A stretch of DNA of 64,000 nt from an uncultured Verrucomicrobia subdivision 3 bacterium. GTDB taxonomy: Bacteria; Verrucomicrobiota; Verrucomicrobiia; Limisphaerales; UBA11358. The first letter of the stretch is position 1; every line of letters starts with the position of its first letter. This document shows positions 1 to 64,000 of this stretch, in pieces. Made by a program: the position numbers and the translations under genes. The stretch covers positions 20,168 through 84,167 of the forward strand of contig CAIOIC010000111.1 in assembly GCA_903858275.1 (NCBI GenBank), in the 5' to 3' direction. The notes under the pieces were generated by a model. That model did no database searches and had not been told where the DNA came from. It was given only the letters and a program-made list of their open reading frames with translations.

Positions 1-357
1 ACGCTCGACCAATTCCCGCGCATTTTTCTCAATACGCCGGGCATCGAGTTGGAACAACTGGCCGGTGAAACGGAAAAATTCCCACGCGGTCAGCTTGTCG
101 TAGAGAAACGGGAAATCAGGAACGTAGGCCATCCGCCGCCGCGCCTCCAGCGGCTGTGTCTGGATATCAAAACCGCAGATGCGGGCGGATCCGGAAGTCG
201 GCTTCATCAGGCCGGTGAGCAATTTGATGGTGGTAGTCTTGCCGGCGGCGTTGGGGCCGAGCATCGCAAAAAATTCGCCGCGCGCGATTTTCAGCGACAC
301 CCCGTTGACGGCGGTGAGGTCGCCGAACTTTTTGACGAGCTGGTCGAGTTCGATCAT
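1..357 (-). CDS. ABC transporter ATP-binding protein (5' part only; gene continues past the window start)
   Basis: Not in the ORF track because it runs off the edge. My reverse-strand translation from the ATG at 357 reads MIELDQLVKKFGDLTAVNGVSLKIARGEFFAMLGPNAAGKTTTIKLLTGLMKPTSG, with Walker A GPNAAGKTT. Its ATG overlaps the stop of the upstream ORF (ATGA at 354-357). Confidence 0.85.
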   Translation of the reverse strand, partial: MIELDQLVKKFGDLTAVNGVSLKIARGEFFAMLGPNAAGKTTTIKLLTGLMKPTSGSARICGFDIQTQPLEARRRMAYVPDFPFLYDKLTAWEFFRFTGQLFQLDARRIEKNARELVER

Positions 358-1151
358 CGCAGGGGCCATTCGTCAATGCGTGCCACGATGCCGCCGGGCA
401 GTTGGACGCGCAGAATTTCACCTAACTTGCTCACTTCGATGACAATCGGCTGGCCAAACACCCGGGTTTCCAGCTGGTAAACCGGCACAAGCGCGCTGCC
501 CAGCTTGACGCGGGTGAGGCGGGAATTCCATTGGAATTTAGGCGCGGCAGAATTGGTGGCGCCGCTTGGAATGACTGCTCCAAGCAGTGTGCCGGCGAAG
601 TTTCCCGCGATGGAGCTGATGAGCGCGTCGGGTTTCTCCAACTCGGCAAAGGTGACGTCGCGGTCGAACAGGGAAACATCCTCGTCGCCGATTTTGATGT
701 GAACCATCTGATTCGTCGCGAGGGAATGGATTTCTGCGTTCGCGAGGCGCGAGGAGATTTTCAGGTTCAATTCCCGCCATTCGTTTGAAGAGGAGAAACG
801 GATGCTCCCATCGAATTTTATGCGGTTGGTGAAGTCGCCGAGGGCCAAGTTGCCTGCGAGGTGAATCTGGTAATCGGCGCGGGCGGCAAGGGCATCCGGC
901 GGCAGTCTATTGTCGTCGAGAGCGGCCATCTGCCGGGCCACGCTGGTGGAAAATTCGCAATAGCCCATGCGTTTGCCGTTTTGATAGACGGTCAAGGCGG
1001 AGGCGTCCGGCGATTGCAAAATCTTTTTCCATACCAGTGCCACCGGCACTGGTGTGTCGCCGGCGTGCGAACCATATTCCGTGCGCCAAAGCAGCGCGTT
1101 CATCACGAGCCAGAACAGGGCGATGCCAAGAAAAGTCAGGCGCGCGATCAT
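354..1151 (-). CDS. hypothetical membrane-anchored protein (N-terminal TM helix, beta-rich extracytoplasmic part)
   Basis: 265-aa ORF. The N-terminus MIARLTFLGIALFWLVMNALLW is hydrophobic. It is translationally coupled (4-nt overlap) to the downstream ABC ATPase. I recognise no family. Confidence 0.55.
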   Translation of the reverse strand: MIARLTFLGIALFWLVMNALLWRTEYGSHAGDTPVPVALVWKKILQSPDASALTVYQNGKRMGYCEFSTSVARQMAALDDNRLPPDALAARADYQIHLAGNLALGDFTNRIKFDGSIRFSSSNEWRELNLKISSRLANAEIHSLATNQMVHIKIGDEDVSLFDRDVTFAELEKPDALISSIAGNFAGTLLGAVIPSGATNSAAPKFQWNSRLTRVKLGSALVPVYQLETRVFGQPIVIEVSKLGEILRVQLPGGIVARIDEWPLR

Positions 1152-1158
1152 GCGGCAA

Positions 1159-1962
1159 TCACGGCGGCGGCAGATTTAAACTCTGGCCGACGCGCATTTT
1201 TTTTGGGCTGACACCGGGGTTCGCCGCTTGCAAGGCAGTGAGGCTGATATTGTGTTTGCGGGCGATGGCCGCGAGCGTTTCACCGGCAGCGACGGTGTGG
1301 GTGCGGGGCGGAGAAACTTTTGCCGGAACCGGTTTGGCCGGGGTGGTTGGTTTGGCTGATATAATCGGGCCGCCGGTGTTTGGCGCAGGCTGCGACATGT
1401 CGTCGGGCATGGGGCTGCCGGCCGGTTGCGGGGCGGGATTGTTTTGCGCGCCGGACGGATTGGCTTTGAGCGTGGCCTGTTGGGCGGCGTAGTAGGCGCG
1501 CCACTTTTCAACCTCACTATTGAGCTGTCGGTTTTTTTCCGCGAGGTCTTCCAATTGCCGTTGCGCGGCGGGGGTGCTGGGCGGCGTCAGGACGTTGGCG
1601 GCGAGCTGCTGCTTGCAGCTCTCGATGCGCTGGCGGATGACTTCCGCGTTCCGGGCGTTGGAATCAAATTTCAAATACTGCTGGTAATGATAAATGGCGG
1701 CGGCGGGATCGGATTCCTTCGTGTCGAAAAGGCACGCGAGCTGGAAGTGCGCGGCAGCGGAGCGGGGGTTGGCTTCGAGCGCTTGCTGAAACGCCTCGAC
1801 GGCGCCGTGGTAATCCATCTGGTTGATGCGGCTTTTGCCGAGGCCGAAGTGCGGTTCCTTCTCGTCTTCCAGCTGGCCTTGGCCGGTCGGCGAACATCCG
1901 CTGACCGCGACCATGGTCGCTGCGGTCAGCGTGATTAAATTTATTCTGCCAAGAAAAGACAT
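1159..1962 (-). CDS. TPR plus LysM domain lipoprotein
   Basis: Signal peptide with a Cys (AVSGCSP). TPR-like helices (AVEAFQQALEANPRSAAAHFQLACLF). Pro-rich linker. C-terminal LysM (HTVAAGETLAAIARKHNISLTALQAANPGV...GQSLNLP). Confidence 0.75.
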   Translation of the reverse strand: MSFLGRINLITLTAATMVAVSGCSPTGQGQLEDEKEPHFGLGKSRINQMDYHGAVEAFQQALEANPRSAAAHFQLACLFDTKESDPAAAIYHYQQYLKFDSNARNAEVIRQRIESCKQQLAANVLTPPSTPAAQRQLEDLAEKNRQLNSEVEKWRAYYAAQQATLKANPSGAQNNPAPQPAGSPMPDDMSQPAPNTGGPIISAKPTTPAKPVPAKVSPPRTHTVAAGETLAAIARKHNISLTALQAANPGVSPKKMRVGQSLNLPPP

Positions 1963-2148
1963 GGAACAAAATTAAACGATGCCGCCGCCGGGTGCAATGC
2001 GGGCTTTTGCCGCAGAATTGTTTCGCGCGAAGCTGTTTCAGGCGGGATGAGGCCAAAATATGTGTTATGTCCAAGCATGTTTGGCCTTTGTCATGATATC
2101 TGCCATTGGCGGAAATTGGTTTTCTGTTGATAATGACGACGAATCACC

Positions 2149-3507
2149 ATGAAAAGAATTCTACTCCTAATTGTATTGGCCTGTGTCGCCACGCTGCCGT
2201 TTGGCAGTTTTGCCGGTGAAGCCACCGAAACCAAGGAACAGCGCGATGCCCGCATGGCGTGGTGGCGCGAGGCTAAATTCGGCCTGTTCATCCATTGGGG
2301 AGTATATTCGGTGCCTGCCGGATTTTATCAGGATAAACCGGTCAAGGGCATTGGCGAGTGGATCATGAACCGCGGCAAGATTCCCATGGCCGAATACCAA
2401 CAGTTTGCCAAGCAGTTCAACCCGGCGAAATATAATGCCGATGACTGGGTCAAAGCTGCCAAGGACGCGGGCATGAAATACATCATCATCACCTCGAAGC
2501 ATCATGACGGCTTCGCGATGTTTGATACCAAGGCCAACCCATGGAACATCGTGCAAGCGTCGCCCTATGGCAAAGACCCGCTAAAAGACCTTGCTGCTGC
2601 CTGTCGTAAATATGGTGTCAAACTCGGTTTTTATTATTCGCAGGCGCAGGATTGGAACAACGGTGGTTCCGCCAGCGGTGGCAAATGGGACAAGGCGCAG
2701 GAATATGACATGGATGAATACATTGACAAGGTGGCGGTGCCGCAGGTGAAGGAAATCTGCTCCAATTACGGTGAATTTCCCGCCGTCATCTGGTGGGATA
2801 CGCCGACTGGCATGAATACCAACCGCGCACAGAAACTTTATGATGCCGTCCACGCGCTCCGGCCGAATATCATCCTGAACAACCGTCTTGGTGGCGGTTT
2901 CAAGAGCGATACCGAGACGCCCGAGCAGCATATCCCCCAGAAGGGCTATCCGGGCCGCGATTGGGAAGCCTGCATGACCCTGAACGACACGTGGGGGTTC
3001 AAGCGCGATGACAACAATTGGAAGAGCACCGAGACGCTGCTTTTCAATCTCGTTGACATCGTGAGCAAGGGAGGCAACTACCTGCTCAACGTCGGCCCGA
3101 CGAGCGAAGGAATCATTCCGCAACCCAGTCTCGACCGGCTGGCGGAAATCGGCAAATGGATGAAGGTCAACAGCGAGGCGATCTACGGTGCCGGCACCTC
3201 CTGTTTCGGAGTGGAATATGGACAGGCGGTCAAGGAAAAGGACGGCTATGGTAAGGAGCGCGAAACCTCGGGCAGCCGCGAATGGCGTTGCACAACCAAG
3301 TCGGGGAAAATTTATCTTCACATCTTCAAGTGGCCGAAGGACGGAAAATTTGAAGTGCCCGCACTATCAAGCAAAGTGCAAAAGGCTTACCTGCTGGCTG
3401 GCCAAAAAAAGCTGAAGGTGAAGCAAACGGAAACCGGAATTTCCATCGCTTTGCCGGAAAAAGCACCGGACGCCATCGCCTCGGTGGTCTGCCTGGAAAT
3501 TAAATAA
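2149..3507 (+). CDS. alpha-L-fucosidase (GH29), secreted
   Basis: Signal peptide, then WWREAKFGLFIHWGVYSVPAG ... IIITSKHHDGFAMFDT, which are typical GH29 motifs. Confidence 0.9.
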   Translation: MKRILLLIVLACVATLPFGSFAGEATETKEQRDARMAWWREAKFGLFIHWGVYSVPAGFYQDKPVKGIGEWIMNRGKIPMAEYQQFAKQFNPAKYNADDWVKAAKDAGMKYIIITSKHHDGFAMFDTKANPWNIVQASPYGKDPLKDLAAACRKYGVKLGFYYSQAQDWNNGGSASGGKWDKAQEYDMDEYIDKVAVPQVKEICSNYGEFPAVIWWDTPTGMNTNRAQKLYDAVHALRPNIILNNRLGGGFKSDTETPEQHIPQKGYPGRDWEACMTLNDTWGFKRDDNNWKSTETLLFNLVDIVSKGGNYLLNVGPTSEGIIPQPSLDRLAEIGKWMKVNSEAIYGAGTSCFGVEYGQAVKEKDGYGKERETSGSREWRCTTKSGKIYLHIFKWPKDGKFEVPALSSKVQKAYLLAGQKKLKVKQTETGISIALPEKAPDAIASVVCLEIK

Positions 3508-3525
3508 AATTCCCAAACCCATCAT

Positions 3526-3557
3526 GGCCGCCAGCGTGATTGCTGGCGGCCTTTTTT
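3526..3557 (+). terminator. rho-independent terminator after the fucosidase gene
   Basis: Perfect 10-bp stem GGCCGCCAGC (3526-3535) / GCTGGCGGCC (3542-3551), 6-nt loop, then TTTTTT. Confidence 0.85.
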
Positions 3558-3604
3558 ATTTGCCGGCAAGGTCCGGCCAGAGCAGCCCTGTATGGCCGTT
3601 CGGC

Positions 3605-3625
3605 GTTGAGTGTTGAGTGTTGAAT
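3605..3625. repeat. tandem heptamer repeat GTTGAGT GTTGAGT GTTGAAT
   Basis: Read directly from the sequence; 7-nt period, 3 units. Confidence 0.9.
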
Positions 3626-3707
3626 GTTTCCCGAATTTCCGCTTTTGAATTTGCTTGCCCGTGCGGCAAGCACTTTGCGCCTTGGCGTCTTTGCGTGAGG
3701 GGTCGCG

Positions 3708-3728
3708 CCATCTTCCATCCTCGCCTTC
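3708..3728. repeat. tandem heptamer repeat CCATCTT CCATCCT CGCCTTC
   Basis: Read directly from the sequence. The same CCATCTT unit recurs at 4550-4563. Confidence 0.8.
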
Positions 3729-4231
3729 CACTATCCTATTACCTTCCACATCTGCTCTCGGATTTTATGATAATTTCACTGGATATATCTGTATCTATGT
3801 ATTATAATACACATTGTTCAGTGGGCTCGGCCTGTCGCCGGACGCTGGTGTCTCTGACGCTGCCTTGCCGGTGGCGGGTGCGGTTTTCCGTGTGGCGTGC
3901 GTGGCCGTTCTTTGACATCTGGATTTTGTCCCGCCGCCCGTTCTGTAATCTCTGCAACAGGTGTAGAGTCGAGCCTGTGGCTTGACCGCAACGTGGCCAA
4001 CCGGTGAATTCCGGCCACCGGCCGGACGCTGCACCGTGCGGCGCGCGGCATTTGCAGAGATTTCGTTCTGGGTTGCCCGGGTGGAGTTTGTCCCCTTCGC
4101 CCGGCAACCTGGAAAATTTCAAAATTTAATTATTGGCGCGGTTTGGTGTGCTCGGATTACTTTCACCTGCCGTTGGCTGGAGCATTTGGCCCTGATTCCT
4201 TTTGAAACTTGATCCCCTCAAAAATAAAAAT

Positions 4232-4313
4232 GGTAAAGAAATGGTAAAGTTTTAGGTGCTCTATCAACCACTTACAACAAATCACCCATGGGGTGGTAAA
4301 GAAAACGGTAAAG
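4232..4313 (+). repeat. DR-core module A
   Basis: GGTAAAG-AAAT-GGTAAAG (4232-4249), linker TTTTAGG, 26-nt core TGCTCTATCAACCACTTACAACAAAT (4257-4282). A second pair GGTAAAG-AAAAC-GGTAAAG follows at 4295-4313. Confidence 0.9.
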
Positions 4314-4321
4314 TAATTATC

Positions 4322-4347
4322 GGTGGGGCGAGCGTCCCCGCGAGCTG
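4322..4347. repeat. 26-nt dispersed motif GGTGGGGCGAGCGTCCCCGCGAGCTG
   Basis: 25/26 identical to 26359-26384 (inside argJ). The first 20 nt match 34902-34921 (inside the U32 gene) except for that same C/T position. Contains a small GCGAG/CTCGC-type inverted repeat. Confidence 0.9.
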
Positions 4348-4364
4348 TCATGGCTCGTGTGGCG

Positions 4365-4409
4365 GGCACCTTCTCCCCCTCGGGGGAGAAGGCCGGGATG
4401 AGGGGGCGC
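4365..4409. repeat. 45-nt palindromic (REP-like) element
   Basis: GGCACCTTCTCCCCCTCGGGGGAGAAGGCCGGGATGAGGGGGCGC. The 10-bp stem is CTTCTCCCCC/GGGGGAGAAG. It is 43/45 identical to 63779-63823. Confidence 0.9.
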
Positions 4410-4459
4410 TCCGGCAATCCGAGGTTAATGTGGTGAGGTCGGGTCACAAAAATTTAACC

Positions 4460-4529
4460 GGTAAAGAAAAGGTTAAGTTTTTGATGCTCTATCAACCACT
4501 TGCAACAATTGGTCCTCTGCCTGGTAAAG
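4460..4529 (+). repeat. DR-core module B
   Basis: GGTAAAG-AAAA-GGTTAAG (4460-4477), linker TTTTTGA, core TGCTCTATCAACCACTTGCAACAATT (4485-4510), trailing GGTAAAG (4523-4529). Confidence 0.9.
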
Positions 4530-4549
4530 AAACCGTGGCTCACCAGCCT

Positions 4550-4563
4550 CCATCTTCCATCTT
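4550..4563. repeat. tandem heptamer CCATCTT x2
   Basis: Read directly from the sequence. Confidence 0.8.
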
Positions 4564-4682
4564 CGGCCCCCGCCGACCCCTCGTGCGCCAGAAAAGAGGC
4601 GACAAATGCGCCAAAAAACGACAAAAAGTGCCACAGGGCATCCAGACTCCGGAAAGCGACCCCTGAAAATATGCCTCTCCAC

Positions 4683-4733
4683 GGTCCAGAAACGGTCCAG
4701 TTTTGGATGCTCTATCAATCACTTACGACAAAT
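4683..4733 (+). repeat. DR-core module C
   Basis: GGTCCAG-AAAC-GGTCCAG (4683-4700), linker TTTTGGA, core TGCTCTATCAATCACTTACGACAAAT (4708-4733). Confidence 0.9.
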
Positions 4734-4895
4734 GACCACTCATCCAGCCTTCCCAAGGAGAGAGAATTGGGGCGAGGGAGTTCTGTGGCCCATGTGGCCC
4801 GCATTGTTCGTCCGGTCCGGGCAACCGATGGTTTCACTTCCTCATGGCCAACGGCAGCTTGCCGTCCGTTGCGGGCTGAGCCGGTCAGATGTGGA

Positions 4896-5423
4896 TTACT
4901 TTTTCCCGCTCACCGAATTGGTGGCGGCGAAATCAATCGAGGCCGAGTTGATGCAGTAGCGCAGGCCGGTCGGCGTGGGGCCGTCGTCAAAAACGTGGCC
5001 AAGGTGGCTGCCGCAGTTGGCGCACAAGACTTCCGTGCGTTTCATGCCGTGGCTGTTGTCCTCGCGGGCGATGACTTTCTTCTGCGCGGCGATCTCGGAG
5101 AAGCTCGGCCAGCCGCAGTGCGAATCAAACTTATCGTCCGACTTGAACAAAATCTCGCCGCACGCCGCACAGCGGTAAATGCCCGGCTCCTTGGTGTTCC
5201 AGTATTTACCGGTGAACGGTCGTTCGGTGCCCGCCTCGCGCAGGACGTGGTATTGTTCCGGCGTCAGGAGTTTGCGCCATTCAGCCTCGGTGCGTTGCAG
5301 GGGAAATTTCATAGTGGTGGAATTGGTGGGAGTGGCTGCAATCTGATTCGTCGGCGCGGCACTGCAGCCGACAGTGAGCAGCAGCGCGCTGGCGATGATG
5401 GAAATGAAACCGGTTTTTTTCAT
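4896..5423 (-). CDS. msrB: peptide-methionine (R)-S-oxide reductase MsrB with an export/lipoprotein-type signal
   Basis: Two CxxC pairs (RCAACGEILF, LCANCGSHLGHVFDDGP), GWPSF, and a catalytic RYCINS motif. The N-terminus is MKKTGFISIIASALLLTVGCSAAP. Confidence 0.9.
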   Translation of the reverse strand: MKKTGFISIIASALLLTVGCSAAPTNQIAATPTNSTTMKFPLQRTEAEWRKLLTPEQYHVLREAGTERPFTGKYWNTKEPGIYRCAACGEILFKSDDKFDSHCGWPSFSEIAAQKKVIAREDNSHGMKRTEVLCANCGSHLGHVFDDGPTPTGLRYCINSASIDFAATNSVSGKK

Positions 5424-5592
5424 GGTAGAATTGGCCGTGGGGCTGAATCTGCTTCATGTCGTGTCATTTTTCAAATACGGATTGAAAATGATTTTCCCGG
5501 TGTGCCAGTGATGGGCTGAAGACTGGCAACCCAAGTTGGCCGCCCCGAAGAAAATTCTTGCGGCGGCGTGGTTGGTTGCAAATCCTGTCGCC

Positions 5593-8500
5593 ATGTTTCC
5601 CCGCCGCGATTTTCTAAAACTGTCGTCCGCCGCTGCCCTGGGCATGGTGTTTTCACGGATGCCCGCGATGGCCGGGCCGTTCACCCGCGAAGACTTTGAC
5701 CACTTGGTTCCCGCCGACAAAAAACTTTCGCCCGAATGGGTGAAATCCCTGTTTGCGCGCGGCACGCCGGAAGTGCTGCGCGGGGGCGAACTCAAATACG
5801 TTGGCATGCCCGTCGGTGGCATTGGCGCAGGCCAGCTTTATCTCGGCGGTGACGGGCGGCTCTGGCATTGGGACATTTTTAATAGCAGCAGTAAAACGGG
5901 CTCGGAGCATTATGCCAAACCATCGGTTCCCAACTCACCATTGGCGCAAAAATTCTCGCTCAAAATTGGTGGCACCACCCACACGCTGGATCGCGACGGG
6001 TTTTCGGACATCACGTTTCGCGGCGAATATCCGATTGGCATGGTGGATTACACGGATGCCAGCATTCCGCTGGCGGTGAAACTGGAAGCGTTTTCACCGT
6101 TCATCCCGTTGAATACCGATGACTCAAGTTTGCCCGCCACGATTCTCCAGTTCACGTTGCGCAATACTTCGGCTGCGCCCGTCGAAGCGGTGCTTTACGG
6201 CGAACTGGAGAATGGCGTCTGTTTGAATCACCGCTGGCAGGACGGGATATTGCGCAATCGCAGCTTGCGCGAGCCGGGCTTGACCACGCTGTTTTGCTCG
6301 GCGGAGAAGTCCGCGTCACCGCGGCCCCACCGGGCGGATGTGATGTTTGAAGATTGGAACCAGGAAACCTACGCCGGCTGGAAAGTGGAAGGCACGGCGT
6401 TCGGCAGCGGGCCGATCAAGAAAGCCGAAATTCCGTCCTATCAAGGCGACGTCGGCGGGGACACGGCGCGGGTGGTGAATTCGCACGCCTCCGCGCCGGG
6501 TGGTTTCGTCGGGGGAAGAGATGGCGCCACGGGCAAACTTGTCAGCCGCGAGTTCGTCATTGAGCGCAATTTCATCTCGTTCTGGATCGGCGGCGGCAAG
6601 GCGAAGAAAGGTTCGCGCTTCGGCCTGACGCTGCTGGTGGAAGGCCGGCCGGTGCAGACGGCGGCGGGGCAGGATAAGAACCAGATGGCGCTGCAAATAT
6701 TTGACGTGCGCAATCACGCCGGCAAGCCGGCGCGCCTCGAGATTCTTGATGATGCCACGGGCAGCTGGGGCAACGTTGGCGTGGGAAAAATTGTCTTCAC
6801 CGACCTGCCGGGCAAGGCCGAGGCGCTCGGGGAACTGCCGGATTTCGGCACGATGAGCCTGTCATTGCTCGGGGAACCGGCGGACGAAACCAGCGCGGAC
6901 GCCACCGCGCCGTTTGAGGAAAAGTTATCCGGCTCACTCGGGCGCAAAATCAAACTCGCCCCCGGCGCCTCTGCGGTGGTGACTTTCGTCGTGGCCTGGA
7001 ATTTTCCAAACCTTTCGCTCGGCGGGGTGCTGGCGAAGGCGGGGCGCCATTATGCCGCCAGGTTTTCCTCGGCGCACGCCGTGGCGCAATACGTCGCCGC
7101 GCAATTTGACCGGCTGGCGCGCGAAACCCGATTGTGGCGCGACACCTGGTATGACTCGACGCTGCCCTACTGGTTTCTCGACCGCACCATGCTGAACACG
7201 TCCATCCTCGCCTCTTCGACGTGCTTCCGTTTGGCCAACGGACGCTTCTACGGCTGGGAAGGCGTCGGCTGCTGCGCGGGCACCTGCGGCCATGTTTATC
7301 ACTATGCGCACGCCGCCGGCCGGCTGTTTCCGGAACTGGAACGGGACACGCGCGAGCGGGTGGATTTCGGCCTGGCTCTGCAGCCGGATGGCGCCATTTA
7401 TTTTCGCGGCGAGTTCAATAAAATTCCCGCCGTGGACGGACAGGCCGGGACGGTGCTGCGCGCTCTCCGCGAACATCAGATGTCGGCCGACGGGCAATTT
7501 CTCAAGCGCAACTGGCCGAAGATCAAGCTCGCCACGGAGTGGCTCATCGCGAAGGACGCCGATGGCGACGGCATCATTGAAGGCAACCAGCACAACACGC
7601 TGGACACGGATTGGTTCGGGCCGGTGGCGTGGCTGAGCGGACTTTATCTCGCGGCGCTCCTCGGCGCGGCGCGGATGGCGGATGAAGCCGGTGATGCCGG
7701 GTTTGCTTCGAAATGCCGAAAGATTTTTGAAGTCGGACGGAAGAAGCTCGTCGCAGATTTGTTTGATGGCGAATATTTCATCAACCAGGCTGATCCGAAA
7801 CACCTCGACGCCATCAATTCGGGAACGGGCTGCGAGATTGATCAGGTGTTTGGCCAGAGCTGGGCGTTCCAAGTCGGCCTGCCCCGCGTGTTACCCCAGA
7901 AGGAGACCGTGGCCGCGCTAAAATCTCTCTGGCGCTACAACTTTTCACCGGATGCCGGCGATTATCGCAACAAAATGGGTTCGGGCCGCTGGTATGCCAT
8001 GCCGGGCGAGGCGGGCTTGCTGATGTGTTCGTTCCCGCGTCGGGACTGGGACTTCGCGAAGGCGAGCGGTAAGGACAAGCCTGGTTGGGCGGCAGGCTAT
8101 TTCAACGAGTGCATGAACGGCTTCGAGTATCAAGCGGCCGGCCACATGATCTGGGAGGGCATGGTGCTGGAAGGGCTCGCGGTGACCCGCGCGGTGCACG
8201 ATCGCTATCACGCATCGCGCCGCAATTCCTGGAACGAAGTCGAATGCGGCGACCATTACGCGCGCAGCATGGCGAGCTACGGCGTCTATCTCGCGGCGTG
8301 CGGCTTTGAATACGACGGGCCCAAGGCGCACATCGGCTTCGCGCCGAAACTGACGCCGGAGAATTTCAAATGCGCCTTCACCAGCGCAGAAGCGTGGGGT
8401 AGCTACTCGCAAAAGTCGGAAAGCGGAAAGCGAAAAGCAGAAATCGCCGTGCGCTGGGGGAAGTTGAGATTAAAAACCATTGCTTTGGAATCAGCGGGAG

Positions 8501-8634
8501 TCGCCATTCGCGTCAGTCTTGGCGGCAATATGGTGCCTGCGACTTTTTCGCGGACGGAAAAGCGCATTTTGATTACGCTGACCAAACCAGTCGAAATCAC
8601 CGCCGGACAATTGTTGACCATTTCCGGTGACTGA
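5593..8634 (+). CDS. GH116-like glycoside hydrolase (GBA2/beta-glucosidase-type N domain plus six-hairpin catalytic domain), Tat-exported
   Basis: Tat motif MFPRRDFLKLSSAAALG, so I prefer the ATG at 5593 over the TTG at 5536. N-domain signature VGMPVGGIGAGQLYLGGDGRLWHWDIFN. C-terminal part has NQHNTLDTDWFGPVAWLSGLYLAALLGAARMA. Confidence 0.7.
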   Translation: MFPRRDFLKLSSAAALGMVFSRMPAMAGPFTREDFDHLVPADKKLSPEWVKSLFARGTPEVLRGGELKYVGMPVGGIGAGQLYLGGDGRLWHWDIFNSSSKTGSEHYAKPSVPNSPLAQKFSLKIGGTTHTLDRDGFSDITFRGEYPIGMVDYTDASIPLAVKLEAFSPFIPLNTDDSSLPATILQFTLRNTSAAPVEAVLYGELENGVCLNHRWQDGILRNRSLREPGLTTLFCSAEKSASPRPHRADVMFEDWNQETYAGWKVEGTAFGSGPIKKAEIPSYQGDVGGDTARVVNSHASAPGGFVGGRDGATGKLVSREFVIERNFISFWIGGGKAKKGSRFGLTLLVEGRPVQTAAGQDKNQMALQIFDVRNHAGKPARLEILDDATGSWGNVGVGKIVFTDLPGKAEALGELPDFGTMSLSLLGEPADETSADATAPFEEKLSGSLGRKIKLAPGASAVVTFVVAWNFPNLSLGGVLAKAGRHYAARFSSAHAVAQYVAAQFDRLARETRLWRDTWYDSTLPYWFLDRTMLNTSILASSTCFRLANGRFYGWEGVGCCAGTCGHVYHYAHAAGRLFPELERDTRERVDFGLALQPDGAIYFRGEFNKIPAVDGQAGTVLRALREHQMSADGQFLKRNWPKIKLATEWLIAKDADGDGIIEGNQHNTLDTDWFGPVAWLSGLYLAALLGAARMADEAGDAGFASKCRKIFEVGRKKLVADLFDGEYFINQADPKHLDAINSGTGCEIDQVFGQSWAFQVGLPRVLPQKETVAALKSLWRYNFSPDAGDYRNKMGSGRWYAMPGEAGLLMCSFPRRDWDFAKASGKDKPGWAAGYFNECMNGFEYQAAGHMIWEGMVLEGLAVTRAVHDRYHASRRNSWNEVECGDHYARSMASYGVYLAACGFEYDGPKAHIGFAPKLTPENFKCAFTSAEAWGSYSQKSESGKRKAEIAVRWGKLRLKTIALESAGVAIRVSLGGNMVPATFSRTEKRILITLTKPVEITAGQLLTISGD

Positions 8635-8651
8635 ATGCAAAATCAGCCAAG

Positions 8652-10133
8652 ATGAAAATTTCCATTCAAGATCTCATGGCCCGCAGCGGCGTGGCGTTTG
8701 GCACCAGCGGCGCGCGCGGTCTCGCCACGGGGATGACCGATCAGGTCTGCTACGCTTACACCAAAGGTTTTCTGCAATATCTTGAAGGTATCGGCGAACT
8801 CAAGCGCGACGGCGAACGCGTGGCTGTCGGCGGCGATTTCCGCCCCAGCTCCGACCGCGTGATGGAAGCGGTCTGCCGCGCCGCCGATGATCTGGGCTAC
8901 CGCGCCGTGAACTGCGGCAAAGTGCCGTCGCCGGCCGTGGCGCTTTTCGGCTTGGAAAACAAAATTCCCGCCATCATGGTTACCGGTAGCCACATTCCGG
9001 ACGACCGCAATGGCATCAAATTCAACAAAGCTACCGGCGAAGTTTTGAAGGAAGATGAAAAGGGCATGAGCAGCCAGATCGTGGAACTGGAGGACGCGAT
9101 GTTTGGCGCCGATGGGAATTTTGCGAAGGCAAAAGCGCCGCATGAAATTTCGCCCGTCGCCGGGGAAAATTACGCGATGCGCTACCTGAACTTTTTCGCG
9201 CATGACGCTTTGAAAGGCATCCGCGTCGGTGTTTATCAACATTCCGCCGTGGGCCGTGATGTATTGGTGAAAATCCTTTCCCATCTCGGCGCGGAAGTCA
9301 CGCCGCTGGGTCGCTCGGAAAAATTTATTCCCGTGGACACCGAAGCCATTCGTCCTGAGGATGTGCAACTGGCAGCGGACTGGGCGAAAACTGGAAAATA
9401 TGACGCCATCGTTTCTGCTGATGGCGACAGCGACCGGCCGCTGGTCAGCGACGAACGCGGCTACTGGCTGCGCGGCGATGTGGCGGGGATTTTGTGCGCA
9501 AAATTTCTGGCAGCGGACTCTGTTAGCACGCCGGTCAGTTGCAATACCGCCGTCGAGAAATGCGGCTGGTTCAAGGAAATCCGCCGCACGCGGATTGGTT
9601 CGCCGTTCGTGGTGTCCTCGATGATTCAAGCTTCCGCCGCCGGCGCGAAACGCGTCGTCGGTTATGAAGCGAATGGCGGCTTTTTGCTGAACTCGGACAT
9701 CGAAACCGGCTGCAAAAAACTGCGCGCCCTGCCGACGCGCGACGCGGTGATTGTGATGCTGGGAATCCTGCTGCTGGCGAAAGCGCAGGGCAAAACGGTT
9801 TCTCAACTCGCCGCCGGTTTGCCCGCGCGGTTCACGGCGAGCGACCGGCTTAAGAATTTTGCCACGGAAAAAAGCGTGGCGATTCTGGCAAAGTTCAATT
9901 CGGGTTCCGAAACCGGCGACAAAGCGGCGATTGGAAAAATGTTCGGTTCAATTTGCGGCAACGTTGCCAGCCTGAACCGCACGGATGGATTGAGAATTGT
10001 TTTTGCGAACGAAGAAGTCATCCACTTGCGCCCTTCCGGCAATGCGCCGGAGTTTCGCTGTTACGCCGAGGCGGCCACGGATGAGCGGGCGCGGGAAATC
10101 ACCGCCGCCGCCCTTGCCAAAATTGCCGGCTGA
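8652..10133 (+). CDS. phosphomannomutase/phosphoglucomutase family (alpha-D-phosphohexomutase)
   Basis: Active-site loop TGSHIPDDRNGIKF and metal loop ADGDSDRPL, with four-domain length (493 aa). Confidence 0.85.
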   Translation: MKISIQDLMARSGVAFGTSGARGLATGMTDQVCYAYTKGFLQYLEGIGELKRDGERVAVGGDFRPSSDRVMEAVCRAADDLGYRAVNCGKVPSPAVALFGLENKIPAIMVTGSHIPDDRNGIKFNKATGEVLKEDEKGMSSQIVELEDAMFGADGNFAKAKAPHEISPVAGENYAMRYLNFFAHDALKGIRVGVYQHSAVGRDVLVKILSHLGAEVTPLGRSEKFIPVDTEAIRPEDVQLAADWAKTGKYDAIVSADGDSDRPLVSDERGYWLRGDVAGILCAKFLAADSVSTPVSCNTAVEKCGWFKEIRRTRIGSPFVVSSMIQASAAGAKRVVGYEANGGFLLNSDIETGCKKLRALPTRDAVIVMLGILLLAKAQGKTVSQLAAGLPARFTASDRLKNFATEKSVAILAKFNSGSETGDKAAIGKMFGSICGNVASLNRTDGLRIVFANEEVIHLRPSGNAPEFRCYAEAATDERAREITAAALAKIAG

Positions 10134-10478
10134 TCAGCGCCAGCTTCCGCCGAACCACACGCGGGTTTGCCCGCGAAAACCGAAGTGTGGGCCGACCCAA
10201 ACCGCGCCCGGATGCGGCCGGGCCACCCAATGTCCGCCCACCCAGATCCAGCGTCCGCGCCATTCCCAGCCGCCGGGAATCCACAGCCAAGTATCCAGCG
10301 GGCCGGGCGCTACGGTGATGACTTCCGTTTGCGGCAGCGGCGGTGGTGGCGCATTTTCCGCGATAATGACTGCGGCGGGCGGATAGCTATGGCGAACGAC
10401 ATGGCGTTTCGCACAACCCGCGAACAAGGGCAGGCAGGCGGCGATCAGCAGGATTTTAGCCGCATATGAATATTTCAT
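10134..10478 (-). CDS. small lipoprotein with W/G-rich YXWGXW-like repeats
   Basis: Signal with LFAGCAK, then WIPGGWEWRGRWIWVGGHWVARPHPGAVWVGPHF. Confidence 0.6.
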   Translation of the reverse strand: MKYSYAAKILLIAACLPLFAGCAKRHVVRHSYPPAAVIIAENAPPPPLPQTEVITVAPGPLDTWLWIPGGWEWRGRWIWVGGHWVARPHPGAVWVGPHFGFRGQTRVWFGGSWR

Positions 10479-10521
10479 TTTTATGTAACCGTTAGACGTG
10501 GCAGCGGGAAAAATGTTTCAG

Positions 10522-13620
<3,099 letters not shown>

Positions 13621-13632
13621 GCGCGTTCCGGT

Positions 13633-14757
13633 TTAGCTGTCCGTCGGCTTGGGCGACTTTCTGGATTTGGGCGTGGCGGCATCGGTTTCCTGCACGCTCG
13701 CGCCGCTGCGCAGCTTGAAAACTCCGGCTTTCACCACGCGGTCGCCCGCCTTCAAACCGCTTTCCACCGTCACAAAGTCACCCCGGTTGCGGCCCGTGCG
13801 GATGAACTTCTGCTGCGCCACCAGGTTGGTTTTCCCCCCTTTCAACTCCGGCGTGATGACGAAAACCGAGTCGCCAAACGGCGCGCTCAAGATGGCGGTC
13901 GAGGGAATCACCAGCACGGATTTTCCTTCCGGCAAAACCACTTCCGCACGCACAAACATGCCCGGGCGCAGGAGTTCATTCGCATTTTCAAATTTCGCGC
14001 GGATACGGACGCTGCGCGTGACGGTGTCGATATCCGGATTGATGGCCGCCAGTTCACCATTGAAAGCGTTGGTCGGGTAAGCGTCCAGGACCGCGCGCAC
14101 GGCGAGGCCCGTTCGCAATTGCGCCAAGTCCTGCTGCGGCAGCGAAAAATCCACGAACACCGGCGATGGCGATTGCAGCGAGACAATGCCCTTGCCCGGT
14201 GCGAGCAGTTCGCCAAGGTTGACCAGCCGGATGCCGAGCCGTCCGGTGAACGGCGCGCGGAGGGTTTTCTTATCGATGACGGCGCGGATGCCGTCGGCAT
14301 TGGCCTGCGCCTGTTTCAGCGTCGCCTCGGTCGTGTCGAGTTCCGACTGCGAGACGGTCTTGTCCACGCGCAGTTTCCGATTGCGCTCTGCGTTGAGCCG
14401 GGCGAGTTCCGCCTGCGCCTCCGCGGCGCGCAACTGCGCTTCTTCGGACGAGGTGTCGAGCTTCACGAGCAGGTCGCCTTGTTTTACCATGGCGCCGGAT
14501 TCAAAGGCGATTTCGCGTACCGTGCCGGCGATTTCCGGCGCGACGATGACACCCTGAGCCGCGCTGACCGAGCCGACGGCGGAGAGTGTATCCGGCCATT
14601 TTTCCTCGGAAACCACGGCGGTGGCGACTGTTTCCGGCGGCGGCACATACGCGCCTCCTGCGGCGATCAGGGTTTTGATTTGCAACACTTTTATACCGCC
14701 GAGCGTAAGGGCCGCAAGGGCTGCGACGGCGAATCCAATCAATAAATTTCGTTTCAT
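13633..14757 (-). CDS. RND efflux periplasmic adaptor (MFP) subunit
   Basis: Single N-terminal TM, coiled-coil hairpin (EEAQLRAAEAQAELARLNAERNRKL), beta-barrel and MP domains. Lies immediately upstream of the RND permease. Confidence 0.9.
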   Translation of the reverse strand: MKRNLLIGFAVAALAALTLGGIKVLQIKTLIAAGGAYVPPPETVATAVVSEEKWPDTLSAVGSVSAAQGVIVAPEIAGTVREIAFESGAMVKQGDLLVKLDTSSEEAQLRAAEAQAELARLNAERNRKLRVDKTVSQSELDTTEATLKQAQANADGIRAVIDKKTLRAPFTGRLGIRLVNLGELLAPGKGIVSLQSPSPVFVDFSLPQQDLAQLRTGLAVRAVLDAYPTNAFNGELAAINPDIDTVTRSVRIRAKFENANELLRPGMFVRAEVVLPEGKSVLVIPSTAILSAPFGDSVFVITPELKGGKTNLVAQQKFIRTGRNRGDFVTVESGLKAGDRVVKAGVFKLRSGASVQETDAATPKSRKSPKPTDS

Positions 14758-14779
14758 GTTCGTTCTGGTTATAAAATAA

Positions 14780-15385
14780 TTATTTTTTGCGCGGCTTGTG
14801 GGCGGCTCCGGCCAGGAATAATTCCACGATGCGTTGCGCGGTTTTTTTATCTGTCTGACAGTCGGGCATCACGAGCTGGGCGACGAGGTGGAAATTCGCC
14901 ATGCCGTAAAAACCGAACGCCAGTTCGCGGCTGTCAAAGCGCTTGTCTAGTTCGCCGTTCTTTTGCGCCGTTTGGATGAGGGTGTGGACAAACTCGAAAT
15001 TACGTTCGCATTTTTTATCACAGGACAAATCTTCCGGCACCTCGCCGGGCGCGGCAAACATGGTGGAAAACGCGATGCGCAGCAGTTCGCGATTGGCGGC
15101 GAAATATTCAATCAGCGCGCTGAGGATGTTTTCCAGCTGGGCGCGGATGTCGCCGCCGCGTTCCGCTGCTTCGCGAAGAATGCGGTAGCGTTCGTCATGT
15201 GCCTCGTGGACCAGCGCTTGAAAGAGACCGGCCTTATCGGCGAAATGATAATACAGTGCGGGCTTGGAAACCTTGGCGCCGTCCACGATTTGCTGGACGG
15301 ACGTGGCCGCGTAGCCGGCGTTGGCGAACTGTTTCAGCGCCGCGCGGAGGATTAGCTTGCGAGTATCGGGAACGGCCTTGGCCAT
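14780..15385 (-). CDS. TetR/AcrR family transcriptional regulator
   Basis: N-terminal HTH ILRAALKQFANAGYAATSVQQIVDGAKVSKPALYYHF. First gene of the efflux operon. Confidence 0.9.
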   Translation of the reverse strand: MAKAVPDTRKLILRAALKQFANAGYAATSVQQIVDGAKVSKPALYYHFADKAGLFQALVHEAHDERYRILREAAERGGDIRAQLENILSALIEYFAANRELLRIAFSTMFAAPGEVPEDLSCDKKCERNFEFVHTLIQTAQKNGELDKRFDSRELAFGFYGMANFHLVAQLVMPDCQTDKKTAQRIVELFLAGAAHKPRKK

Positions 15386-15387
15386 AA

Positions 15388-15405
15388 ACTTACCGAACGG
15401 TAGGT
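15388..15405. promoter_or_regulatory. 18-bp imperfect palindrome, candidate TetR operator
   Basis: ACTTACCGAACGGTAGGT. Apart from the central AA, 14 of the 16 flanking positions are self-complementary. It starts 3 nt upstream of the tetR start codon. Confidence 0.3.
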
Positions 15406-15479
15406 ATCGCAGGTCGTTTTGTCAAACGGAAACGCTCCCCGGCTCCAAATTTGAGGATGAGCGCGGGAATGAGCGCGAA

Positions 15480-16988
15480 TCAAGGCTGGTGTGGTTCGCC
15501 GGGTTTGCCTAGGCGCCCGTGGTGCAATCGGGAGTTGCGATGGCCGTAGGCGAAGTAGATGACCAGGCCGATCACCATCCAGACGATGAGCCGCGCCCAG
15601 GTGTCGCGCGGCAGGCCGCACATCAGCCAGACGCAAAATATGATGCCCAGCGGCGCGATCAGCCAGACGGCGGGGGTGCGGAACGGGCGGTGCATTTCCG
15701 GGTGCAGCAGGCGCAGCACCAGCACGCCAGCGCAGACGATGGCAAACGCCAGCAGCGTGCCGATGGAGACGAGTTCGCCGAGGAGGCCGATGGGGAATAG
15801 CCCGGCCACCAGCATGGCGGCTGCGCCGGTGAAAATCTGCGCGAGCCAAGGCGTCTGAAATTTCGGATGCACGGTGCTGAAGATTTGCGGCAGCAATCCG
15901 TCCTTGGACATGCAGTAAAAAATGCGCGGCTGGCCGAGCAGCATGACCAAGATGACCGAGGAGAGACCCGCGATGGCGCCGATTTTCACGAAGGTTCGCA
16001 GCCAGGTCATTTTTTCGCCAAACGCGTCCACGGCCACGGCGATAGGCGCGGGAACGTTGAGTGACTGGTAATTCACCACGCCGGTCAGCACCAGTGAGAC
16101 GATGATGTAAAGCACCGTGCAGATGGCCAGCGAAGCCAGCATTCCGATGGGCATGTCGCGCTGGGGTTTTTTGGCTTCCTGCGCGGCGGTGGACACGGCG
16201 TCGAACCCGATGTAGGCGAAGAAAATCACGCCGGCGCCGCGCACGATGCCGCCCCAGCCGAATTCGCCGGGGCCGAGGCTCGGCGGGATGAAGGGATGCC
16301 AGTTGTGTCGGTTGATGAAGGCGAACCCGACGGCGATGAAGGTGAGAATAACCGTCATTTTGATGGCGACGATGATGTTGTTGAACGTGGCGGATTCCTT
16401 GATGCCAAGCACGAGTAGGAACGTGACAAATCCGACGATGAGCATGGCTGGCACATTCAGCGTGGCGCCGGTGCTGACCCAGCCTTCCGTGAACAGGCGC
16501 CACATATTCCAGCCGGCATCGGCGGGTGCGTGATGGTCGTAAGGCGCGGAAGTGAATTGGGCCGGAATGACGACGCCAAATTCCTTTAAAAATGAAACGA
16601 CGTAGCCCGACCAGCCGACCGCGACCGTGGAGGCGGCGAAAAGATATTCCAGAATCAAATCCCAACCGATGACCCACGCGACAAATTCGCCCAGCGTGGC
16701 GTAGGCGTAGGTGTAGGCCGAACCGGAAACCGGAATCAGCGCGGAAAATTCCGCGTAGCACAAGCCGGCGAACGCGCAGGCCATCCCCGCCAATACGAAG
16801 GAAAGCACGATGGCGGGCCCGGCGTATTTGGCGGCGGCCTGGCCGGTGAGCACGAAGATGCCTGCGCCGATGATGGCGCCGATGCCGAGGGCGGTGAGGT
16901 TGACGGGGCCGAGCGCACGTTTGAGGCGGGTGTCGTTTTTGGCTTCAGCCTGCAAGTCGGCGGCGTGTTTGCGTCGGAAAAGTTTCAT
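15480..16988 (-). CDS. APC-family amino acid permease (cationic amino acid transporter-like)
   Basis: 502 aa, about 12-14 TM. N-terminus LKRALGPVNLTALGIGAIIGAGIFVLTG is typical of APC/CAT permeases. Confidence 0.9.
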   Translation of the reverse strand: MKLFRRKHAADLQAEAKNDTRLKRALGPVNLTALGIGAIIGAGIFVLTGQAAAKYAGPAIVLSFVLAGMACAFAGLCYAEFSALIPVSGSAYTYAYATLGEFVAWVIGWDLILEYLFAASTVAVGWSGYVVSFLKEFGVVIPAQFTSAPYDHHAPADAGWNMWRLFTEGWVSTGATLNVPAMLIVGFVTFLLVLGIKESATFNNIIVAIKMTVILTFIAVGFAFINRHNWHPFIPPSLGPGEFGWGGIVRGAGVIFFAYIGFDAVSTAAQEAKKPQRDMPIGMLASLAICTVLYIIVSLVLTGVVNYQSLNVPAPIAVAVDAFGEKMTWLRTFVKIGAIAGLSSVILVMLLGQPRIFYCMSKDGLLPQIFSTVHPKFQTPWLAQIFTGAAAMLVAGLFPIGLLGELVSIGTLLAFAIVCAGVLVLRLLHPEMHRPFRTPAVWLIAPLGIIFCVWLMCGLPRDTWARLIVWMVIGLVIYFAYGHRNSRLHHGRLGKPGEPHQP

Positions 16989-17138
16989 GGGAAAATAACC
17001 ACCACTTTTGGCGTGGTTAAATGCCGCTTTCCACCGATGGAGTCAAGCAGATGTCGGTGCGGAGGGCGGGGAAAGTTGCCGGCAAATTCGCGGCTGGACA
17101 AGCCGGCGAACTTGGATGATTCTGCGCGTCTCAAAATT

Positions 17139-17882
17139 ATGAAGCATATTTTATTGATTGGCGGAATCGTTTTGGCCACGCAGCTGGCTCAAAGTCAACC
17201 GGCGGCTCCGGCGCAGCCCGGCGGTTTTTCTGGAAAGGTTTTGGAAACCACCAATGCCGCAGGTTACACCTACGTTCTGGTGGACACCGGCGCCAAAAAA
17301 GTTTGGGCGGCCACCACGCAGTTCGCCGTCCAGCCTGGCCAGTCGGTCTCGTTTGGCGGCGGTGAGCCCATGGTCAATTTCCACAGCAAATCAATGAACC
17401 GGGATTTTTTGGAAATTTATTTCACCGGCGCGATTACCGTGAACGGTTCGGCGTCGGCGGTTGCTCTGCCGCCTAACCATCCGCCTATCGGTGGTGTTGC
17501 CGGCAAGGAATTGCCGCCGAACCATCCGCCCATCGCTGGAAAAGCCGAGAAGCCCAAGCCGGATTTTTCCAAGATTAAACCGGCCAAGGACGGAAAGACC
17601 GTTGCCGAAATCTACGCGAAGTCGGCCAAGCTTACCGGCAAGGCGGTGGTCATTCGCGGTATCGTGGTGAAGTTTAACGCCAATATCATGGGTAAAAACT
17701 GGATACATATCCAGGACGGAACCGGCCAGTCCGGCAGCGATGATTTGCTGGCCACCAGCGGTTCCACCGTCAAAGTGGGCGACACGATTTTGGTCACCGG
17801 CAAGATTGCCACCAAGAAAGATTTTGGCTCCGGCTACAAATACGACGTGATGATCGAAGACGCCAAAGTGGTGGTGGAATAA
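17139..17882 (+). CDS. secreted protein with two OB-like beta domains joined by a duplicated LPPNHPPI linker
   Basis: I prefer the start at MKHILLIGGIVLATQLAQS (signal peptide) over the GTG at 16965. Domains contain GYTYVLVDTGAKKVWAAT and NWIHIQDGTG...GDTILVTGKIATKKDFGSGYKYDVMIEDAKV. Confidence 0.55.
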   Translation: MKHILLIGGIVLATQLAQSQPAAPAQPGGFSGKVLETTNAAGYTYVLVDTGAKKVWAATTQFAVQPGQSVSFGGGEPMVNFHSKSMNRDFLEIYFTGAITVNGSASAVALPPNHPPIGGVAGKELPPNHPPIAGKAEKPKPDFSKIKPAKDGKTVAEIYAKSAKLTGKAVVIRGIVVKFNANIMGKNWIHIQDGTGQSGSDDLLATSGSTVKVGDTILVTGKIATKKDFGSGYKYDVMIEDAKVVVE

Positions 17883-17920
17883 TTTGCGCTGCTGCAGAAG
17901 TCAATCAACTGCGCTGGAAA

Positions 17921-20065
17921 TCAGAGCCATTTGCGGATGGCGTCCTGATATTTGTTGTAGACAAAACCGACAACCAGCAGTGCCACGCCGAGGGCCATGA
18001 ACGTCACCACGCGCCAGATCGTTTCCTGTTTCCACACGTCCACCAGCACCACGCGTCCAACCGCCGCCGCCAGCACGCCGAGTCCCAGCCAGCGGTAAAA
18101 GCGTTCGCGCAGAAACATTCCCAGCGCAAACGCGATGACGGCGAAACCCGCCCAACTCATCGTCAGGAAAATGCCGCCGGTTGTTATCCAGCAAGTGGCA
18201 AACCGCCACAAGCTCGCGCCGGTGACCAGGATGATTGCCCCGTGGATTTTCTCGTCAATGGGAATGTTCGCCCCGGCCCGGCGGAAAATTTGTTGCATCG
18301 CCAGCGGTATCAGCAATGCCAGTAAGTTCGGCCAGTAAACCTCCATTTCCAAACCGTCGTGTCCCCAGAGCGCAACGAACGAAGCGAAGACAAAAACCGC
18401 CGGTGCGACGAAGTCATTGCCGTTGCGTCGCCACAGCGCGAGCGCGAACGGCGGAATGGCCGCCGCCATGTAAGCCCAAACATATTGGCGTGCCGGCAAG
18501 ACGTTCCCAATCCACACCAGCGAGACCAGCACCGCCAGCAATGTGAACAGCATGGGTTCGGCACGCAGTCGCTTCGGGTTGCCGGTCTCCTGCCGGTTCG
18601 CCCAGAACGCATTGAATGCCAGCAGCACGATCAGGCTTGCGCCAGTCCCAAGGCTCGGGGCATGGTTGCGCCGTATTTCCGCCACGCACCAGCCGGTCGC
18701 GATGGCGGCGACAGCACCTCCGAAAAATTTTAACACGGCGCTTTGCTGCTGCGTGCCGAGGACGAACAGCACGACGCTTTCCACGCCGAGCACCAGCACG
18801 AGCTGCAGGCCGGTGAATTTGGAAATAAAACCTAGCGTGACGAGCAGCAAACCCTGCGTGAGATTGGAGTTTTTCGCAATCGGTTCGTCCGGGAGAAATT
18901 GCCGCGCCAAACCGGCGAGCACGAGCAGCACCCCGCCGAAGCCGAGTGAAAATTTCCAGAAGCCGCCGGTGTGAACCTGAATCATCGTCAGCAGAAACAG
19001 CCCGAAAAAAGCGCCGTTGTTCAAAGTGAGAAACGCGGCGCGGTTGGAGCCGGAGAGTTTTTCGCTGCGCGACAGAAAAGTCGCCGCCGTGAACGCGAGC
19101 CAGTAGCACGCGAGGAAGCCCGCGCCAAGACCGAGATTTTCGTCAAGCGCGGCCCAGCGCCAGCCGTCGGTGTGCAGAAACCGCCAGAAGGCATAACCCG
19201 TATAGCTCGTGACGAGGCTGGCGAACGAGAGCGTGACCCAGCGGTTGCGGACGAGAAACACCACGGCGGCAATGGTGAGAATCAGATTGGAATAGAGCGT
19301 GAACTCGCCAACGCGCGTGATGACGGACGTGAAAAACGCGAGGCCGACGGCGAACAGCGCCATTACCTCGGATTTGCGGCGGTCGGCGATCCACGCGATG
19401 ACGCCGGCCCACGCAAGCAGCAACATGCCGTCCACCACCGCATTGCTGATGACACGCAATGGCGGAATGTGATAAGCGGCGTAAGTTGTGAAATAAACCG
19501 CCGCCAGCCCACCGGCGAACAGCACCTGCGCGTAGTTCTTGAGCGATTCCTTGACGTTGCGCCGCTGCCACCACGCGCCCACGCCGAGCAACAGTCCGCT
19601 GGCGAGGTATAGCAAGGAAATTTTCCCGCTGGGACCGAGCCTGCCGATGATGTGGTGATAGGCGTAGTTGGCAAAAAATGCAAGGCCGGTGAGCAGCATC
19701 ACCACGCCGACGCGGACTAGCCAATAGGTGCCCACGCGCATTTCGAAAGAACTTTTTTCCGGCGCGGGCGCAGCTTGGGCGGCCGTCGGCAGCGTTTCGG
19801 CGCTGGGCTTCGATTTTGGCTGGATAGACGGTTGGGAGATTATTGGTGGTGGCGCAATCGGCGACGAAATGGCCGTCGCTGCCGGTGGCGTTTCCGGCTG
19901 AACCGTCGCAGGCTCGGATTTTTGCAGGCGCGCGATTTTGGCCTGCAAATCGTTCACACGGCGCGAGAGTTCCGTGATTTCGTTTCCGGTGTGGATGACG
20001 CGTCCCACCAGCCAGATTGTCAGAATGACCGGGGCGGCAAGGGCCAAGAGGATAATTATTTCCAT
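17921..20065 (-). CDS. DUF2339-type polytopic membrane protein
   Basis: N-terminal TM, coiled coil (ELSRRVNDLQAKIARLQK), Pro-rich linker, then about 20 predicted TM helices. Confidence 0.65.
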   Translation of the reverse strand: MEIIILLALAAPVILTIWLVGRVIHTGNEITELSRRVNDLQAKIARLQKSEPATVQPETPPAATAISSPIAPPPIISQPSIQPKSKPSAETLPTAAQAAPAPEKSSFEMRVGTYWLVRVGVVMLLTGLAFFANYAYHHIIGRLGPSGKISLLYLASGLLLGVGAWWQRRNVKESLKNYAQVLFAGGLAAVYFTTYAAYHIPPLRVISNAVVDGMLLLAWAGVIAWIADRRKSEVMALFAVGLAFFTSVITRVGEFTLYSNLILTIAAVVFLVRNRWVTLSFASLVTSYTGYAFWRFLHTDGWRWAALDENLGLGAGFLACYWLAFTAATFLSRSEKLSGSNRAAFLTLNNGAFFGLFLLTMIQVHTGGFWKFSLGFGGVLLVLAGLARQFLPDEPIAKNSNLTQGLLLVTLGFISKFTGLQLVLVLGVESVVLFVLGTQQQSAVLKFFGGAVAAIATGWCVAEIRRNHAPSLGTGASLIVLLAFNAFWANRQETGNPKRLRAEPMLFTLLAVLVSLVWIGNVLPARQYVWAYMAAAIPPFALALWRRNGNDFVAPAVFVFASFVALWGHDGLEMEVYWPNLLALLIPLAMQQIFRRAGANIPIDEKIHGAIILVTGASLWRFATCWITTGGIFLTMSWAGFAVIAFALGMFLRERFYRWLGLGVLAAAVGRVVLVDVWKQETIWRVVTFMALGVALLVVGFVYNKYQDAIRKWL

Positions 20066-20186
20066 AACCGGTTTCCTTCCGTAAGTCCGGCCTGCGGTTT
20101 CGCCGGGCGGAATTACAATGTGAATTTCACGCGTTCATTTTGCCGCAAAATGGTCTGGCTGCGTGAAGCAAAAACCCTTTCGCCAA

Positions 20187-21377
20187 TCAAACCGATGATG
20201 TGGTTGCTTGTGCCGCTGTCGTTTTGCCAGTGAATAAGCTCTTGAACCATGCCCATGCGGCGCGGATGCCTACATCGCGCACGCCGGCAAGATTGTAGAT
20301 ATGGGCAATTTCCTCTTCGTGGCCAAGATAACGCGGCGGCAGTAGAATAACGGTCTTCGTCGAATCGCCTTCAATGCGCAGGATTTCCGAATAAAAAATT
20401 CCGCGTCCGGTTTCGTAGTTTCCAGCCGGCAGGACCAGCGTGCGCTGCGGCAGCACCAGCCAAGGACGGTAGTTGAAGACGAGTTCGCCACCTTCGGCGC
20501 GAATCAGTTTGCCGTAGGTGCGGGTGGGGACTTTTTGAATCTTGGTGCCAAGAAACATTTTGTTAGCTGGCGCCTCCGGCTTGAAACGGCGTTTGCATCC
20601 GGTGAAAAAATCCCAGATAAACACGACCCCGAAATGGGAGAGACGAAAACTCCAGCCGGCGAGTAGATAGGCGATCAGGATGACAATCAGCGCCCACGCG
20701 GCTCCAATCCACGGGTTGACAAAAGACGTGCCCGCCACGGTCGCGAGCAAGGCGGTGCGGATGGCTTTGAGCGCCGCATCCACGGTCGAAAATGGACTTA
20801 ATAGGATCAGAACATTGATGGCGTTTGATGCCAGGAAGACGATGAAAAACGCCGCCATCGCTACGGGAACCATCAGCGCGTTATAGAGCCAGTGCAAATC
20901 AATCGCGGCCAAACCACCCGCCGCGAGTGACGCGCTGGTGTGGTCGGGCGCATGAAAAATCGAGGCGGCAATCGGCACAAACGCGGCGGTGGCGACCAGA
21001 CCAGAGAGCTTGTGCTCGGCGGCCTCCGCGGCATCGAGCGGTTTTTTGATTATGGTCGGGATATAGATGCCTCCTGCATCCTTCAGAAAACACGCGCCGA
21101 CCAGTAGCAGAGCTGGAGCCCAGAAGAGCGGATTTGCATACCAAGGAAGCGCGCCTTTCTGCTCCGGCGTTTTGGCTTTGAAATAATCATAGGCTCCAAC
21201 CGCGCCGACGCCTAGCAGCGGCGAAATCGCCACGCCGGTGATCATGGAGACGGTTTCGCACACCTTTTTGCCGGCGGGATTTGGATCGGTGTTTTTGGCG
21301 GCGGCAGCCTGCGCCGAAGCCGCCAGTGGCAGGGTGATAAGAAAGGCGGCAACCAGTAAAAACTTCAATGTTTTCAT
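20187..21377 (-). CDS. hypothetical membrane protein (signal peptide, multi-TM N half, soluble C-terminal domain)
   Basis: 396-aa ORF directly upstream of the DUF2339 gene and co-directional with it. I recognise no family with confidence. Confidence 0.55.
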   Translation of the reverse strand: MKTLKFLLVAAFLITLPLAASAQAAAAKNTDPNPAGKKVCETVSMITGVAISPLLGVGAVGAYDYFKAKTPEQKGALPWYANPLFWAPALLLVGACFLKDAGGIYIPTIIKKPLDAAEAAEHKLSGLVATAAFVPIAASIFHAPDHTSASLAAGGLAAIDLHWLYNALMVPVAMAAFFIVFLASNAINVLILLSPFSTVDAALKAIRTALLATVAGTSFVNPWIGAAWALIVILIAYLLAGWSFRLSHFGVVFIWDFFTGCKRRFKPEAPANKMFLGTKIQKVPTRTYGKLIRAEGGELVFNYRPWLVLPQRTLVLPAGNYETGRGIFYSEILRIEGDSTKTVILLPPRYLGHEEEIAHIYNLAGVRDVGIRAAWAWFKSLFTGKTTAAQATTSSV

Positions 21378-21442
21378 GCCGACATCATCTCTCCAACCCT
21401 GAGCGGCTGTAAAGTGGAAACCAATTTAATTGAAATGACGTG

Positions 21443-21470
21443 TTGACTTCATCCGTCTGTTTGATAGTTT
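21443..21470 (+). promoter_or_regulatory. sigma70-like promoter upstream of rplM
   Basis: TTGACT (21443-21448), 16-nt spacer, TAGTTT (21465-21470). Lies about 30 nt upstream of the rplM ATG. Confidence 0.35.
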
Positions 21471-21499
21471 CCACGTCCCTTTATTTGGAATTTTTTGAA

Positions 21500-21934
21500 A
21501 TGAAAACGCATCTGCCGAAAGTGAATTTGGACCAGCGTAAATGGCATGTAATTGATGCCGATGGCGCCGTGCTTGGCCGTCTGGCCGTGCAGGTTGCCGA
21601 TATTTTGCGCGGCAAGAACAAGCCTGTTTATACGCCGCACCTTGACGCCGGTGACTTTGTCATCGTCGTTAATGCCGAAAAGGTCAAGGTCACCGGCAAA
21701 AAAGAGACGGACAAGGAATACATGACCTATTCCGGCTGGAAGGGCGGCGAAAAATACGCCACCGTTCAGGATCTCCGCGCCAAGCATCCCGAATTGCTCA
21801 TCGAACGCGCCGTCAAAGGCATGATTCCCAAGAATCGCCTCGGTCGCGTGTTGCTGACTAAGTTGAAAGTTTTCAAAGGACCGAAACACGACCATCAGGC
21901 CCAGACGCCCGCCGTGCTCGCACCCGCTAAATAA
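21500..21934 (+). CDS. rplM: 50S ribosomal protein L13
   Basis: [62 protein letters not shown]. The internal ATG at 21500 fits L13 length. Confidence 0.95.
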
Positions 21935-21942
21935 TTTTTGTT

Positions 21943-22344
21943 ATGGCTACGAAAACCACCAATGAATTCCTTGGCACCGGCCGTCGCAAGACTGCCATTG
22001 CCCGTGTCCGTCTCGCGACCGGCAGCGGCAAGATCACCGTCAACGGCCGCGCGTTTGAAAACTATTTCCCGCTGGACACCCAGCGCGCCACGGTTTCCTC
22101 GCCGCTGACGATTACTGGCACGTCGGACAAGCTCGATGTGCGTGTGAATGTCGTCGGCGGCGGTCCGCTCGGCCAGGCGGGCGCGGTGCGCCACGGGATT
22201 TCCCGCGCGCTCTTGAAATTTGACGCAAACCTTCGCCCCGCGCTGAAAGCCGAAGGTTTTCTCACCCGCGACCCGCGCGAACGTGAGCGGAAGAAATACG
22301 GCCAGCCCGGCGCGCGCAAACGCTTCCAGTTCTCGAAGCGTTGA
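21943..22344 (+). CDS. rpsI: 30S ribosomal protein S9
   Basis: [14 protein letters not shown]...[19 protein letters not shown]...[25 protein letters not shown]. Confidence 0.95.
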
Positions 22345-22364
22345 TCGCAACGGAAAGTTTACCA

Positions 22365-22393
22365 ACCCGCTGGCTTGTGCCGGCGGGTTTTTT
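22365..22393 (+). terminator. rho-independent terminator after rpsI
   Basis: Stem ACCCGCTGGC / GCCGGCGGGT (one G-U pair), loop TTGT, then a T-run. Confidence 0.8.
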
Positions 22394-22431
22394 GCTTTAG
22401 ATGTGAATTGCGGGAATTTTCACCAATCGAA

Positions 22432-22488
22432 TTCGTGTCAATTCGTGAAATTCGTGTCTAAATTTTCGTGTGGTTCGTGTGGTTCGTG
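22432..22488 (+). repeat. array of six TTCGTG units (9-14 nt spacing) just upstream of argC
   Basis: TTCGTG at 22432, 22442, 22451, 22465, 22474 and 22483. The array ends 16 nt before the argC ATG. Confidence 0.9.
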
Positions 22489-22504
22489 GTTAAATTTTTG
22501 AAAG

Positions 22505-23542
22505 ATGAAAACTAAAAAAGTCGCCATCGTCGGTGCGTCCGGTTATTCCGGCGAAGTGCTCGTGCAGTTACTTCTCAATCATCCGCACGCAGAACTCGTT
22601 GCCGTTACCTCGCGCCAGAATGCCGGCCAGACGCTGGCGCAGGTTTTTCCGAAATTTGCCAGCCATCCAAAATCAAAGACCATCCGTTTCTCCGAGCCGA
22701 ATGCCGAAGCATTGGCTAAACAGGCTGAGGTTGTGTTTCTCGCGCTGCCGCACGGCGTCGCCGCGGAATTCGCCGTGCCGCTGCTGGCCGCCGGCTGCGT
22801 GGTCATTGATTTGAGTGCGGATTTCCGGCTCAAGAGCCCGGAGATTTACAAGGAGTTTTACGCGCACGACCATCCCGCACCGGAACTTTTGAAAAAAGCG
22901 GTTTACGGGTTGCCGGAATTTTATCGGGCCGAAATCAAAAAGTCTTTGCTCATCGCGTCGCCCGGTTGCTATCCGACCAGCATTTTGCTGCCGACGATTC
23001 CGCTGCTGAAGGCTGGGCTCATCCAGTCGCAGGGCATCATCGCTGATTCCCTGAGCGGCGTCAGCGGCGCGGGGCGGAAGGCGGAGATTGATTACCTGTT
23101 CTGCGAATGCAACGAGAGCGTGCGGCCCTACGGCCTGCCGAAGCACAGGCATTTGTCCGAAATCGAAGAGCAACTTTCGCTCGCGGCAAAAACCCAGGTG
23201 ACGATCCAGTTCACGCCGCATTTGATTCCGGTGAATCGTGGTATTTTAACGACGCTTTATCTCAATCCAACCGGCAAAGCATCGGCTGAAACTATCACCG
23301 CATGTTATGCCAAGGCTTACGCCAACGAACCCTTCGTGCGGTTGCTCGAAGGCAAGGCGCTGCCCGACACGAAAAACGTCGTCGGCACCAACGTCTGCGA
23401 AATCGCCTGGCGGCTCGACCCACGCACGGGCCGGCTCATCGTGATGAGCGCGGAAGATAACCTCGTCAAAGGTGCCAGCGGTCAGGCCGTGCAAAGCTTG
23501 AACATCTTGAGCGGATGGCCGGAGACGTCGGGACTGGTATAA
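22505..23542 (+). CDS. argC: N-acetyl-gamma-glutamyl-phosphate reductase
   Basis: VAIVGASGYSGEVLVQLL..., catalytic region IASPGCYPTS, 345 aa. Confidence 0.95.
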   Translation: MKTKKVAIVGASGYSGEVLVQLLLNHPHAELVAVTSRQNAGQTLAQVFPKFASHPKSKTIRFSEPNAEALAKQAEVVFLALPHGVAAEFAVPLLAAGCVVIDLSADFRLKSPEIYKEFYAHDHPAPELLKKAVYGLPEFYRAEIKKSLLIASPGCYPTSILLPTIPLLKAGLIQSQGIIADSLSGVSGAGRKAEIDYLFCECNESVRPYGLPKHRHLSEIEEQLSLAAKTQVTIQFTPHLIPVNRGILTTLYLNPTGKASAETITACYAKAYANEPFVRLLEGKALPDTKNVVGTNVCEIAWRLDPRTGRLIVMSAEDNLVKGASGQAVQSLNILSGWPETSGLV

Positions 23543-23550
23543 TACATCTG

Positions 23551-24549
23551 ATGCCTCCGTCATTATCCCAATCTGCGACCGAGCATCTGGACGAACTGGT
23601 TTTGCCTTTCGCGCGGCAGGATTTTACCACGCTGGCGCAGGATTCGACGGTGGAACAGGCGTTGGCGTCCATTCGCAGTAAAGGGGTGGGGGAACGCGTG
23701 GTTTATTTCTATGTAGTGGATGATGCGTCCCGATTGGTCGGCGTGGTGCCGACGCGACGCCTGCTTACCATGCCATTGGAAGGCAAACTTGCGGACATTA
23801 TGATCCGCAATGTGGTAGCGATTCCCGATACCGCCACGGTCATGGATGCCTGCGAATGTTTTGCCATCCATAAATTCTTTGCCTTCCCGATTGTTGATAA
23901 AGACCGCCGCGTGGTCGGCGTGGCGGATGTGGGTTTGTTCACCAACCAAGTCTTTGACGTGGCGGAACGCGAGCAGATGGATGAAGTGTTTGAAGCCATA
24001 GGCTTTCGCGTCTCGCAAGTGCGCGATGCCTCGCCGTGGCGCGCTTTTCGCATCCGGTTTCCCTGGTTGATCACCACGCTTATCAGCGGCACCTTTTGCG
24101 CCTTTCTGGCGAGCGCTTACGAACTCACGCTGGCCAAGAGCCTCGTGCTGGCATTTTTCCTCACGATGATTCTCGGCCTGAATGAAAGCGTCAGCATTCA
24201 ATCCATGACCATGACCATTCAGGCATTGCGTTCGCTGGTTCCGACCCGGCGCTGGTATCTGCAGGCGCTCTGGCGTGAAGTCGGCACGGCGTTGCTGCTG
24301 GGGCTGGTGTGCGGCGTTATTGTGGCAATCATTTCCTCCGTCTGGCGCGGCCCGGACCTGGCGGCGGCGGTGGTCGGGGCGACGATATTTCTGACGCTTT
24401 GCACGTCGTGCCTCGCCGGACTGACGGTGCCCACGATATTACACGCGCTCAAACTGGATCCCAAAATTGCCGCCGGCCCGCTGACGCTGGCGCTGGCGGA
24501 CATTGCGGCGCTGCTGCTGTATTTTAATCTGGCAAAATGGATTCTGTAA
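23551..24549 (+). CDS. MgtE-like divalent cation transporter (CBS pair plus MgtE membrane domain, short N-terminus)
   Basis: CBS-type segments (VVYFYVVDDASRLVGVVPTRRLL; AFPIVDKDRRVVGVADV) are followed by 5 TM helices. I prefer the ATG at 23551. Confidence 0.65.
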   Translation: MPPSLSQSATEHLDELVLPFARQDFTTLAQDSTVEQALASIRSKGVGERVVYFYVVDDASRLVGVVPTRRLLTMPLEGKLADIMIRNVVAIPDTATVMDACECFAIHKFFAFPIVDKDRRVVGVADVGLFTNQVFDVAEREQMDEVFEAIGFRVSQVRDASPWRAFRIRFPWLITTLISGTFCAFLASAYELTLAKSLVLAFFLTMILGLNESVSIQSMTMTIQALRSLVPTRRWYLQALWREVGTALLLGLVCGVIVAIISSVWRGPDLAAAVVGATIFLTLCTSCLAGLTVPTILHALKLDPKIAAGPLTLALADIAALLLYFNLAKWIL

Positions 24550-24550
24550 T

Positions 24551-25402
24551 ATGAAGTCTGCATTGTCAGAGAAAGTGGCTAACTCATCTCGAAAAAAGAA
24601 ATCCGAGCCAGCTATTGCGACGTGGAATCCGGCGGATTACGCCGCAAACTCCGCTGTGCAGCAAAGCTGGGCGGGCGAACTGATCGCCCGGCTCAAACTG
24701 CGCGGGGACGAGCACATTCTCGATGTCGGTTGTGGCAATGGCAAAATTACGGCGGAGCTCGCTACTGCTGTGCCGCGAGGTTTGGTGATCGGCATGGATG
24801 CTTCGGCGGAAATGATTGGCTTCGCGCGGGAAAAGTTTTCGGTTTTAGAAAATCCCAATCTTAAATTTCAAATCACCGACGCTCGGGAAATCCGTTCCCC
24901 CCAAAAATTCGACGTATTTTTTTCCAATGCCGCCCTGCATTGGGTGGATGACCATGAGGCGATTTTGCGTGGCGCGGCTTCCGTGCTGAAATCTGGCGGA
25001 CGGCTGGTCATCTCCTGCGGCGGTAAAGGCAATGCCCATGATGTCTTTCTTGCGCTGCGACCCGAGATGCGGTTGAAACGCTGGCGTGAATTTTTCCGCC
25101 GGATGCCAATGCCATATTACTTTTACGCGCCAAGCGATTACGAAAAATGGCTGCCCCAAGCCGGCTTCAGAATCCAGCGGCTGGAACTCTCGCCCAAGGA
25201 TGCGACTTATGCGGGAGTAACGGGTTTCGCCACCTGGTTGCGCACTACCTGGCTGCCTTTTGTTCAGCGCGTTTCCGATGATTTACGCGAGGAATTCATT
25301 GCTGCCGTTACGCAGCGTTATGTCGCCAAACATCCGCCGGATGCAGAAGGCAAAATCCTTGTTCGCATGGTGCGATTGGAAATCGATGCTTCGAAGGTTT
25401 AG
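24551..25402 (+). CDS. class I SAM-dependent methyltransferase (Tam-like)
   Basis: Motif I ILDVGCGNGKIT, followed by FDVFFSNAALHWV. The start is 1 nt after the mgtE-like stop. Confidence 0.8.
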   Translation: MKSALSEKVANSSRKKKSEPAIATWNPADYAANSAVQQSWAGELIARLKLRGDEHILDVGCGNGKITAELATAVPRGLVIGMDASAEMIGFAREKFSVLENPNLKFQITDAREIRSPQKFDVFFSNAALHWVDDHEAILRGAASVLKSGGRLVISCGGKGNAHDVFLALRPEMRLKRWREFFRRMPMPYYFYAPSDYEKWLPQAGFRIQRLELSPKDATYAGVTGFATWLRTTWLPFVQRVSDDLREEFIAAVTQRYVAKHPPDAEGKILVRMVRLEIDASKV

Positions 25403-25404
25403 CC

Positions 25405-25514
25405 GTGAAATACACGAACCACACAAAAAGTTGTAGTGTCGGCGCTGGGTGCCGGTAAACGAGCCACAGGCTCGACTACCTGTCTGTTTTTCGTGTCATT
25501 TCGTGGGTTTCGTG
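25405..25514. repeat. inverted pair of TTCGTG-type arms upstream of argJ
   Basis: Left arm 25405-25430 (CCGTGAAATACACGAACCACACAAAAAG) is the approximate reverse complement of the right arm 25487-25514 (three TTCGTG units at 25490, 25500, 25509). Confidence 0.75.
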
Positions 25515-25531
25515 GTTCAATAAATTTGAAA

Positions 25532-26881
25532 ATGAAAACGCAGTTCAAAGAAATTAGCGGATCCATCGTTGCGCCCACCGGCTTTCTCGCCAGCGGCGTG
25601 TTTTGCGACATCAAAAAACTCGGCACCGGCAAAGGCTCGAACAAGGGCGAGAAGCGCGACCTCGCGCTTATCGTTTCCGAAACGCCCGCGACGGTGGCTG
25701 GAATGTTCACGACAAATCAGGTTTGCGCTGCCCCGGTAAAGGTCTGCGCCGAACGCGTGAAGAAAGGCACGGCACAAGTCGTCGTCGTTAATTCCGGTAA
25801 CGCGAACGCCTGCACCGGCAAACAGGGCATGGCCGACGCGCGCGACATGGTTTCGTTTACGGAGCAGGCACTGGGATTTTCGGCGGGACGTGCGCTGGTG
25901 GGATCCACCGGTCGCATCGGCGTGATAATGCCGATGGATAATGTCCGCGCTGGCATTATCGAAGCTGTGTTGGAATTGGGCTACACCACCGCTCATGCTG
26001 ACCATGCAGTTGTAGCAATCATGACGAGCGACACCAAGCCCAAGCAAATCGCGTTGGAATTCAAGCTCGGCGGCAGGACGGTTCGCATCGGCGGCATCTG
26101 TAAAGGTGCGGGAATGATCCAGCCCGGCATGAGCGGGACCGGAGCGAGGCCGGCGGCGTTGCCTGGTGGCCATCCGCAAGGATTGCACGCGACGATGCTC
26201 GGATTCATCACCACCGACGCGGCGGTTGAACGGAAAGTTTTACAGGTAGCGTTGCAGGAAGCCGTGGCGCACAGTTTTAATCGCATCACCGTGGATGGCG
26301 ACATGAGCACAAACGACACGGTGCTGGTGCTGGCCAACGGTTTGGCCGGCAATAAACCGGTGGGGCGAGCGTCCTCGCGAGCTGATTTGCATATATTTCA
26401 GGCCGCGCTGAATCACGTCTGCCTTGAACTGGCGAAGAAGATTGTGCGCGACGGCGAAGGCGTTCATCGCGTTGTGACCGTGCGTGTGAGCGGCGCGAAG
26501 ACGGTTCAGGATGCCGATGCCGCCGCGCGCGCGGTGGCTAACAGCGCGCTGGTGAAAACAAGCTGGCATGGCGGAGACCCAAACTGGGGCCGCATCATTG
26601 ACGCGATTGGATATTCCGCCGCGACGGTGGTGGAGGAGAAAATTGACATCGGCTATTCTGCGCCTAGCTCAAAGAAAATTCTTTGGAGTCTGAAACGCGG
26701 CCAGCCGACGAAGGCGACGTTTAAGCAATTATGCGCTGCTGTTGCCCCGAAGGAATTTGAACTGCACATCCAACTGAATCTCGGCAAGTCGAGCGCGGTG
26801 ATGTATGCCGCCGATTTGACCGAGGAATATGTGGACTTCAACAAGGGTGACGTGACGGATGCCAGCTCATTGGGCGGTTAG
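25532..26881 (+). CDS. argJ: bifunctional ornithine acetyltransferase / N-acetylglutamate synthase
   Basis: ICKGAGMIQP...ATMLGFITTDA (autoprocessing Thr), DGDMSTNDT, VRDGEG, SWHGGDPNWGRI. I prefer the start at MKTQFKE. Confidence 0.93.
   Translation: MKTQFKEISGSIVAPTGFLASGVFCDIKKLGTGKGSNKGEKRDLALIVSETPATVAGMFTTNQVCAAPVKVCAERVKKGTAQVVVVNSGNANACTGKQGMADARDMVSFTEQALGFSAGRALVGSTGRIGVIMPMDNVRAGIIEAVLELGYTTAHADHAVVAIMTSDTKPKQIALEFKLGGRTVRIGGICKGAGMIQPGMSGTGARPAALPGGHPQGLHATMLGFITTDAAVERKVLQVALQEAVAHSFNRITVDGDMSTNDTVLVLANGLAGNKPVGRASSRADLHIFQAALNHVCLELAKKIVRDGEGVHRVVTVRVSGAKTVQDADAAARAVANSALVKTSWHGGDPNWGRIIDAIGYSAATVVEEKIDIGYSAPSSKKILWSLKRGQPTKATFKQLCAAVAPKEFELHIQLNLGKSSAVMYAADLTEEYVDFNKGDVTDASSLGG
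26359..26384. repeat. copy of the 26-nt GGTGGGGCGAGCGTCCTCGCGAGCTG motif inside argJ
   Basis: Encodes PVGRASSRADL in the argJ frame. See 4322-4347 and 34902-34921. Confidence 0.9.
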
Positions 26882-26910
26882 AACAATCAGTCAAAGATTC
26901 AGTTTTTTAT

Positions 26911-27384
26911 ATGAGAATTTGCCTGGTCGCCATTCTGGCGTTTTGCCTTTCCTGGCTACCTCTTTCTGCAGCCGAACTATTAGTTGTGGGTGATACTGTG
27001 CCGAAAATTTCTGCCAAGGATCAGCACGGAAAAGAATTCCTGTTCACAAATAATCTGCAGGTTCTGCTGATTGTGACGGAAATGTCCACGGCCAAAACGG
27101 CTAACGTCAAGCTGGCAGAGCAAGCTGAAGGTTTTCTGGAAAAACATTCCGCAGCTTACTTGATGGATATCCATGCCATGCCGGGGATAGCTCGTTATTT
27201 TGCCCTGCCAAAGATGCGGAAATATCCACAACGAATCATCTTGATCGAGTCGGAAGAGGCGTTGATGGCGTTTCCCGCCAAATCAGGCTGCGTCACGTTG
27301 CTGACACTTTCATCCGCAGGAAAAATCGAGAAGATCGAATACTGGAATCCCGACCAAAATCCGGTTTCTAAATATCTGCCCTAA
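26911..27384 (+). CDS. hypothetical secreted protein (possibly thioredoxin-fold-like, no CxxC)
   Basis: Signal peptide MRICLVAILAFCLSWLPLSAA. VGDTVPKISAKDQHGKEFLF resembles redoxin N-termini. GC looks visibly lower than in the neighbouring genes. Confidence 0.45.
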   Translation: MRICLVAILAFCLSWLPLSAAELLVVGDTVPKISAKDQHGKEFLFTNNLQVLLIVTEMSTAKTANVKLAEQAEGFLEKHSAAYLMDIHAMPGIARYFALPKMRKYPQRIILIESEEALMAFPAKSGCVTLLTLSSAGKIEKIEYWNPDQNPVSKYLP

Positions 27385-27421
27385 AATCCGGTTTTTTATT
27401 TTCGAATTTAATAACTGGAAT

Positions 27422-27452
27422 AAAAAGCCGCTGGAATTTTCCAGCGGCTTTT
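27422..27452. terminator. bidirectional rho-independent terminator
   Basis: AAAAA, AGCCGCTGG, loop AATTTT, CCAGCGGCT, TTTT. Lies between the convergent 26911-27384 gene and ilvC. Confidence 0.8.
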
Positions 27453-27468
27453 GGTTTAAGAAACTAAA

Positions 27469-28491
27469 TTAGTAAGCGGCTTGCGCGCCTTTGATGTTCT
27501 TCTTGCCCATCCATGGCATGAGCGCGCGGAGTTTGGCCCCGGTTTTCTCAATCGGATGTTGTTCGCCCTTTTTGAGCAAAGCGTTGTAGCGTTTGTAGCC
27601 GCCTTTGTATTCGTTCACCCAATCTTTCGCGAACTTGCCGGACTGAATATCTTTCAACGCGACCTTCATGCGTTTCTTCACGCTGGCGTCAATAATCTTC
27701 GGGCCGACGCTCACGTCGCCCCACTTGGCCGTCTCGGAAATCGAGAAGCGCATGCCGCTGATGCCGGACTCGTTCATCAAATCAACGATGAGCTTGAGTT
27801 CGTGTAAGCATTCAAAGTAGGCCATCTCGGGCGAGTAACCGGCTTCGACGAGCACTTCAAATCCCGCCTGCACGAGCGCGCTCGCGCCGCCGCAGAGGAC
27901 GGTCTGTTCGCCGAACAAATCGGTTTCGGTCTCTTCCTTGAAATTGGTTTCGATGACGCCGGCACGCGTGCCGCCGATGCCCTTGGCCCAAGCGAGCGCG
28001 ATTTTCTTCGCGTCCTTGCCGGGGTTCTGGTAGATGGCGATCAAGCTTGGCACGCCCTTGCCTTCAACATATTGACGGCGGACGGTGTGGCCGGGGCCTT
28101 TTGGCGCAACCATGATGATGTTCACGTTCTTCGGCGGAACGATGGTCTTGAAATGGATGGAGAAACCGTGCGTGAACACGAGTGTCTTGCCCTTGGTCAG
28201 GTTCGGCTCGATATCCTTCTTGTAGCACGCGCCCTGCTTGGTGTCGGGCAGCGCGACCATGATGACGTCGGCCTGCTTCACGGCTTCGGCTGTGGTGACG
28301 ACCTTGAAGCCTCTGGCTTTCGCCACCGGGATGGATTTGCTGCCTTCGTAAAGGCCGATGATGACCTTGAGGCCGCTGTCCTTGAGGTTGAGCGCGTGGG
28401 CGTGGCCTTGCGAGCCGAAGCCGAGCACGGCCAGCGTTTTCTTTTTCAACACGCCGAAATCGGCGTCCTTGTCGGTATAGACTTTTGCCAT
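27469..28491 (-). CDS. ilvC: ketol-acid reductoisomerase
   Basis: [21 protein letters not shown]..., class I KARI of 340 aa. Confidence 0.96.
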
Positions 28492-28516
28492 AAAATGAGT
28501 TTGGGTTTGGTTAAAA

Positions 28517-28990
28517 TTATTTGCGGGGCAGGGCCACCTGCCCGGTGCGGGTGATTTCCTGCACGCCGAAGGAGTTCATCAGGTCGAGGAATTTTTCCAC
28601 CTTGCTCTCGCTGCCGGTGATTTCGACCGTCAGCGACTTCGGTTGTACATCCACGATTTTGGCGCGGAAAATGTCCGTGATCTGCATCACCTCGGCGCGC
28701 GACTTGGAATCCACCGTGACCTTCACGAGGACGAGTTCGCGATCTACGGATTCACCGGCGCCAAAATCCTGCACCTTGATGACGTTGGGAAGCTTGTTGA
28801 GCTGTTTGATGATCTGCTCGACGGTCGCTTCGTCGCCATGGGTGACAATGGTCATGCGCGAGAGTTTGGAATCATGCGTCGGACCGACGTTGAGCGTGTC
28901 AATGTTGTAGCCGCGGCCGCTGAAAAGTCCGGCCACGCGCGTGAGCACGCCGAACTTGTTCTCAACCAAAACTGATATGGTGTGTCGCAT
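28517..28990 (-). CDS. ilvN: acetolactate synthase small (regulatory) subunit
   Basis: [38 protein letters not shown] (ACT domain plus ALS_ss_C). Confidence 0.93.
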
Positions 28991-29093
28991 AAAAACCGTC
29001 TGGGACGGATGGAAAGCCTAGCAACCGCTTGCGAAAGGGTCAATTTGCAAATTGGGTGCAGGCGGATTCCTTGATGGAACGCATGGAGAATCA

Positions 29094-29121
29094 TTGATGT
29101 CTGGCGACGTCTTCATATAAT
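29094..29121 (+). promoter_or_regulatory. sigma70-like promoter upstream of fpr
   Basis: TTGATG (29094-29099), 16-nt spacer, TATAAT (29116-29121). Lies 38 nt upstream of the ATG. Confidence 0.4.
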
Positions 29122-29158
29122 CAATTTCATTAACGGAGGTCACGTTTACCGAAGCGCC

Positions 29159-29977
29159 ATGAGCACCGACAATCAAAGTCCCTACAACGCCACCGTCATC
29201 GGTCGCGAGGAAATCAATCCGCAACTGGTCATCCTGCGGGTGCGCCCTGACGGCGAGCTTTTTGATTTCCGGCCCGGGCAGTTTGGCGTGCTGGGGTTGT
29301 TGGGCAGCGCGTCGCGCGTGCCGGAAGCGACTCCGGAAGAGCCCGCCAGCGAACCGGACAAGCTGATTCGCCGTGCCTACAGCATCGCGTCGTCCAGCGT
29401 GGAGCGCCGCTATGTGGAATTTTATCTGACGCTGGTGACGAGCGGGCAACTCACGCCGCGTTTATTTGATTTGCGGCATGGCAGCCGGGTTTTTCTCGGC
29501 CCGAAAGCCAGCGGGGTTTTCACGCTCGATCGGGTGCCGGCGGGCAAGTCGGTCATTCTCATTGCTACCGGCACCGGCTTGGCGCCCTATATTTCCATGC
29601 TGCGCACCATGCTGGTGAATGACAGCCAGCGGCGGTATGTGGTGCTGCACGGCGCACGTTACAGCTGGGATTTGGGTTATCGCGGCGAACTGGAAAGTCT
29701 GGCGCGGCTGCGTCCCAATTTGAGCTACATTCCCACCATCACGCGCCCGGATCAGGATCCGCATTTTCAGGGCCGCAGTGGACGGCTTCAAACCCTGTTG
29801 GAACAAGGCGTGGTGGAACAGGATTCCGGCGTCGCGCTGGATCCGTCGAAGACGGATGTTTTTCTTTGCGGCAATCCCGAAATGGTCAAGGCCGTCAAGG
29901 CGATCCTTGAAATCAAAGGCTTTGTGCCTAGTCATGGCAAGGAGCCCGGCAATATTCACATCGAAGAATACTGGTGA
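29159..29977 (+). CDS. fpr: ferredoxin-NADP+ reductase
   Basis: FAD-binding RAYSIASS, NADP-binding LIATGTGLAPYISML, C-terminal IHIEEYW. Confidence 0.88.
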   Translation: MSTDNQSPYNATVIGREEINPQLVILRVRPDGELFDFRPGQFGVLGLLGSASRVPEATPEEPASEPDKLIRRAYSIASSSVERRYVEFYLTLVTSGQLTPRLFDLRHGSRVFLGPKASGVFTLDRVPAGKSVILIATGTGLAPYISMLRTMLVNDSQRRYVVLHGARYSWDLGYRGELESLARLRPNLSYIPTITRPDQDPHFQGRSGRLQTLLEQGVVEQDSGVALDPSKTDVFLCGNPEMVKAVKAILEIKGFVPSHGKEPGNIHIEEYW

Positions 29978-30026
29978 AAACGTCCGATTAAGTTTGCCGA
30001 CAACTCGATTTGATGTTGTGAGTTTT

Positions 30027-31370
30027 TCAGCGCCGGAACATTCCCGGCATCGCGCTGCCCATCTTGCCCATCATCTTGGACATCTTGCCCATCTTTTTCA
30101 TCATCGTCTGCATCTGGAAGAATTTGTTGAGCATCGTGTTCAGTTCGGTGACCGTCACGCCGCTGCCTGACGCGATGCGACGCCGACGGCTGGCATTCAG
30201 TATCACCGGATTGCGACGTTCCTTGGCTGTCATCGCACAGACCATGCCTTCCATGCGTTTGAATTCCTTTTCCTGCTTGCCGATGTCCATTTGCTTAAGC
30301 GCGTCGCCGCCGCCGGGTAGCATTTTCATGATGCTTTCGAGCGAGCCGAGTTTTTTCATCGCGCGCAACTGTTCGAGAAAATCTTCCAGCGAAAATTCGC
30401 CTTTGCGCATCTTCTCTTCCATGCGCTTGGCCTCGTCCTCGGTGACAGCCTCAGCGGCTTTCTCCACGAGACTAACGACGTCGCCCATGCCCAAGATCCG
30501 CGATGCCATGCGTTCGGGGTGAAACGGTTCGAATTCGTCCAGCTTTTCGCCAACACCGGCAAACTTGATCGGCTTGCCGGTGACGGACTTCATACTCAAC
30601 GCCGCGCCGCCGCGCGCGTCGCCGTCGAGTTTGGTGAGAATGGAGCCGGTGATGCTCAAGGCGTGGTCGAAATGCGTGGCGACATTGACGGCTTCCTGGC
30701 CGGTGGCCGCGTCGAGCACGAGGAGAATTTCATGCGGCTTCACGAGGTCGCGCAGGCGGACAAGTTCCTGCACCAGTGGCTCGTCAATCTGCAAGCGCCC
30801 GGCGGTGTCGAAGATGATGACATTGCAATGATTAGCCTTGGCAAAGTCCAATGCCTCGCGGGCGATTTTCAAAACGTCCATCTCGCCGCGCTTGATGAAA
30901 ACGGGAACCTCCACCTGCTTGCCGAGCGTTTCGAGCTGGTCCATCGCCGCGGGACGATATACATCCGCCGCCACGAGCAATGGCGCTCGGCCCTGTTTTT
31001 TCAACAGTCGGGCGAGTTTGCCGGCGGAAGTGGTTTTGCCCGCGCCATGCAAACCGACCAGCAGCAGACAACTGGGCGTGCCGGAAAGATTCAGCGCGGC
31101 GTTTTCCGAGCCGAGCAGCGCGGTGAGTTCGTCGCTGACAAACTTGATGATCTGCTGGCCGGGTTGGACGCTGGTGATGACTTCCGCGCCGAGTGATTTG
31201 ATTTTGACGCGCTCGATGAAATCACGAGCGACCTTGAAATTCACGTCTGCTTCCAGCAGCGCCTGGCGGACTTCGCGGAGCGCGTCGCCGATGTTGGCCT
31301 CGGAAATTTTCCCCAACCCGCGCAAATTGCGAAAGGCGTTCTGGAGCTTGGTGCTTAACGAATCGAACAT
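30027..31370 (-). CDS. ffh: signal recognition particle protein Ffh
   Basis: MFDSLSTKLQNAFRNLRG, GLHGAGKTTSAGKLA, DTAGR, and a Met-rich M domain. Confidence 0.96.
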   Translation of the reverse strand: MFDSLSTKLQNAFRNLRGLGKISEANIGDALREVRQALLEADVNFKVARDFIERVKIKSLGAEVITSVQPGQQIIKFVSDELTALLGSENAALNLSGTPSCLLLVGLHGAGKTTSAGKLARLLKKQGRAPLLVAADVYRPAAMDQLETLGKQVEVPVFIKRGEMDVLKIAREALDFAKANHCNVIIFDTAGRLQIDEPLVQELVRLRDLVKPHEILLVLDAATGQEAVNVATHFDHALSITGSILTKLDGDARGGAALSMKSVTGKPIKFAGVGEKLDEFEPFHPERMASRILGMGDVVSLVEKAAEAVTEDEAKRMEEKMRKGEFSLEDFLEQLRAMKKLGSLESIMKMLPGGGDALKQMDIGKQEKEFKRMEGMVCAMTAKERRNPVILNASRRRRIASGSGVTVTELNTMLNKFFQMQTMMKKMGKMSKMMGKMGSAMPGMFRR

Positions 31371-31509
31371 CCGGCCAGCTTAAATCAAAGCAACGGGCGG
31401 CACAATTTAGGATTTCGCAAGGGTAGGACTGGTCAGATGATCGTTTTGAGATAAATTTGAACTTGAACCGAAAGTCAGGCTCTGGCTTACTGTCTGGCCT
31501 TGCACGGTT

Positions 31510-31595
31510 GGTAGGTTATCCAAGTGGCTAAAGGGTGCAGACTGTAAATCTGTCGGCTTACGCCTTCGATGGTTCGAATCCATCACCTACCACCA
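31510..31595 (+). tRNA. tRNA-Tyr (anticodon GTA), encoded CCA
   Basis: Hand-folded. Acceptor GGTAGGT/ACCTACC, anticodon loop CTGTAAA, long variable arm, T-arm GATGG-TTCGAAT-CCATC, then A-CCA. Closely parallels the E. coli tRNA-Tyr layout. Confidence 0.93.
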
Positions 31596-31714
31596 CTCTT
31601 TTTCTTCCAAGAGAAACAGTGGTTTTATTTGCCTACAAAAGTTAGGCTCCGTTAATAGCATAGCAACGATTCCTCCACTAACACGTCCTTCCATAATCTC
31701 CAGATACGACTGTC

Positions 31715-32806
31715 ATGAAACCCATCGCATTAATCAGTTTTTTGCTCATCACGCTGGCGCTGGCTCAAGGCCAGCCCAGCAATGCTCCCGTGGATTTTGC
31801 CAAGGCGCGGCTGCTCCATGAACGGCGGCAGCGCGGGGAATCCCTCACCAGTGCCGAGGTAGCATATCTCGACCAGGCCATACAAATTCGCAATGCCGGT
31901 GCGGGTGCCGGCGGACGGGCTCTCAATCAGCGCAAGGCGCCCGAACATCTCACTCCGCTGACCGACCTGAGCGCCAGCGCCCGTTACGAGGGTGAGGACG
32001 GCGGTCTTTACGGCGGTGGGCAAAATATTCCGCCTGCAGCCCATCGCCGGGCGGCTGAAGCAGAACTGGCGAAAATCCGACCTCGCAACGGCACTGGTGA
32101 ACCTGATGAAAACGGCGTCATTGGATTTGTTGCCATCAGCATGTCCAACGCGACGCAGGAGTTTTCCCGCTTCAAGCAGCTTGCGGACAATTCACCATTG
32201 AAATCGCCACAAGTTGTGATTGTGGATTGTGCGCAAGGCGGTCAAGCCATGGCCGAATGGGCACCACCTACGGCGCGTCCGTGGGGGGAAGCCCGCCGTC
32301 GTCTCGCCATCGCCAATGTTTCCCCCCTGCAAGTGCAGGCAGTTTGGATCAAGCTGGCCAACAAGGCTCCCGCTGGTTCGCTGGCGGAGCACGCGCACCA
32401 GTTGGAGCGGGACACGCTGGCGGTGTTGCAGAATGCCAGGGCGATGTTTCCCAATCTTCGCATTGCCTATCTCGGCAGCCGTACTTACGGCGGCTATGGC
32501 GGCGGTGGTTTGAACCCGGAGCCTTACGCCTATGAAAGCGCCTTCGCGGCGCGGTGGCTCATCGAGCGGCAGATGAAAGGCGACCCGGAATTGGCGGGGG
32601 GAAAATGCCCCATCCTGCTTTGGGGGCCGTATCTTTGGGCGGAAGGAGCGAAGGGTCGAAAAATCGACCAATTGATCTGGGAACGGTCGGACTTTGGTCC
32701 CGACGGCGTGCATCCCAGCGATTCGGGCCGTCAGAAGGTTGCCGGATTGCTGCTGGATTTTTTGACCACCGATTCACTGACCAAACCGTGGTTTAGGAAA
32801 AAGTGA
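31715..32806 (+). CDS. secreted SGNH/sialate-O-acetylesterase-like hydrolase (tentative)
   Basis: Signal peptide. FVAISMSNATQE resembles the GQSNM block, and DGVHPSDSGRQKVAGLL resembles SGNH block V. Confidence 0.5.
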   Translation: MKPIALISFLLITLALAQGQPSNAPVDFAKARLLHERRQRGESLTSAEVAYLDQAIQIRNAGAGAGGRALNQRKAPEHLTPLTDLSASARYEGEDGGLYGGGQNIPPAAHRRAAEAELAKIRPRNGTGEPDENGVIGFVAISMSNATQEFSRFKQLADNSPLKSPQVVIVDCAQGGQAMAEWAPPTARPWGEARRRLAIANVSPLQVQAVWIKLANKAPAGSLAEHAHQLERDTLAVLQNARAMFPNLRIAYLGSRTYGGYGGGGLNPEPYAYESAFAARWLIERQMKGDPELAGGKCPILLWGPYLWAEGAKGRKIDQLIWERSDFGPDGVHPSDSGRQKVAGLLLDFLTTDSLTKPWFRKK

Positions 32807-32828
32807 ATTTAAGCGGCTGAAATTCCTG

Positions 32829-35462
32829 TCATTTACCCATCTGGCCGCGCGTGACCCCGAGCTGGTTGAAGAGTTTTAATTCGTGCCAGAGCTCCGTGCC
32901 GGAAATTTCACCACGCAACAATTGCCGGTATTTTGCAATCGTCCGCTCCACTTCGTCCGGCGATTCGTTCAGAAATTCCACGCGGAAATTGCGGACGCCG
33001 AGCACGAGCAGCCGTTCCACAAATTCCGCGCCCGTCTGCGCTTGTGAATTAAAAACGGTGTTGCGGCAGCCGGCATCGGCCTTGAGCGGATGCTCCGCGC
33101 CCACGCGGTCGCGCAGCCGCACGTCATGCACGTCGCACGGCCGGCCGCAGTCATGATAATCCCTGCCTTGGGAGAGAAACGCGCAGAACACGCAATGCTC
33201 CATGTGAAACATCGGCATGTGCTGATGAATCGTGACCTCAAACCATGCCGGCGGCGCAGCAGAGAGCAATGCCTCCAGTTGAAGCACATTCAGATCGTAG
33301 CTGGCCGTGACGCGTTCGAGACCGAAATGTTTTTTAAAATAGTCCGCCGTGATGCGGTTGGCCACGTTCAGTGAAAAATCCCCGATGCGCCGCGTATCCG
33401 CGAAATATTTCAGGTGATCGTAATTGCGGACGAGAAAGCCGTCCGCGTCGGCGGAACGGACCTGCTTGAGAATCCAGTCATCACCCGTCTTGAAGACGCG
33501 CGGCGGCGCGACGAAGATGCCAGGCAGCGAGGATAGAGTCTGGAGGCTGGAGGCTGGAGACGAACAGCCGCGAGCGGTGTGAAAGGCGGTCACGGCTTCA
33601 CGATATTTCTTCGGGTCTTCAAACTCGCAATAGACCGTGGTCACGCCGCATTTCAACGCCGCGTCAAGCTGCGCGAGATTGCGGACGAGGACGATCAATT
33701 GCGGATATTCGATTAAGGATATCGGTTGGGCGGGCAAAACGGTTTCCCCAACTTCCAACTTCCGACTTCCAGCTGCTGCCAAAGTCCACTGTTTCGGCAG
33801 CGCGCGGCGTTGTTCCAATTCCGCCACCGCCTCGCGGCGCAGGCGATTCAATTCACTCACCGGCACCAGCACATCGCCGACCAGGAAATTTTTTAATTCG
33901 CCCAGCATGAACGGCGTGCCGCCGAGCCGGCCAAGCTGGTCACGCAGTTTTTCTTCCGTGAGCGGCACTTTCTCCGCCTGGGCCAGCGGCATGGTGGAAT
34001 CAGCCTTCGCCATGTTGCCCGCCGCATCGCGGAGTATCAGCGTCAGCGGCTCGCCCACGCCTCCATAAACTTCAATGGTGACAGGGCGTTGAAAGCGGAT
34101 TTTGTCGCCGGCAAAACTTTGTCGCAGGCGCTTGTCGAGCTCCGGATCATTCGTCTTCCATAATTTGTCGCCGACATGGACGCGCAGAAAATTGATCTGG
34201 CCGTTGCCGAAGCGCAACTCCGTCAACGCCATGCCGGGAAGCTTGAACCGGGGGTTTTCCATCTCGTAAATCCGGCCCCCTTCTTCCTTTTCATCCGGCC
34301 GGCCCGCATCAAAAACAATGCCATCGCCGGGTTTCAGCGGCGCGGAGAGATTCACGATGACACCGTCGCGGACAATTTTTTTGACTTCGCCGAGATAGAC
34401 GCCGCGTTTTTTGCCGAACCGGGCGTGAACCAGTTTTTGATTGTCCGTGCCGCCGAACCAGCCGGTAAAAAGCCCGCGCGAGAAGGACATTTCCAGCTCG
34501 TATTGACGATTTACGATTTCGGATTTACGAGTGGATGGGTCGGCCGCGTGTAAATCGTCATTCGTAAATCTTAAATCATCAAGCGCCTTGCGATAGACGC
34601 GCGTGATGCTGGCGACGTATTCGGCCGACTTGAGCCGGCCTTCGATTTTGAGCGATGCCACGCCGGCGCGGACGAGGTTCGGCAGAACTTCCAGGCCGGA
34701 CAAATCCTGCGGGCTTAGCAAATATCGTTTGTCGCCAAGCGGAACTAGCTGGCCGTCGGAAATCAAATCATACGGCATCCGGCAGGCCTGCGCGCATTCG
34801 CCGCGATTGGCGGAACGACCGCCCAGTGATTCGCTCGTCAAACACTGGCCGGAATACGCGACGCACAGCGCGCCGTGAACAAACACTTCCAATGGCATGG
34901 CGGTGGGGCGAGCGTCCTCGCAAACCGCTTCGTCGGCAGAAAGTTCGGCTTGCGGGGACGCTTGCCTCACCGCATTTATTATTTCGATCTCGGCAATGGA
35001 ACATTCGCGCGCCAGAACGACGAGGTTACAGCCGAGTTCGCGGGCAAAATCAATTCCCGCCGCGCTGGTGACGGTCATTTGGGTCGAGGCGTGGATGGGA
35101 AAATCCGGTGAGAGTCCGCGGATCAATTTGCAGATGCCGACGTCTTGAACAATGGCCGCATCCACGCCGGCGGCGATGATGGCGCGCAGGTAGTTTTCCG
35201 CATCGGCGATTTCGTTCTGGAAAACCAGTGTGTTGAAGGTGATGTAGCCTTTGACGCCGCGCCGGTGCAGAAATTCCATCAGCTTCGGCAGATCCGCCTC
35301 GGTGAAATTGTTTGCCCGCATTCGCGCGTTGAATTTGTCGAGGCCAAAATAAATCGCATCCGCGCCATTTTCCACTGCCGCCTTGACGCAATCCCAGTCG
35401 CCGGCTGGGGCGAGCAACTCCGGCAATTGCAGGTTCGGTTTAATGGTGTCGCCTAAGTTCAT
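32829..35462 (-). CDS. peptidase U32 family protein (long fused form)
   Basis: PELLAPAGDWDCVKAAVENGADAIYFGLDKFNARMRANNF, VHGALCVAYSGQCLTS and EGRLKSAEYVA, with a second U32-like half near the C-terminus. Confidence 0.88.
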   Translation of the reverse strand: MNLGDTIKPNLQLPELLAPAGDWDCVKAAVENGADAIYFGLDKFNARMRANNFTEADLPKLMEFLHRRGVKGYITFNTLVFQNEIADAENYLRAIIAAGVDAAIVQDVGICKLIRGLSPDFPIHASTQMTVTSAAGIDFARELGCNLVVLARECSIAEIEIINAVRQASPQAELSADEAVCEDARPTAMPLEVFVHGALCVAYSGQCLTSESLGGRSANRGECAQACRMPYDLISDGQLVPLGDKRYLLSPQDLSGLEVLPNLVRAGVASLKIEGRLKSAEYVASITRVYRKALDDLRFTNDDLHAADPSTRKSEIVNRQYELEMSFSRGLFTGWFGGTDNQKLVHARFGKKRGVYLGEVKKIVRDGVIVNLSAPLKPGDGIVFDAGRPDEKEEGGRIYEMENPRFKLPGMALTELRFGNGQINFLRVHVGDKLWKTNDPELDKRLRQSFAGDKIRFQRPVTIEVYGGVGEPLTLILRDAAGNMAKADSTMPLAQAEKVPLTEEKLRDQLGRLGGTPFMLGELKNFLVGDVLVPVSELNRLRREAVAELEQRRALPKQWTLAAAGSRKLEVGETVLPAQPISLIEYPQLIVLVRNLAQLDAALKCGVTTVYCEFEDPKKYREAVTAFHTARGCSSPASSLQTLSSLPGIFVAPPRVFKTGDDWILKQVRSADADGFLVRNYDHLKYFADTRRIGDFSLNVANRITADYFKKHFGLERVTASYDLNVLQLEALLSAAPPAWFEVTIHQHMPMFHMEHCVFCAFLSQGRDYHDCGRPCDVHDVRLRDRVGAEHPLKADAGCRNTVFNSQAQTGAEFVERLLVLGVRNFRVEFLNESPDEVERTIAKYRQLLRGEISGTELWHELKLFNQLGVTRGQMGK
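33539..33559. repeat. tandem heptamer TCTGGAG GCTGGAG GCTGGAG inside the U32 gene
   Basis: Read directly from the sequence; 3 x 7 = 21 nt. Confidence 0.85.
33748..33775. repeat. tandem heptamer CCAACTT CCAACTT CCGACTT CCAGCTG inside the U32 gene
   Basis: Read directly from the sequence. Encodes ...GSRKLEVGE... on the minus strand. Confidence 0.85.
34508..34577. repeat. heptad-armed inverted-repeat element inside the U32 gene
   Basis: Left arm GATTTAC GATTTCG GATTTAC (34508-34528), 21-nt GC-rich centre, right arm GTAAATC GTCATTC GTAAATC TTAAATC (34550-34577). Confidence 0.85.
34902..34921. repeat. 20-nt GGTGGGGCGAGCGTCCTCGC motif inside the U32 gene
   Basis: Identical to the first 20 nt of the argJ copy. 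Encodes EDARPT on the minus strand. Confidence 0.9.
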
Positions 35463-35575
35463 TTCCAGAGGCGAAACCTACCATGAAGGCTCAAAGGGAC
35501 AAAGATTCTTCGGGCTGGAAAAGGAATGGTGTTAAAATTTTCGAATGGTGGTCAGTATGGCTGTCGCTGTAACTT

Positions 35576-35584
35576 TGTTATAAT
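35576..35584 (+). promoter_or_regulatory. extended -10 element TGTTATAAT upstream of the heparinase-like gene
   Basis: Matches TGnTATAAT exactly. There is no good -35. Lies about 135 nt upstream of the ATG at 35720. Confidence 0.3.
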
Positions 35585-35719
35585 TTTTCCTGCGTAACCA
35601 ATGAAACAAACTTTGCGTCCATCTGACATACATTCTTGTCCCCAATGCTTTCTGTGGCCGCTTTTCCTGTGCCCCGCATAGGTGCATGAAGCTGGTAAAA
35701 CAAAGTAACACTTTAACAA

Positions 35720-37867
35720 ATGAGAAACTCAATTAAACCACCGGCAATAATCATTTTGCTGGCTCTCGGCGCGCTGGCGGGAACCCTTTCCGCCGCCGAC
35801 AATCCGGCAAAAAAAACCGTTGCGAAGACGACCAAGGCGGAGTCGGCGGTCGGCCAGTTGATGACCGATGCGGAATTATTTGCGAATCTGAACATGGATT
35901 TGCCGGCGCTAGCCGACGTCCGGCGCGCGGTGTCAGTGGGTGATTTTGTGGCCGCAAAAAAGGCGCTCGCGGCGAATTTCCGCAGCCGCAAATCTCCCGT
36001 TTGGACGGTGGATTGGCGGCAACCGGAGTTTCTCACCTCCAAACGCAAACTGACTGCCGATCCGCGGGTGGAAAAAGTGATGCAGCACAAGTTTGATTTT
36101 ACCAAGGGGCCAAAGCTGGTTGGCACGCTCGATTTCGGGCCGAAGATTGACTGGACGGCCAACCCGACCGAGGGCGAGGCAAAGACGCATCTTTGGAACG
36201 AGAGCCTCAACCGGCATTTTCATTTTCGCCTGCTGGCCGATTCCTACTGGCGCACCGGCCAGGACAAATATGCCAAGGAGATTGCCGATGAAATCATGGA
36301 TTGGATTGCCTCGAATCCGCCGGTTCAAGGGGTCAGCGGCAATAATATGAAAAACGGCTGCGAGGCGTGGCAGACCTTGACAACGAGCATCCGGCTGTCC
36401 GATGTCTGGCCCAACACGATCTATCGCTGTCTCGGGTCACCGGCGTTTACGGATGAGGTCATTTGCGCGATTTACAAGACCGTCTGTCAGCAGGCGCGCC
36501 ACTTGATGCGCTGGCCCAGCGGCGGCAACTGGCTGACCTCGGAGTCAAACGGGCTGTTTATCGGCGGCATGTTGTTCCCGGAATTCAAGGAGGCCCCGGA
36601 ATGGCGGCGCATGGGACTGGCGCGCTTGTATAAACAGCTTGACGACGAGGTTTATCCCGACGGCATGGAATATGAATTGGCCGCCGGTTACAACAACTGG
36701 GTCGTGGCCGAATTTGCCGGTATCATTGAGCAGGCTGACCGCAACGGATTGCACGCTGAATTGCCCGCTGACTTTCTGGTGAAGATGGAGAAAATGTTCA
36801 GTTATCTCTGTCTCGCCGCGATGCCTAATAGCTCCATCCCCGGCCTGAACGATTCCGGAAACTCCGACGTGCGCAAGCTGCTGGAGACCGGTTTTATGCT
36901 CTTTCCGAAACGAACCGACTTTCAGTTTATCGCCACCAGCGGCAAGGAAGGCCGCGCCCCGGCGGAAACCTCGCACGCATTTCCCTGGTGCGGCCACAAT
37001 GTGATGCGTTCCGGCTGGGACAAAGACGCGACCTACATGTTATTTGACGCCGGTCCATTCGGCTACGGCCACCAGCACGAAGACAAGCTGCATTTTGTCC
37101 TTTGGAGCAACGGACGCCAGCTCGTGCTTGACCCGGGGAGTTTTTCCTACGACCACTCGCGCTGGCGGAAATACGTTTTGACCAGCGCCGGCCATAATAC
37201 GGTGCTGGTGGACGGCCAGGGCCAGCACCGCATGGGTAAAAAGGAAACTTACTTCTGGCCGCGGCCATGGAATACCCCCGCGCCGCCGCAGAATGACGCG
37301 CTCTGGAAATCCACCAAGGATTTTGATTACGCGTCCGGCGTATACACCAATGGTTATGGCACCAAAAACGAAATTGCCGTCATTCACCGGCGGCAAATCC
37401 TGTTTCTCAAACCGGAAAAATTGTTCGTCATCTACGACACCATGACACCGCAAGATCAGCGCGAACACAGCTACGAAGCGCTGTTCCATCTCGATGCGAC
37501 GAACGCGGTGCTGGACTTGACGACCAAGGCCATCCGCAGCGACAACCCCGGCGCGGCAAATGTCGCCATCATTCCCGCCACCGTCGGCGGCCTGGATGCC
37601 AGCATCGTCAAGGGCAAGACCGATGAACCCGTGCAAGGCTGGGCGAGTCATCCTTGGCGGGCGATACCGACGGCAATTTTCCGCAAGACTGGCACGGGTG
37701 CGGCCAATTTCAGCTTTGCGCTCGAACCGCTCGCGACCAACGCCACCGCTCGCGTCATGGGCATCGAGCAAATCGAAGGGGGCGTGCGCCTTAAGCTTGC
37801 GGACAACAGCAGCATCACCACCTCGTTCGGGCCGGAGCCGGTCATCCGACGTTCCGCGCCGCGCTGA
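35720..37867 (+). CDS. heparinase II/III-like polysaccharide lyase family protein, secreted
   Basis: Signal peptide, N-terminal alpha/alpha toroid-like part (HLWNESLNRHFHFRLLADSYWRTGQDKYAKE), and GYGHQHEDKLHFVLW plus GHNTVLVDGQGQ. Confidence 0.8.
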   Translation: MRNSIKPPAIIILLALGALAGTLSAADNPAKKTVAKTTKAESAVGQLMTDAELFANLNMDLPALADVRRAVSVGDFVAAKKALAANFRSRKSPVWTVDWRQPEFLTSKRKLTADPRVEKVMQHKFDFTKGPKLVGTLDFGPKIDWTANPTEGEAKTHLWNESLNRHFHFRLLADSYWRTGQDKYAKEIADEIMDWIASNPPVQGVSGNNMKNGCEAWQTLTTSIRLSDVWPNTIYRCLGSPAFTDEVICAIYKTVCQQARHLMRWPSGGNWLTSESNGLFIGGMLFPEFKEAPEWRRMGLARLYKQLDDEVYPDGMEYELAAGYNNWVVAEFAGIIEQADRNGLHAELPADFLVKMEKMFSYLCLAAMPNSSIPGLNDSGNSDVRKLLETGFMLFPKRTDFQFIATSGKEGRAPAETSHAFPWCGHNVMRSGWDKDATYMLFDAGPFGYGHQHEDKLHFVLWSNGRQLVLDPGSFSYDHSRWRKYVLTSAGHNTVLVDGQGQHRMGKKETYFWPRPWNTPAPPQNDALWKSTKDFDYASGVYTNGYGTKNEIAVIHRRQILFLKPEKLFVIYDTMTPQDQREHSYEALFHLDATNAVLDLTTKAIRSDNPGAANVAIIPATVGGLDASIVKGKTDEPVQGWASHPWRAIPTAIFRKTGTGAANFSFALEPLATNATARVMGIEQIEGGVRLKLADNSSITTSFGPEPVIRRSAPR

Positions 37868-37961
37868 TTTTTGGCAAAAAAACGGGCGGCCTAGTTTCTG
37901 AACCGGCTGGTTGAAAAATCAGTTTTATTCTGCGGGCAATTGTGTGAATCTTTGGTCACCA

Positions 37962-38759
37962 ATGATTCATCCAAGTGCCGTTATCCATCCGTCGGCGAAA
38001 CTGGGCACGAACGTCTCCGTCGGGCCGTGCGCCGTGATCGAGGCGGGCGTGGAGTTGGGCGATGACTGCGTCGTCGGGCCGCAAGTCTGCCTGCTCGGCG
38101 CGACGACCATCGGCAAAGGCAATCGTTTTCACGCGGGTTGTGTCATTGGCGATGCGCCGGTGGATTTGAAATACAAGGGCGAACCGACGCGGCTGTGCAT
38201 CGGCGACCACAATGTTTTTCGGGAACATGTGACGGTGAATTGCTCAAACACGCTGGCGGAAGACACCATCATTGGTTCGCACAATTTCCTGACGCCACAC
38301 GCCCACGTCGGCCACAACGTCGTCATCGGCAACCACGTCATCCTCGGCGGTGGCTGTTTTATCGCGGGCCATGCGGTGGTGAATGACCGCGCATTTGTTT
38401 CCGGCTGCTGCCTCGTGCACCAGTTCTGCCGCATCGGCACACTGGCGATGATGCAGGGCGGCGCAGCCATCAGCAAAGACCTGCCGCCGTTCACCATCAG
38501 CCGCCGGTTGAATGAGATTTGCGGGCTGAATATCGTGGGCTTGCGCCGCGCCGGTCTCAACGCTGAGGAACGGCTGGAATTAAAACGGCTCTACCGCGAG
38601 CTGTTTCGCAGTGGGAAAAATTTGCGCCTGGCCATCGAGGATGCGCAGAAAATATTTTCCGGCCCGGCGGCCAAAAACATGTTGGAATTTGTTGCCGCCG
38701 CCAAACGCGGCGTTTGCCGCGACAGCATTGTCAGTGATCATAACCCAGAGGAAACATGA
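37962..38759 (+). CDS. lpxA: acyl-ACP--UDP-N-acetylglucosamine O-acyltransferase
   Basis: MIHPSAVIHPSAKLGTNVSVGPCAVIEAGVELGDDCVVGP hexapeptide repeats, then the C-terminal helical domain LNIVGLRRAG. Confidence 0.92.
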   Translation: MIHPSAVIHPSAKLGTNVSVGPCAVIEAGVELGDDCVVGPQVCLLGATTIGKGNRFHAGCVIGDAPVDLKYKGEPTRLCIGDHNVFREHVTVNCSNTLAEDTIIGSHNFLTPHAHVGHNVVIGNHVILGGGCFIAGHAVVNDRAFVSGCCLVHQFCRIGTLAMMQGGAAISKDLPPFTISRRLNEICGLNIVGLRRAGLNAEERLELKRLYRELFRSGKNLRLAIEDAQKIFSGPAAKNMLEFVAAAKRGVCRDSIVSDHNPEET

Positions 38760-39061
38760 TAAACATTCGTGGATACATGGTGATGGGCGAGGATGGCAAG
38801 GAATACGGCCCGGCCAGTCCAGAAGAGATCCGGCGCTGGATCGCCGAAGGTCGCCTGGATCGCAAGACGCCACTGAAACACACCGAGGCAAAGGACTGGG
38901 TTTTTCTCGGTGAAATCGCGGAATTCAGGAATTTGTTTGCGCCGCCGCCCGTGTCTCCCCCAGCCCGATGGAAGACGCGGCGGGAGGTCTTCATTGTCGC
39001 CATTTTTGTCGCCGTCCTGGTGGGGCTTTATTTTCTCCTGAAACATTTCAACCATCATTGA
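38756..39061 (+). CDS. GYF_2 (DUF4339) domain protein with a C-terminal TM anchor
   Basis: GEDGKEYGPASPEEIRRWIAEGRLDRKTPLKHTEAKDWVFLGEIAEF, a Pro-rich linker, then TM VFIVAIFVAVLVGLYFLL. The ATG overlaps the lpxA stop (ATGA). Confidence 0.65.
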   Translation: MINIRGYMVMGEDGKEYGPASPEEIRRWIAEGRLDRKTPLKHTEAKDWVFLGEIAEFRNLFAPPPVSPPARWKTRREVFIVAIFVAVLVGLYFLLKHFNHH

Positions 39062-39064
39062 ACC

Positions 39065-39556
39065 ATGTATAAAATCATCGGCAACGACGGTAAAACCTAC
39101 GGTCCCATCAGTGCGGAAAAAATCCGCGAATGGATTGCGCAAGGCCGCGCGGACAGCCGCACAGCGGTCATTGCGGACGGCACGGAGACCTGGACATTTC
39201 TCGGCCTGCTGCCGGAGTTTGCGCGCGAGCTGGCTGGCACCCCACCGGTCATTACGCCGCCGAAAATCGGCGCGCTGCCTGTAAAAACCACGAATAGTTA
39301 TGCGACTGCGGGATTTGTCTGCGGGCTGATTGCGCTGACGTGCTGCTGCGGCTGTCCGTTCAATATTCTCGGCCTGATTTTTTCCATCATCGCGCTGGCG
39401 CAGATCAACGGGCAGGTGCAGAAGCAGGAAGGCTGGGGGCTGGCGCTAGCCGGGCTGATTTGTTCGGCGGTGAGTCTGCTGGCGACCTTCGGACTGGGAA
39501 TCCTGCAACTTGCCTTGACGCCGGCCAATTTGAACTGGCACTTCAGCGGTTTTTGA
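39065..39556 (+). CDS. GYF_2 domain plus DUF4190-like membrane protein
   Basis: MYKIIGNDGKTYGPISAEKIREWIAQGRADSRTAVIADGTETWTFLGLLPEF, a Pro-rich linker, then the Cys-rich TM pair GLIALTCCCGCPFNILGLIFSIIALAQI. Confidence 0.7.
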   Translation: MYKIIGNDGKTYGPISAEKIREWIAQGRADSRTAVIADGTETWTFLGLLPEFARELAGTPPVITPPKIGALPVKTTNSYATAGFVCGLIALTCCCGCPFNILGLIFSIIALAQINGQVQKQEGWGLALAGLICSAVSLLATFGLGILQLALTPANLNWHFSGF

Positions 39557-39976
39557 ATGAACTCCGTCCCGCCCAAAATCAATGCCTCCGGCTCGCGCCT
39601 GCCGGGCTTCATATTGGCGGGAACGCTGGCCGGAATCGCCGTGCTGGTTTTTTTCTTTAATCCAGCGACCCACAAAATCTATCCAGCCTGCCAGTTTCAC
39701 CAACTGACCGGCTTGAACTGCCCCGGGTGCGGCATGACGCGGGCGGCTTACGCGTTGCTGCATGGCGAATTTCTGACTGCGCTGCAAGACAACGCGTTAT
39801 TTGTTTTCAGCATGGTAACTTTGGCGCTTCGGGGCAGCTGGTTTGGCTGGAATAAATTATGCGGCCGGGTGAACGGTGGATTTTTCCCGGCAAAATTCCT
39901 CTGGCTGCTGCTCGTCGTCGCGCTGGTGTTCACCGTGCTGCGGAATTTGCCGGATTTCGCCTTGCTTTCGCCGTGA
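39557..39976 (+). CDS. DUF2752 domain membrane protein
   Basis: CQFHQLTGLNCPGCGMTRA is the hallmark of the family. The start codon directly abuts the upstream stop. Confidence 0.75.
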   Translation: MNSVPPKINASGSRLPGFILAGTLAGIAVLVFFFNPATHKIYPACQFHQLTGLNCPGCGMTRAAYALLHGEFLTALQDNALFVFSMVTLALRGSWFGWNKLCGRVNGGFFPAKFLWLLLVVALVFTVLRNLPDFALLSP

Positions 39977-40015
39977 GATTTGGCTTTTGCAGACACGCCT
40001 CGTCGTGTTCAATCA

Positions 40016-40360
40016 ATGTTCATGAGTCTGACCCATCCTTTGACGACGACGGCGTTTGAACTGCCCGGTTATCGCATCACCAAATCGTTCGGTGTGGTGC
40101 GCGGTATCATGGTGCGGTCGCGCTCGGTGATCGGCAATTTTGGCGCAAGCATCCAGTCTATTTTTGGCGGGAACATTTCCATCTACACGAATCTCTGTGA
40201 ACGCACGCGGGAAGACACATTCAACCTCATGCTCACCCATGCCGGCCAGCTTGGCGCGAATGCCGTGGTCGGCGTGCGTTATGACGCGACGGAAATCGCG
40301 CCGGGCATCACGGAAGTATTGTGCTACGGCACGGCGGTGTTCGTGGAGAAGACGAACTGA
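40016..40360 (+). CDS. YbjQ/UPF0145 family protein
   Basis: TTTAFELPGYRITKSFGVVRGIMVRSRSVIGNFGASIQSIFGG...GANAVVGVRYDATEI. Confidence 0.85.
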   Translation: MFMSLTHPLTTTAFELPGYRITKSFGVVRGIMVRSRSVIGNFGASIQSIFGGNISIYTNLCERTREDTFNLMLTHAGQLGANAVVGVRYDATEIAPGITEVLCYGTAVFVEKTN

Positions 40361-40366
40361 CGGCTG

Positions 40367-43117
40367 ATGAAGGCGTTAAGTAAAGACAGTTTTCTGGCGC
40401 GATTGCTGGGCCGGCTGGCGGCGGCGGTCATGCGTTATCCGCATTGGTTTTTCTGGCCGCAGATCGGGCTGTTTGTCTTGTGCGTGGTTTATACCGTCTT
40501 TTTTCTAAAGGCGGACATGAACCGCAACAATCTGGTGGGGCCGAACCAGAAATATCACCAGAATTACCTCGCGTTTGATAGGGAATTCCCGCAGCCGGAC
40601 GACATTGTCGTGGTGGTGGAAAGTGACGACATTGAAAAGAACCGCCAGTTTGTCGAGCGGGTCGCCGCGCGGATGCAAGTGGAAACGAATTTGTTTCGCG
40701 ACGTTTTTTTTCAGCAGAATCTGGCGATGATGGGCAAAAAGGCGCTTCAGTTTGCCTCGGAAACCAATCTGATGGAGATGCGGGACATGCTGCATATGGC
40801 GCAGCCTTTCATCCGGCAGTTCACCCAGACGACGAATCTGGTTTCGCTGTTTGATCAGATCAATCAGGCCTTCCGCACCGCCAAGCGCGAGGATAATGCG
40901 GAAAACAAATCGCTGGCGAAATCGTTGCCGGCACTGACGCGCATCGTCACGCAGGCGGATGCCGCCTTGCACCGGCCAGGTGATCCGCCGTCGCCTAATG
41001 TTGCGACTTTGCTGGGCGGCGGGGATGAAGCGCTGCTGGAGAGTTACATCACGTTTGCGAAGGGCAGGTTGTTTGTTGTGACGACCCACGCGCCGAATGA
41101 CGATGTGACCGGCGAGGTGGTGGAACGGTTGCGTGAACTGGTGAAGTTGACACAAGCCGAAGTGCCAGGTGTGAATGTCGGCATCACGGGCGAGCCGGTG
41201 TTGGATTACGACGAGATGATTCAGTCGCAGGAAGACACCATGCTGGCAAGTTTGGTGTCACTGGTGTTATGTGCGCTGATTTTCATTTATGGCTATAATG
41301 AGACGGGCCGGCCGGTAAAAGCGACGATTTGTTTGGTGGTCGGATTGGGTTACACGATGGCGTTTACGACGCTGGTGATCGGCCACTTGAACATCCTTAC
41401 CATCACGTTCGTGCCGATGCTGATTGGATTGGCAATTGATTTCGGCGTGCATCTGATTACGCGCTACGAGGAGGAATTGCACCATGGAAAAACCGAACAG
41501 GAGGCGCTCACCAAGGCGATGGTGTTCACCGGTCAGGGAATTATTACCGGCGCACTGACGACGGCGGGCGCGTTCGCGGCGATGGCGCTGACGAATTTCA
41601 AGGGGATTCAAGAAATGGGCATCATTTGCGGCGGCGGACTGATGGTGTGTTTGATTCCCATGATGACGATGCTGCCGGTGATGCTGCTGCGCGGCCGGCA
41701 GAATATTTTGGATCATCAGATCAAGGATGGCAAAACGCGGACGCGGATTGAGAATTTCTGGCTGCAACGGCCGGTGATCGTGATGGCCATCACCGCAAGC
41801 CTCTGTGTGGCGGCGGTGGTCGCTGGCCGCAAGGTGTATTTTGATTACAACTTGATTGAGATGCAAAGCCCGAGGCTGTCGTCGGTGGTGTTTGAGCACA
41901 AACTCTTGGACTCGGCGGAAAAATCGCTTTTATACAGCGCGGTGCTGGCGGATTCGCTGACAAACGCGGTAGCGCTTCAGAAGAAAATTGAGAAGCTTCC
42001 GACCGTGGCGGAAACCCAGCCGCCATTTTACAAGGATTTTCTAAATCCGAATACGGAGGTGAAATTGCGGTTGATCGGCGAAATCAAGGACGAGGTCGCA
42101 GAACTGAAATTCACCTCGCCAGACACACGGCCGGTGGATGTGAATGATTTGAGTCGCACGCTGTATTCTTTGTTTGGTTACATCGGTCTGGCGCGTGAAG
42201 AAGTTGGAACCAACGAATTGGCGTTGTCGAAAGAGTTTGTGGCGCTGCAATCGGCCATTCAAAACTTTCGCAAGGATATGTTGCATGGCGACGAGGCGAA
42301 ACAAGCCGAACATGCCGCGAAGCTGGCAATTTTCCAGCGCGCACTGCTTGACGATTTGCGGGACACTTTCCTGTTATTGCAGAGACAAGATAATCGCACA
42401 TCGCTGAAAACTACGGATTTGCCGCCGGCGCTGGCCAACCGGTTCATTGGCGTGAATGGGAAATTTTTGATTCAGGTTTATCCCAAAGAAGACGTCTGGC
42501 AACGCGCGCCGCAGGAAAGATTTGTCCATGATTTGCGCACGGTGGATCCGAACGTCACCGGCACGCCGGTGCAGTTATTGGAATATGAAACGCTGCTAAA
42601 GGACAGCTATGTGCAGGCGGCTTGGTATTCGCTCGCCGCGATTGCGCTGATGGTGTTGTTTCATTTTCGCAGTGTGAGTGCGGTAGTGTTGTCCTTGATT
42701 CCAGTGGGACTTGGCACGCTTTGGCTGGGTGGTTTGATGGGCTGGGCCGGGGTGCCATTAAACCTGGCGAACATTATGACGCTGCCGCTAGTCATCGGTA
42801 TCGGTGTCACCAACGGCATCCACATCCTGAACCGCTACGCCGAGGAGGGCACGCCGGGCATTCTTTCCCGCAGCACCGGCAAAGCCGTGCTCGTGTCGGG
42901 ATTGACGGCCATTGCCGGATTCGGCAGTCTGGTTCTTGCGGAGCATCGCGGGATACGCAGCTTGGGTTTTATCATGTCCATTGGCATTGCGACCTGCATG
43001 ATTGCGGGACTGACTTTTTTGCCAGCGCTGTTGAGTTTGATTGGACGCTGGCGACCGCTGATTGAAAAACCCAGTGCCGACAAAATGCCGACACCGGGTT
43101 TGGAGGAACCGAGGTAA
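40367..43117 (+). CDS. MMPL/RND-superfamily transporter (HpnN-like)
   Basis: 916 aa with two 6-TM bundles, each followed by a large loop. LIGLAIDFGVHLITRYEEEL and VIGIGVTNGIHILNRYAEE are typical MMPL TM4-type motifs. Confidence 0.85.
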   Translation: MKALSKDSFLARLLGRLAAAVMRYPHWFFWPQIGLFVLCVVYTVFFLKADMNRNNLVGPNQKYHQNYLAFDREFPQPDDIVVVVESDDIEKNRQFVERVAARMQVETNLFRDVFFQQNLAMMGKKALQFASETNLMEMRDMLHMAQPFIRQFTQTTNLVSLFDQINQAFRTAKREDNAENKSLAKSLPALTRIVTQADAALHRPGDPPSPNVATLLGGGDEALLESYITFAKGRLFVVTTHAPNDDVTGEVVERLRELVKLTQAEVPGVNVGITGEPVLDYDEMIQSQEDTMLASLVSLVLCALIFIYGYNETGRPVKATICLVVGLGYTMAFTTLVIGHLNILTITFVPMLIGLAIDFGVHLITRYEEELHHGKTEQEALTKAMVFTGQGIITGALTTAGAFAAMALTNFKGIQEMGIICGGGLMVCLIPMMTMLPVMLLRGRQNILDHQIKDGKTRTRIENFWLQRPVIVMAITASLCVAAVVAGRKVYFDYNLIEMQSPRLSSVVFEHKLLDSAEKSLLYSAVLADSLTNAVALQKKIEKLPTVAETQPPFYKDFLNPNTEVKLRLIGEIKDEVAELKFTSPDTRPVDVNDLSRTLYSLFGYIGLAREEVGTNELALSKEFVALQSAIQNFRKDMLHGDEAKQAEHAAKLAIFQRALLDDLRDTFLLLQRQDNRTSLKTTDLPPALANRFIGVNGKFLIQVYPKEDVWQRAPQERFVHDLRTVDPNVTGTPVQLLEYETLLKDSYVQAAWYSLAAIALMVLFHFRSVSAVVLSLIPVGLGTLWLGGLMGWAGVPLNLANIMTLPLVIGIGVTNGIHILNRYAEEGTPGILSRSTGKAVLVSGLTAIAGFGSLVLAEHRGIRSLGFIMSIGIATCMIAGLTFLPALLSLIGRWRPLIEKPSADKMPTPGLEEPR

Positions 43118-43198
43118 AAAACCTCAATTAAAAAATATTATAAAACAATAGTTGTGAAAGTCAATGTCATTGTTAAACCGAGTCAATAGGCGCTAAAA

Positions 43199-44683
43199 AT
43201 GCCAAAAATAAAACTACAGGTATCGTTAAAGTTGGCTGGGCGTATTTCTGATGGAATACGTTTATTCCTGTTTGTTTTCTGGGGATTTTTGTTTTTTGCA
43301 TTTGTTCAACGAGTTGAATCGGCTGACTTTGGATTTGCCTTTGACCGTTTTTCTTTGACGTTGGAAAACGGCTCGCGGACCGAGGCGGTGGGGCCGTTTT
43401 ATTATTTAGAGCAAACTGAATCAGAGACGACTTGGGCCATCCCACCGTTTTATTCCAGCAACGACAAGCCGGATGTCGAAGCACACGAGGATAATTTCCT
43501 GTATCCGCTGCTCACCGCCATCCGCTATGGAAAGGAGCGGCGCTGGCAATTTTTTCAGTTGATCAGCACCTCCAATGGGCAGGAACAAAATGGAGCGGAG
43601 AAACATCGTCTTACATTGTTTCCCTTTTATTTTGCACAGCGCTCGCCGGACACCAACTTGAATTACACCGCGTTCCTGCCGTTTTATGGCCAGCTCAAAA
43701 ACCGGCTTTTCCGCGCCGAAATCACCTTCGTCATGTTCCCGTTCTATGTCCAAACGCGGAAACGCGATCTTGTCACCGATAATTACCTTTATCCGATTGT
43801 TCACGTCCGGCGCGGTGACGGATTGCGCGGCTGGCAGGTCTGGCCGTTTGCCGGTAGCGAATACAAAGATGTCACCACCCGCACCAACGGCTTTGGCGAC
43901 GTGGAAGTGGCCGGCGGTCATGATAAATCATTTTATCTCTGGCCGCTGCATCTCAAGCAGGATTCCGGTTTTGGCACCACCAATGTGGAAAAATTTCGCG
44001 CCTCGATTCCGCTTTACGCTTATTTGCGTTCGCCTCAACGCGATTCCACTTCCGCGCTCTGGCCGTTTTTCACCTGGATTGACGACCGCGCGAAAAAATA
44101 TCACGAATGGCAGGGGCCGTGGCCATTTGTGATTTTCACGCGTGGCGAAGGCAAAACCACCTCGCGTATTTTCCCGCTGTTCAGCCAGTCGCGTAACCAG
44201 GACATGGAAAGCGATTCCTATCTGTGGCCGGTTTATCAGCATCGCCGTCTGCAAGCCGCGCCGCTAGATCAAGATCGCAAACGGGTTTTGTTTTATCTCT
44301 ACTCACAGGTGGTGGAGAAAAACATGGAAACCGGCGCGAAGAAAAAGCGGCTGGATATGTGGCCGTTTTTCACCTGGCACCACGATCTCAATGGCAATGA
44401 GCGTCTCCAAGTTCTCGCCCCCATTGAGCCGGCCGTGCCCAATAACCGTGGCATTGAACGCAACTGGTCGCCGCTCTGGTCGCTCTGGCGTGCCGAGGAC
44501 AATGCCAAAACCGGCGCATCCAGCTGCTCGCTGCTGTGGAATTTATATCGCCGCGAAACGGCGCCGGGACACAAAAAAGTCTCGCTCCTGTTCGGGCTTT
44601 TCCTGTATCAATGCGACGGAAAAACAGAGTGGACGCGGCTGTTTTATCAGACGATTTCGCAAACGCCGCCCGCCGCCAAATAA
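43199..44683 (+). CDS. hypothetical protein with N-terminal signal/anchor and about 15 aromatic-Pro repeats
   Basis: Recurrent LYPL, FPFY, LPFY, LYPI, VWPF, LWPL, IPLY, LWPF, PWPF, FPLF, LWPV, MWPF, LWSLW and LWNLY motifs every 17-25 residues. I recognise no family. Confidence 0.6.
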   Translation: MPKIKLQVSLKLAGRISDGIRLFLFVFWGFLFFAFVQRVESADFGFAFDRFSLTLENGSRTEAVGPFYYLEQTESETTWAIPPFYSSNDKPDVEAHEDNFLYPLLTAIRYGKERRWQFFQLISTSNGQEQNGAEKHRLTLFPFYFAQRSPDTNLNYTAFLPFYGQLKNRLFRAEITFVMFPFYVQTRKRDLVTDNYLYPIVHVRRGDGLRGWQVWPFAGSEYKDVTTRTNGFGDVEVAGGHDKSFYLWPLHLKQDSGFGTTNVEKFRASIPLYAYLRSPQRDSTSALWPFFTWIDDRAKKYHEWQGPWPFVIFTRGEGKTTSRIFPLFSQSRNQDMESDSYLWPVYQHRRLQAAPLDQDRKRVLFYLYSQVVEKNMETGAKKKRLDMWPFFTWHHDLNGNERLQVLAPIEPAVPNNRGIERNWSPLWSLWRAEDNAKTGASSCSLLWNLYRRETAPGHKKVSLLFGLFLYQCDGKTEWTRLFYQTISQTPPAAK

Positions 44684-44686
44684 ACT

Positions 44687-45424
44687 ATGTTTGAAAACAT
44701 CGGCCAAGTCATCTCGCTGTTCTGGCGCACGCTGCTGGCACTGCCGCTGACGTGGCGTCAGCGGCAAAAGGTGTTCGACCAGTTTTTTGAAATCGGCAAC
44801 GCCAGTCTGCTGATGGTCTGCGTGCTGTCGTTTTTCATCGGCGCCGTAATTGCTTTGCAAACCGGTCCGGTTCTGGTCGAGCGCAGCCTGGCCAGCGCCG
44901 TCGGCGGGGTGGTGGGCATCGCCATTGCCAAGGAACTCGCGCCGGTGATGATGGCGATTCTCATCGCCGGCCGCATCGGCTCCGCCATGGCGGCGGAAAT
45001 TGGCTCCATGCGCGTCTATCAGGAAATAGATGCGCTGCGGACGATGAACATTAATCCCGTTCACTATCTCGTCTTGCCGCGCGTTCTCGCCATCGCCATC
45101 GCCCTGCCGATGCTGGTGGTTTTTTCCGTGCTCATCGCCTGGTTTGGCGGCGCGGTGGTGGCGAACTCAAATCATCTCATTGATATTCCGGCACGGGTTT
45201 TCTTCTCTGATCTTCGGGATATCGTCGAATTGAAAGACGTGGCCAACGGCGTGTTTAAGAGCTTTTGCTTCGCGCTCATCATTGGAGTGGTATCGTGTCA
45301 TCAAGGATTGACGACGATTGGCGGCCCGCGTGGTATTGGGCGGTCCGTCACAAAGGCCGTGGTGAACTCCATCGTGCTCATCGTGATTTTCGACTACATC
45401 CTCACCCGCTTTCTTTTGAAATGA
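44687..45424 (+). CDS. mlaE: MlaE-type ABC transporter permease
   Basis: GPVLVERSLASAVGGVVGIAIAKELAPVMMAILIAGRIGSAMAAEIGSMRVYQEIDALRTMNINPV. Confidence 0.9.
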   Translation: MFENIGQVISLFWRTLLALPLTWRQRQKVFDQFFEIGNASLLMVCVLSFFIGAVIALQTGPVLVERSLASAVGGVVGIAIAKELAPVMMAILIAGRIGSAMAAEIGSMRVYQEIDALRTMNINPVHYLVLPRVLAIAIALPMLVVFSVLIAWFGGAVVANSNHLIDIPARVFFSDLRDIVELKDVANGVFKSFCFALIIGVVSCHQGLTTIGGPRGIGRSVTKAVVNSIVLIVIFDYILTRFLLK

Positions 45425-46185
45425 ACGGCTCGAATCAAAATAATATTTCCTCAGGCGTCGGCCTCGTTGTGCGTGGTCTGCATAAGAGTTTTGACGGGCA
45501 GGAAGTGCTCAAAGGCATTGATTTTGAGGTTCGCCCTGGTGAAGTCTTTGTCATCATGGGGCCGAGCGGCAGTGGTAAAAGCGTATTGCTCAAGCACCTG
45601 ATCGGCCTGGAAGAAGCGGATGCCGGCGAGATTCTCATCAATGGCGATCCCATCACTGCACCGGAGATTGCCGCGAAATATCGCATGGCGCTGGTGTTTC
45701 AGTCCGGCGCGTTGTTGAGTTCGCTGACCGTCGGCGAAAATGTCGGTCTTTATCTGGCCGAGCACCGGTTGAAATCGCCGGAGGAGATTGAGCAAATCGT
45801 CACTGAAAAACTTGCGGATGTCGGCCTCCACGGGATTTTGCATAAAATGCCGTCCGAACTTTCCGGAGGCATGAAAAAGCGCGCCGCCATCGCCCGGGCG
45901 CTGGTCATCGAGCCGCAGCTTATTCTTTACGACGAACCGACGAGCGAACTGGATCCCGTTTCCGCAGTTGTGATTGGCGACGAGATCCTCGAACTCAAAC
46001 AGCGAATTGGCGTCACGTCACTGGTGGTGTCGCATGACCGCGATCTGGCGTTTGGCGTGGCCGACCGCATTGCCGTCATGGCTGATGGCCGCATCCTGAC
46101 CATAGGGACGCCCGACGAGGTTAAAAACTTTAAGGATTCGCAGGTGCAAAACTTTTTGAACGCCGATTTCAAACGCGAAAAATAA
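45421..46185 (+). CDS. mlaF: MlaF-type ABC transporter ATP-binding protein
   Basis: Walker A GPSGSGKS, signature LSGGMKKRAAIARAL, Walker B ILYDEPTSELD. The ATG overlaps the mlaE stop. Confidence 0.9.
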   Translation: MNGSNQNNISSGVGLVVRGLHKSFDGQEVLKGIDFEVRPGEVFVIMGPSGSGKSVLLKHLIGLEEADAGEILINGDPITAPEIAAKYRMALVFQSGALLSSLTVGENVGLYLAEHRLKSPEEIEQIVTEKLADVGLHGILHKMPSELSGGMKKRAAIARALVIEPQLILYDEPTSELDPVSAVVIGDEILELKQRIGVTSLVVSHDRDLAFGVADRIAVMADGRILTIGTPDEVKNFKDSQVQNFLNADFKREK

Positions 46186-46197
46186 ACCGTTATTCCT

Positions 46198-47169
46198 ATG
46201 AGAAATTCACTCGAAACCAAACTGGGCATCTTTGTGGTGCTAACTATTTTTGCCGCCGTGTTCATCATTGAGGTGCTCGGCAGCGCCGACATGTTCACCC
46301 GCGGCTATCATGTCACCGCGTTGTTCGACACCGCGCAGGACTTAAAGGTGGGCGACCACGTGAAAATGGCCGGCGTCCAAATCGGTCGCGTGGAAAAAAT
46401 CTCACTCGCCGAGAGCAAGGTCCAGGTGACGATGAAACTGCGTCCGGACGCCGTCGTGAAAACCGACAGCAGGGCCACCATCAAATTCACCGGCTTGATG
46501 GGGCAGAATTACGTCAATATCGCCTTTGGCTCCGCCGGCGTGAAGACGGCTGTGGATGGCATGGTGCTGGCAACCAGTGAGCAGGCGGACTTGAGCGCCA
46601 TCATGGCCAAGCTGGACAACGCCGCCGCCGGCATCGAAAACGTCACCAAAGTTTTCTCCGGCGACAAGCTGGACAACATTCTTGGGCCCATCACGGATTT
46701 CATGAAGCAAAACAGCGGGCCGCTCACCGCCACTATTGCCAACATCAAAAATGTCACCAGCCAGATTGCCGCCGGACAGGGCACGGTGGGTAAATTGATT
46801 TATGAGGACGCGCTCTATTCCACGGCATTGACGACCGTGAGCAACCTGCAGGACACGGCGGCCTCGGCAAAGGATGCCATTGAGTCCGCCAAGCTGGTGA
46901 TGAATGATGTCCGCGCCGGCAAGGGCACCATCGGCAAGCTGGTGACGGACGACAAGCTTTACACGGCAGCCACCGGCTCAATGACCAATCTTCATTCCAT
47001 CCTGCTGAAAGTGAACCAGGGCGACGGCACCATAGGCAAGCTGGTGAACGACCAGGAATTCTACAAAAACGCCAAGCTCTCGCTGCAGAAACTCGACAAA
47101 GCCGCCGATGGCTTGGAAGACCAGGGGCCGTTGAGCGTTCTGGGCATCATGGCGAACAACTTGTTTTAG
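46198..47169 (+). CDS. mlaD: MlaD/MCE family protein
   Basis: N-terminal TM plus MCE domain (VGDHVKMAGVQIGRVEKISL). The C-terminal part has three GxGT[IV]GKL[IV]x[DE][DQ]xx[Y] repeats. Confidence 0.85.
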   Translation: MRNSLETKLGIFVVLTIFAAVFIIEVLGSADMFTRGYHVTALFDTAQDLKVGDHVKMAGVQIGRVEKISLAESKVQVTMKLRPDAVVKTDSRATIKFTGLMGQNYVNIAFGSAGVKTAVDGMVLATSEQADLSAIMAKLDNAAAGIENVTKVFSGDKLDNILGPITDFMKQNSGPLTATIANIKNVTSQIAAGQGTVGKLIYEDALYSTALTTVSNLQDTAASAKDAIESAKLVMNDVRAGKGTIGKLVTDDKLYTAATGSMTNLHSILLKVNQGDGTIGKLVNDQEFYKNAKLSLQKLDKAADGLEDQGPLSVLGIMANNLF

Positions 47170-47171
47170 TT

Positions 47172-47579
47172 TCAGTCCGCCGCCAGTTGCAGCAACCGGT
47201 TGAACTGCGATGGCGTCACCGGCGTCACGGACAGGCGCGATTGCTTTACGAGCGCCATTTCTTTCAAAACGCCGTCCGCCTTGATGGTTTCTAGCGGGAT
47301 TGGACGAGGGAAAGTTTTTTCCGGCACCAAATCCACGCACGACCAGTCGCCTTCCTTCGCCGTGGCGTCGGGATAAAATTCTTTCGCCACCCGCGCCAGA
47401 CCGACGACCTCTTTGCCAGTGACGCTGTAATAAAACAGCACGGCGTCGCCTTTTTTCATCGCCCGCAGATTGTTGCGCGCCTGAAAATTTCTCACCCCGG
47501 TCCACGCGGTCCGTCCGTCCTTGAGAAATTGTGGCCACGCGTAGGCCGCCGGCTCAGATTTTACCAGCCAGTAATTCAT
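47172..47579 (-). CDS. EVE (PUA-like) domain protein
   Basis: MNYWLVKSEPAAYAWPQFLKDGRTAWTGVRNFQARNNLRAMKKGDAVLFYYS. The internal ATG avoids overlap with tsf. Confidence 0.85.
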   Translation of the reverse strand: MNYWLVKSEPAAYAWPQFLKDGRTAWTGVRNFQARNNLRAMKKGDAVLFYYSVTGKEVVGLARVAKEFYPDATAKEGDWSCVDLVPEKTFPRPIPLETIKADGVLKEMALVKQSRLSVTPVTPSQFNRLLQLAAD

Positions 47580-47664
47580 GCGGGAAGTGTAGGCGGGCGG
47601 CGCCAAAATTTCCGCAACAAAAAAGGCGCCCATTGCTGGACGCCTTGAGATTATTGGCGGAAAC

Positions 47665-48510
47665 TTAAGTCGCAGTTTCGCCGACCTGAAAGCGGACAAA
47701 ACGATGGATGGAGATTTCATCGCCAAGTTGTTTGCCGATTTGCGCGACGTGTTCCTTGACGCTGACTTCGGAATTGCGTTTCACGAAGCCTTGATCCACT
47801 AGGCAATAGGTCTGGAAAAATTTGTCCAGCACGCCTTGGAGGATTTTCTCCATCGCGGCGGCCGGCTTGCCTTTCAAACGGTCGGAGTTAGCGGCGATAT
47901 CGCGTTCCTTGGCAATCACTTCGGACGAAACATTGTCACGCGAAACAACGTGCGGAAAACCAGCGGCGATTTGCAGCGTGATGTCCTTCACCAGTTGCTT
48001 GAATTCGTCCTTGGCCGGGGTTTCGGCTTTGCCGCAACCGACTTCCACCAGCACGCCGACTTTGGCGCCGGTATGGATGTAGGCGGCAACGAGGCCGTTG
48101 CCGGAAACTTCCAGCTTGGCGTTGCGGGCGATTTTGATGTTTTCGCCCATCTTGCTGACGGCAGCTTGGCGGTCGGCTTCGAGATCAGCGGCCGGGTTGG
48201 CGGCTACCTTTTTGGCAAGTTCGTCGGCGAACGCGCGGAACGCTTCGTTGCGGGCAACGAAATCGGTTTCGCAGTTGATTTCGAGCAGCAGACCGGACTG
48301 GCCGCCCGGCGCGACGTATTGGGCGATGACGCCCTCGTTCGCGGCGCGGGTCGCCTTCTTGGCGGCACTGGCGGCACCGGACTTGCGAAGCAAATCCACG
48401 GCGGCGTCAATGTTGCCTTGCGCTTCGACGAGCGCTTTTTTGCATTCCATCATGCCAACGCCCGTCATTTCACGGAGCTTGGCCACATTTGCAGCAGTGA
48501 TTTCAGCCAT
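47665..48510 (-). CDS. tsf: translation elongation factor Ts
   Basis: MAEITAANVAKLREMTGVGMMECKKALVEAQGNIDAAVDLLRK. Confidence 0.96.
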   Translation of the reverse strand: MAEITAANVAKLREMTGVGMMECKKALVEAQGNIDAAVDLLRKSGAASAAKKATRAANEGVIAQYVAPGGQSGLLLEINCETDFVARNEAFRAFADELAKKVAANPAADLEADRQAAVSKMGENIKIARNAKLEVSGNGLVAAYIHTGAKVGVLVEVGCGKAETPAKDEFKQLVKDITLQIAAGFPHVVSRDNVSSEVIAKERDIAANSDRLKGKPAAAMEKILQGVLDKFFQTYCLVDQGFVKRNSEVSVKEHVAQIGKQLGDEISIHRFVRFQVGETAT

Positions 48511-48540
48511 ATTTTTGGGTGAAGGTTAAAATTAAATATT

Positions 48541-48580
48541 AAAAATTGCGGCGGCTGGGGAGTTCCATTCCACAGCCGCC
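48541..48580 (-). terminator. stem-loop plus T-run between rpsB and tsf (attenuator-type)
   Basis: On the minus strand: GGCGGCTG, 15-nt loop, CAGCCGCC, then GCAATTTTT. Confidence 0.5.
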
Positions 48581-48592
48581 AGATTGATTGAA

Positions 48593-49339
48593 TCAGGCGG
48601 CTGCGGCTGGGGCCGGAGCGGCTTCTTCATTCACACGGCGGGATTTTTTCGACTCAAACTCCGCGCGCGCCTGCGTGATAGTCTGCGAAACGGCCTGTAG
48701 AATCAGGCGGACGGAACGGATCGCGTCGTCGTTCGCGGCGATCGGATATTGCGCGTCATCGGGGTCACAGTTGGTGTCCACCAGGGCGACGACCGGAATT
48801 CCGAGCGTACGGGCTTCAGCCACGGCGTTGTGTTCGCGCTTCACGTCCACGACGAACAAGGCGGCGGGCATTTTGTCGAGATCGCGAAGACCGTCGAAAT
48901 ATTTGTGGAGGCGGGCGCCTTCGCGGCGGATGACCGCCTGTTCCTGTTTGACGTAGTCGTTGATGCCGCCGTCGGTTTCCATCTTCTCAATTTCCTTGAG
49001 GCGTTTGATGGAGGTTTTGACCGTGGCGTAGTTGGTCAGCGTGCCGCCGAGCCAGCGTTCGGTAACGAACATCTGGCCGGTTTCCTTCGCGGTTTCCTTG
49101 ACGCAGATTTGCGCCTGCTTCTTGGTGCCGACAAATAAAATCTTTCCACCTTTGCGGACGGTGGCGGTAAGAAAGTCGAGGGCGGCATTCAACTGCGCCT
49201 CGGTCTTGCTCAAGTCGATGATATGAATGCCATTCCGCGCGTCGAAGATGAACGGCTTCATCTTGGGGTTCCAGCGTTTGGTTTGATGACCGAAATGAAC
49301 GCCGGCGTCTAACAGTTCTTTTACTCCAATAGTGCTCAC
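48593..49339 (-). CDS. rpsB: 30S ribosomal protein S2
   Basis: [24 protein letters not shown] prefer the GTG at 49339, which is preceded by AAGGA 7 nt upstream; the ATG at 49369 is the alternative. The C-terminal tail is Ala/Pro-rich. Confidence 0.95.
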
Positions 49340-49548
49340 AATTTTCCTTTGGTTAAAACCCCGATTCATCGAGGCATCCCGCGGAACACGGGATTATGGT
49401 TTGATGTTGTTATGGCCGCCCACCTTCACACGAAAGCGGATTTTAGGCCGTTTTTCCACGCAATTGTCGCCAATCGCGAGGAGCCGCAGATAATACCCTA
49501 GAAAGCAGGCGTGGCAACTTCAATTTTGTGGTGGTTTACGGATAAAAT

Positions 49549-50694
49549 TCAATTCGAGGCCGAATGCTTTTTCCGCTGCGCCAAAATCTTTTCTGACGGC
49601 TTAAAGTTGGCGATGAATTCCCGGTAGAATTCTCCAAATGTTCCGGCGGTAAGGTGCGTCCGAGCATCGGCCATGGTTTGCAGATACATGTGCGTGTTAT
49701 GGACACTCAACATACGCAGGCCGAGGATTTCGTTCACGTTCAGCAGATGCCGCAGATAGGCGCGGGTGAAATGTTTGCAGGCGAAACAACTGCAACCTTC
49801 CTCGATGGGACGAAAATCCGCCTTGAACTGTCCGCCCTTGATGCCAATGGCCCCGCGCCGCGTGTAGGCCGTGCCATTTCGCGCCACGCGCGTCGGCAGC
49901 ACGCAGTCAAACATGTCCACGCCCCGCGCTACCAGCTCAATCATCTGTGCGGGCGTGCCGAGGCCCATCGCATAACGCGCCTTGTTTCTGGGAAGATGCG
50001 GCACGGTGAATTCGATGGCTTGCAACATCTCCGGCTCCGGTTCGCCAACGCTCACGCCGCCGATGGCGTAGCCGTCAAAATCCATTGGCACAATCGTCTT
50101 AGCGCATTCCTCGCGCAGGGCGGGATTGTTGCCTCCTTGAACGATGCCGAAAACTTTCTGCCCTTCGGCGCGCGGCTGTTCGCGGCACTCGCGGGCCCAG
50201 CGGATGGTGCGTTCGACGGCGTGACGCTGTTCCTTGGCGGGCGCGTCGTGCGGCGGACATTCATCGAAAACCATGGCGATGTCCGATCCGAGCACCCGCT
50301 GGATTTCCATGGATTCCTTCGGGCCGATGAACAGCATCGAGCCATCCAGATGTGAACGAAATTCGACGCCGTGCGGTTTGATTTTGCGGATCTTGGCGAG
50401 ACTGAAAACCTGAAAGCCGCCGCTGTCGGTGAGGATTGGCAGTTGCCAGTTCATGAACTGATGCAGGCCGCCAGCCGCGCGGATAATGTCGAGTCCGGGC
50501 CGGATGTTCAGGTGATAGGTGTTGCCAAGGATGATTTGCGTGCCGCACTCAATGAGTTCGCGCGGATCCATCGCCTTGACGCTGGCCTGCGTGCCGACGG
50601 GCATATACACCGGCGTGTCCACGACGCCGTGCGCGGTGGTCAACTTGCCGAGGCGCGCCTGCGTCTGCGAATCAGTTTTAAGAAGTTCGAACAT
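49549..50694 (-). CDS. tgt: tRNA-guanine transglycosylase (queuine tRNA-ribosyltransferase)
   Basis: MFELLKTDSQTQARLGKLTTAHGVVDTPVYMPVGT, ILTDSGGFQV, Zn site CSCFACKHFTRAYLRHL. Confidence 0.95.
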   Translation of the reverse strand: MFELLKTDSQTQARLGKLTTAHGVVDTPVYMPVGTQASVKAMDPRELIECGTQIILGNTYHLNIRPGLDIIRAAGGLHQFMNWQLPILTDSGGFQVFSLAKIRKIKPHGVEFRSHLDGSMLFIGPKESMEIQRVLGSDIAMVFDECPPHDAPAKEQRHAVERTIRWARECREQPRAEGQKVFGIVQGGNNPALREECAKTIVPMDFDGYAIGGVSVGEPEPEMLQAIEFTVPHLPRNKARYAMGLGTPAQMIELVARGVDMFDCVLPTRVARNGTAYTRRGAIGIKGGQFKADFRPIEEGCSCFACKHFTRAYLRHLLNVNEILGLRMLSVHNTHMYLQTMADARTHLTAGTFGEFYREFIANFKPSEKILAQRKKHSASN

Positions 50695-50735
50695 CGCGCG
50701 AAGGATAGATAAAAACGGCGCGCGGGGAGATGAAA

Positions 50736-51266
50736 TTATTTGGCGGCCAATTCCGCAAGCGAAACATCCACCAGCAGATCGGCGGCGATTTTTTCCAAAT
50801 CTTTTTTCAATGCGGCCAGATCGCATTGGGCCGGCAGTTGCAGACGGGCGCTGGCCTTGAACAGGGTTTCGCCGGACATCGGCGCGCTGACGACTTCGCT
50901 GAAAAATTCCTCGACGTTCACCCCGGCGCGGGCCAGCGCGGCGGTGATTTCGCGGACGATTCCCGGTCGGTCGCTGCCGACAATTTCCAGTTTCGTTTGT
51001 TTGCCGGAAATAACGGTGGCAGCAGATGGTTCCGCGCGGACGAGAATTTGCAGCCCGTTGGCCTGAAGTTTTTGCAGGGCGGCCAGCAGCGCGTTTTTTT
51101 TCTCCGCCGGGATTTCGACACGCAAAATTCCCGCAAATTCACCGCCGAGTCGGCACATGCGGCTTTCCAGCCAGTTGCCGCCGTGTTCCGCCACGACTCG
51201 GGCGATGGTTTCCACCAAGCCCGTGCGATCCGGGCTGATGACGGTCATGACGAGGGGAATTGACAT
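50736..51266 (-). CDS. tandem ACT-domain protein (GcvR-like)
   Basis: LVMTVISPDRTGLVETIARVVAEHGGNWLESRMCRLGGEFAGIL, with a second ACT at EIVGSDRPGIVREITAALARAGVNV. Confidence 0.7.
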   Translation of the reverse strand: MSIPLVMTVISPDRTGLVETIARVVAEHGGNWLESRMCRLGGEFAGILRVEIPAEKKNALLAALQKLQANGLQILVRAEPSAATVISGKQTKLEIVGSDRPGIVREITAALARAGVNVEEFFSEVVSAPMSGETLFKASARLQLPAQCDLAALKKDLEKIAADLLVDVSLAELAAK

Positions 51267-51274
51267 GGCGAAAA

Positions 51275-51679
51275 TTAAGCTTGGCTGGTGATTTTCCGCC
51301 AGTCCACGCCTTGTTTACCGGCGTAGATGGCAAAGGCTTTTTCATTCTGGATCAGCACTACGCGCACGACGCTGGAATCATCCGCGCGGCCCAAATCCAA
51401 AATGCTGTCCGGAATGACCCCCATTTTTTTGTGGGCATAGATCAACGCAAACACCGCCTGGGCGACGGCCACGAAAGGCAGGTCTTTGTAAGCGCCCTCA
51501 ATGGCGTCTTCGACCGCGTCGGCAAGAAATTCAAGCTGGTCCACGAGGTGCGGAAATTTCGGCGCGTTGATCTGGGTGAATTCCAGTTTCCATTGGGGCA
51601 GATGCCGCAGAACTTGCTCCGCGACGGCCGGCGTGATGGTGGTGGCACCGTGGTTGACGAACTTGGCGATTTCAGGCAT
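51275..51679 (-). CDS. hypothetical protein, DUF1232-like motif
   Basis: ALIYAHKKMGVIPDSILDLGRADDSSVV resembles the Y..P.D.IPD...G..DD motif of YkvA/DUF1232. Confidence 0.5.
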   Translation of the reverse strand: MPEIAKFVNHGATTITPAVAEQVLRHLPQWKLEFTQINAPKFPHLVDQLEFLADAVEDAIEGAYKDLPFVAVAQAVFALIYAHKKMGVIPDSILDLGRADDSSVVRVVLIQNEKAFAIYAGKQGVDWRKITSQA

Positions 51680-51791
51680 GGCGGCAATCTAGTGAATGCG
51701 GAAGGGCCGTCCAAGTGAAATTGTGAGCAAAAAAACCGCCGCCACCCATGACGGGCGGCGGCGGTGCTGGCGGCGGAAATTTTCCGCGCGC

Positions 51792-53243
51792 TCAAGCCAG
51801 CTTGTAAAACTGCTCCCAATCCTTGCGCGGCGGCACGCCGTCAAGCAGGGCATTGGCGACTTTATGATTGGTGATTTGTTTGGTCGCCGGGTCAAACGTC
51901 AGCTTGGCGTTCACCCGCTGCGCGATGATGCCGATGGCCATCGCCTGGCACAACGGCCCGGCTACCGCGAAGTTGGAGTGGCATTTTTCCTCACCCTTGC
52001 AGGCGCGGAGGAAGTTGACGTAGTGGTTCGCCGGGCTCTTGGGCACGACTGGAAGCTTGGAAACAATGTCCTTCGCCTTTACCGAAGGTAGAATTTCCAG
52101 TGTCGTCGCGTGGGAGCCGCCCTTGAAGGTCAGTCCATCACCGTAAATAACTTTCCCCGGCGGGCGTTTTTTATTGGCCGGCACGGCAGATCCCTTCGAG
52201 GGAGGCGGAATGTTCGGGTCGAGGACGGCATCGCCGATGTTGTCCGGCAGGGGCGGCAGGTTTTCCTGGCCGTCATACCAGGTGAGTTCCACCGGCGGTT
52301 TTGCGCCGCGCGCAGGGAAGCGGAATGCCAGCGTGGAGGCTTGCGGGAAAATGAATGGGCTGTAGCCGTCGAGCTTCACCGCCTCGACTTCCGTTGGCAG
52401 GCCAAGCTGCAAAAATTCGTGCGCCGTGTCGAAGATGTGCGCCCCCCAATCGCCGAGCGCGCCGTTGCCGAAGTCAAACCATGAGCGCCACTCGCCGTTG
52501 ACGTAGCCTTTGTTGTAGGCGTGCTGCTGCGCGGTCGCCAGCCAGCTATCCCAGTCCAGGCTCGCCGGCACCGGTTCTTGGGGGAGGTAGTCGGTGAGTT
52601 TGCTGAAGGCGAGTTTCGGTGTGTCGTGCCAGCGGCGCGAATTGTTCATGTAGGCCGTGATCTTGGTGACATTCTTGATGATGCCGGCTTCGGTCCAGGC
52701 CTTGAACTGGAAATAGTTCGCCTCGGAATGGCCCTGGTTGCCCATCTGCGCGGCCACTTTGTATTTCTTTTCCGCCGCCATCATCAGCTCAACCTGCCGG
52801 AAGCTGTGGCCCATGGGTTTTTCACAATAGACATGCTTCCCGAGGGACATCGCCAGCATCGCGATGGGGAAATGCGAAAAGTCCGGCGTGCCGATGCACA
52901 CGGCGTCAATGTCCTTGCCCATCTTGTCGAACATCTTCCGAAAATCTTGAAAACGCGGGACATCCGGCAGCAGCTTTAGCGCCTTTTGCGTGTGTGGCGC
53001 GCCCATATCCGTGTCGCACAGCGCGACGAAATTCACCAAGCCGGTCTGGTGAAATTTTTCGAGGTCTTCCCAGCCGCGGTTGCCGATTCCAATGCAGGCG
53101 AGATTGACTTTGTTGTTGGCGCCCGCCGCCATCAGCAGGTGCGGCCCGAACATGGATGCCGCGCCTGTCGCGAGCACGCCTTTTAGAAACGCACGACGTT
53201 GCATCAGCGTCACGGAGATTTTTTGGAGGTGGTTTGATTTCAT
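51792..53243 (-). CDS. Gfo/Idh/MocA family oxidoreductase, Tat-exported
   Basis: Twin-arginine MQRRAFLKGVLATGAASMF, and Rossmann LACIGIGNRGWEDL. Confidence 0.88.
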   Translation of the reverse strand: MKSNHLQKISVTLMQRRAFLKGVLATGAASMFGPHLLMAAGANNKVNLACIGIGNRGWEDLEKFHQTGLVNFVALCDTDMGAPHTQKALKLLPDVPRFQDFRKMFDKMGKDIDAVCIGTPDFSHFPIAMLAMSLGKHVYCEKPMGHSFRQVELMMAAEKKYKVAAQMGNQGHSEANYFQFKAWTEAGIIKNVTKITAYMNNSRRWHDTPKLAFSKLTDYLPQEPVPASLDWDSWLATAQQHAYNKGYVNGEWRSWFDFGNGALGDWGAHIFDTAHEFLQLGLPTEVEAVKLDGYSPFIFPQASTLAFRFPARGAKPPVELTWYDGQENLPPLPDNIGDAVLDPNIPPPSKGSAVPANKKRPPGKVIYGDGLTFKGGSHATTLEILPSVKAKDIVSKLPVVPKSPANHYVNFLRACKGEEKCHSNFAVAGPLCQAMAIGIIAQRVNAKLTFDPATKQITNHKVANALLDGVPPRKDWEQFYKLA

Positions 53244-53263
53244 ATCTTTGGTTTTTCAGCTGT

Positions 53264-54685
53264 TTAATTTGCCGGGAGTTCGCGGATTTTTACGTTGCTG
53301 TAGGAAACTTCATTGCCGTGATCCTGCAGCAGGATATGGCCATCCGCCCATTCGCCAAAGTCGGGAATGTTGTGGTATTTGCTCCCCGCGACGATGGTTC
53401 GAAACTCGGGCGAGCCGCGTTCGAATTCAACCGTCTTCTGGTTGTTCAGCCAGAACTCGACGTGTTTGCCCTGCGACAGAATCCGGGCGTGATTCCATTC
53501 GCCGATCGGCAAGACGAACTTGTTGGTGGCCGCAGGAATCAAATCATAAAGCGAGCCGATGGTGCGGTTGCCGTTCTTGCCGAGCTTCGCATCGGGATGC
53601 CGGACGTCGTCGAGCACTTGAAACTCGCAGCCGATGGCGGAACCAACGGCGGCCGGCTTGCCGGTCTTTTTGTCAATCGGCGAAAGGTTCGGCTGCACGA
53701 AAATCTTGATGCCGCTGTTTGCGCCGGGCGTGATTTTGAAATCCGCCGTGAGTTCAAAGTTGGCGTAGCGTTTGCGGGTGATGATGTCGCCGCCGCCGCC
53801 GGATTCCTCCCCGTCCTTGGCCTGGACCGTCAGCACGCCGGCTTTGATTACCCAGCCCTTGGCGGGGAAGTTTTCCGACTTCGCGCTGCGCCAGCCTTCG
53901 TTGGATTTGCCGTCCCAGAGCAGTTGCCAGCCCGCTTTTTGCTCGTAGGCGGAAAGCGTGTTCGGCGCCGCGGCGATTTCGCGGATGCGAATGTTCTTGA
54001 AGCGGGCGTGAAGTCCGACTTTAGAGGCATCCTTGCCGATGCCATGCACTTGCAGGCCGATGCGCCCGCTCGGTGTCATCGCATCGCAAAAATCTGCGCG
54101 CGGTTCGCCATTCAGCCACGTCTTAATGGAAGCGCCATTGCAGAGGATGCGCAGGTGATTCCATTCACCGGGCTTGCTGACGCGCCGGCCTTGTTCGGTG
54201 AATCCATTGGTGCTGCCGCCGAGTTTGCCAGGGAAAAGCCATCCGCGCCGCGCCTCGTCATAAATCCCCGCCGTCCACATGCGATTTTTCTTCGTATCCA
54301 TGTCGATCTCACATTGGTAGCCGTGCAGGCGGTCGGCCGGCAGCTTGCTGGTGACGCTGCCGAATTGCAGCGTGCGCGCTTCCGGAAACAAATCGCTGCG
54401 GAACTGCACGCCGGAATTGAGCTGGTCATCCACCTGATAATCCAACTCCAGTTCAAAATTGCCGTAGGATTTCACCGGGCAGAGAAAGCTGTTGCCCGTG
54501 CCGGCGACCGCTTCGCCGACCAGAACGCCGTCCACGGCGGAATATTTTGCCGTGCCGCTGTGGATTTCCCAGCCGTCGATGTTTTTGCCGTTGAAAAGAT
54601 TAACCCAGCCCTCCTGCGCCAATAGCTGCGAGGTGCAAAGGATGGCGAAGGTGGCAGCGTAGAAAAATAATTTTGGTAATTTCAT
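53264..54685 (-). CDS. secreted protein with two DUF1080 (3-keto-disaccharide hydrolase-type) domains
   Basis: The signal peptide MKLPKLFFYAATFAILCTSQLLA is the preferred start. GWVNLFNGKNIDGWE...NSGVQFRS and GWQLLWDGKSNEGWR...NSGIKIF. Confidence 0.85.
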   Translation of the reverse strand: MKLPKLFFYAATFAILCTSQLLAQEGWVNLFNGKNIDGWEIHSGTAKYSAVDGVLVGEAVAGTGNSFLCPVKSYGNFELELDYQVDDQLNSGVQFRSDLFPEARTLQFGSVTSKLPADRLHGYQCEIDMDTKKNRMWTAGIYDEARRGWLFPGKLGGSTNGFTEQGRRVSKPGEWNHLRILCNGASIKTWLNGEPRADFCDAMTPSGRIGLQVHGIGKDASKVGLHARFKNIRIREIAAAPNTLSAYEQKAGWQLLWDGKSNEGWRSAKSENFPAKGWVIKAGVLTVQAKDGEESGGGGDIITRKRYANFELTADFKITPGANSGIKIFVQPNLSPIDKKTGKPAAVGSAIGCEFQVLDDVRHPDAKLGKNGNRTIGSLYDLIPAATNKFVLPIGEWNHARILSQGKHVEFWLNNQKTVEFERGSPEFRTIVAGSKYHNIPDFGEWADGHILLQDHGNEVSYSNVKIRELPAN

Positions 54686-54773
54686 TTGTTGTCTGGATTC
54701 AGACGCATTATCGCGCAAACGGGTTACGAAACAATTCTTTTCAATTACACCGTGCAACTGCTAAAAATCCCGT

Positions 54774-55655
54774 GTGCAAGACCTCATCGCCAAAGCCGCC
54801 ACGCTGATGGAAGCGTTGCCCTATATCCAGAAATTTAGCGGTGAAACGTTCGTCGTGAAATACGGCGGCAGTTTCATGGATTCGCCGGACGAAAGCATTC
54901 GCAACGGCGTGGCCCGCGACATCGTTTTTCTCGAAGCCGTCGAGATCAACCCCGTCGTCGTCCACGGCGGCGGCAAGGCCATCACCCGCGCCATGGAAAA
55001 GGCCGGACTGAAGGCAAACTTCATTCAGGGCCAGCGCGTGACCGACGAGGCCACGGCGCAAATCGTGGATGATGTGCTTTCCCGCGAGATCAATCCCGAA
55101 GTCGTCAAGACCATCAACGCGCTCGGCGGCCAGGCGGTCGGCTTCGCCGGGCCGGACATTTTTAAATGCAAAAAGCTTTACCTCGACGACAAGGATAATC
55201 CGGGCAAAAAAATCGACATCGGCTACGTCGGCGAAGTCATTGAAGTCAACGTCGCTCCGCTGAAAGAATCCATCTGGTGCGGCCACACGCCGGTCATCAG
55301 CCCGACCGCGCGCGGCGAGGACGGTAAGATTTACAACTGCAACGCCGACGTTGCCGCCGCCATGGTCGCCATTGCGCTCAACGCCAAGCGGCTCGTCTTC
55401 ATGTCCGACGTGCCCGGATTGATGCGCGACCCGAAAGATGTTTCCACCGTCATCGCGCATCTCCACACGGCGGAAGTTCCCGGCCTCAAAGCCGCCGGCA
55501 TCGTGGACAAGGGCATGATTCCGAAAGTAGACAGCGCCGTCGCCGCCATCAAATCCGGCGTGGAAAAAGTTTCCTTCGTGGACGGTCGCACCCCGCACTC
55601 GGTCATGCTCGAAATCTTCACGGACAAGGGTGTCGGCACGGAAGTCGTGCTATAA
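54774..55655 (+). CDS. argB: acetylglutamate kinase
   Basis: EALPYIQKFSGETFVVKYGGSFM...VVVHGGG...NCNADVAAA. GTG start. Confidence 0.93.
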   Translation: MQDLIAKAATLMEALPYIQKFSGETFVVKYGGSFMDSPDESIRNGVARDIVFLEAVEINPVVVHGGGKAITRAMEKAGLKANFIQGQRVTDEATAQIVDDVLSREINPEVVKTINALGGQAVGFAGPDIFKCKKLYLDDKDNPGKKIDIGYVGEVIEVNVAPLKESIWCGHTPVISPTARGEDGKIYNCNADVAAAMVAIALNAKRLVFMSDVPGLMRDPKDVSTVIAHLHTAEVPGLKAAGIVDKGMIPKVDSAVAAIKSGVEKVSFVDGRTPHSVMLEIFTDKGVGTEVVL

Positions 55656-55689
55656 ATTACCGTCGCTGAACAAGGCGTTTTGACTGGCT

Positions 55690-56472
55690 TCAGCGACGGG
55701 CTGGCATATTGGCAGCATATTGAATTCCACCTAGAAGATGTTTCAAGAAAAGCGGTTCGCTGAAACTGCTCTCCGTATGTCCCATGGCCGTGAACCACAT
55801 CCGTCCTTGGCCCACCGGACGACACCAGGCAATCGGATGATCGTTGCCAACCGTGCCGCCGTGATAGGTGGATTCATCCACGGTCGCAAGAATGTGGGCG
55901 CAACTGCGCGGAGTGCCTGTGTAATTATACCATTCATCGGTGCGCTCCCAGTGCGATGGCAGCCCGATGTTGGCAGGATGGGCGGCGTCCTCAAGCACCA
56001 CCGTTGCGGGCAGCACTTTGGAATGGTTGGTGAACGTGCAGCCGAACATTTCGCCGTACCATGCCCATTTATCTTCGCATGCCCTGGGGCCGAAAATGGC
56101 GCCATGAATGGCCGCAAATCCGCCGCCCGCTTCTAAATAATTCCTAAATACCCGCTCTTGATCGGTGTCCAGCACGTCGCCGGTCACGCTCAAAAACACC
56201 ACGGCTTGAAAGCGGCCGAGGTTCGTGGCCGTAAATGCGGACGAACTCTCGGTCGCCTCCACGGCGAACCCGTTGGTCGCACCGAGTTCGCGGATGGCGG
56301 CGATGCCGTTGGTGATGGAGGCGTGCCGATAACCCAGCGTCCTGGAAAAAACCAAAACCCGGAACGCAGGGCGGGCATCGGCCGCTGCGGCGTGTGGCAC
56401 GAGGTTCAAGCCTGGAAGCAAAGCGAGCCACAAGGAAATCAGCGCAAGAAATTTCATGGGCGAATGGATCAT
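55690..56472 (-). CDS. ThuA domain-containing protein, secreted
   Basis: FRVLVFSRTLGYRHASITNGIAAIRELG...HPIAWC. The ATG at 56472 overlaps the upstream stop (ATGA); the alternative start is 56457 (MKFLALISLW). Confidence 0.85.
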   Translation of the reverse strand: MIHSPMKFLALISLWLALLPGLNLVPHAAAADARPAFRVLVFSRTLGYRHASITNGIAAIRELGATNGFAVEATESSSAFTATNLGRFQAVVFLSVTGDVLDTDQERVFRNYLEAGGGFAAIHGAIFGPRACEDKWAWYGEMFGCTFTNHSKVLPATVVLEDAAHPANIGLPSHWERTDEWYNYTGTPRSCAHILATVDESTYHGGTVGNDHPIAWCRPVGQGRMWFTAMGHTESSFSEPLFLKHLLGGIQYAANMPARR

Positions 56473-57890
56473 AGATGCCACGGCTTCCGCATCGGGCGGG
56501 CCTTGAGCCGTTGATTCGCCTCTTCGTCATTGGCGAAGCGCTCTTTTTTAAAATCGAACGTGAGCTTGCGGCCCAATCGGCACGAGATGTCCGCGATATG
56601 ACACAGGGCGTCCCCGGTGACGGCGGCGTCAATCGGGCTGACGGTTTCGGCGCGGCTCTTCACGCAGTCTAGGAAGTTGCGCGCATGGTTTTTGCTCTGG
56701 ATCAGCTTGGTGCGAAAACTGTCCTCGCTGACGCGGTTTAGTTCCTCCGATTGCAGGTTGAGGTTGCCGCGATCCACATGGACCCAGCCATTCGCGCCCT
56801 CGAAAGCCGTGCCGTGGTTGGTGATCTGGCGGTAACGCGCCTTCCACTCGCCTTCGTAAAAAAACGGTTCGCCGGTCGGTTTGCCGCGGTTCTCGCCGTT
56901 GGGCACGCCGACAAACTTCAGCGTCACGCCGCTGGCGAACGTATAGTCCACATCCCAGATGGAGGCGGTGTCGCAGATGCCTTCGGCAGTCCGGTAATTG
57001 CCGCGTCCCTCGACGACGACGGAGCCGCCGAGCAAATCCCCGCCACCCCACAGCGCGATATCCATCGGATGAATGCCCCAGCCGGCAATGAAGCCGAGCG
57101 CATACTGCGAATCAAACCACCATGTCTTGAGGTGGCCCTCGGCGGCGCAGCGGTTCTCGGTGTGCAGCCGGAACGCCGCCGGGCCGAGCCACAGGTCGTA
57201 ATCCATCCCTTCCGGCGGCGGCACTTCCTGGCGCGAACCGCCCGGCGTGCTGCCATACGACCAGACGTTGATGTGTTTCAACTTGCCGATGCGTTCATTG
57301 CGGGCCAGTTCCGCTGCGAACCGGAAATTACGCGAGGAGCGCTGCTGTGTGCCGAATTGGAACACGCGCTGCTTGCGATGCACCGCCGCGCGGAGCACCT
57401 GGTCTTCTTCCAGCGACAGGCCGAGCGGTTTTTCCGTGTAAATGTCCTTGCCGGCGTTCACCGCCAGCAGCGAAGCCGGCACATGCCAGTGATCCGGCGT
57501 GGCGATGAGACAGGCATCAATGTCCTTGCGCCCGATGATCTCGCGAAAATAGCGGTAGGTTTTGCAGTCTTGATTCTTGTATTGGTCGTCAACGGCTTTC
57601 TTCGCCAGCGCCAGCTGGTCGGGTTTCACATCGCACACGGCCACCACTTGGCAATCGGTCTGGTTGAGAAAATTGCGCAGGTCGCCGCGCCCCTGCGGGC
57701 CGCAGCCGATGACTCCGACCGTTATGCGGTTGCTGGGCGCGACCGCGCCATCCTTGCCCAAAGCCGAAGCCGGGATGATTGCGGGAAAAGCTGATGCCGC
57801 CAGCGCCAGGGCACCGGTGCCAAGAAACTCACGGCGGGTGAAGGATGAGCCGGCTGGTTTTTGAGAGGTAGAGGTGTTGGTTTGTGACAT
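56469..57890 (-). CDS. Gfo/Idh/MocA family oxidoreductase, Tat-exported (ThuB-like partner)
   Basis: Twin-arginine FTRREFLGTGALALAASAF, and Rossmann VGVIGCGPQGRGDL. Confidence 0.88.
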   Translation of the reverse strand: MSQTNTSTSQKPAGSSFTRREFLGTGALALAASAFPAIIPASALGKDGAVAPSNRITVGVIGCGPQGRGDLRNFLNQTDCQVVAVCDVKPDQLALAKKAVDDQYKNQDCKTYRYFREIIGRKDIDACLIATPDHWHVPASLLAVNAGKDIYTEKPLGLSLEEDQVLRAAVHRKQRVFQFGTQQRSSRNFRFAAELARNERIGKLKHINVWSYGSTPGGSRQEVPPPEGMDYDLWLGPAAFRLHTENRCAAEGHLKTWWFDSQYALGFIAGWGIHPMDIALWGGGDLLGGSVVVEGRGNYRTAEGICDTASIWDVDYTFASGVTLKFVGVPNGENRGKPTGEPFFYEGEWKARYRQITNHGTAFEGANGWVHVDRGNLNLQSEELNRVSEDSFRTKLIQSKNHARNFLDCVKSRAETVSPIDAAVTGDALCHIADISCRLGRKLTFDFKKERFANDEEANQRLKARPMRKPWHL

Positions 57891-58027
57891 AGAGGGATTC
57901 CTTTAAGTTTTGTCTTTTGCTTGCTTCAGGCAAGATGTTTTTTCAGCGCCTTATTCTGGAGCAAGGTGGTGGCAGCTTCGTCAGTTGTCCGGTGTTGACG
58001 AAAGCGCGAGCATGGAAGTGGTCTTGT

Positions 58028-58111
58028 GATTTTCAATTTTCGATTTACGATTAGCGGGCGACTTTCGGGCTTCGCATTAGCTCGGAAATCGTGAATCCAA
58101 AATCGTAAATG
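58028..58111. repeat. heptad-armed inverted-repeat element ending in the argD start codon
   Basis: Left arm GATTTTC AATTTTC GATTTAC GATTAGC (58028-58055), 28-nt centre, right arm GGAAATC GTGAATC CAAAATC GTAAATG (58084-58111). ATTTACGATT (58043-58052) is the perfect complement of AATCGTAAAT (58101-58110). Confidence 0.85.
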
Positions 58112-59392
58112 AAAGAAATTATCCCAGCGCCGCCCGCGATTGTGCGGAACGACTACGAGTCCATCCGCGAACTGTTCACGAAGAATGTCGTGCCCAGCTA
58201 CGGCCGCTTTGAACTCGTCCTCAGCCACGGCGTGGGCAGTTATGTTTTTGACGTCGCCGGCAAACGCTACCTCGACCTCGGCGGCGGCATCGCCGTCAAT
58301 TGCCTCGGCAACGCCCACCCGGCCATCACCGAGGCGCTTGTCGAGCAGTCCAAAAAACTGATTCACGTCTCGAATCTCTATTTCACCGAACCACAGGGCC
58401 GACTCGCAGCCGAACTCGTCAAACGCATCGGCCGCGGCAAGGTTTTCTTTTGCAACAGCGGCGCGGAAGCCAACGAAGGTTTGTTCAAGCTCGCGCGGAA
58501 ATTCGGCCATGACGAAGGCCGGTTTGAAATTCTCACCGCGACGAATTCCTTCCACGGACGCACGCTCGCCGGCATCGCTGCCACCGGTCAGGACAAGGTG
58601 AAAAAAGGTTTCGAGCCAGCAGTCACCGGCTTCCGGCACATTCCGTTCAACGATCTTGAGGCAGTACGCAACGCCATTTCGCCCGCGACCATCGCCATTC
58701 TGATTGAAGGCGTGCAGGGCGAAGGCGGCGTCACGCCCGCCACGCCGGAATACCTGCTCAGCCTGCGCGCTTTGTGCGACGAAAAGAAAATGCTGTTGCT
58801 CATGGACGGCGTGCAGTGCGGCCATTACCGCACCGGGAAGTTCCAAAGTTTTCAAAAAATTCTCGAAGGCGTGCCTGGCGGTGAAAAGTTTCTACCCGAC
58901 GGCATCTCGATGGCCAAATCGCTCGGCGGCGGTTTCCCCATCGGCGCGTTCTGGGTGCGGGCGCCGTATGCGGATTTGTTGAGCGCCGGCACGCATGGCA
59001 CGACCTACGGCGGCACGCCGCTTGCCTGCGCTGTGGCGCTGAAAGTTCTCGAGGTCATCGAAAAAGAAAATCTCGCGGAACAGGCGCGCAAACTCGGCGC
59101 ATGGCTGAAATCGGAAATCGAGCGGCTGGCCAAGACTTATCCGGCTGTCGTGAAATCCGCGCGCGGCATGGGCTTCATGCTCGGCATCGAGTTGGCTGAG
59201 AAAATCCCGTCGTTCGCCGCGAGCGACAAGCCGGCGGCGTTGCAATTCGTCAATCGGCTGCATGCGGCGGGCGTGCTGGCGATTCCCGCGGGAAATCAGA
59301 TTGTCCGTCTGCTGCCACCGCTGAATCTCAAGCCGCAGGAAGCCGGCGAGGGTATTTCCAAAATCGAAGAAATCGTCAAACAGTTGGTGTAA
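58109..59392 (+). CDS. argD: acetylornithine aminotransferase
   Basis: Class III aminotransferase: YLDLGGGIAVNCLGNAHP, SGAEANE, DGVQCGHYRTGKF, GTHGTTYGGTPLAC. Confidence 0.92.
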   Translation: MKEIIPAPPAIVRNDYESIRELFTKNVVPSYGRFELVLSHGVGSYVFDVAGKRYLDLGGGIAVNCLGNAHPAITEALVEQSKKLIHVSNLYFTEPQGRLAAELVKRIGRGKVFFCNSGAEANEGLFKLARKFGHDEGRFEILTATNSFHGRTLAGIAATGQDKVKKGFEPAVTGFRHIPFNDLEAVRNAISPATIAILIEGVQGEGGVTPATPEYLLSLRALCDEKKMLLLMDGVQCGHYRTGKFQSFQKILEGVPGGEKFLPDGISMAKSLGGGFPIGAFWVRAPYADLLSAGTHGTTYGGTPLACAVALKVLEVIEKENLAEQARKLGAWLKSEIERLAKTYPAVVKSARGMGFMLGIELAEKIPSFAASDKPAALQFVNRLHAAGVLAIPAGNQIVRLLPPLNLKPQEAGEGISKIEEIVKQLV

Positions 59393-59496
59393 AAAACGGC
59401 TACGCTGCTCCCTCTACCGCTGGGAGAGGGAGAAACACTCGCCGCCAACCTGACCAGCCACAATCGTGTCATCCTTGAATAAGCCGGATTTGAATT

Positions 59497-60120
59497 ATGA
59501 ACGCCGCCGCGTTGAAACACCTCTCCGCCGTTGATCCAGTGATGGCCAGGCTCATCCGCGAAGTCGGCCCGTGCCGGCTGGCCCATGAGCCGTGGCGTTC
59601 GCCGTTCCAATCGCTGGTGCAGGCTGTCGCCCACCAGCAGCTCAACGGCACGGCGGCGGAAACGATCCTTACGCGGTTCAAGAAACTCTTCCCGAAGCGA
59701 AGGTTTCCCAAGCCGGAAGATCTGGCGAAGGTGACGGACGAACAAATCCGCGCCTGCGGTTTTTCCTTCGCCAAAATCGCCGCCCTCCGCGATATCGCGG
59801 CAAAAACTTTGGACGGCACGATTCCTTCGTCGCGGGAGATTGAAAAGCTGGAGGACGAGGCCATCATCGAACGTCTGACCGGGGCGCGCGGTGTCGGGCG
59901 CTGGACGGTGGAGATGCTGCTGATGTTCCAGCTTGGCCGCAAAGATGTTTTGCCCGTGGACGATTTTGGCGTGCGTACCGGCTTCCGCGTCGCCTATAAA
60001 AAGCGGGATATGCCCAAACCCAAGGCGCTGCTGGCGTTTGGTAAAAAGTGGCGTCCGCACGCCTCCACCGCCGCGTGGTATCTCTGGCAGGCTGCCAATG
60101 CCGCCCGCAAAAAGAAGTGA
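59497..60120 (+). CDS. DNA-3-methyladenine glycosylase II family (HhH-GPD, AlkA-like)
   Basis: FQSLVQAVAHQQLNGTAAETI, LTGARGVGRWTVEMLLMFQLGRKDVLPVDDFGVR. Confidence 0.85.
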   Translation: MNAAALKHLSAVDPVMARLIREVGPCRLAHEPWRSPFQSLVQAVAHQQLNGTAAETILTRFKKLFPKRRFPKPEDLAKVTDEQIRACGFSFAKIAALRDIAAKTLDGTIPSSREIEKLEDEAIIERLTGARGVGRWTVEMLLMFQLGRKDVLPVDDFGVRTGFRVAYKKRDMPKPKALLAFGKKWRPHASTAAWYLWQAANAARKKK

Positions 60121-60183
60121 CTCCAGATCGCGATTCGGGTAAATAATATCCTTTGGGCGTTATCTCCCAAAAGCATCGCCGTC

Positions 60184-61080
60184 ATGAAACATTTGCTAAA
60201 ACTGGAAACTTTGCCGCGGGCAGACTTTGAGAAAATCCTGGGTGCCACCGCCGTGTTCAAGCGGGAACGCGGCCATCATTCGACGCAGCCGCTGGCCGGC
60301 CAGACGTGGGCGCTGATGTTTTCCAAGCAGTCCACGCGCACGCGGCTCTCGTTTGAGGTCGGCATCCGCGAACTCGGCGGGCAGCCGATGTTTTTGAGCG
60401 CGGTGGACATCCAACTCGGGCGCGGCGAACCGATCAAGGACACGGCGCGGGTCATGGGCCGGATGGTTCACGGCGCGGTCATTCGCACGTTTGCGCAGCA
60501 TGACGTCGAGGAGTTCGCGAAATTTTCCGGCATCCCGACGGTCAATGCGCTGACCGATGACGAGCATCCGTGTCAGATTCTCGCGGATATTTTCACTTTT
60601 CAGGAAAAGCGCGGTTCGCTTGCGGGTAAAACCGTAGCGTTCATCGGCGACGGTGCCTGCAACGTGGCCAACTCGTGGATTTGGGCCGCGTCAAAATTCG
60701 GTTTTGAACTGCGTATCGCCGCGCCGGAAAAATTCCAGCCCTCGCCAGAATTGCAGCAGCGGGCCGGCGGGAAAATATCCGTGACCAGCGACCTCCAAGC
60801 CGCGGCCGACGGCGCGGATCTGCTCTATACTGATGTGTGGGTTTCGATGGGCAAGGAAACCGAGGCGAAGGAGCGGATTCAGATTTTGACCGGCTACCAG
60901 ATCAATGCCGCCTTGGTGAAGCTGGCCAAAAAAGACGCGCTGGTGATGCACTGTCTGCCGGCGTATCGCGGCAAGGAAATTGACGAGGAAACGCTCGAAG
61001 CCCATGCCGACACGATTTTCGAGGAGGCGGAAAACCGGCTGCATGTGCAGAAGGCGATTCTGAACTGGGCGGTGGCGTAA
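60184..61080 (+). CDS. argF: ornithine carbamoyltransferase
   Basis: FSKQSTRTRLSFE, HPCQILAD, DVWVSMG, HCLPAYRGKEI. Confidence 0.93.
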   Translation: MKHLLKLETLPRADFEKILGATAVFKRERGHHSTQPLAGQTWALMFSKQSTRTRLSFEVGIRELGGQPMFLSAVDIQLGRGEPIKDTARVMGRMVHGAVIRTFAQHDVEEFAKFSGIPTVNALTDDEHPCQILADIFTFQEKRGSLAGKTVAFIGDGACNVANSWIWAASKFGFELRIAAPEKFQPSPELQQRAGGKISVTSDLQAAADGADLLYTDVWVSMGKETEAKERIQILTGYQINAALVKLAKKDALVMHCLPAYRGKEIDEETLEAHADTIFEEAENRLHVQKAILNWAVA

Positions 61081-61091
61081 ATCGGCCACTG

Positions 61092-61134
61092 AGACACAGA
61101 GTGAACAGAGAGATTTTTAAAACTCTGTGTCTTT
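61092..61134. terminator. 11-bp perfect hairpin between the convergent argF and rluA-family genes
   Basis: AGACACAGAGT (61092-61102) / ACTCTGTGTCT (61122-61132), 19-nt loop, then a short T-run. Confidence 0.55.
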
Positions 61135-61147
61135 CGAACCTCGGTGG

Positions 61148-61951
61148 CTAAAAGCCCGTCGCGTATTGCCTCAAATACTTCACCGCGACTTTCAAATCTT
61201 TCGGCCATGCTGATTTGATGGTCACCGGTTCGTTGGTGACCGGATGGGGCAGGCTTAATTCTTCCAGATGCAGCGCCGTGCGGGAAATCAGCGGGCGTTC
61301 CTCTTTGCCCGGTTTCAGGTGAAAATCCTTCTTGAGCCGCGAAAGCCAGAGTTTTTTACCGCCGTAAAGTTCATCGGCGACGACCACAAACCCCGCGTGC
61401 TTCAGGTGAACCCGAATCTGATGGGCGCGTTCCGTTAGCGGCAGGCAGTGCAGCAGGCACCAGTCGGAAAACTGTTCCAGCACGGCGAAATCGGTTTGCG
61501 CTTTCTTGCCGTGATCCAAATCCACGCGCATCTGGCCGGGCCGGATCGGGTGCGGCGCCAGCTTGGCGTCCACCGTGAAATTCTTTGCCGGCGGATTGCC
61601 CCAGGCCAGCGCGAGATGTTTTTTGACCGGTATTTCCGCGCCAAACAAATTCGCCAGCGCAACGAGGGCGGGTTTGTTTTTCGCGAACAGCAGCACACCG
61701 CTCGTCTCAAAATCGAGCCGGTGGGCGTTGTTCAGGTACGTGAGATTGCGTTGGCTGGCCCATGGTTTGCCGGCGGCGATGCCGTCGTGCAGCAGTTGCA
61801 TCAAGCTGGGGCGCTCCGGATGGTCCGCATCCGGCGAAACGAGCAGGCCGCTGGGCTTGTCGAGCGCGAGCAGATGCTCGTCTTCGAAGAGAACAGGGAT
61901 TTCCCAAAACTCGCGCGTGGCGGGCGACGACAGTTTGACGGCGGCGCTCAC
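61148..61951 (-). CDS. RluA family pseudouridine synthase
   Basis: LLALDKPSGLLV, catalytic HRLDFETSGVLLFAK. Confidence 0.9.
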   Translation of the reverse strand: MSAAVKLSSPATREFWEIPVLFEDEHLLALDKPSGLLVSPDADHPERPSLMQLLHDGIAAGKPWASQRNLTYLNNAHRLDFETSGVLLFAKNKPALVALANLFGAEIPVKKHLALAWGNPPAKNFTVDAKLAPHPIRPGQMRVDLDHGKKAQTDFAVLEQFSDWCLLHCLPLTERAHQIRVHLKHAGFVVVADELYGGKKLWLSRLKKDFHLKPGKEERPLISRTALHLEELSLPHPVTNEPVTIKSAWPKDLKVAVKYLRQYATGF

Positions 61952-63621
61952 GGCTGGCGGCTCTTGCCGCCCATGAGTTCGGCGTAAACCGGCGTGTTGC
62001 GCAGCTCGCGGTTGGCTTCGGCCTGCAGCCAGCGGTTAAACGCCTCGTTCGACCGGCCCCGGCGGACTTGCTGGGTGAATTGCGGCAGCTCCGTGTTTTT
62101 CTTTTGCTGATTTATGGGCAGCAGTGATTGCGCAAACAGCACAAATCCGCCATCCCCGGTCGCCATGAAATTGGCAATTTGTCCGGGTGCGGTCGTGAAG
62201 GCCGCTTGTTTGAGCTGGTTGATTTCGGCGCGGCTGCCCGCTTCCGGCACATCCTGTGAACTCAAGGAGAAGGGCGACAGGAATTGCGGGGTTTGTCCGG
62301 CCGCCAGTGCAATCTGGGCAAAAGTTTTCCCCAAAGCCATCTGGACCTTGGCGGAAGCATGGAAATTCGTTCCGGCGCTTTGCGCGAGCAGCGTGGCCGA
62401 GCGGCTCTTGAAATCCTGCGTGACGCGGTCGCGAATCTGGTCGATCAGGGGAATCGAACTGGGCAGGCGCTTGGCCAGCGCGATGACGTAGGCGGCATCG
62501 GTGCCGCCAATCGGTCCGGCTAGCGGTTCATCCGCGCTCATTTTGAAGGCGGCTTTGGTAAATGTCGCCGGCACATTGATGTCTTCCGGGCCATACGCGG
62601 CATTGAACGGCGCAGTGGTGCGGACGGTAAGTTTTTTTTGCTTGGCCAGAGTGGCAAGATTTTCGGATTTCGGTGGATCTATGGCGAACAGCGTGGTGGC
62701 AAACTCCTTGGCCTGCTTGCTGGCATCGGCCAGCGCGCGGTTGCGGATGAGGACGTCACGGATTTTCGCCTTGGCTTCCTCGGGCGTTTTCGCGTCGGCA
62801 AATTCCGTCGCGCCATACTGGCGATAGGTGGCTTCTACGGTTTCCTCGAAATTGGTTTTGCCCCACTCGGCTTTGGCTTGCGCGAGATAATTCGATGCCT
62901 CAAACGCGACGTAGTTCACCTGCACCTGTTCGGGTTCGCGATAGGCGGCCATATTTTTCTGGTAAAAGTCTGTCAGTGCGGCGGGCGTCACGGTGACCTG
63001 CGCGAGATAATTCGACGCCGAGAAAAACACGGCCTGGGCGGAAACTTCCTGGTTTTCGCGGTCGTAAAGCTGGCCAATCTCCTGTGGCGTGACCAGCGCG
63101 CCGGTCAAGCCCATCGTCTGCACGAGTTGTTGAATGGTGAGATCGTCGCGCAGAAACCGCTGGAGGTCGGCGGCGGTGAGCCCTTCCGGCGCCAGCACGC
63201 GGGTAACAAGCTGGTCCATCGGCACCGACTGGCCATTGCGACCGAGCGATTTTAGCAGTTCCACCGCTGCCGAATTGACCATCTCGTCGCTGACATGGAT
63301 GCCGAGATCTTTCGCTTTGCGGGTGAGCAGCAGGCGGACGTAAGTTTCGCGGCTCATGTCTTCACGCTTGAAGCTGGCGCTTTTCTGCGGCCAATCACCG
63401 TTGTGCAGCCAGTAGTAGATGAGAAATTCCCGCTGCGCCAAGGCGAACGTCTCGGCGGTCACCTCTTTGCCGTAAATAGTGCCATAACCTTCGCCGGAGG
63501 CGGAACCGCCGCCGCCGTTCTTCCCCGGGCCGGTGCCCATGAATACCACGAACGAAACGATCGTGAGACCGGCGATGATCCACCACAGCCATGCAGAATG
63601 TTTGCGAATTGATCCAATCAT
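61948..63621 (-). CDS. PpiD/SurA-N-type periplasmic chaperone (no clear parvulin motif seen)
   Basis: MIGSIRKHSAWLWWIIAGLTIVSFVVFMG membrane anchor, followed by a long helical chaperone-like body. There is a 4-nt overlap with the downstream gene. Confidence 0.7.
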   Translation of the reverse strand: MIGSIRKHSAWLWWIIAGLTIVSFVVFMGTGPGKNGGGGSASGEGYGTIYGKEVTAETFALAQREFLIYYWLHNGDWPQKSASFKREDMSRETYVRLLLTRKAKDLGIHVSDEMVNSAAVELLKSLGRNGQSVPMDQLVTRVLAPEGLTAADLQRFLRDDLTIQQLVQTMGLTGALVTPQEIGQLYDRENQEVSAQAVFFSASNYLAQVTVTPAALTDFYQKNMAAYREPEQVQVNYVAFEASNYLAQAKAEWGKTNFEETVEATYRQYGATEFADAKTPEEAKAKIRDVLIRNRALADASKQAKEFATTLFAIDPPKSENLATLAKQKKLTVRTTAPFNAAYGPEDINVPATFTKAAFKMSADEPLAGPIGGTDAAYVIALAKRLPSSIPLIDQIRDRVTQDFKSRSATLLAQSAGTNFHASAKVQMALGKTFAQIALAAGQTPQFLSPFSLSSQDVPEAGSRAEINQLKQAAFTTAPGQIANFMATGDGGFVLFAQSLLPINQQKKNTELPQFTQQVRRGRSNEAFNRWLQAEANRELRNTPVYAELMGGKSRQP

Positions 63622-63778
63622 AAAAAGCGAACGCGAAGCCTAGCTTGCCGGAAGAAACATGGCAAACGCAAAAGCAGACTGCTTTTGATTATAATCCTAA
63701 TCCTGCTGGGAAAACCGATTAATACCATTCCCCCATGACAATTGGTGAATTAGTGGGGAACCCCCTCAACCGCCCTTC

Positions 63779-63823
63779 GGGCACCTTCTCCCCCACGGGG
63801 GAGAAGGCCGGGGTGAGGGGGCG
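63779..63823. repeat. second copy of the 45-nt palindromic (REP-like) element
   Basis: GGCACCTTCTCCCCCACGGGGGAGAAGGCCGGGGTGAGGGGGCGC. It is 43/45 identical to 4365-4409. An outer CCCCCTCA/TGAGGGGG pair extends the palindrome to about 63759-63819. Confidence 0.9.
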
Positions 63824-63871
63824 CACGGATGATTCGACCGCTGCTTATCGGTCATTAATATACAGTTATGA

Positions 63872-64000
<129 letters not shown>

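Follow-up and report, generated by a model that had tools for sequence, protein, structure and literature searches.

The window, a stretch of 64,000 nucleotides from an uncultured Verrucomicrobia subdivision 3 bacterium, carries near its start a fucosidase gene (2149-3507, plus strand) that is convergent with msrB (4896-5423, minus strand). The two genes are separated by a repeat mosaic of ~1.29 kb (3591..4878, plus strand) that holds a repeat here called element X, three copies of the module under study and other dispersed repeats. In contig L041, whose fucosidase is 90% identical, the corresponding site is empty, with 84 nt between the two stop codons, and alignment with this contig locates the extra DNA of the window at about 3591-4878; contig P0003 shows a compact gene order like that of L041. 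Contigs whose fucosidase is identical either break (at 3824 and 4084-4087) or diverge from the window (at 4247), and the variant contig L037 breaks exactly within the second half-site. A clear target-site duplication was found neither at the junctions of the insertion (3591..4878) nor, by eye, at the flanks of the repeat units. Element X (3704..4148, plus strand), which precedes class-A modules and has 7 copies in MJ-time_bin-1719, contains a sigma-70-like TGGATA-17-TATAAT (3780-3808) and is interrupted by an insert (3945-4064) that is common to L035.

A repeat search of the whole window returned a single family with three members of 55 nt, at 4232-4286, 4460-4514 and 4683-4737, the second and third copies being 84% and 82% identical to copy A and the starts lying 228 and 223 nt apart, which bears out the three-copy arrangement and the spacing that had been read from the sequence at first sight. 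Nothing else in the window resembles these modules. The 26-nt core pattern, allowing up to three mismatches, occurs only at 4257, 4485 and 4708 and matched in none of 100 shuffles, and GGTNNAG-N4-GGTNNAG occurs only at 4232, 4460 and 4683, against a chance expectation of 0.05. The identities of 24/26 between cores and the linkers TTTTAGG, TTTTTGA and TTTTGGA were likewise given correctly in the original prediction.

Module A is preceded by a degenerate inverted 7-mer, CTTGATC (4209..4215, plus strand), which is CTTTACC in paralogous copies, namely at the homologous place in L011, L012, L015 and L020. Its left arm, GGTAAAG-AAAT-GGTAAAG (4232..4249, plus strand), consists of direct 7-mers with an 11-bp period and is followed by the T-rich linker TTTTAGG and the 26-nt core (4250..4282, plus strand), with a match to the IHF consensus, TATCAACCACTTA, at 4262-4274, and by a right arm, GGTAAAG-AAAAC-GGTAAAG (4295..4313, plus strand), that begins 38 nt past the core start. 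Between modules A and B lies a cargo of two other dispersed repeats (4321..4422, plus strand), one at 4321-4347 with further copies at 26358 and 34901, the other at 4363-4422 with a further copy at 63778; the order of arm, cargo and module is seen again in L034. Module B comprises the left arm GGTAAAG-AAAA-GGTTAAG (4460..4477, plus strand), the linker TTTTTGA and core (4478..4510, plus strand; IHF-consensus match TATCAACCACTTG at 4490-4502) and a single GGTAAAG as right arm (4523..4529, plus strand); the extra GGTAAAG units that had been noticed 12 nt past cores A and B are present at 4295, 4307 and 4523. Upstream of module C, the first part of a class-C unit (4591..4682, plus strand), 85-88% identical to L001, L015, L026 and L028, contains arrays of A-tract words (GCGACAAAT, CGACAAAAA and GTGCCAC), CATCCAG and CTCCGG words, and AAAGCGACCCCTGAAAATATGCCTCTCCAC. 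The left arm of module C, GGTCCAG-AAAC-GGTCCAG (4683..4700, plus strand), belongs to a co-varied class with eight members among the unique copies and leads into the linker TTTTGGA and core (4701..4733, plus strand; IHF-consensus match TATCAATCACTTA at 4713-4725); a right arm is absent.

A stop codon that had been claimed for copy A in the shared reading frame is not there, copies A and B lying within one open frame (4256-4666), an RTG-start frame of 136 codons in which A or G always precedes the core. Neither this frame nor the other local ORFs has a Pfam match, and the frame is not coding-like. Carried along in the 1.29-kb insertion that separates two convergent genes, the three copies of the window would be passengers, probably without any regulatory role.

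A dispersed intergenic repeat and its neighbouring genes

Judged by sequence comparison, the three modules represent a dispersed intergenic repeat of ~100 bp, specific to the lineage of Verrucomicrobia subdivision 3 (Pedosphaera-like), of which no prior description was found in the literature. Of the 35 loci given by a genome scan, 33 came from five verrucomicrobial MAGs, and one MAG has no fewer than 23 copies, a second one no fewer than 15; the scanned genome loci and the window together hold 46 copies, and the number of unique copies rises to 79-81 once metagenome loci are included. Every copy examined is intergenic, and the genes adjoining the copies, among them smpB, gatC, dapA, serA, kdsA, lpxC, tuf, uvrA and cimA, are unrelated even where the copies themselves are near-identical. 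Unit boundaries vary between copies; L025, a locus with the helix-turn-helix gene described below, shares exactly -51 to +49 with dispersed copies of the same genome, at 92-94% identity. Tandem copies are always in direct orientation, never inverted, and within tandems the GGTAAAG class always comes first and another class second.

The repeat is multi-copy, short, non-coding, intergenic and polymorphic in its presence or absence, as MITEs are. Candidate terminal inverted repeats are limited to a pair of 7-11 bp, CTNNACC...GGTNNAG, with variable boundaries; 29/79 copies have a perfect (7/7) inverted 7-mer no more than 50 nt upstream, where ~0.2 would be expected by chance. No parent autonomous element with matching ends and a transposase is linked to the repeat, and two scans of viral contigs gave one chance match only, in an AT-rich coding region. 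By its own terms the original prediction would fail if the core proved to belong to a repeated or mobile element, and in spirit this is what was found, even though no known IS or MITE corresponds to it.

The copies are strongly polar with respect to transcription. A co-oriented gene lies downstream in 46/59 regions and upstream in 36/45, and between co-directional genes 25 copies run along and 2 against the direction of the genes. The next co-oriented gene is at a median distance of 425 nt (range 43-1643 nt). The window copies face the 3' end of msrB, and in 5 other regions, too, the copies are directed at a convergent gene's end.

The sole consistently linked gene product is a 136-aa protein with a helix-turn-helix and a coiled coil, and without a receiver domain; in the predicted model, a long helix follows a bundle of three helices. 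At every locus that includes the 3' end of its gene, C/GTTTACC comes after the stop codon, then a spacer and then two or three GGTAAAG, and a gene for a 257-aa protein follows the array wherever the downstream sequence sufficed. The link between gene and array holds for a 39%-identical homologue too (L099), and the 136-aa gene itself is 74-100% identical among the 120 matches listed. In this locus the module is always upstream of the 257-aa gene and points to it, in L157 from ~10 nt before the ATG. Profile searches with the 136-aa protein (Pfam, NCBIfam, PHROGs) gave weak matches only, to HTH_23 and generic transcriptional-regulator families; the likeness to IS3 OrfA is weak (E = 0.03, the curated cut-off being 160 bits), and a fold search found generic helix-turn-helix neighbours (LysR DNA-binding domains, small terminases), all at E >= 0.9. 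For the 257-aa partner, nothing significant was found in Pfam, NCBIfam, PHROGs, PDB sequences or an AlphaFold2 and Foldseek PDB search, and its model is predicted to be all-helical, without a DDE, HUH or recombinase signature. Its segment RERENRAEQRRW was considered as a lambda N-like arginine-rich motif and dropped, the model placing the segment inside a long bundle helix. No paralogue of the helix-turn-helix gene was found for the GGTCAAG or GGTCCAG classes, the link being confined to the GGTAAAG class.

Conservation of core and arms

The IHF consensus was taken in the form WATCAANNNNTTR, which is that of PMC8942017 and 23 other papers. It has three exact matches in the 64-kb window, which are the three cores; this consensus was defined in Proteobacteria. 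In a sample of 18 cores that were located through their arms and are therefore unselected on the core itself, A7 T8 C9 A10 and T16 T17 are invariant while positions 5, 12, 13 and 15 vary, such that variation falls mainly on degenerate consensus positions. The agreement is incomplete: the degenerate positions 12, 13, 15 and 18 vary, but N14 is invariant, and TGCT (1-4), outside the consensus, is also fixed. An IHF site leaves unaccounted for the near-invariant TGCT at positions 1-4, the invariant A14 and the purine-TG just before the core. A TTTT stands 8 nt ahead of TATCAA (core -7 to -4) in 67/79 copies, the same spacing as that between the A6 tract and TATCAA in lambda H' (the lambda sequence was verified, with 100% identity). 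With E. coli HupA, IhfA and IhfB sequences as queries, tblastn found no match in ~1 Mb of sampled DNA, a sample too small to decide. Only 20 of the 123 GGTAAAG arms from metagenomes have a core, which indicates that arms and core are separable modules.

The change of both half-sites in copy C, which had first suggested a site of altered specificity, is real and recurs throughout the family. Half-sites are identical in 60 of the 80 unique copies, with few mixed pairs, and the main classes are GGTAAAG/GGTAAAG (37), GGTCAAG/GGTCAAG (15) and GGTCCAG/GGTCCAG (8). The inverted 7-mer takes part in this co-variation, as its complementarity to the first direct 7-mer reaches 79.6% of cells, compared with at most 45% in slid controls, and at one position the pair switches from UA to GC in 8 sequences. 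Half-site identity kept through at least three classes, together with a co-varying inverted copy, supports the view that the 7-4-7 repeats are a tandem protein-binding site, although slippage alone could keep half-sites identical. Downstream of the core, the right-arm 7-mer starts at +38 in 60/79 copies, and from the first left-arm to the first right-arm 7-mer the distance is 63 bp, or six helical turns.

Taken as a whole, the unit begins with an inverted 7-mer CTNNACC and an A/T-rich spacer, followed by a left arm of two direct GGTNNAG 7-mers one helical turn apart and a T4 tract. The core with its exact IHF-type consensus TATCAA-N4-TTR comes next, then a variable G+C-rich spacer of ~11 bp and a right arm of one or two GGTAAAG 7-mers.

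Rival readings of the module

The original prediction took the layout for that of an activator-dependent promoter. On this reading, 7-bp repeats replace the -35 element in each module, as in a Pho or CpxR box, and TATCAA serves as -10; the transcripts would share a 5' end and would be a family of small RNAs or leaders of downstream genes, and the half-site classes would correspond to paralogous activators. We regard this as unlikely, although the geometry fits well: the repeats have an 11-bp period, the second ends 12 nt before TATCAA as had been claimed, the three window copies all show the Pho-box spacing of 7-bp direct repeats with a 4-bp A/T-rich spacer and an 11-bp period, and GTAAA-N6-GTAAA resembles the direct-repeat sites of the OmpR/PhoB family, for example the CpxR box. 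The preservation of half-site identity in several classes, the orientation bias towards downstream genes (46/59; 25 versus 2) that outward firing predicts, the constant placement of the module upstream of the 257-aa gene and the order of classes in tandem modules, which resembles tandem promoters, would also suit such a promoter. Yet a -7 T, as required of a sigma-70 -10 hexamer, is absent from TATCAA in nearly all copies, position 11 being A in 17/18 unbiased cores, and TATCAA is instead the first half of the exact IHF consensus TATCAA-NNNN-TTR. A consensus scan finds no promoter at any of the three cores, the strongest conservation sits where a spacer or discriminator would be, and the downstream gene is a median of 425 nt and up to 1.6 kb away. 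Since the flanking genes are functionally unrelated, there is no regulon, and no response regulator is linked to the modules. The window copies in particular are disfavoured as locus-specific promoters because they belong to a dispersed family inside an insertion between convergent genes, where there is nothing downstream to drive, and they and the copies of 5 other regions point at the end of a convergent gene. The OmpR/PhoB-type layout survives in its repeat geometry and fails in its -10 hexamer and regulon. A small-RNA family finds no more favour: in the whole window, Rfam at gathering score identifies only a tRNA at 31510, in 3450-5000 nothing reaches half of any family's gathering score at E up to 10, RNAalifold on 27 diverse copies gives -0.71 kcal/mol with 0 covarying pairs and no consensus structure, and no terminator follows the three window copies on the plus strand. 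Overall, what remains of the earlier interpretation is the tandem binding site, and the local promoters and small RNAs are not supported.

Quite unlikely, too, is that the module is the cis site of a mobile element, a transposon end or att-like site whose conservation serves its own spread and not host regulation, with the 7-mers as subterminal transposase or recombinase sites and the IHF-type site as a host-factor site that folds the end, as can be likened to the lambda attP arms, the ends of IS10 and Tn1000, and Correia elements. The presence/absence polymorphism, the assembly breaks at repeats (in L037 exactly inside the second half-site), the near-identical copies beside unrelated genes, the flanking inverted 7-mers CTTTACC...GGTAAAG, an arrangement of arms and IHF site that matches the lambda P' arm, the weak likeness of the linked helix-turn-helix protein to an IS3 transposase N-terminus (E = 0.03) and a tyrosine integrase 172 nt from a left-truncated copy in L027 all speak for it. 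They are opposed by tandem copies that are only ever direct, by the lack of a clear target-site duplication at the junctions and flanks read and of a real match in viral contigs, by a linked helix-turn-helix gene that is 74-100% identical among the 120 matches listed, unlike a selfish transposase, and by a polarity that would be unexpected for a simple transposon end; moreover, consistent linkage to a transposase or recombinase is lacking, and the 257-aa partner is predicted as all-helical and without the signatures of such enzymes. The core has also been considered to open a short, translated upstream ORF, (M/V)LYQPLTTI-xxx-PGKEKVK, of 17-19 codons, whose translation would tune the downstream gene and whose A-rich arms would be a ribosome-loading region. 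An ATG or GTG stands directly before the core in 76/79 copies, core position 5, the third base of a Leu codon, is freely variable, spacer lengths of 11 to 14 nt keep the frame with a stop after the right arm in many copies, in L157 a gap of 4 nt separates the end of the ORF from the 257-aa gene's ATG, and Shine-Dalgarno sequences appear to be lacking in this lineage. Synonymous variation, however, is almost absent from the codons TAT, CAA and CTT, the fifth codon varies in its first two bases and is invariant in the third, the opposite of coding constraint, the length spans 14 to 270 codons, the peptide has no family match, and left-arm classes such as GGTCCAG are not A-rich, which makes translation very unlikely as the basis of the conservation. 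Least probable, and by our estimate hardly credible, is that the module acts as RNA, as a nut- or boxA-like antitermination signal or another protein-binding RNA element in long leaders. Here the transcription polarity would fit, the inverted and the first direct 7-mer could pair in a 7-bp stem with a compensatory change, and TGCTCT agrees with the enterobacterial rrn boxA, TGCTCTTTAACAA, over its first six bases. On the other side, the conserved C and U of boxA correspond to a variable position 5 and to A at position 7, the second direct 7-mer co-varies as well, which a hairpin does not explain, and neither a consensus structure or covarying pair over the module (RNAalifold) nor an Rfam match even at E = 10 is found.

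Several further signals were compared with the module and set aside. Against the conserved boxA core GCUCUUUA, only TGCTCT is shared, position 5 being variable and position 7 A in all copies. Promoter types were checked by eye on both strands. For sigma-70 there is no -35 element and TATCAA is without the -7 T; a minus-strand TTGTAA/TTGATA-17-N6 has a -10 that is absent or unconserved; for sigma-54 the GG-to-GC spacing is wrong, as is the spacing of an ECF-type GGAAC-N16-CGTC. TAAAGTTT suits a sigma-28 -35, but the spacing and the -10 fail and it is absent from the other half-site classes; the Bacteroidetes TTTG/TAnnTTTG promoter does not fit. A DnaA box is matched at 6/9 bases only, and a likeness to a tRNA or D-arm on the minus strand has no counterpart in ARAGORN, which finds none.

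Proposed nucleoprotein site and known systems

The reading we prefer, though tentatively, is that the module may be a portable, polar nucleoprotein site, in which an IHF-type bend is combined with phased 7-mers, spread as a dispersed lineage-specific repeat. An HU/IHF-type DNA-bending protein would bend the core sharply, and a sequence-specific protein would bind the phased 7-mers cooperatively to either side of it. As a binder of GGTAAAG, the likeliest candidate is the conserved 136-aa helix-turn-helix and coiled-coil protein, whose gene is always followed by the GGTAAAG array. Half-sites may be kept alike by selection for identical sites, aided by slippage in the 11-bp tandem. The complex would be polar to transcription and would probably modulate transcription into the downstream gene, as an operator or an upstream architectural element. 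A putative 'home' copy would sit between the helix-turn-helix gene and the 257-aa partner gene. The unit would have spread into long intergenic mosaics.

The arrangement recalls several known systems. RIP/RIB elements (BIME-1) of E. coli are likewise dispersed intergenic units of ~100 bp in tens of copies, often between transcription units; short repeats in inverted relation flank an IHF-consensus match at their centre (REP - IHF site - REP). The flanks of BIME-1 are 35-bp REP palindromes, whereas the verrucomicrobial unit has phased direct 7-mers in several co-varying classes, and unlike BIME-1 it is strongly polar, forms tandem direct arrays, belongs to a different phylum and has one copy tied to a gene pair. 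Correia elements (NEMIS) of Neisseria are also miniature dispersed repeats, of ~100-150 bp, with an internal IHF site; they lie near gene starts, can affect neighbouring transcription and differ in presence or absence among relatives. Their terminal inverted repeats measure 26 bp, their target duplication is TA and they insert in either orientation, in contrast to the 7-11 bp of inverted sequence only, the lack of a target duplication among the copies searched and the orientation bias of 25 to 2 seen here. Correia elements have been cited as promoter-bearing mobile elements (PMC3575422).

In the lambda attP P' arm (H' followed by P'1-P'3) and in cosB (R3 - I1 - R2 - R1), an IHF site likewise lies beside phased tandem sites, and the bend brings the bound proteins together; the arrangement of the module is alike, as far as sequence can tell. 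The likeness extends to the letters, TTTT-N8-TATCAA-N4-TTGCAAC in the module compared with AAAAAA-N8-TATCAA-N4-TTGCAAC in lambda H'. Unlike lambda, the module has no crossover core and no consistently linked integrase or terminase, and it is present in tens of chromosomal copies and in none of the viral contigs. With the Pho and CpxR boxes the module shares 7-bp direct repeats, a 4-bp A/T spacer and a proximal repeat 12 nt from a TA-rich hexamer, the CpxR box being GTAAA-N5-GTAAA and the module GTAAA-N6-GTAAA. It differs from them in that its hexamer is without the -7 T and lies within an IHF consensus, that an arm is also found downstream of the core, that it has neither a regulon nor a linked response regulator and that it is a mobile repeat. 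Direct repeats phased at ~11 bp on both sides of a core are also known from plasmid R1 parC and from iteron origins, where a small DNA-binding protein encoded next door binds them cooperatively, and in pSC101 an IHF site lies between repeat clusters. These partition and replication sites are single-copy on plasmids, whereas the verrucomicrobial unit is found in tens of chromosomal copies beside housekeeping genes.

A bolder extension of the preferred reading, which at present appears rather improbable, is that an undescribed regulatory or architectural system is formed by the conserved, lineage-specific helix-turn-helix protein, which may descend from an IS3-like OrfA, together with the 257-aa partner, and that in it a portable operator of ~100 bp with phased GGTNNAG sites and an IHF bend wires housekeeping genes. 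If so, dozens of such genes (tuf, smpB, lpxC, serA and others) would be wired into one network, new half-site classes would arise through the co-variation of all three 7-mers, and a bacterial regulatory network would be rewired by a mobile binding-site cassette. If the nucleoprotein model itself holds, it would offer a clean natural case of a portable protein-binding cassette, made of a bend site and phased co-varying repeats, spreading in a bacterial chromosome with a home copy beside the gene of its probable binder. It would then be testable how transcription-factor or architectural sites disseminate in a poorly studied, environmentally abundant phylum, how binding specificity diversifies from GGTAAAG to GGTCAAG to GGTCCAG, and why these genomes have kilobase-long intergenic repeat mosaics. 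If the modules are no more than selfish repeats, the finding would be of a new but ordinary repeat family. Metagenome assemblies are broken and mis-joined at these repeats, which also occur on contigs binned into unrelated taxa, and recognising them helps MAG curation.

A dispersed repeat with a putative IHF-type core

The analysis reveals a new repeat family of ~100-bp units, dispersed through intergenic DNA and polar, in which an IHF-type consensus and phased, co-varying 7-mers are conserved; its home copy sits next to a conserved helix-turn-helix gene. In the window, a repeat search recovered this repeat as a single three-copy family of 55 nt (modules A, B and C at 4232-4286, 4460-4514 and 4683-4737, with start-to-start distances of 228 and 223 nt). 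With three mismatches allowed, the 26-nt core pattern matches the 64-kb window at 4257, 4485 and 4708 only, and no shuffle of the window sequence gave a match. GGTNNAG-N4-GGTNNAG is likewise confined to the three module sites, and the three-copy module of core and 7-4-7 repeats that had been proposed originally is borne out; six of the ten GGTAAAG heptamers in the 64 kb fall within 4232-4529.

When one genome per species was searched with TGCTCTATCAANCACTTNCNAC, 35 loci emerged, 17 of them in the MAG MFD09286.bin.2.119, 13 in MJ-time_bin-1719 and one apiece in three further verrucomicrobial MAGs. Two contigs with complete modules are binned outside Verrucomicrobia (L005 as Bifidobacteriaceae and L034 as Bacteroidales), and these are probably mis-binned verrucomicrobial contigs, since their sequence plainly belongs to the same family as the verrucomicrobial loci. 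L034 also carries the same cargo that the window has between modules A and B. The 35 loci and the window together hold 46 copies with up to four mismatches, a number that rises to 79-81 unique copies once metagenome loci are added. According to codon-usage gene calls none of the unique copies lies inside a gene, and their neighbours are housekeeping genes with no relation to one another (smpB, gatC, dapA, serA, kdsA, lpxC, tuf, uvrA and those for citramalate synthase and an RRM protein). Tandem copies are 180-490 nt apart and always in direct orientation, with the GGTAAAG class leading and another class second, as in the window. This distribution identifies the module as a dispersed repeat belonging to subdivision-3 Verrucomicrobia.

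The extent of the unit is apparent in MFD09286, where the dispersed copies and the gene-linked copy at locus L025 share exactly one stretch, 92-94% identical, that runs from -51 to +49 as counted from the core start. Read 5' to 3', the unit opens with the inverted 7-mer CTTTACC, which an A/T-rich spacer of ~17-22 nt separates from two direct 7-mers spaced 11 bp apart. These are followed by TTTT (67/79 copies) with three purine-rich bases and then by the core; a variable spacer, G+C-rich and ~11 nt long, leads to a GGTAAAG at +38 (60/79 copies) that is often followed by a second one. The first left-arm and first right-arm 7-mers are separated by 63 bp, or six helical turns.

Core positions 6-18, TATCAA-CCAC-TTA/G, match exactly WATCAANNNNTTR, the form of the IHF consensus used in PMC8942017 and others, and on both strands of the window this consensus occurs three times, in the three cores. 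For a sample of copies not selected by the core, metagenomes were scanned with the arm alone, TGGTAAAGAAAAGGTAAAG, and the core was found to follow 20 of 123 arms. Among the 18 unique cores obtained in this way, G2, A7, T8, C9, A10, A14, T16 and T17 are invariant while positions 5, 12, 13, 15 and all from 18 onward vary; conservation is therefore highest on ATCAA and TT and drops in the N4 block. Furthermore, the T4 tract of the module lies 8 nt upstream of TATCAA, the same spacing as that of the A6 tract in the lambda H' site, whose sequence was confirmed at 100% identity in lambdoid attP regions. Judged by its sequence, the core reads as an IHF-type site, a reading that does not account for A14, which never varies, for the TGCT fixed at positions 1-4 or for the purine-TG before the core.

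Among 80 unique copies, the half-site pairs are GGTAAAG/GGTAAAG in 37, GGTCAAG/GGTCAAG in 15 and GGTCCAG/GGTCCAG in eight, with GACCGG-type pairs rarer and mixed pairs amounting to a handful. The co-variation of half-sites first noticed in module C thus recurs across the family, and it extends to the upstream inverted 7-mer, which changes along with the direct 7-mers (CTTTACC, CTTGACC, CTGTACC). Inverted and first direct 7-mers are complementary in 79.6% of cells as against at most 45% in slid controls, with one position going from UA to GC in eight sequences, and 29 of 79 copies have a perfect inverted match in the 50 nt upstream, against a chance expectation of ~0.2. A hairpin as the cause of the co-variation would leave the parallel change of the second direct repeat unaccounted for, whereas a protein reading the 7-mer would explain all three sites. 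Selection for alike half-sites is something we infer rather than observe, because slippage in the 11-bp tandem could aid in homogenising the two direct copies. The right arm is GGTAAAG irrespective of the left-arm class.

The insertion between fucosidase and msrB

The modules lie in a gene-free gap of 1,388 nt between the alpha-L-fucosidase gene (2149-3507, + strand, with a terminator at 3526-3551) and msrB (4896-5423, - strand), the other intergenic gaps of the window being mostly below 350 nt. In L041, a locus whose fucosidase is 90% identical, the stop codons of the two genes are only 84 nt apart, and a second relative has a likewise compact order of fucosidase, msrB, GH116 and phosphoglucomutase. 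Alignment places the extra DNA of the window at about 3591-4878; the window modules belong to an insertion. Among contigs with an identical fucosidase, one ends at window position 3824 and two at 4084-4087, while L037 matches the window up to 4247, within the second half-site of copy A, and continues into unrelated A+T-richer DNA with a different gene (L037 2880-3640 against window 4228-4260). Either the repeat has undergone a population-level rearrangement here or the assembly is chimeric. On longer contigs of the same layout, an index record gives the product of the new gene as an Ig-like protein of giant size (2,554 aa).

The insertion is a mosaic of repeats. Element X (3704-3945 and 4064-4148), present in seven copies in MJ-time_bin-1719, is interrupted in the window by a 120-nt insert (3945-4064) common to L035. 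It starts with a sigma-70-like TGGATA-17-TATAAT at 3780-3808, after which come ~300 nt rich in G+C that contain a long conserved stem; the element may represent a non-coding RNA gene in multiple copies. Modules A and B flank two further short dispersed repeats, CGGTGGGGCGAGCGTCCCCGCGAGCTG (4321-4347, also at 26358-26384 and 34901-34927) and a strong hairpin, CACCTTCTCCCCC-TCG-GGGGGAGAAGG (4363-4422, also at 63778-63837), and the unit around module C spans ~150 nt (4591-4737). Short word arrays abound in the intergenic DNA of this lineage (window 22420-22500, 3605-3628 and 4591-4640, and many in loci L001-L035), built of 6-8-nt words repeated two to five times with a period of 9-11 nt and A- or T-tract spacers, for example TTCGTG, TTAGCG, GTGACAAAAA, CGCGACAAAA, CGGTAAAAAT, GGTGCGGTTT and GTTGAGT. 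The GGTNNAG arms appear to be one case among these arrays.

A linked gene pair and possible mobile-element neighbours

Across the metagenome loci selected by the arm, as well as at L025 in MFD09286, the gene of a 136-aa protein ends ~10-60 nt from the inverted 7-mer, as is true of every locus that includes the 3' end of this gene. After the inverted 7-mer come two or three GGTAAAG, with core and right arm present or absent, and then, wherever downstream sequence sufficed, a gene for a 257-aa protein in the same direction, the array always lying between the two genes. In L076-type loci the third GGTAAAG overlaps the ATG of the 257-aa gene, and at L099 a 136-aa homologue of just 39% identity is followed by arm and core. 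The cassette is found at L025 (6744-7154 and 5698-6432, - strand), L047 (1339-1749 and 215-1057, - strand) and L167 (6001-6411 and 6613-7386), and the genes around it vary from genome to genome; it is a conserved two-gene unit without annotation.

The 136-aa protein has 842 homologues, with 74-100% identity to the query among the 120 matches listed, and no Pfam domain was found in them. The protein, of helix-turn-helix plus coiled-coil type, is modelled as a three-helix helix-turn-helix that leads into a long helix; it has weak matches to HTH_23 and IS3-OrfA-like proteins, and a fold search gave no significant neighbour of the model. The 257-aa partner evolves faster (~50-57% identity) and is all-helical; its N-terminus is rich in Arg, it has a linker rich in Pro and Ala, and RCDAWSRWARQ is conserved at the C-terminus. 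Searches of Pfam, NCBIfam, PHROGs, PDB sequences and PDB folds gave it no match. Two paralogues of its gene (P0298 and P0332) occur on one 610-kb contig. As its adjacency to the GGTAAAG array is the only lead to a cognate protein, the helix-turn-helix protein would be the best candidate reader of GGTAAAG.

In L027 a tyrosine integrase gene (PF00589; 1296-2348, - strand) lies 172 nt from a module at 2520 with a truncated left arm, and an integrative element may have inserted at or beside the repeat. L166 has two IS200-like Y1 transposase genes (PF01797; 803-1744 and 3433-4374), which may belong to the REP-associated (RAYT) type and are located a few kb away from the cassette with the helix-turn-helix gene. 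The REP-like GTAGGGACGGCGCGCTGCGCCGTCC occurs in L025, L047 and L166, with GTAG-tagged hairpins directly 3' of the stop codon of the helix-turn-helix gene; PMC3733652 reportedly treats GTAG-tagged REP families and ties them to RAYT transposases. In L099 an ORF at 985-1201 (MKKSLLEKKQIPECAVELAG...) starts downstream of the divergent helix-turn-helix gene, arm and core, and its N-terminus is, by our impression, presumably akin to a transposase helix-turn-helix region.

Polarity and possible roles

Gene orientation around the copies was assigned at all loci with a simple codon-usage gene caller. The module is co-oriented with the downstream gene in 46 of 59 regions and with the upstream gene in 36 of 45, and between co-directional genes 25 modules point along and two against; the element therefore shows polarity with transcription; that it follows replication instead is possible but less likely. 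Such polarity would be expected of a transcribed element as much as of an operator or a promoter. The promoter reading retains it as its main argument, and has against it six regions, including the window, that are convergent and offer no gene to serve. The Pho-box-like, activator-dependent promoter of the original prediction fails for want of an acceptable -10 hexamer, a regulon and a response regulator. The closest known kinds are IHF-containing repeats, namely E. coli RIP/BIME-1 and the Neisseria Correia elements, and in architecture the arms of lambda attP and cosB. The assembly might serve to regulate the downstream gene, the element's own spread, or both.

A minor rival explanation is that the core opens a translated frame, (M/V)LYQPLTTI-xxx-PGKEKVK: an ATG or GTG directly precedes it in 76 of 79 copies, a stop often follows just past the right arm, and the variable core position 5 is a third codon position. 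However, synonymous changes in TAT, CAA and CTT are nearly absent, the fifth codon varies at its first two bases while its third is invariant, and the ORF ranges from 14 to 270 codons. The suggested family of small RNAs found no support: Rfam gave no match at gathering score and, at E up to 10, none that approached the threshold of a family, for 27 diverse copies RNAalifold returned -0.71 kcal/mol and zero covarying pairs, and no + strand terminator was found after the three copies. BoxA was considered for TGCTCT and rejected for mismatches at core positions 5 and 7. A good boxA-like TGTTCTTTGACAA does occur in L093 (~531-600), as a single instance, directly before CTTTACC and three GGTAAAG.
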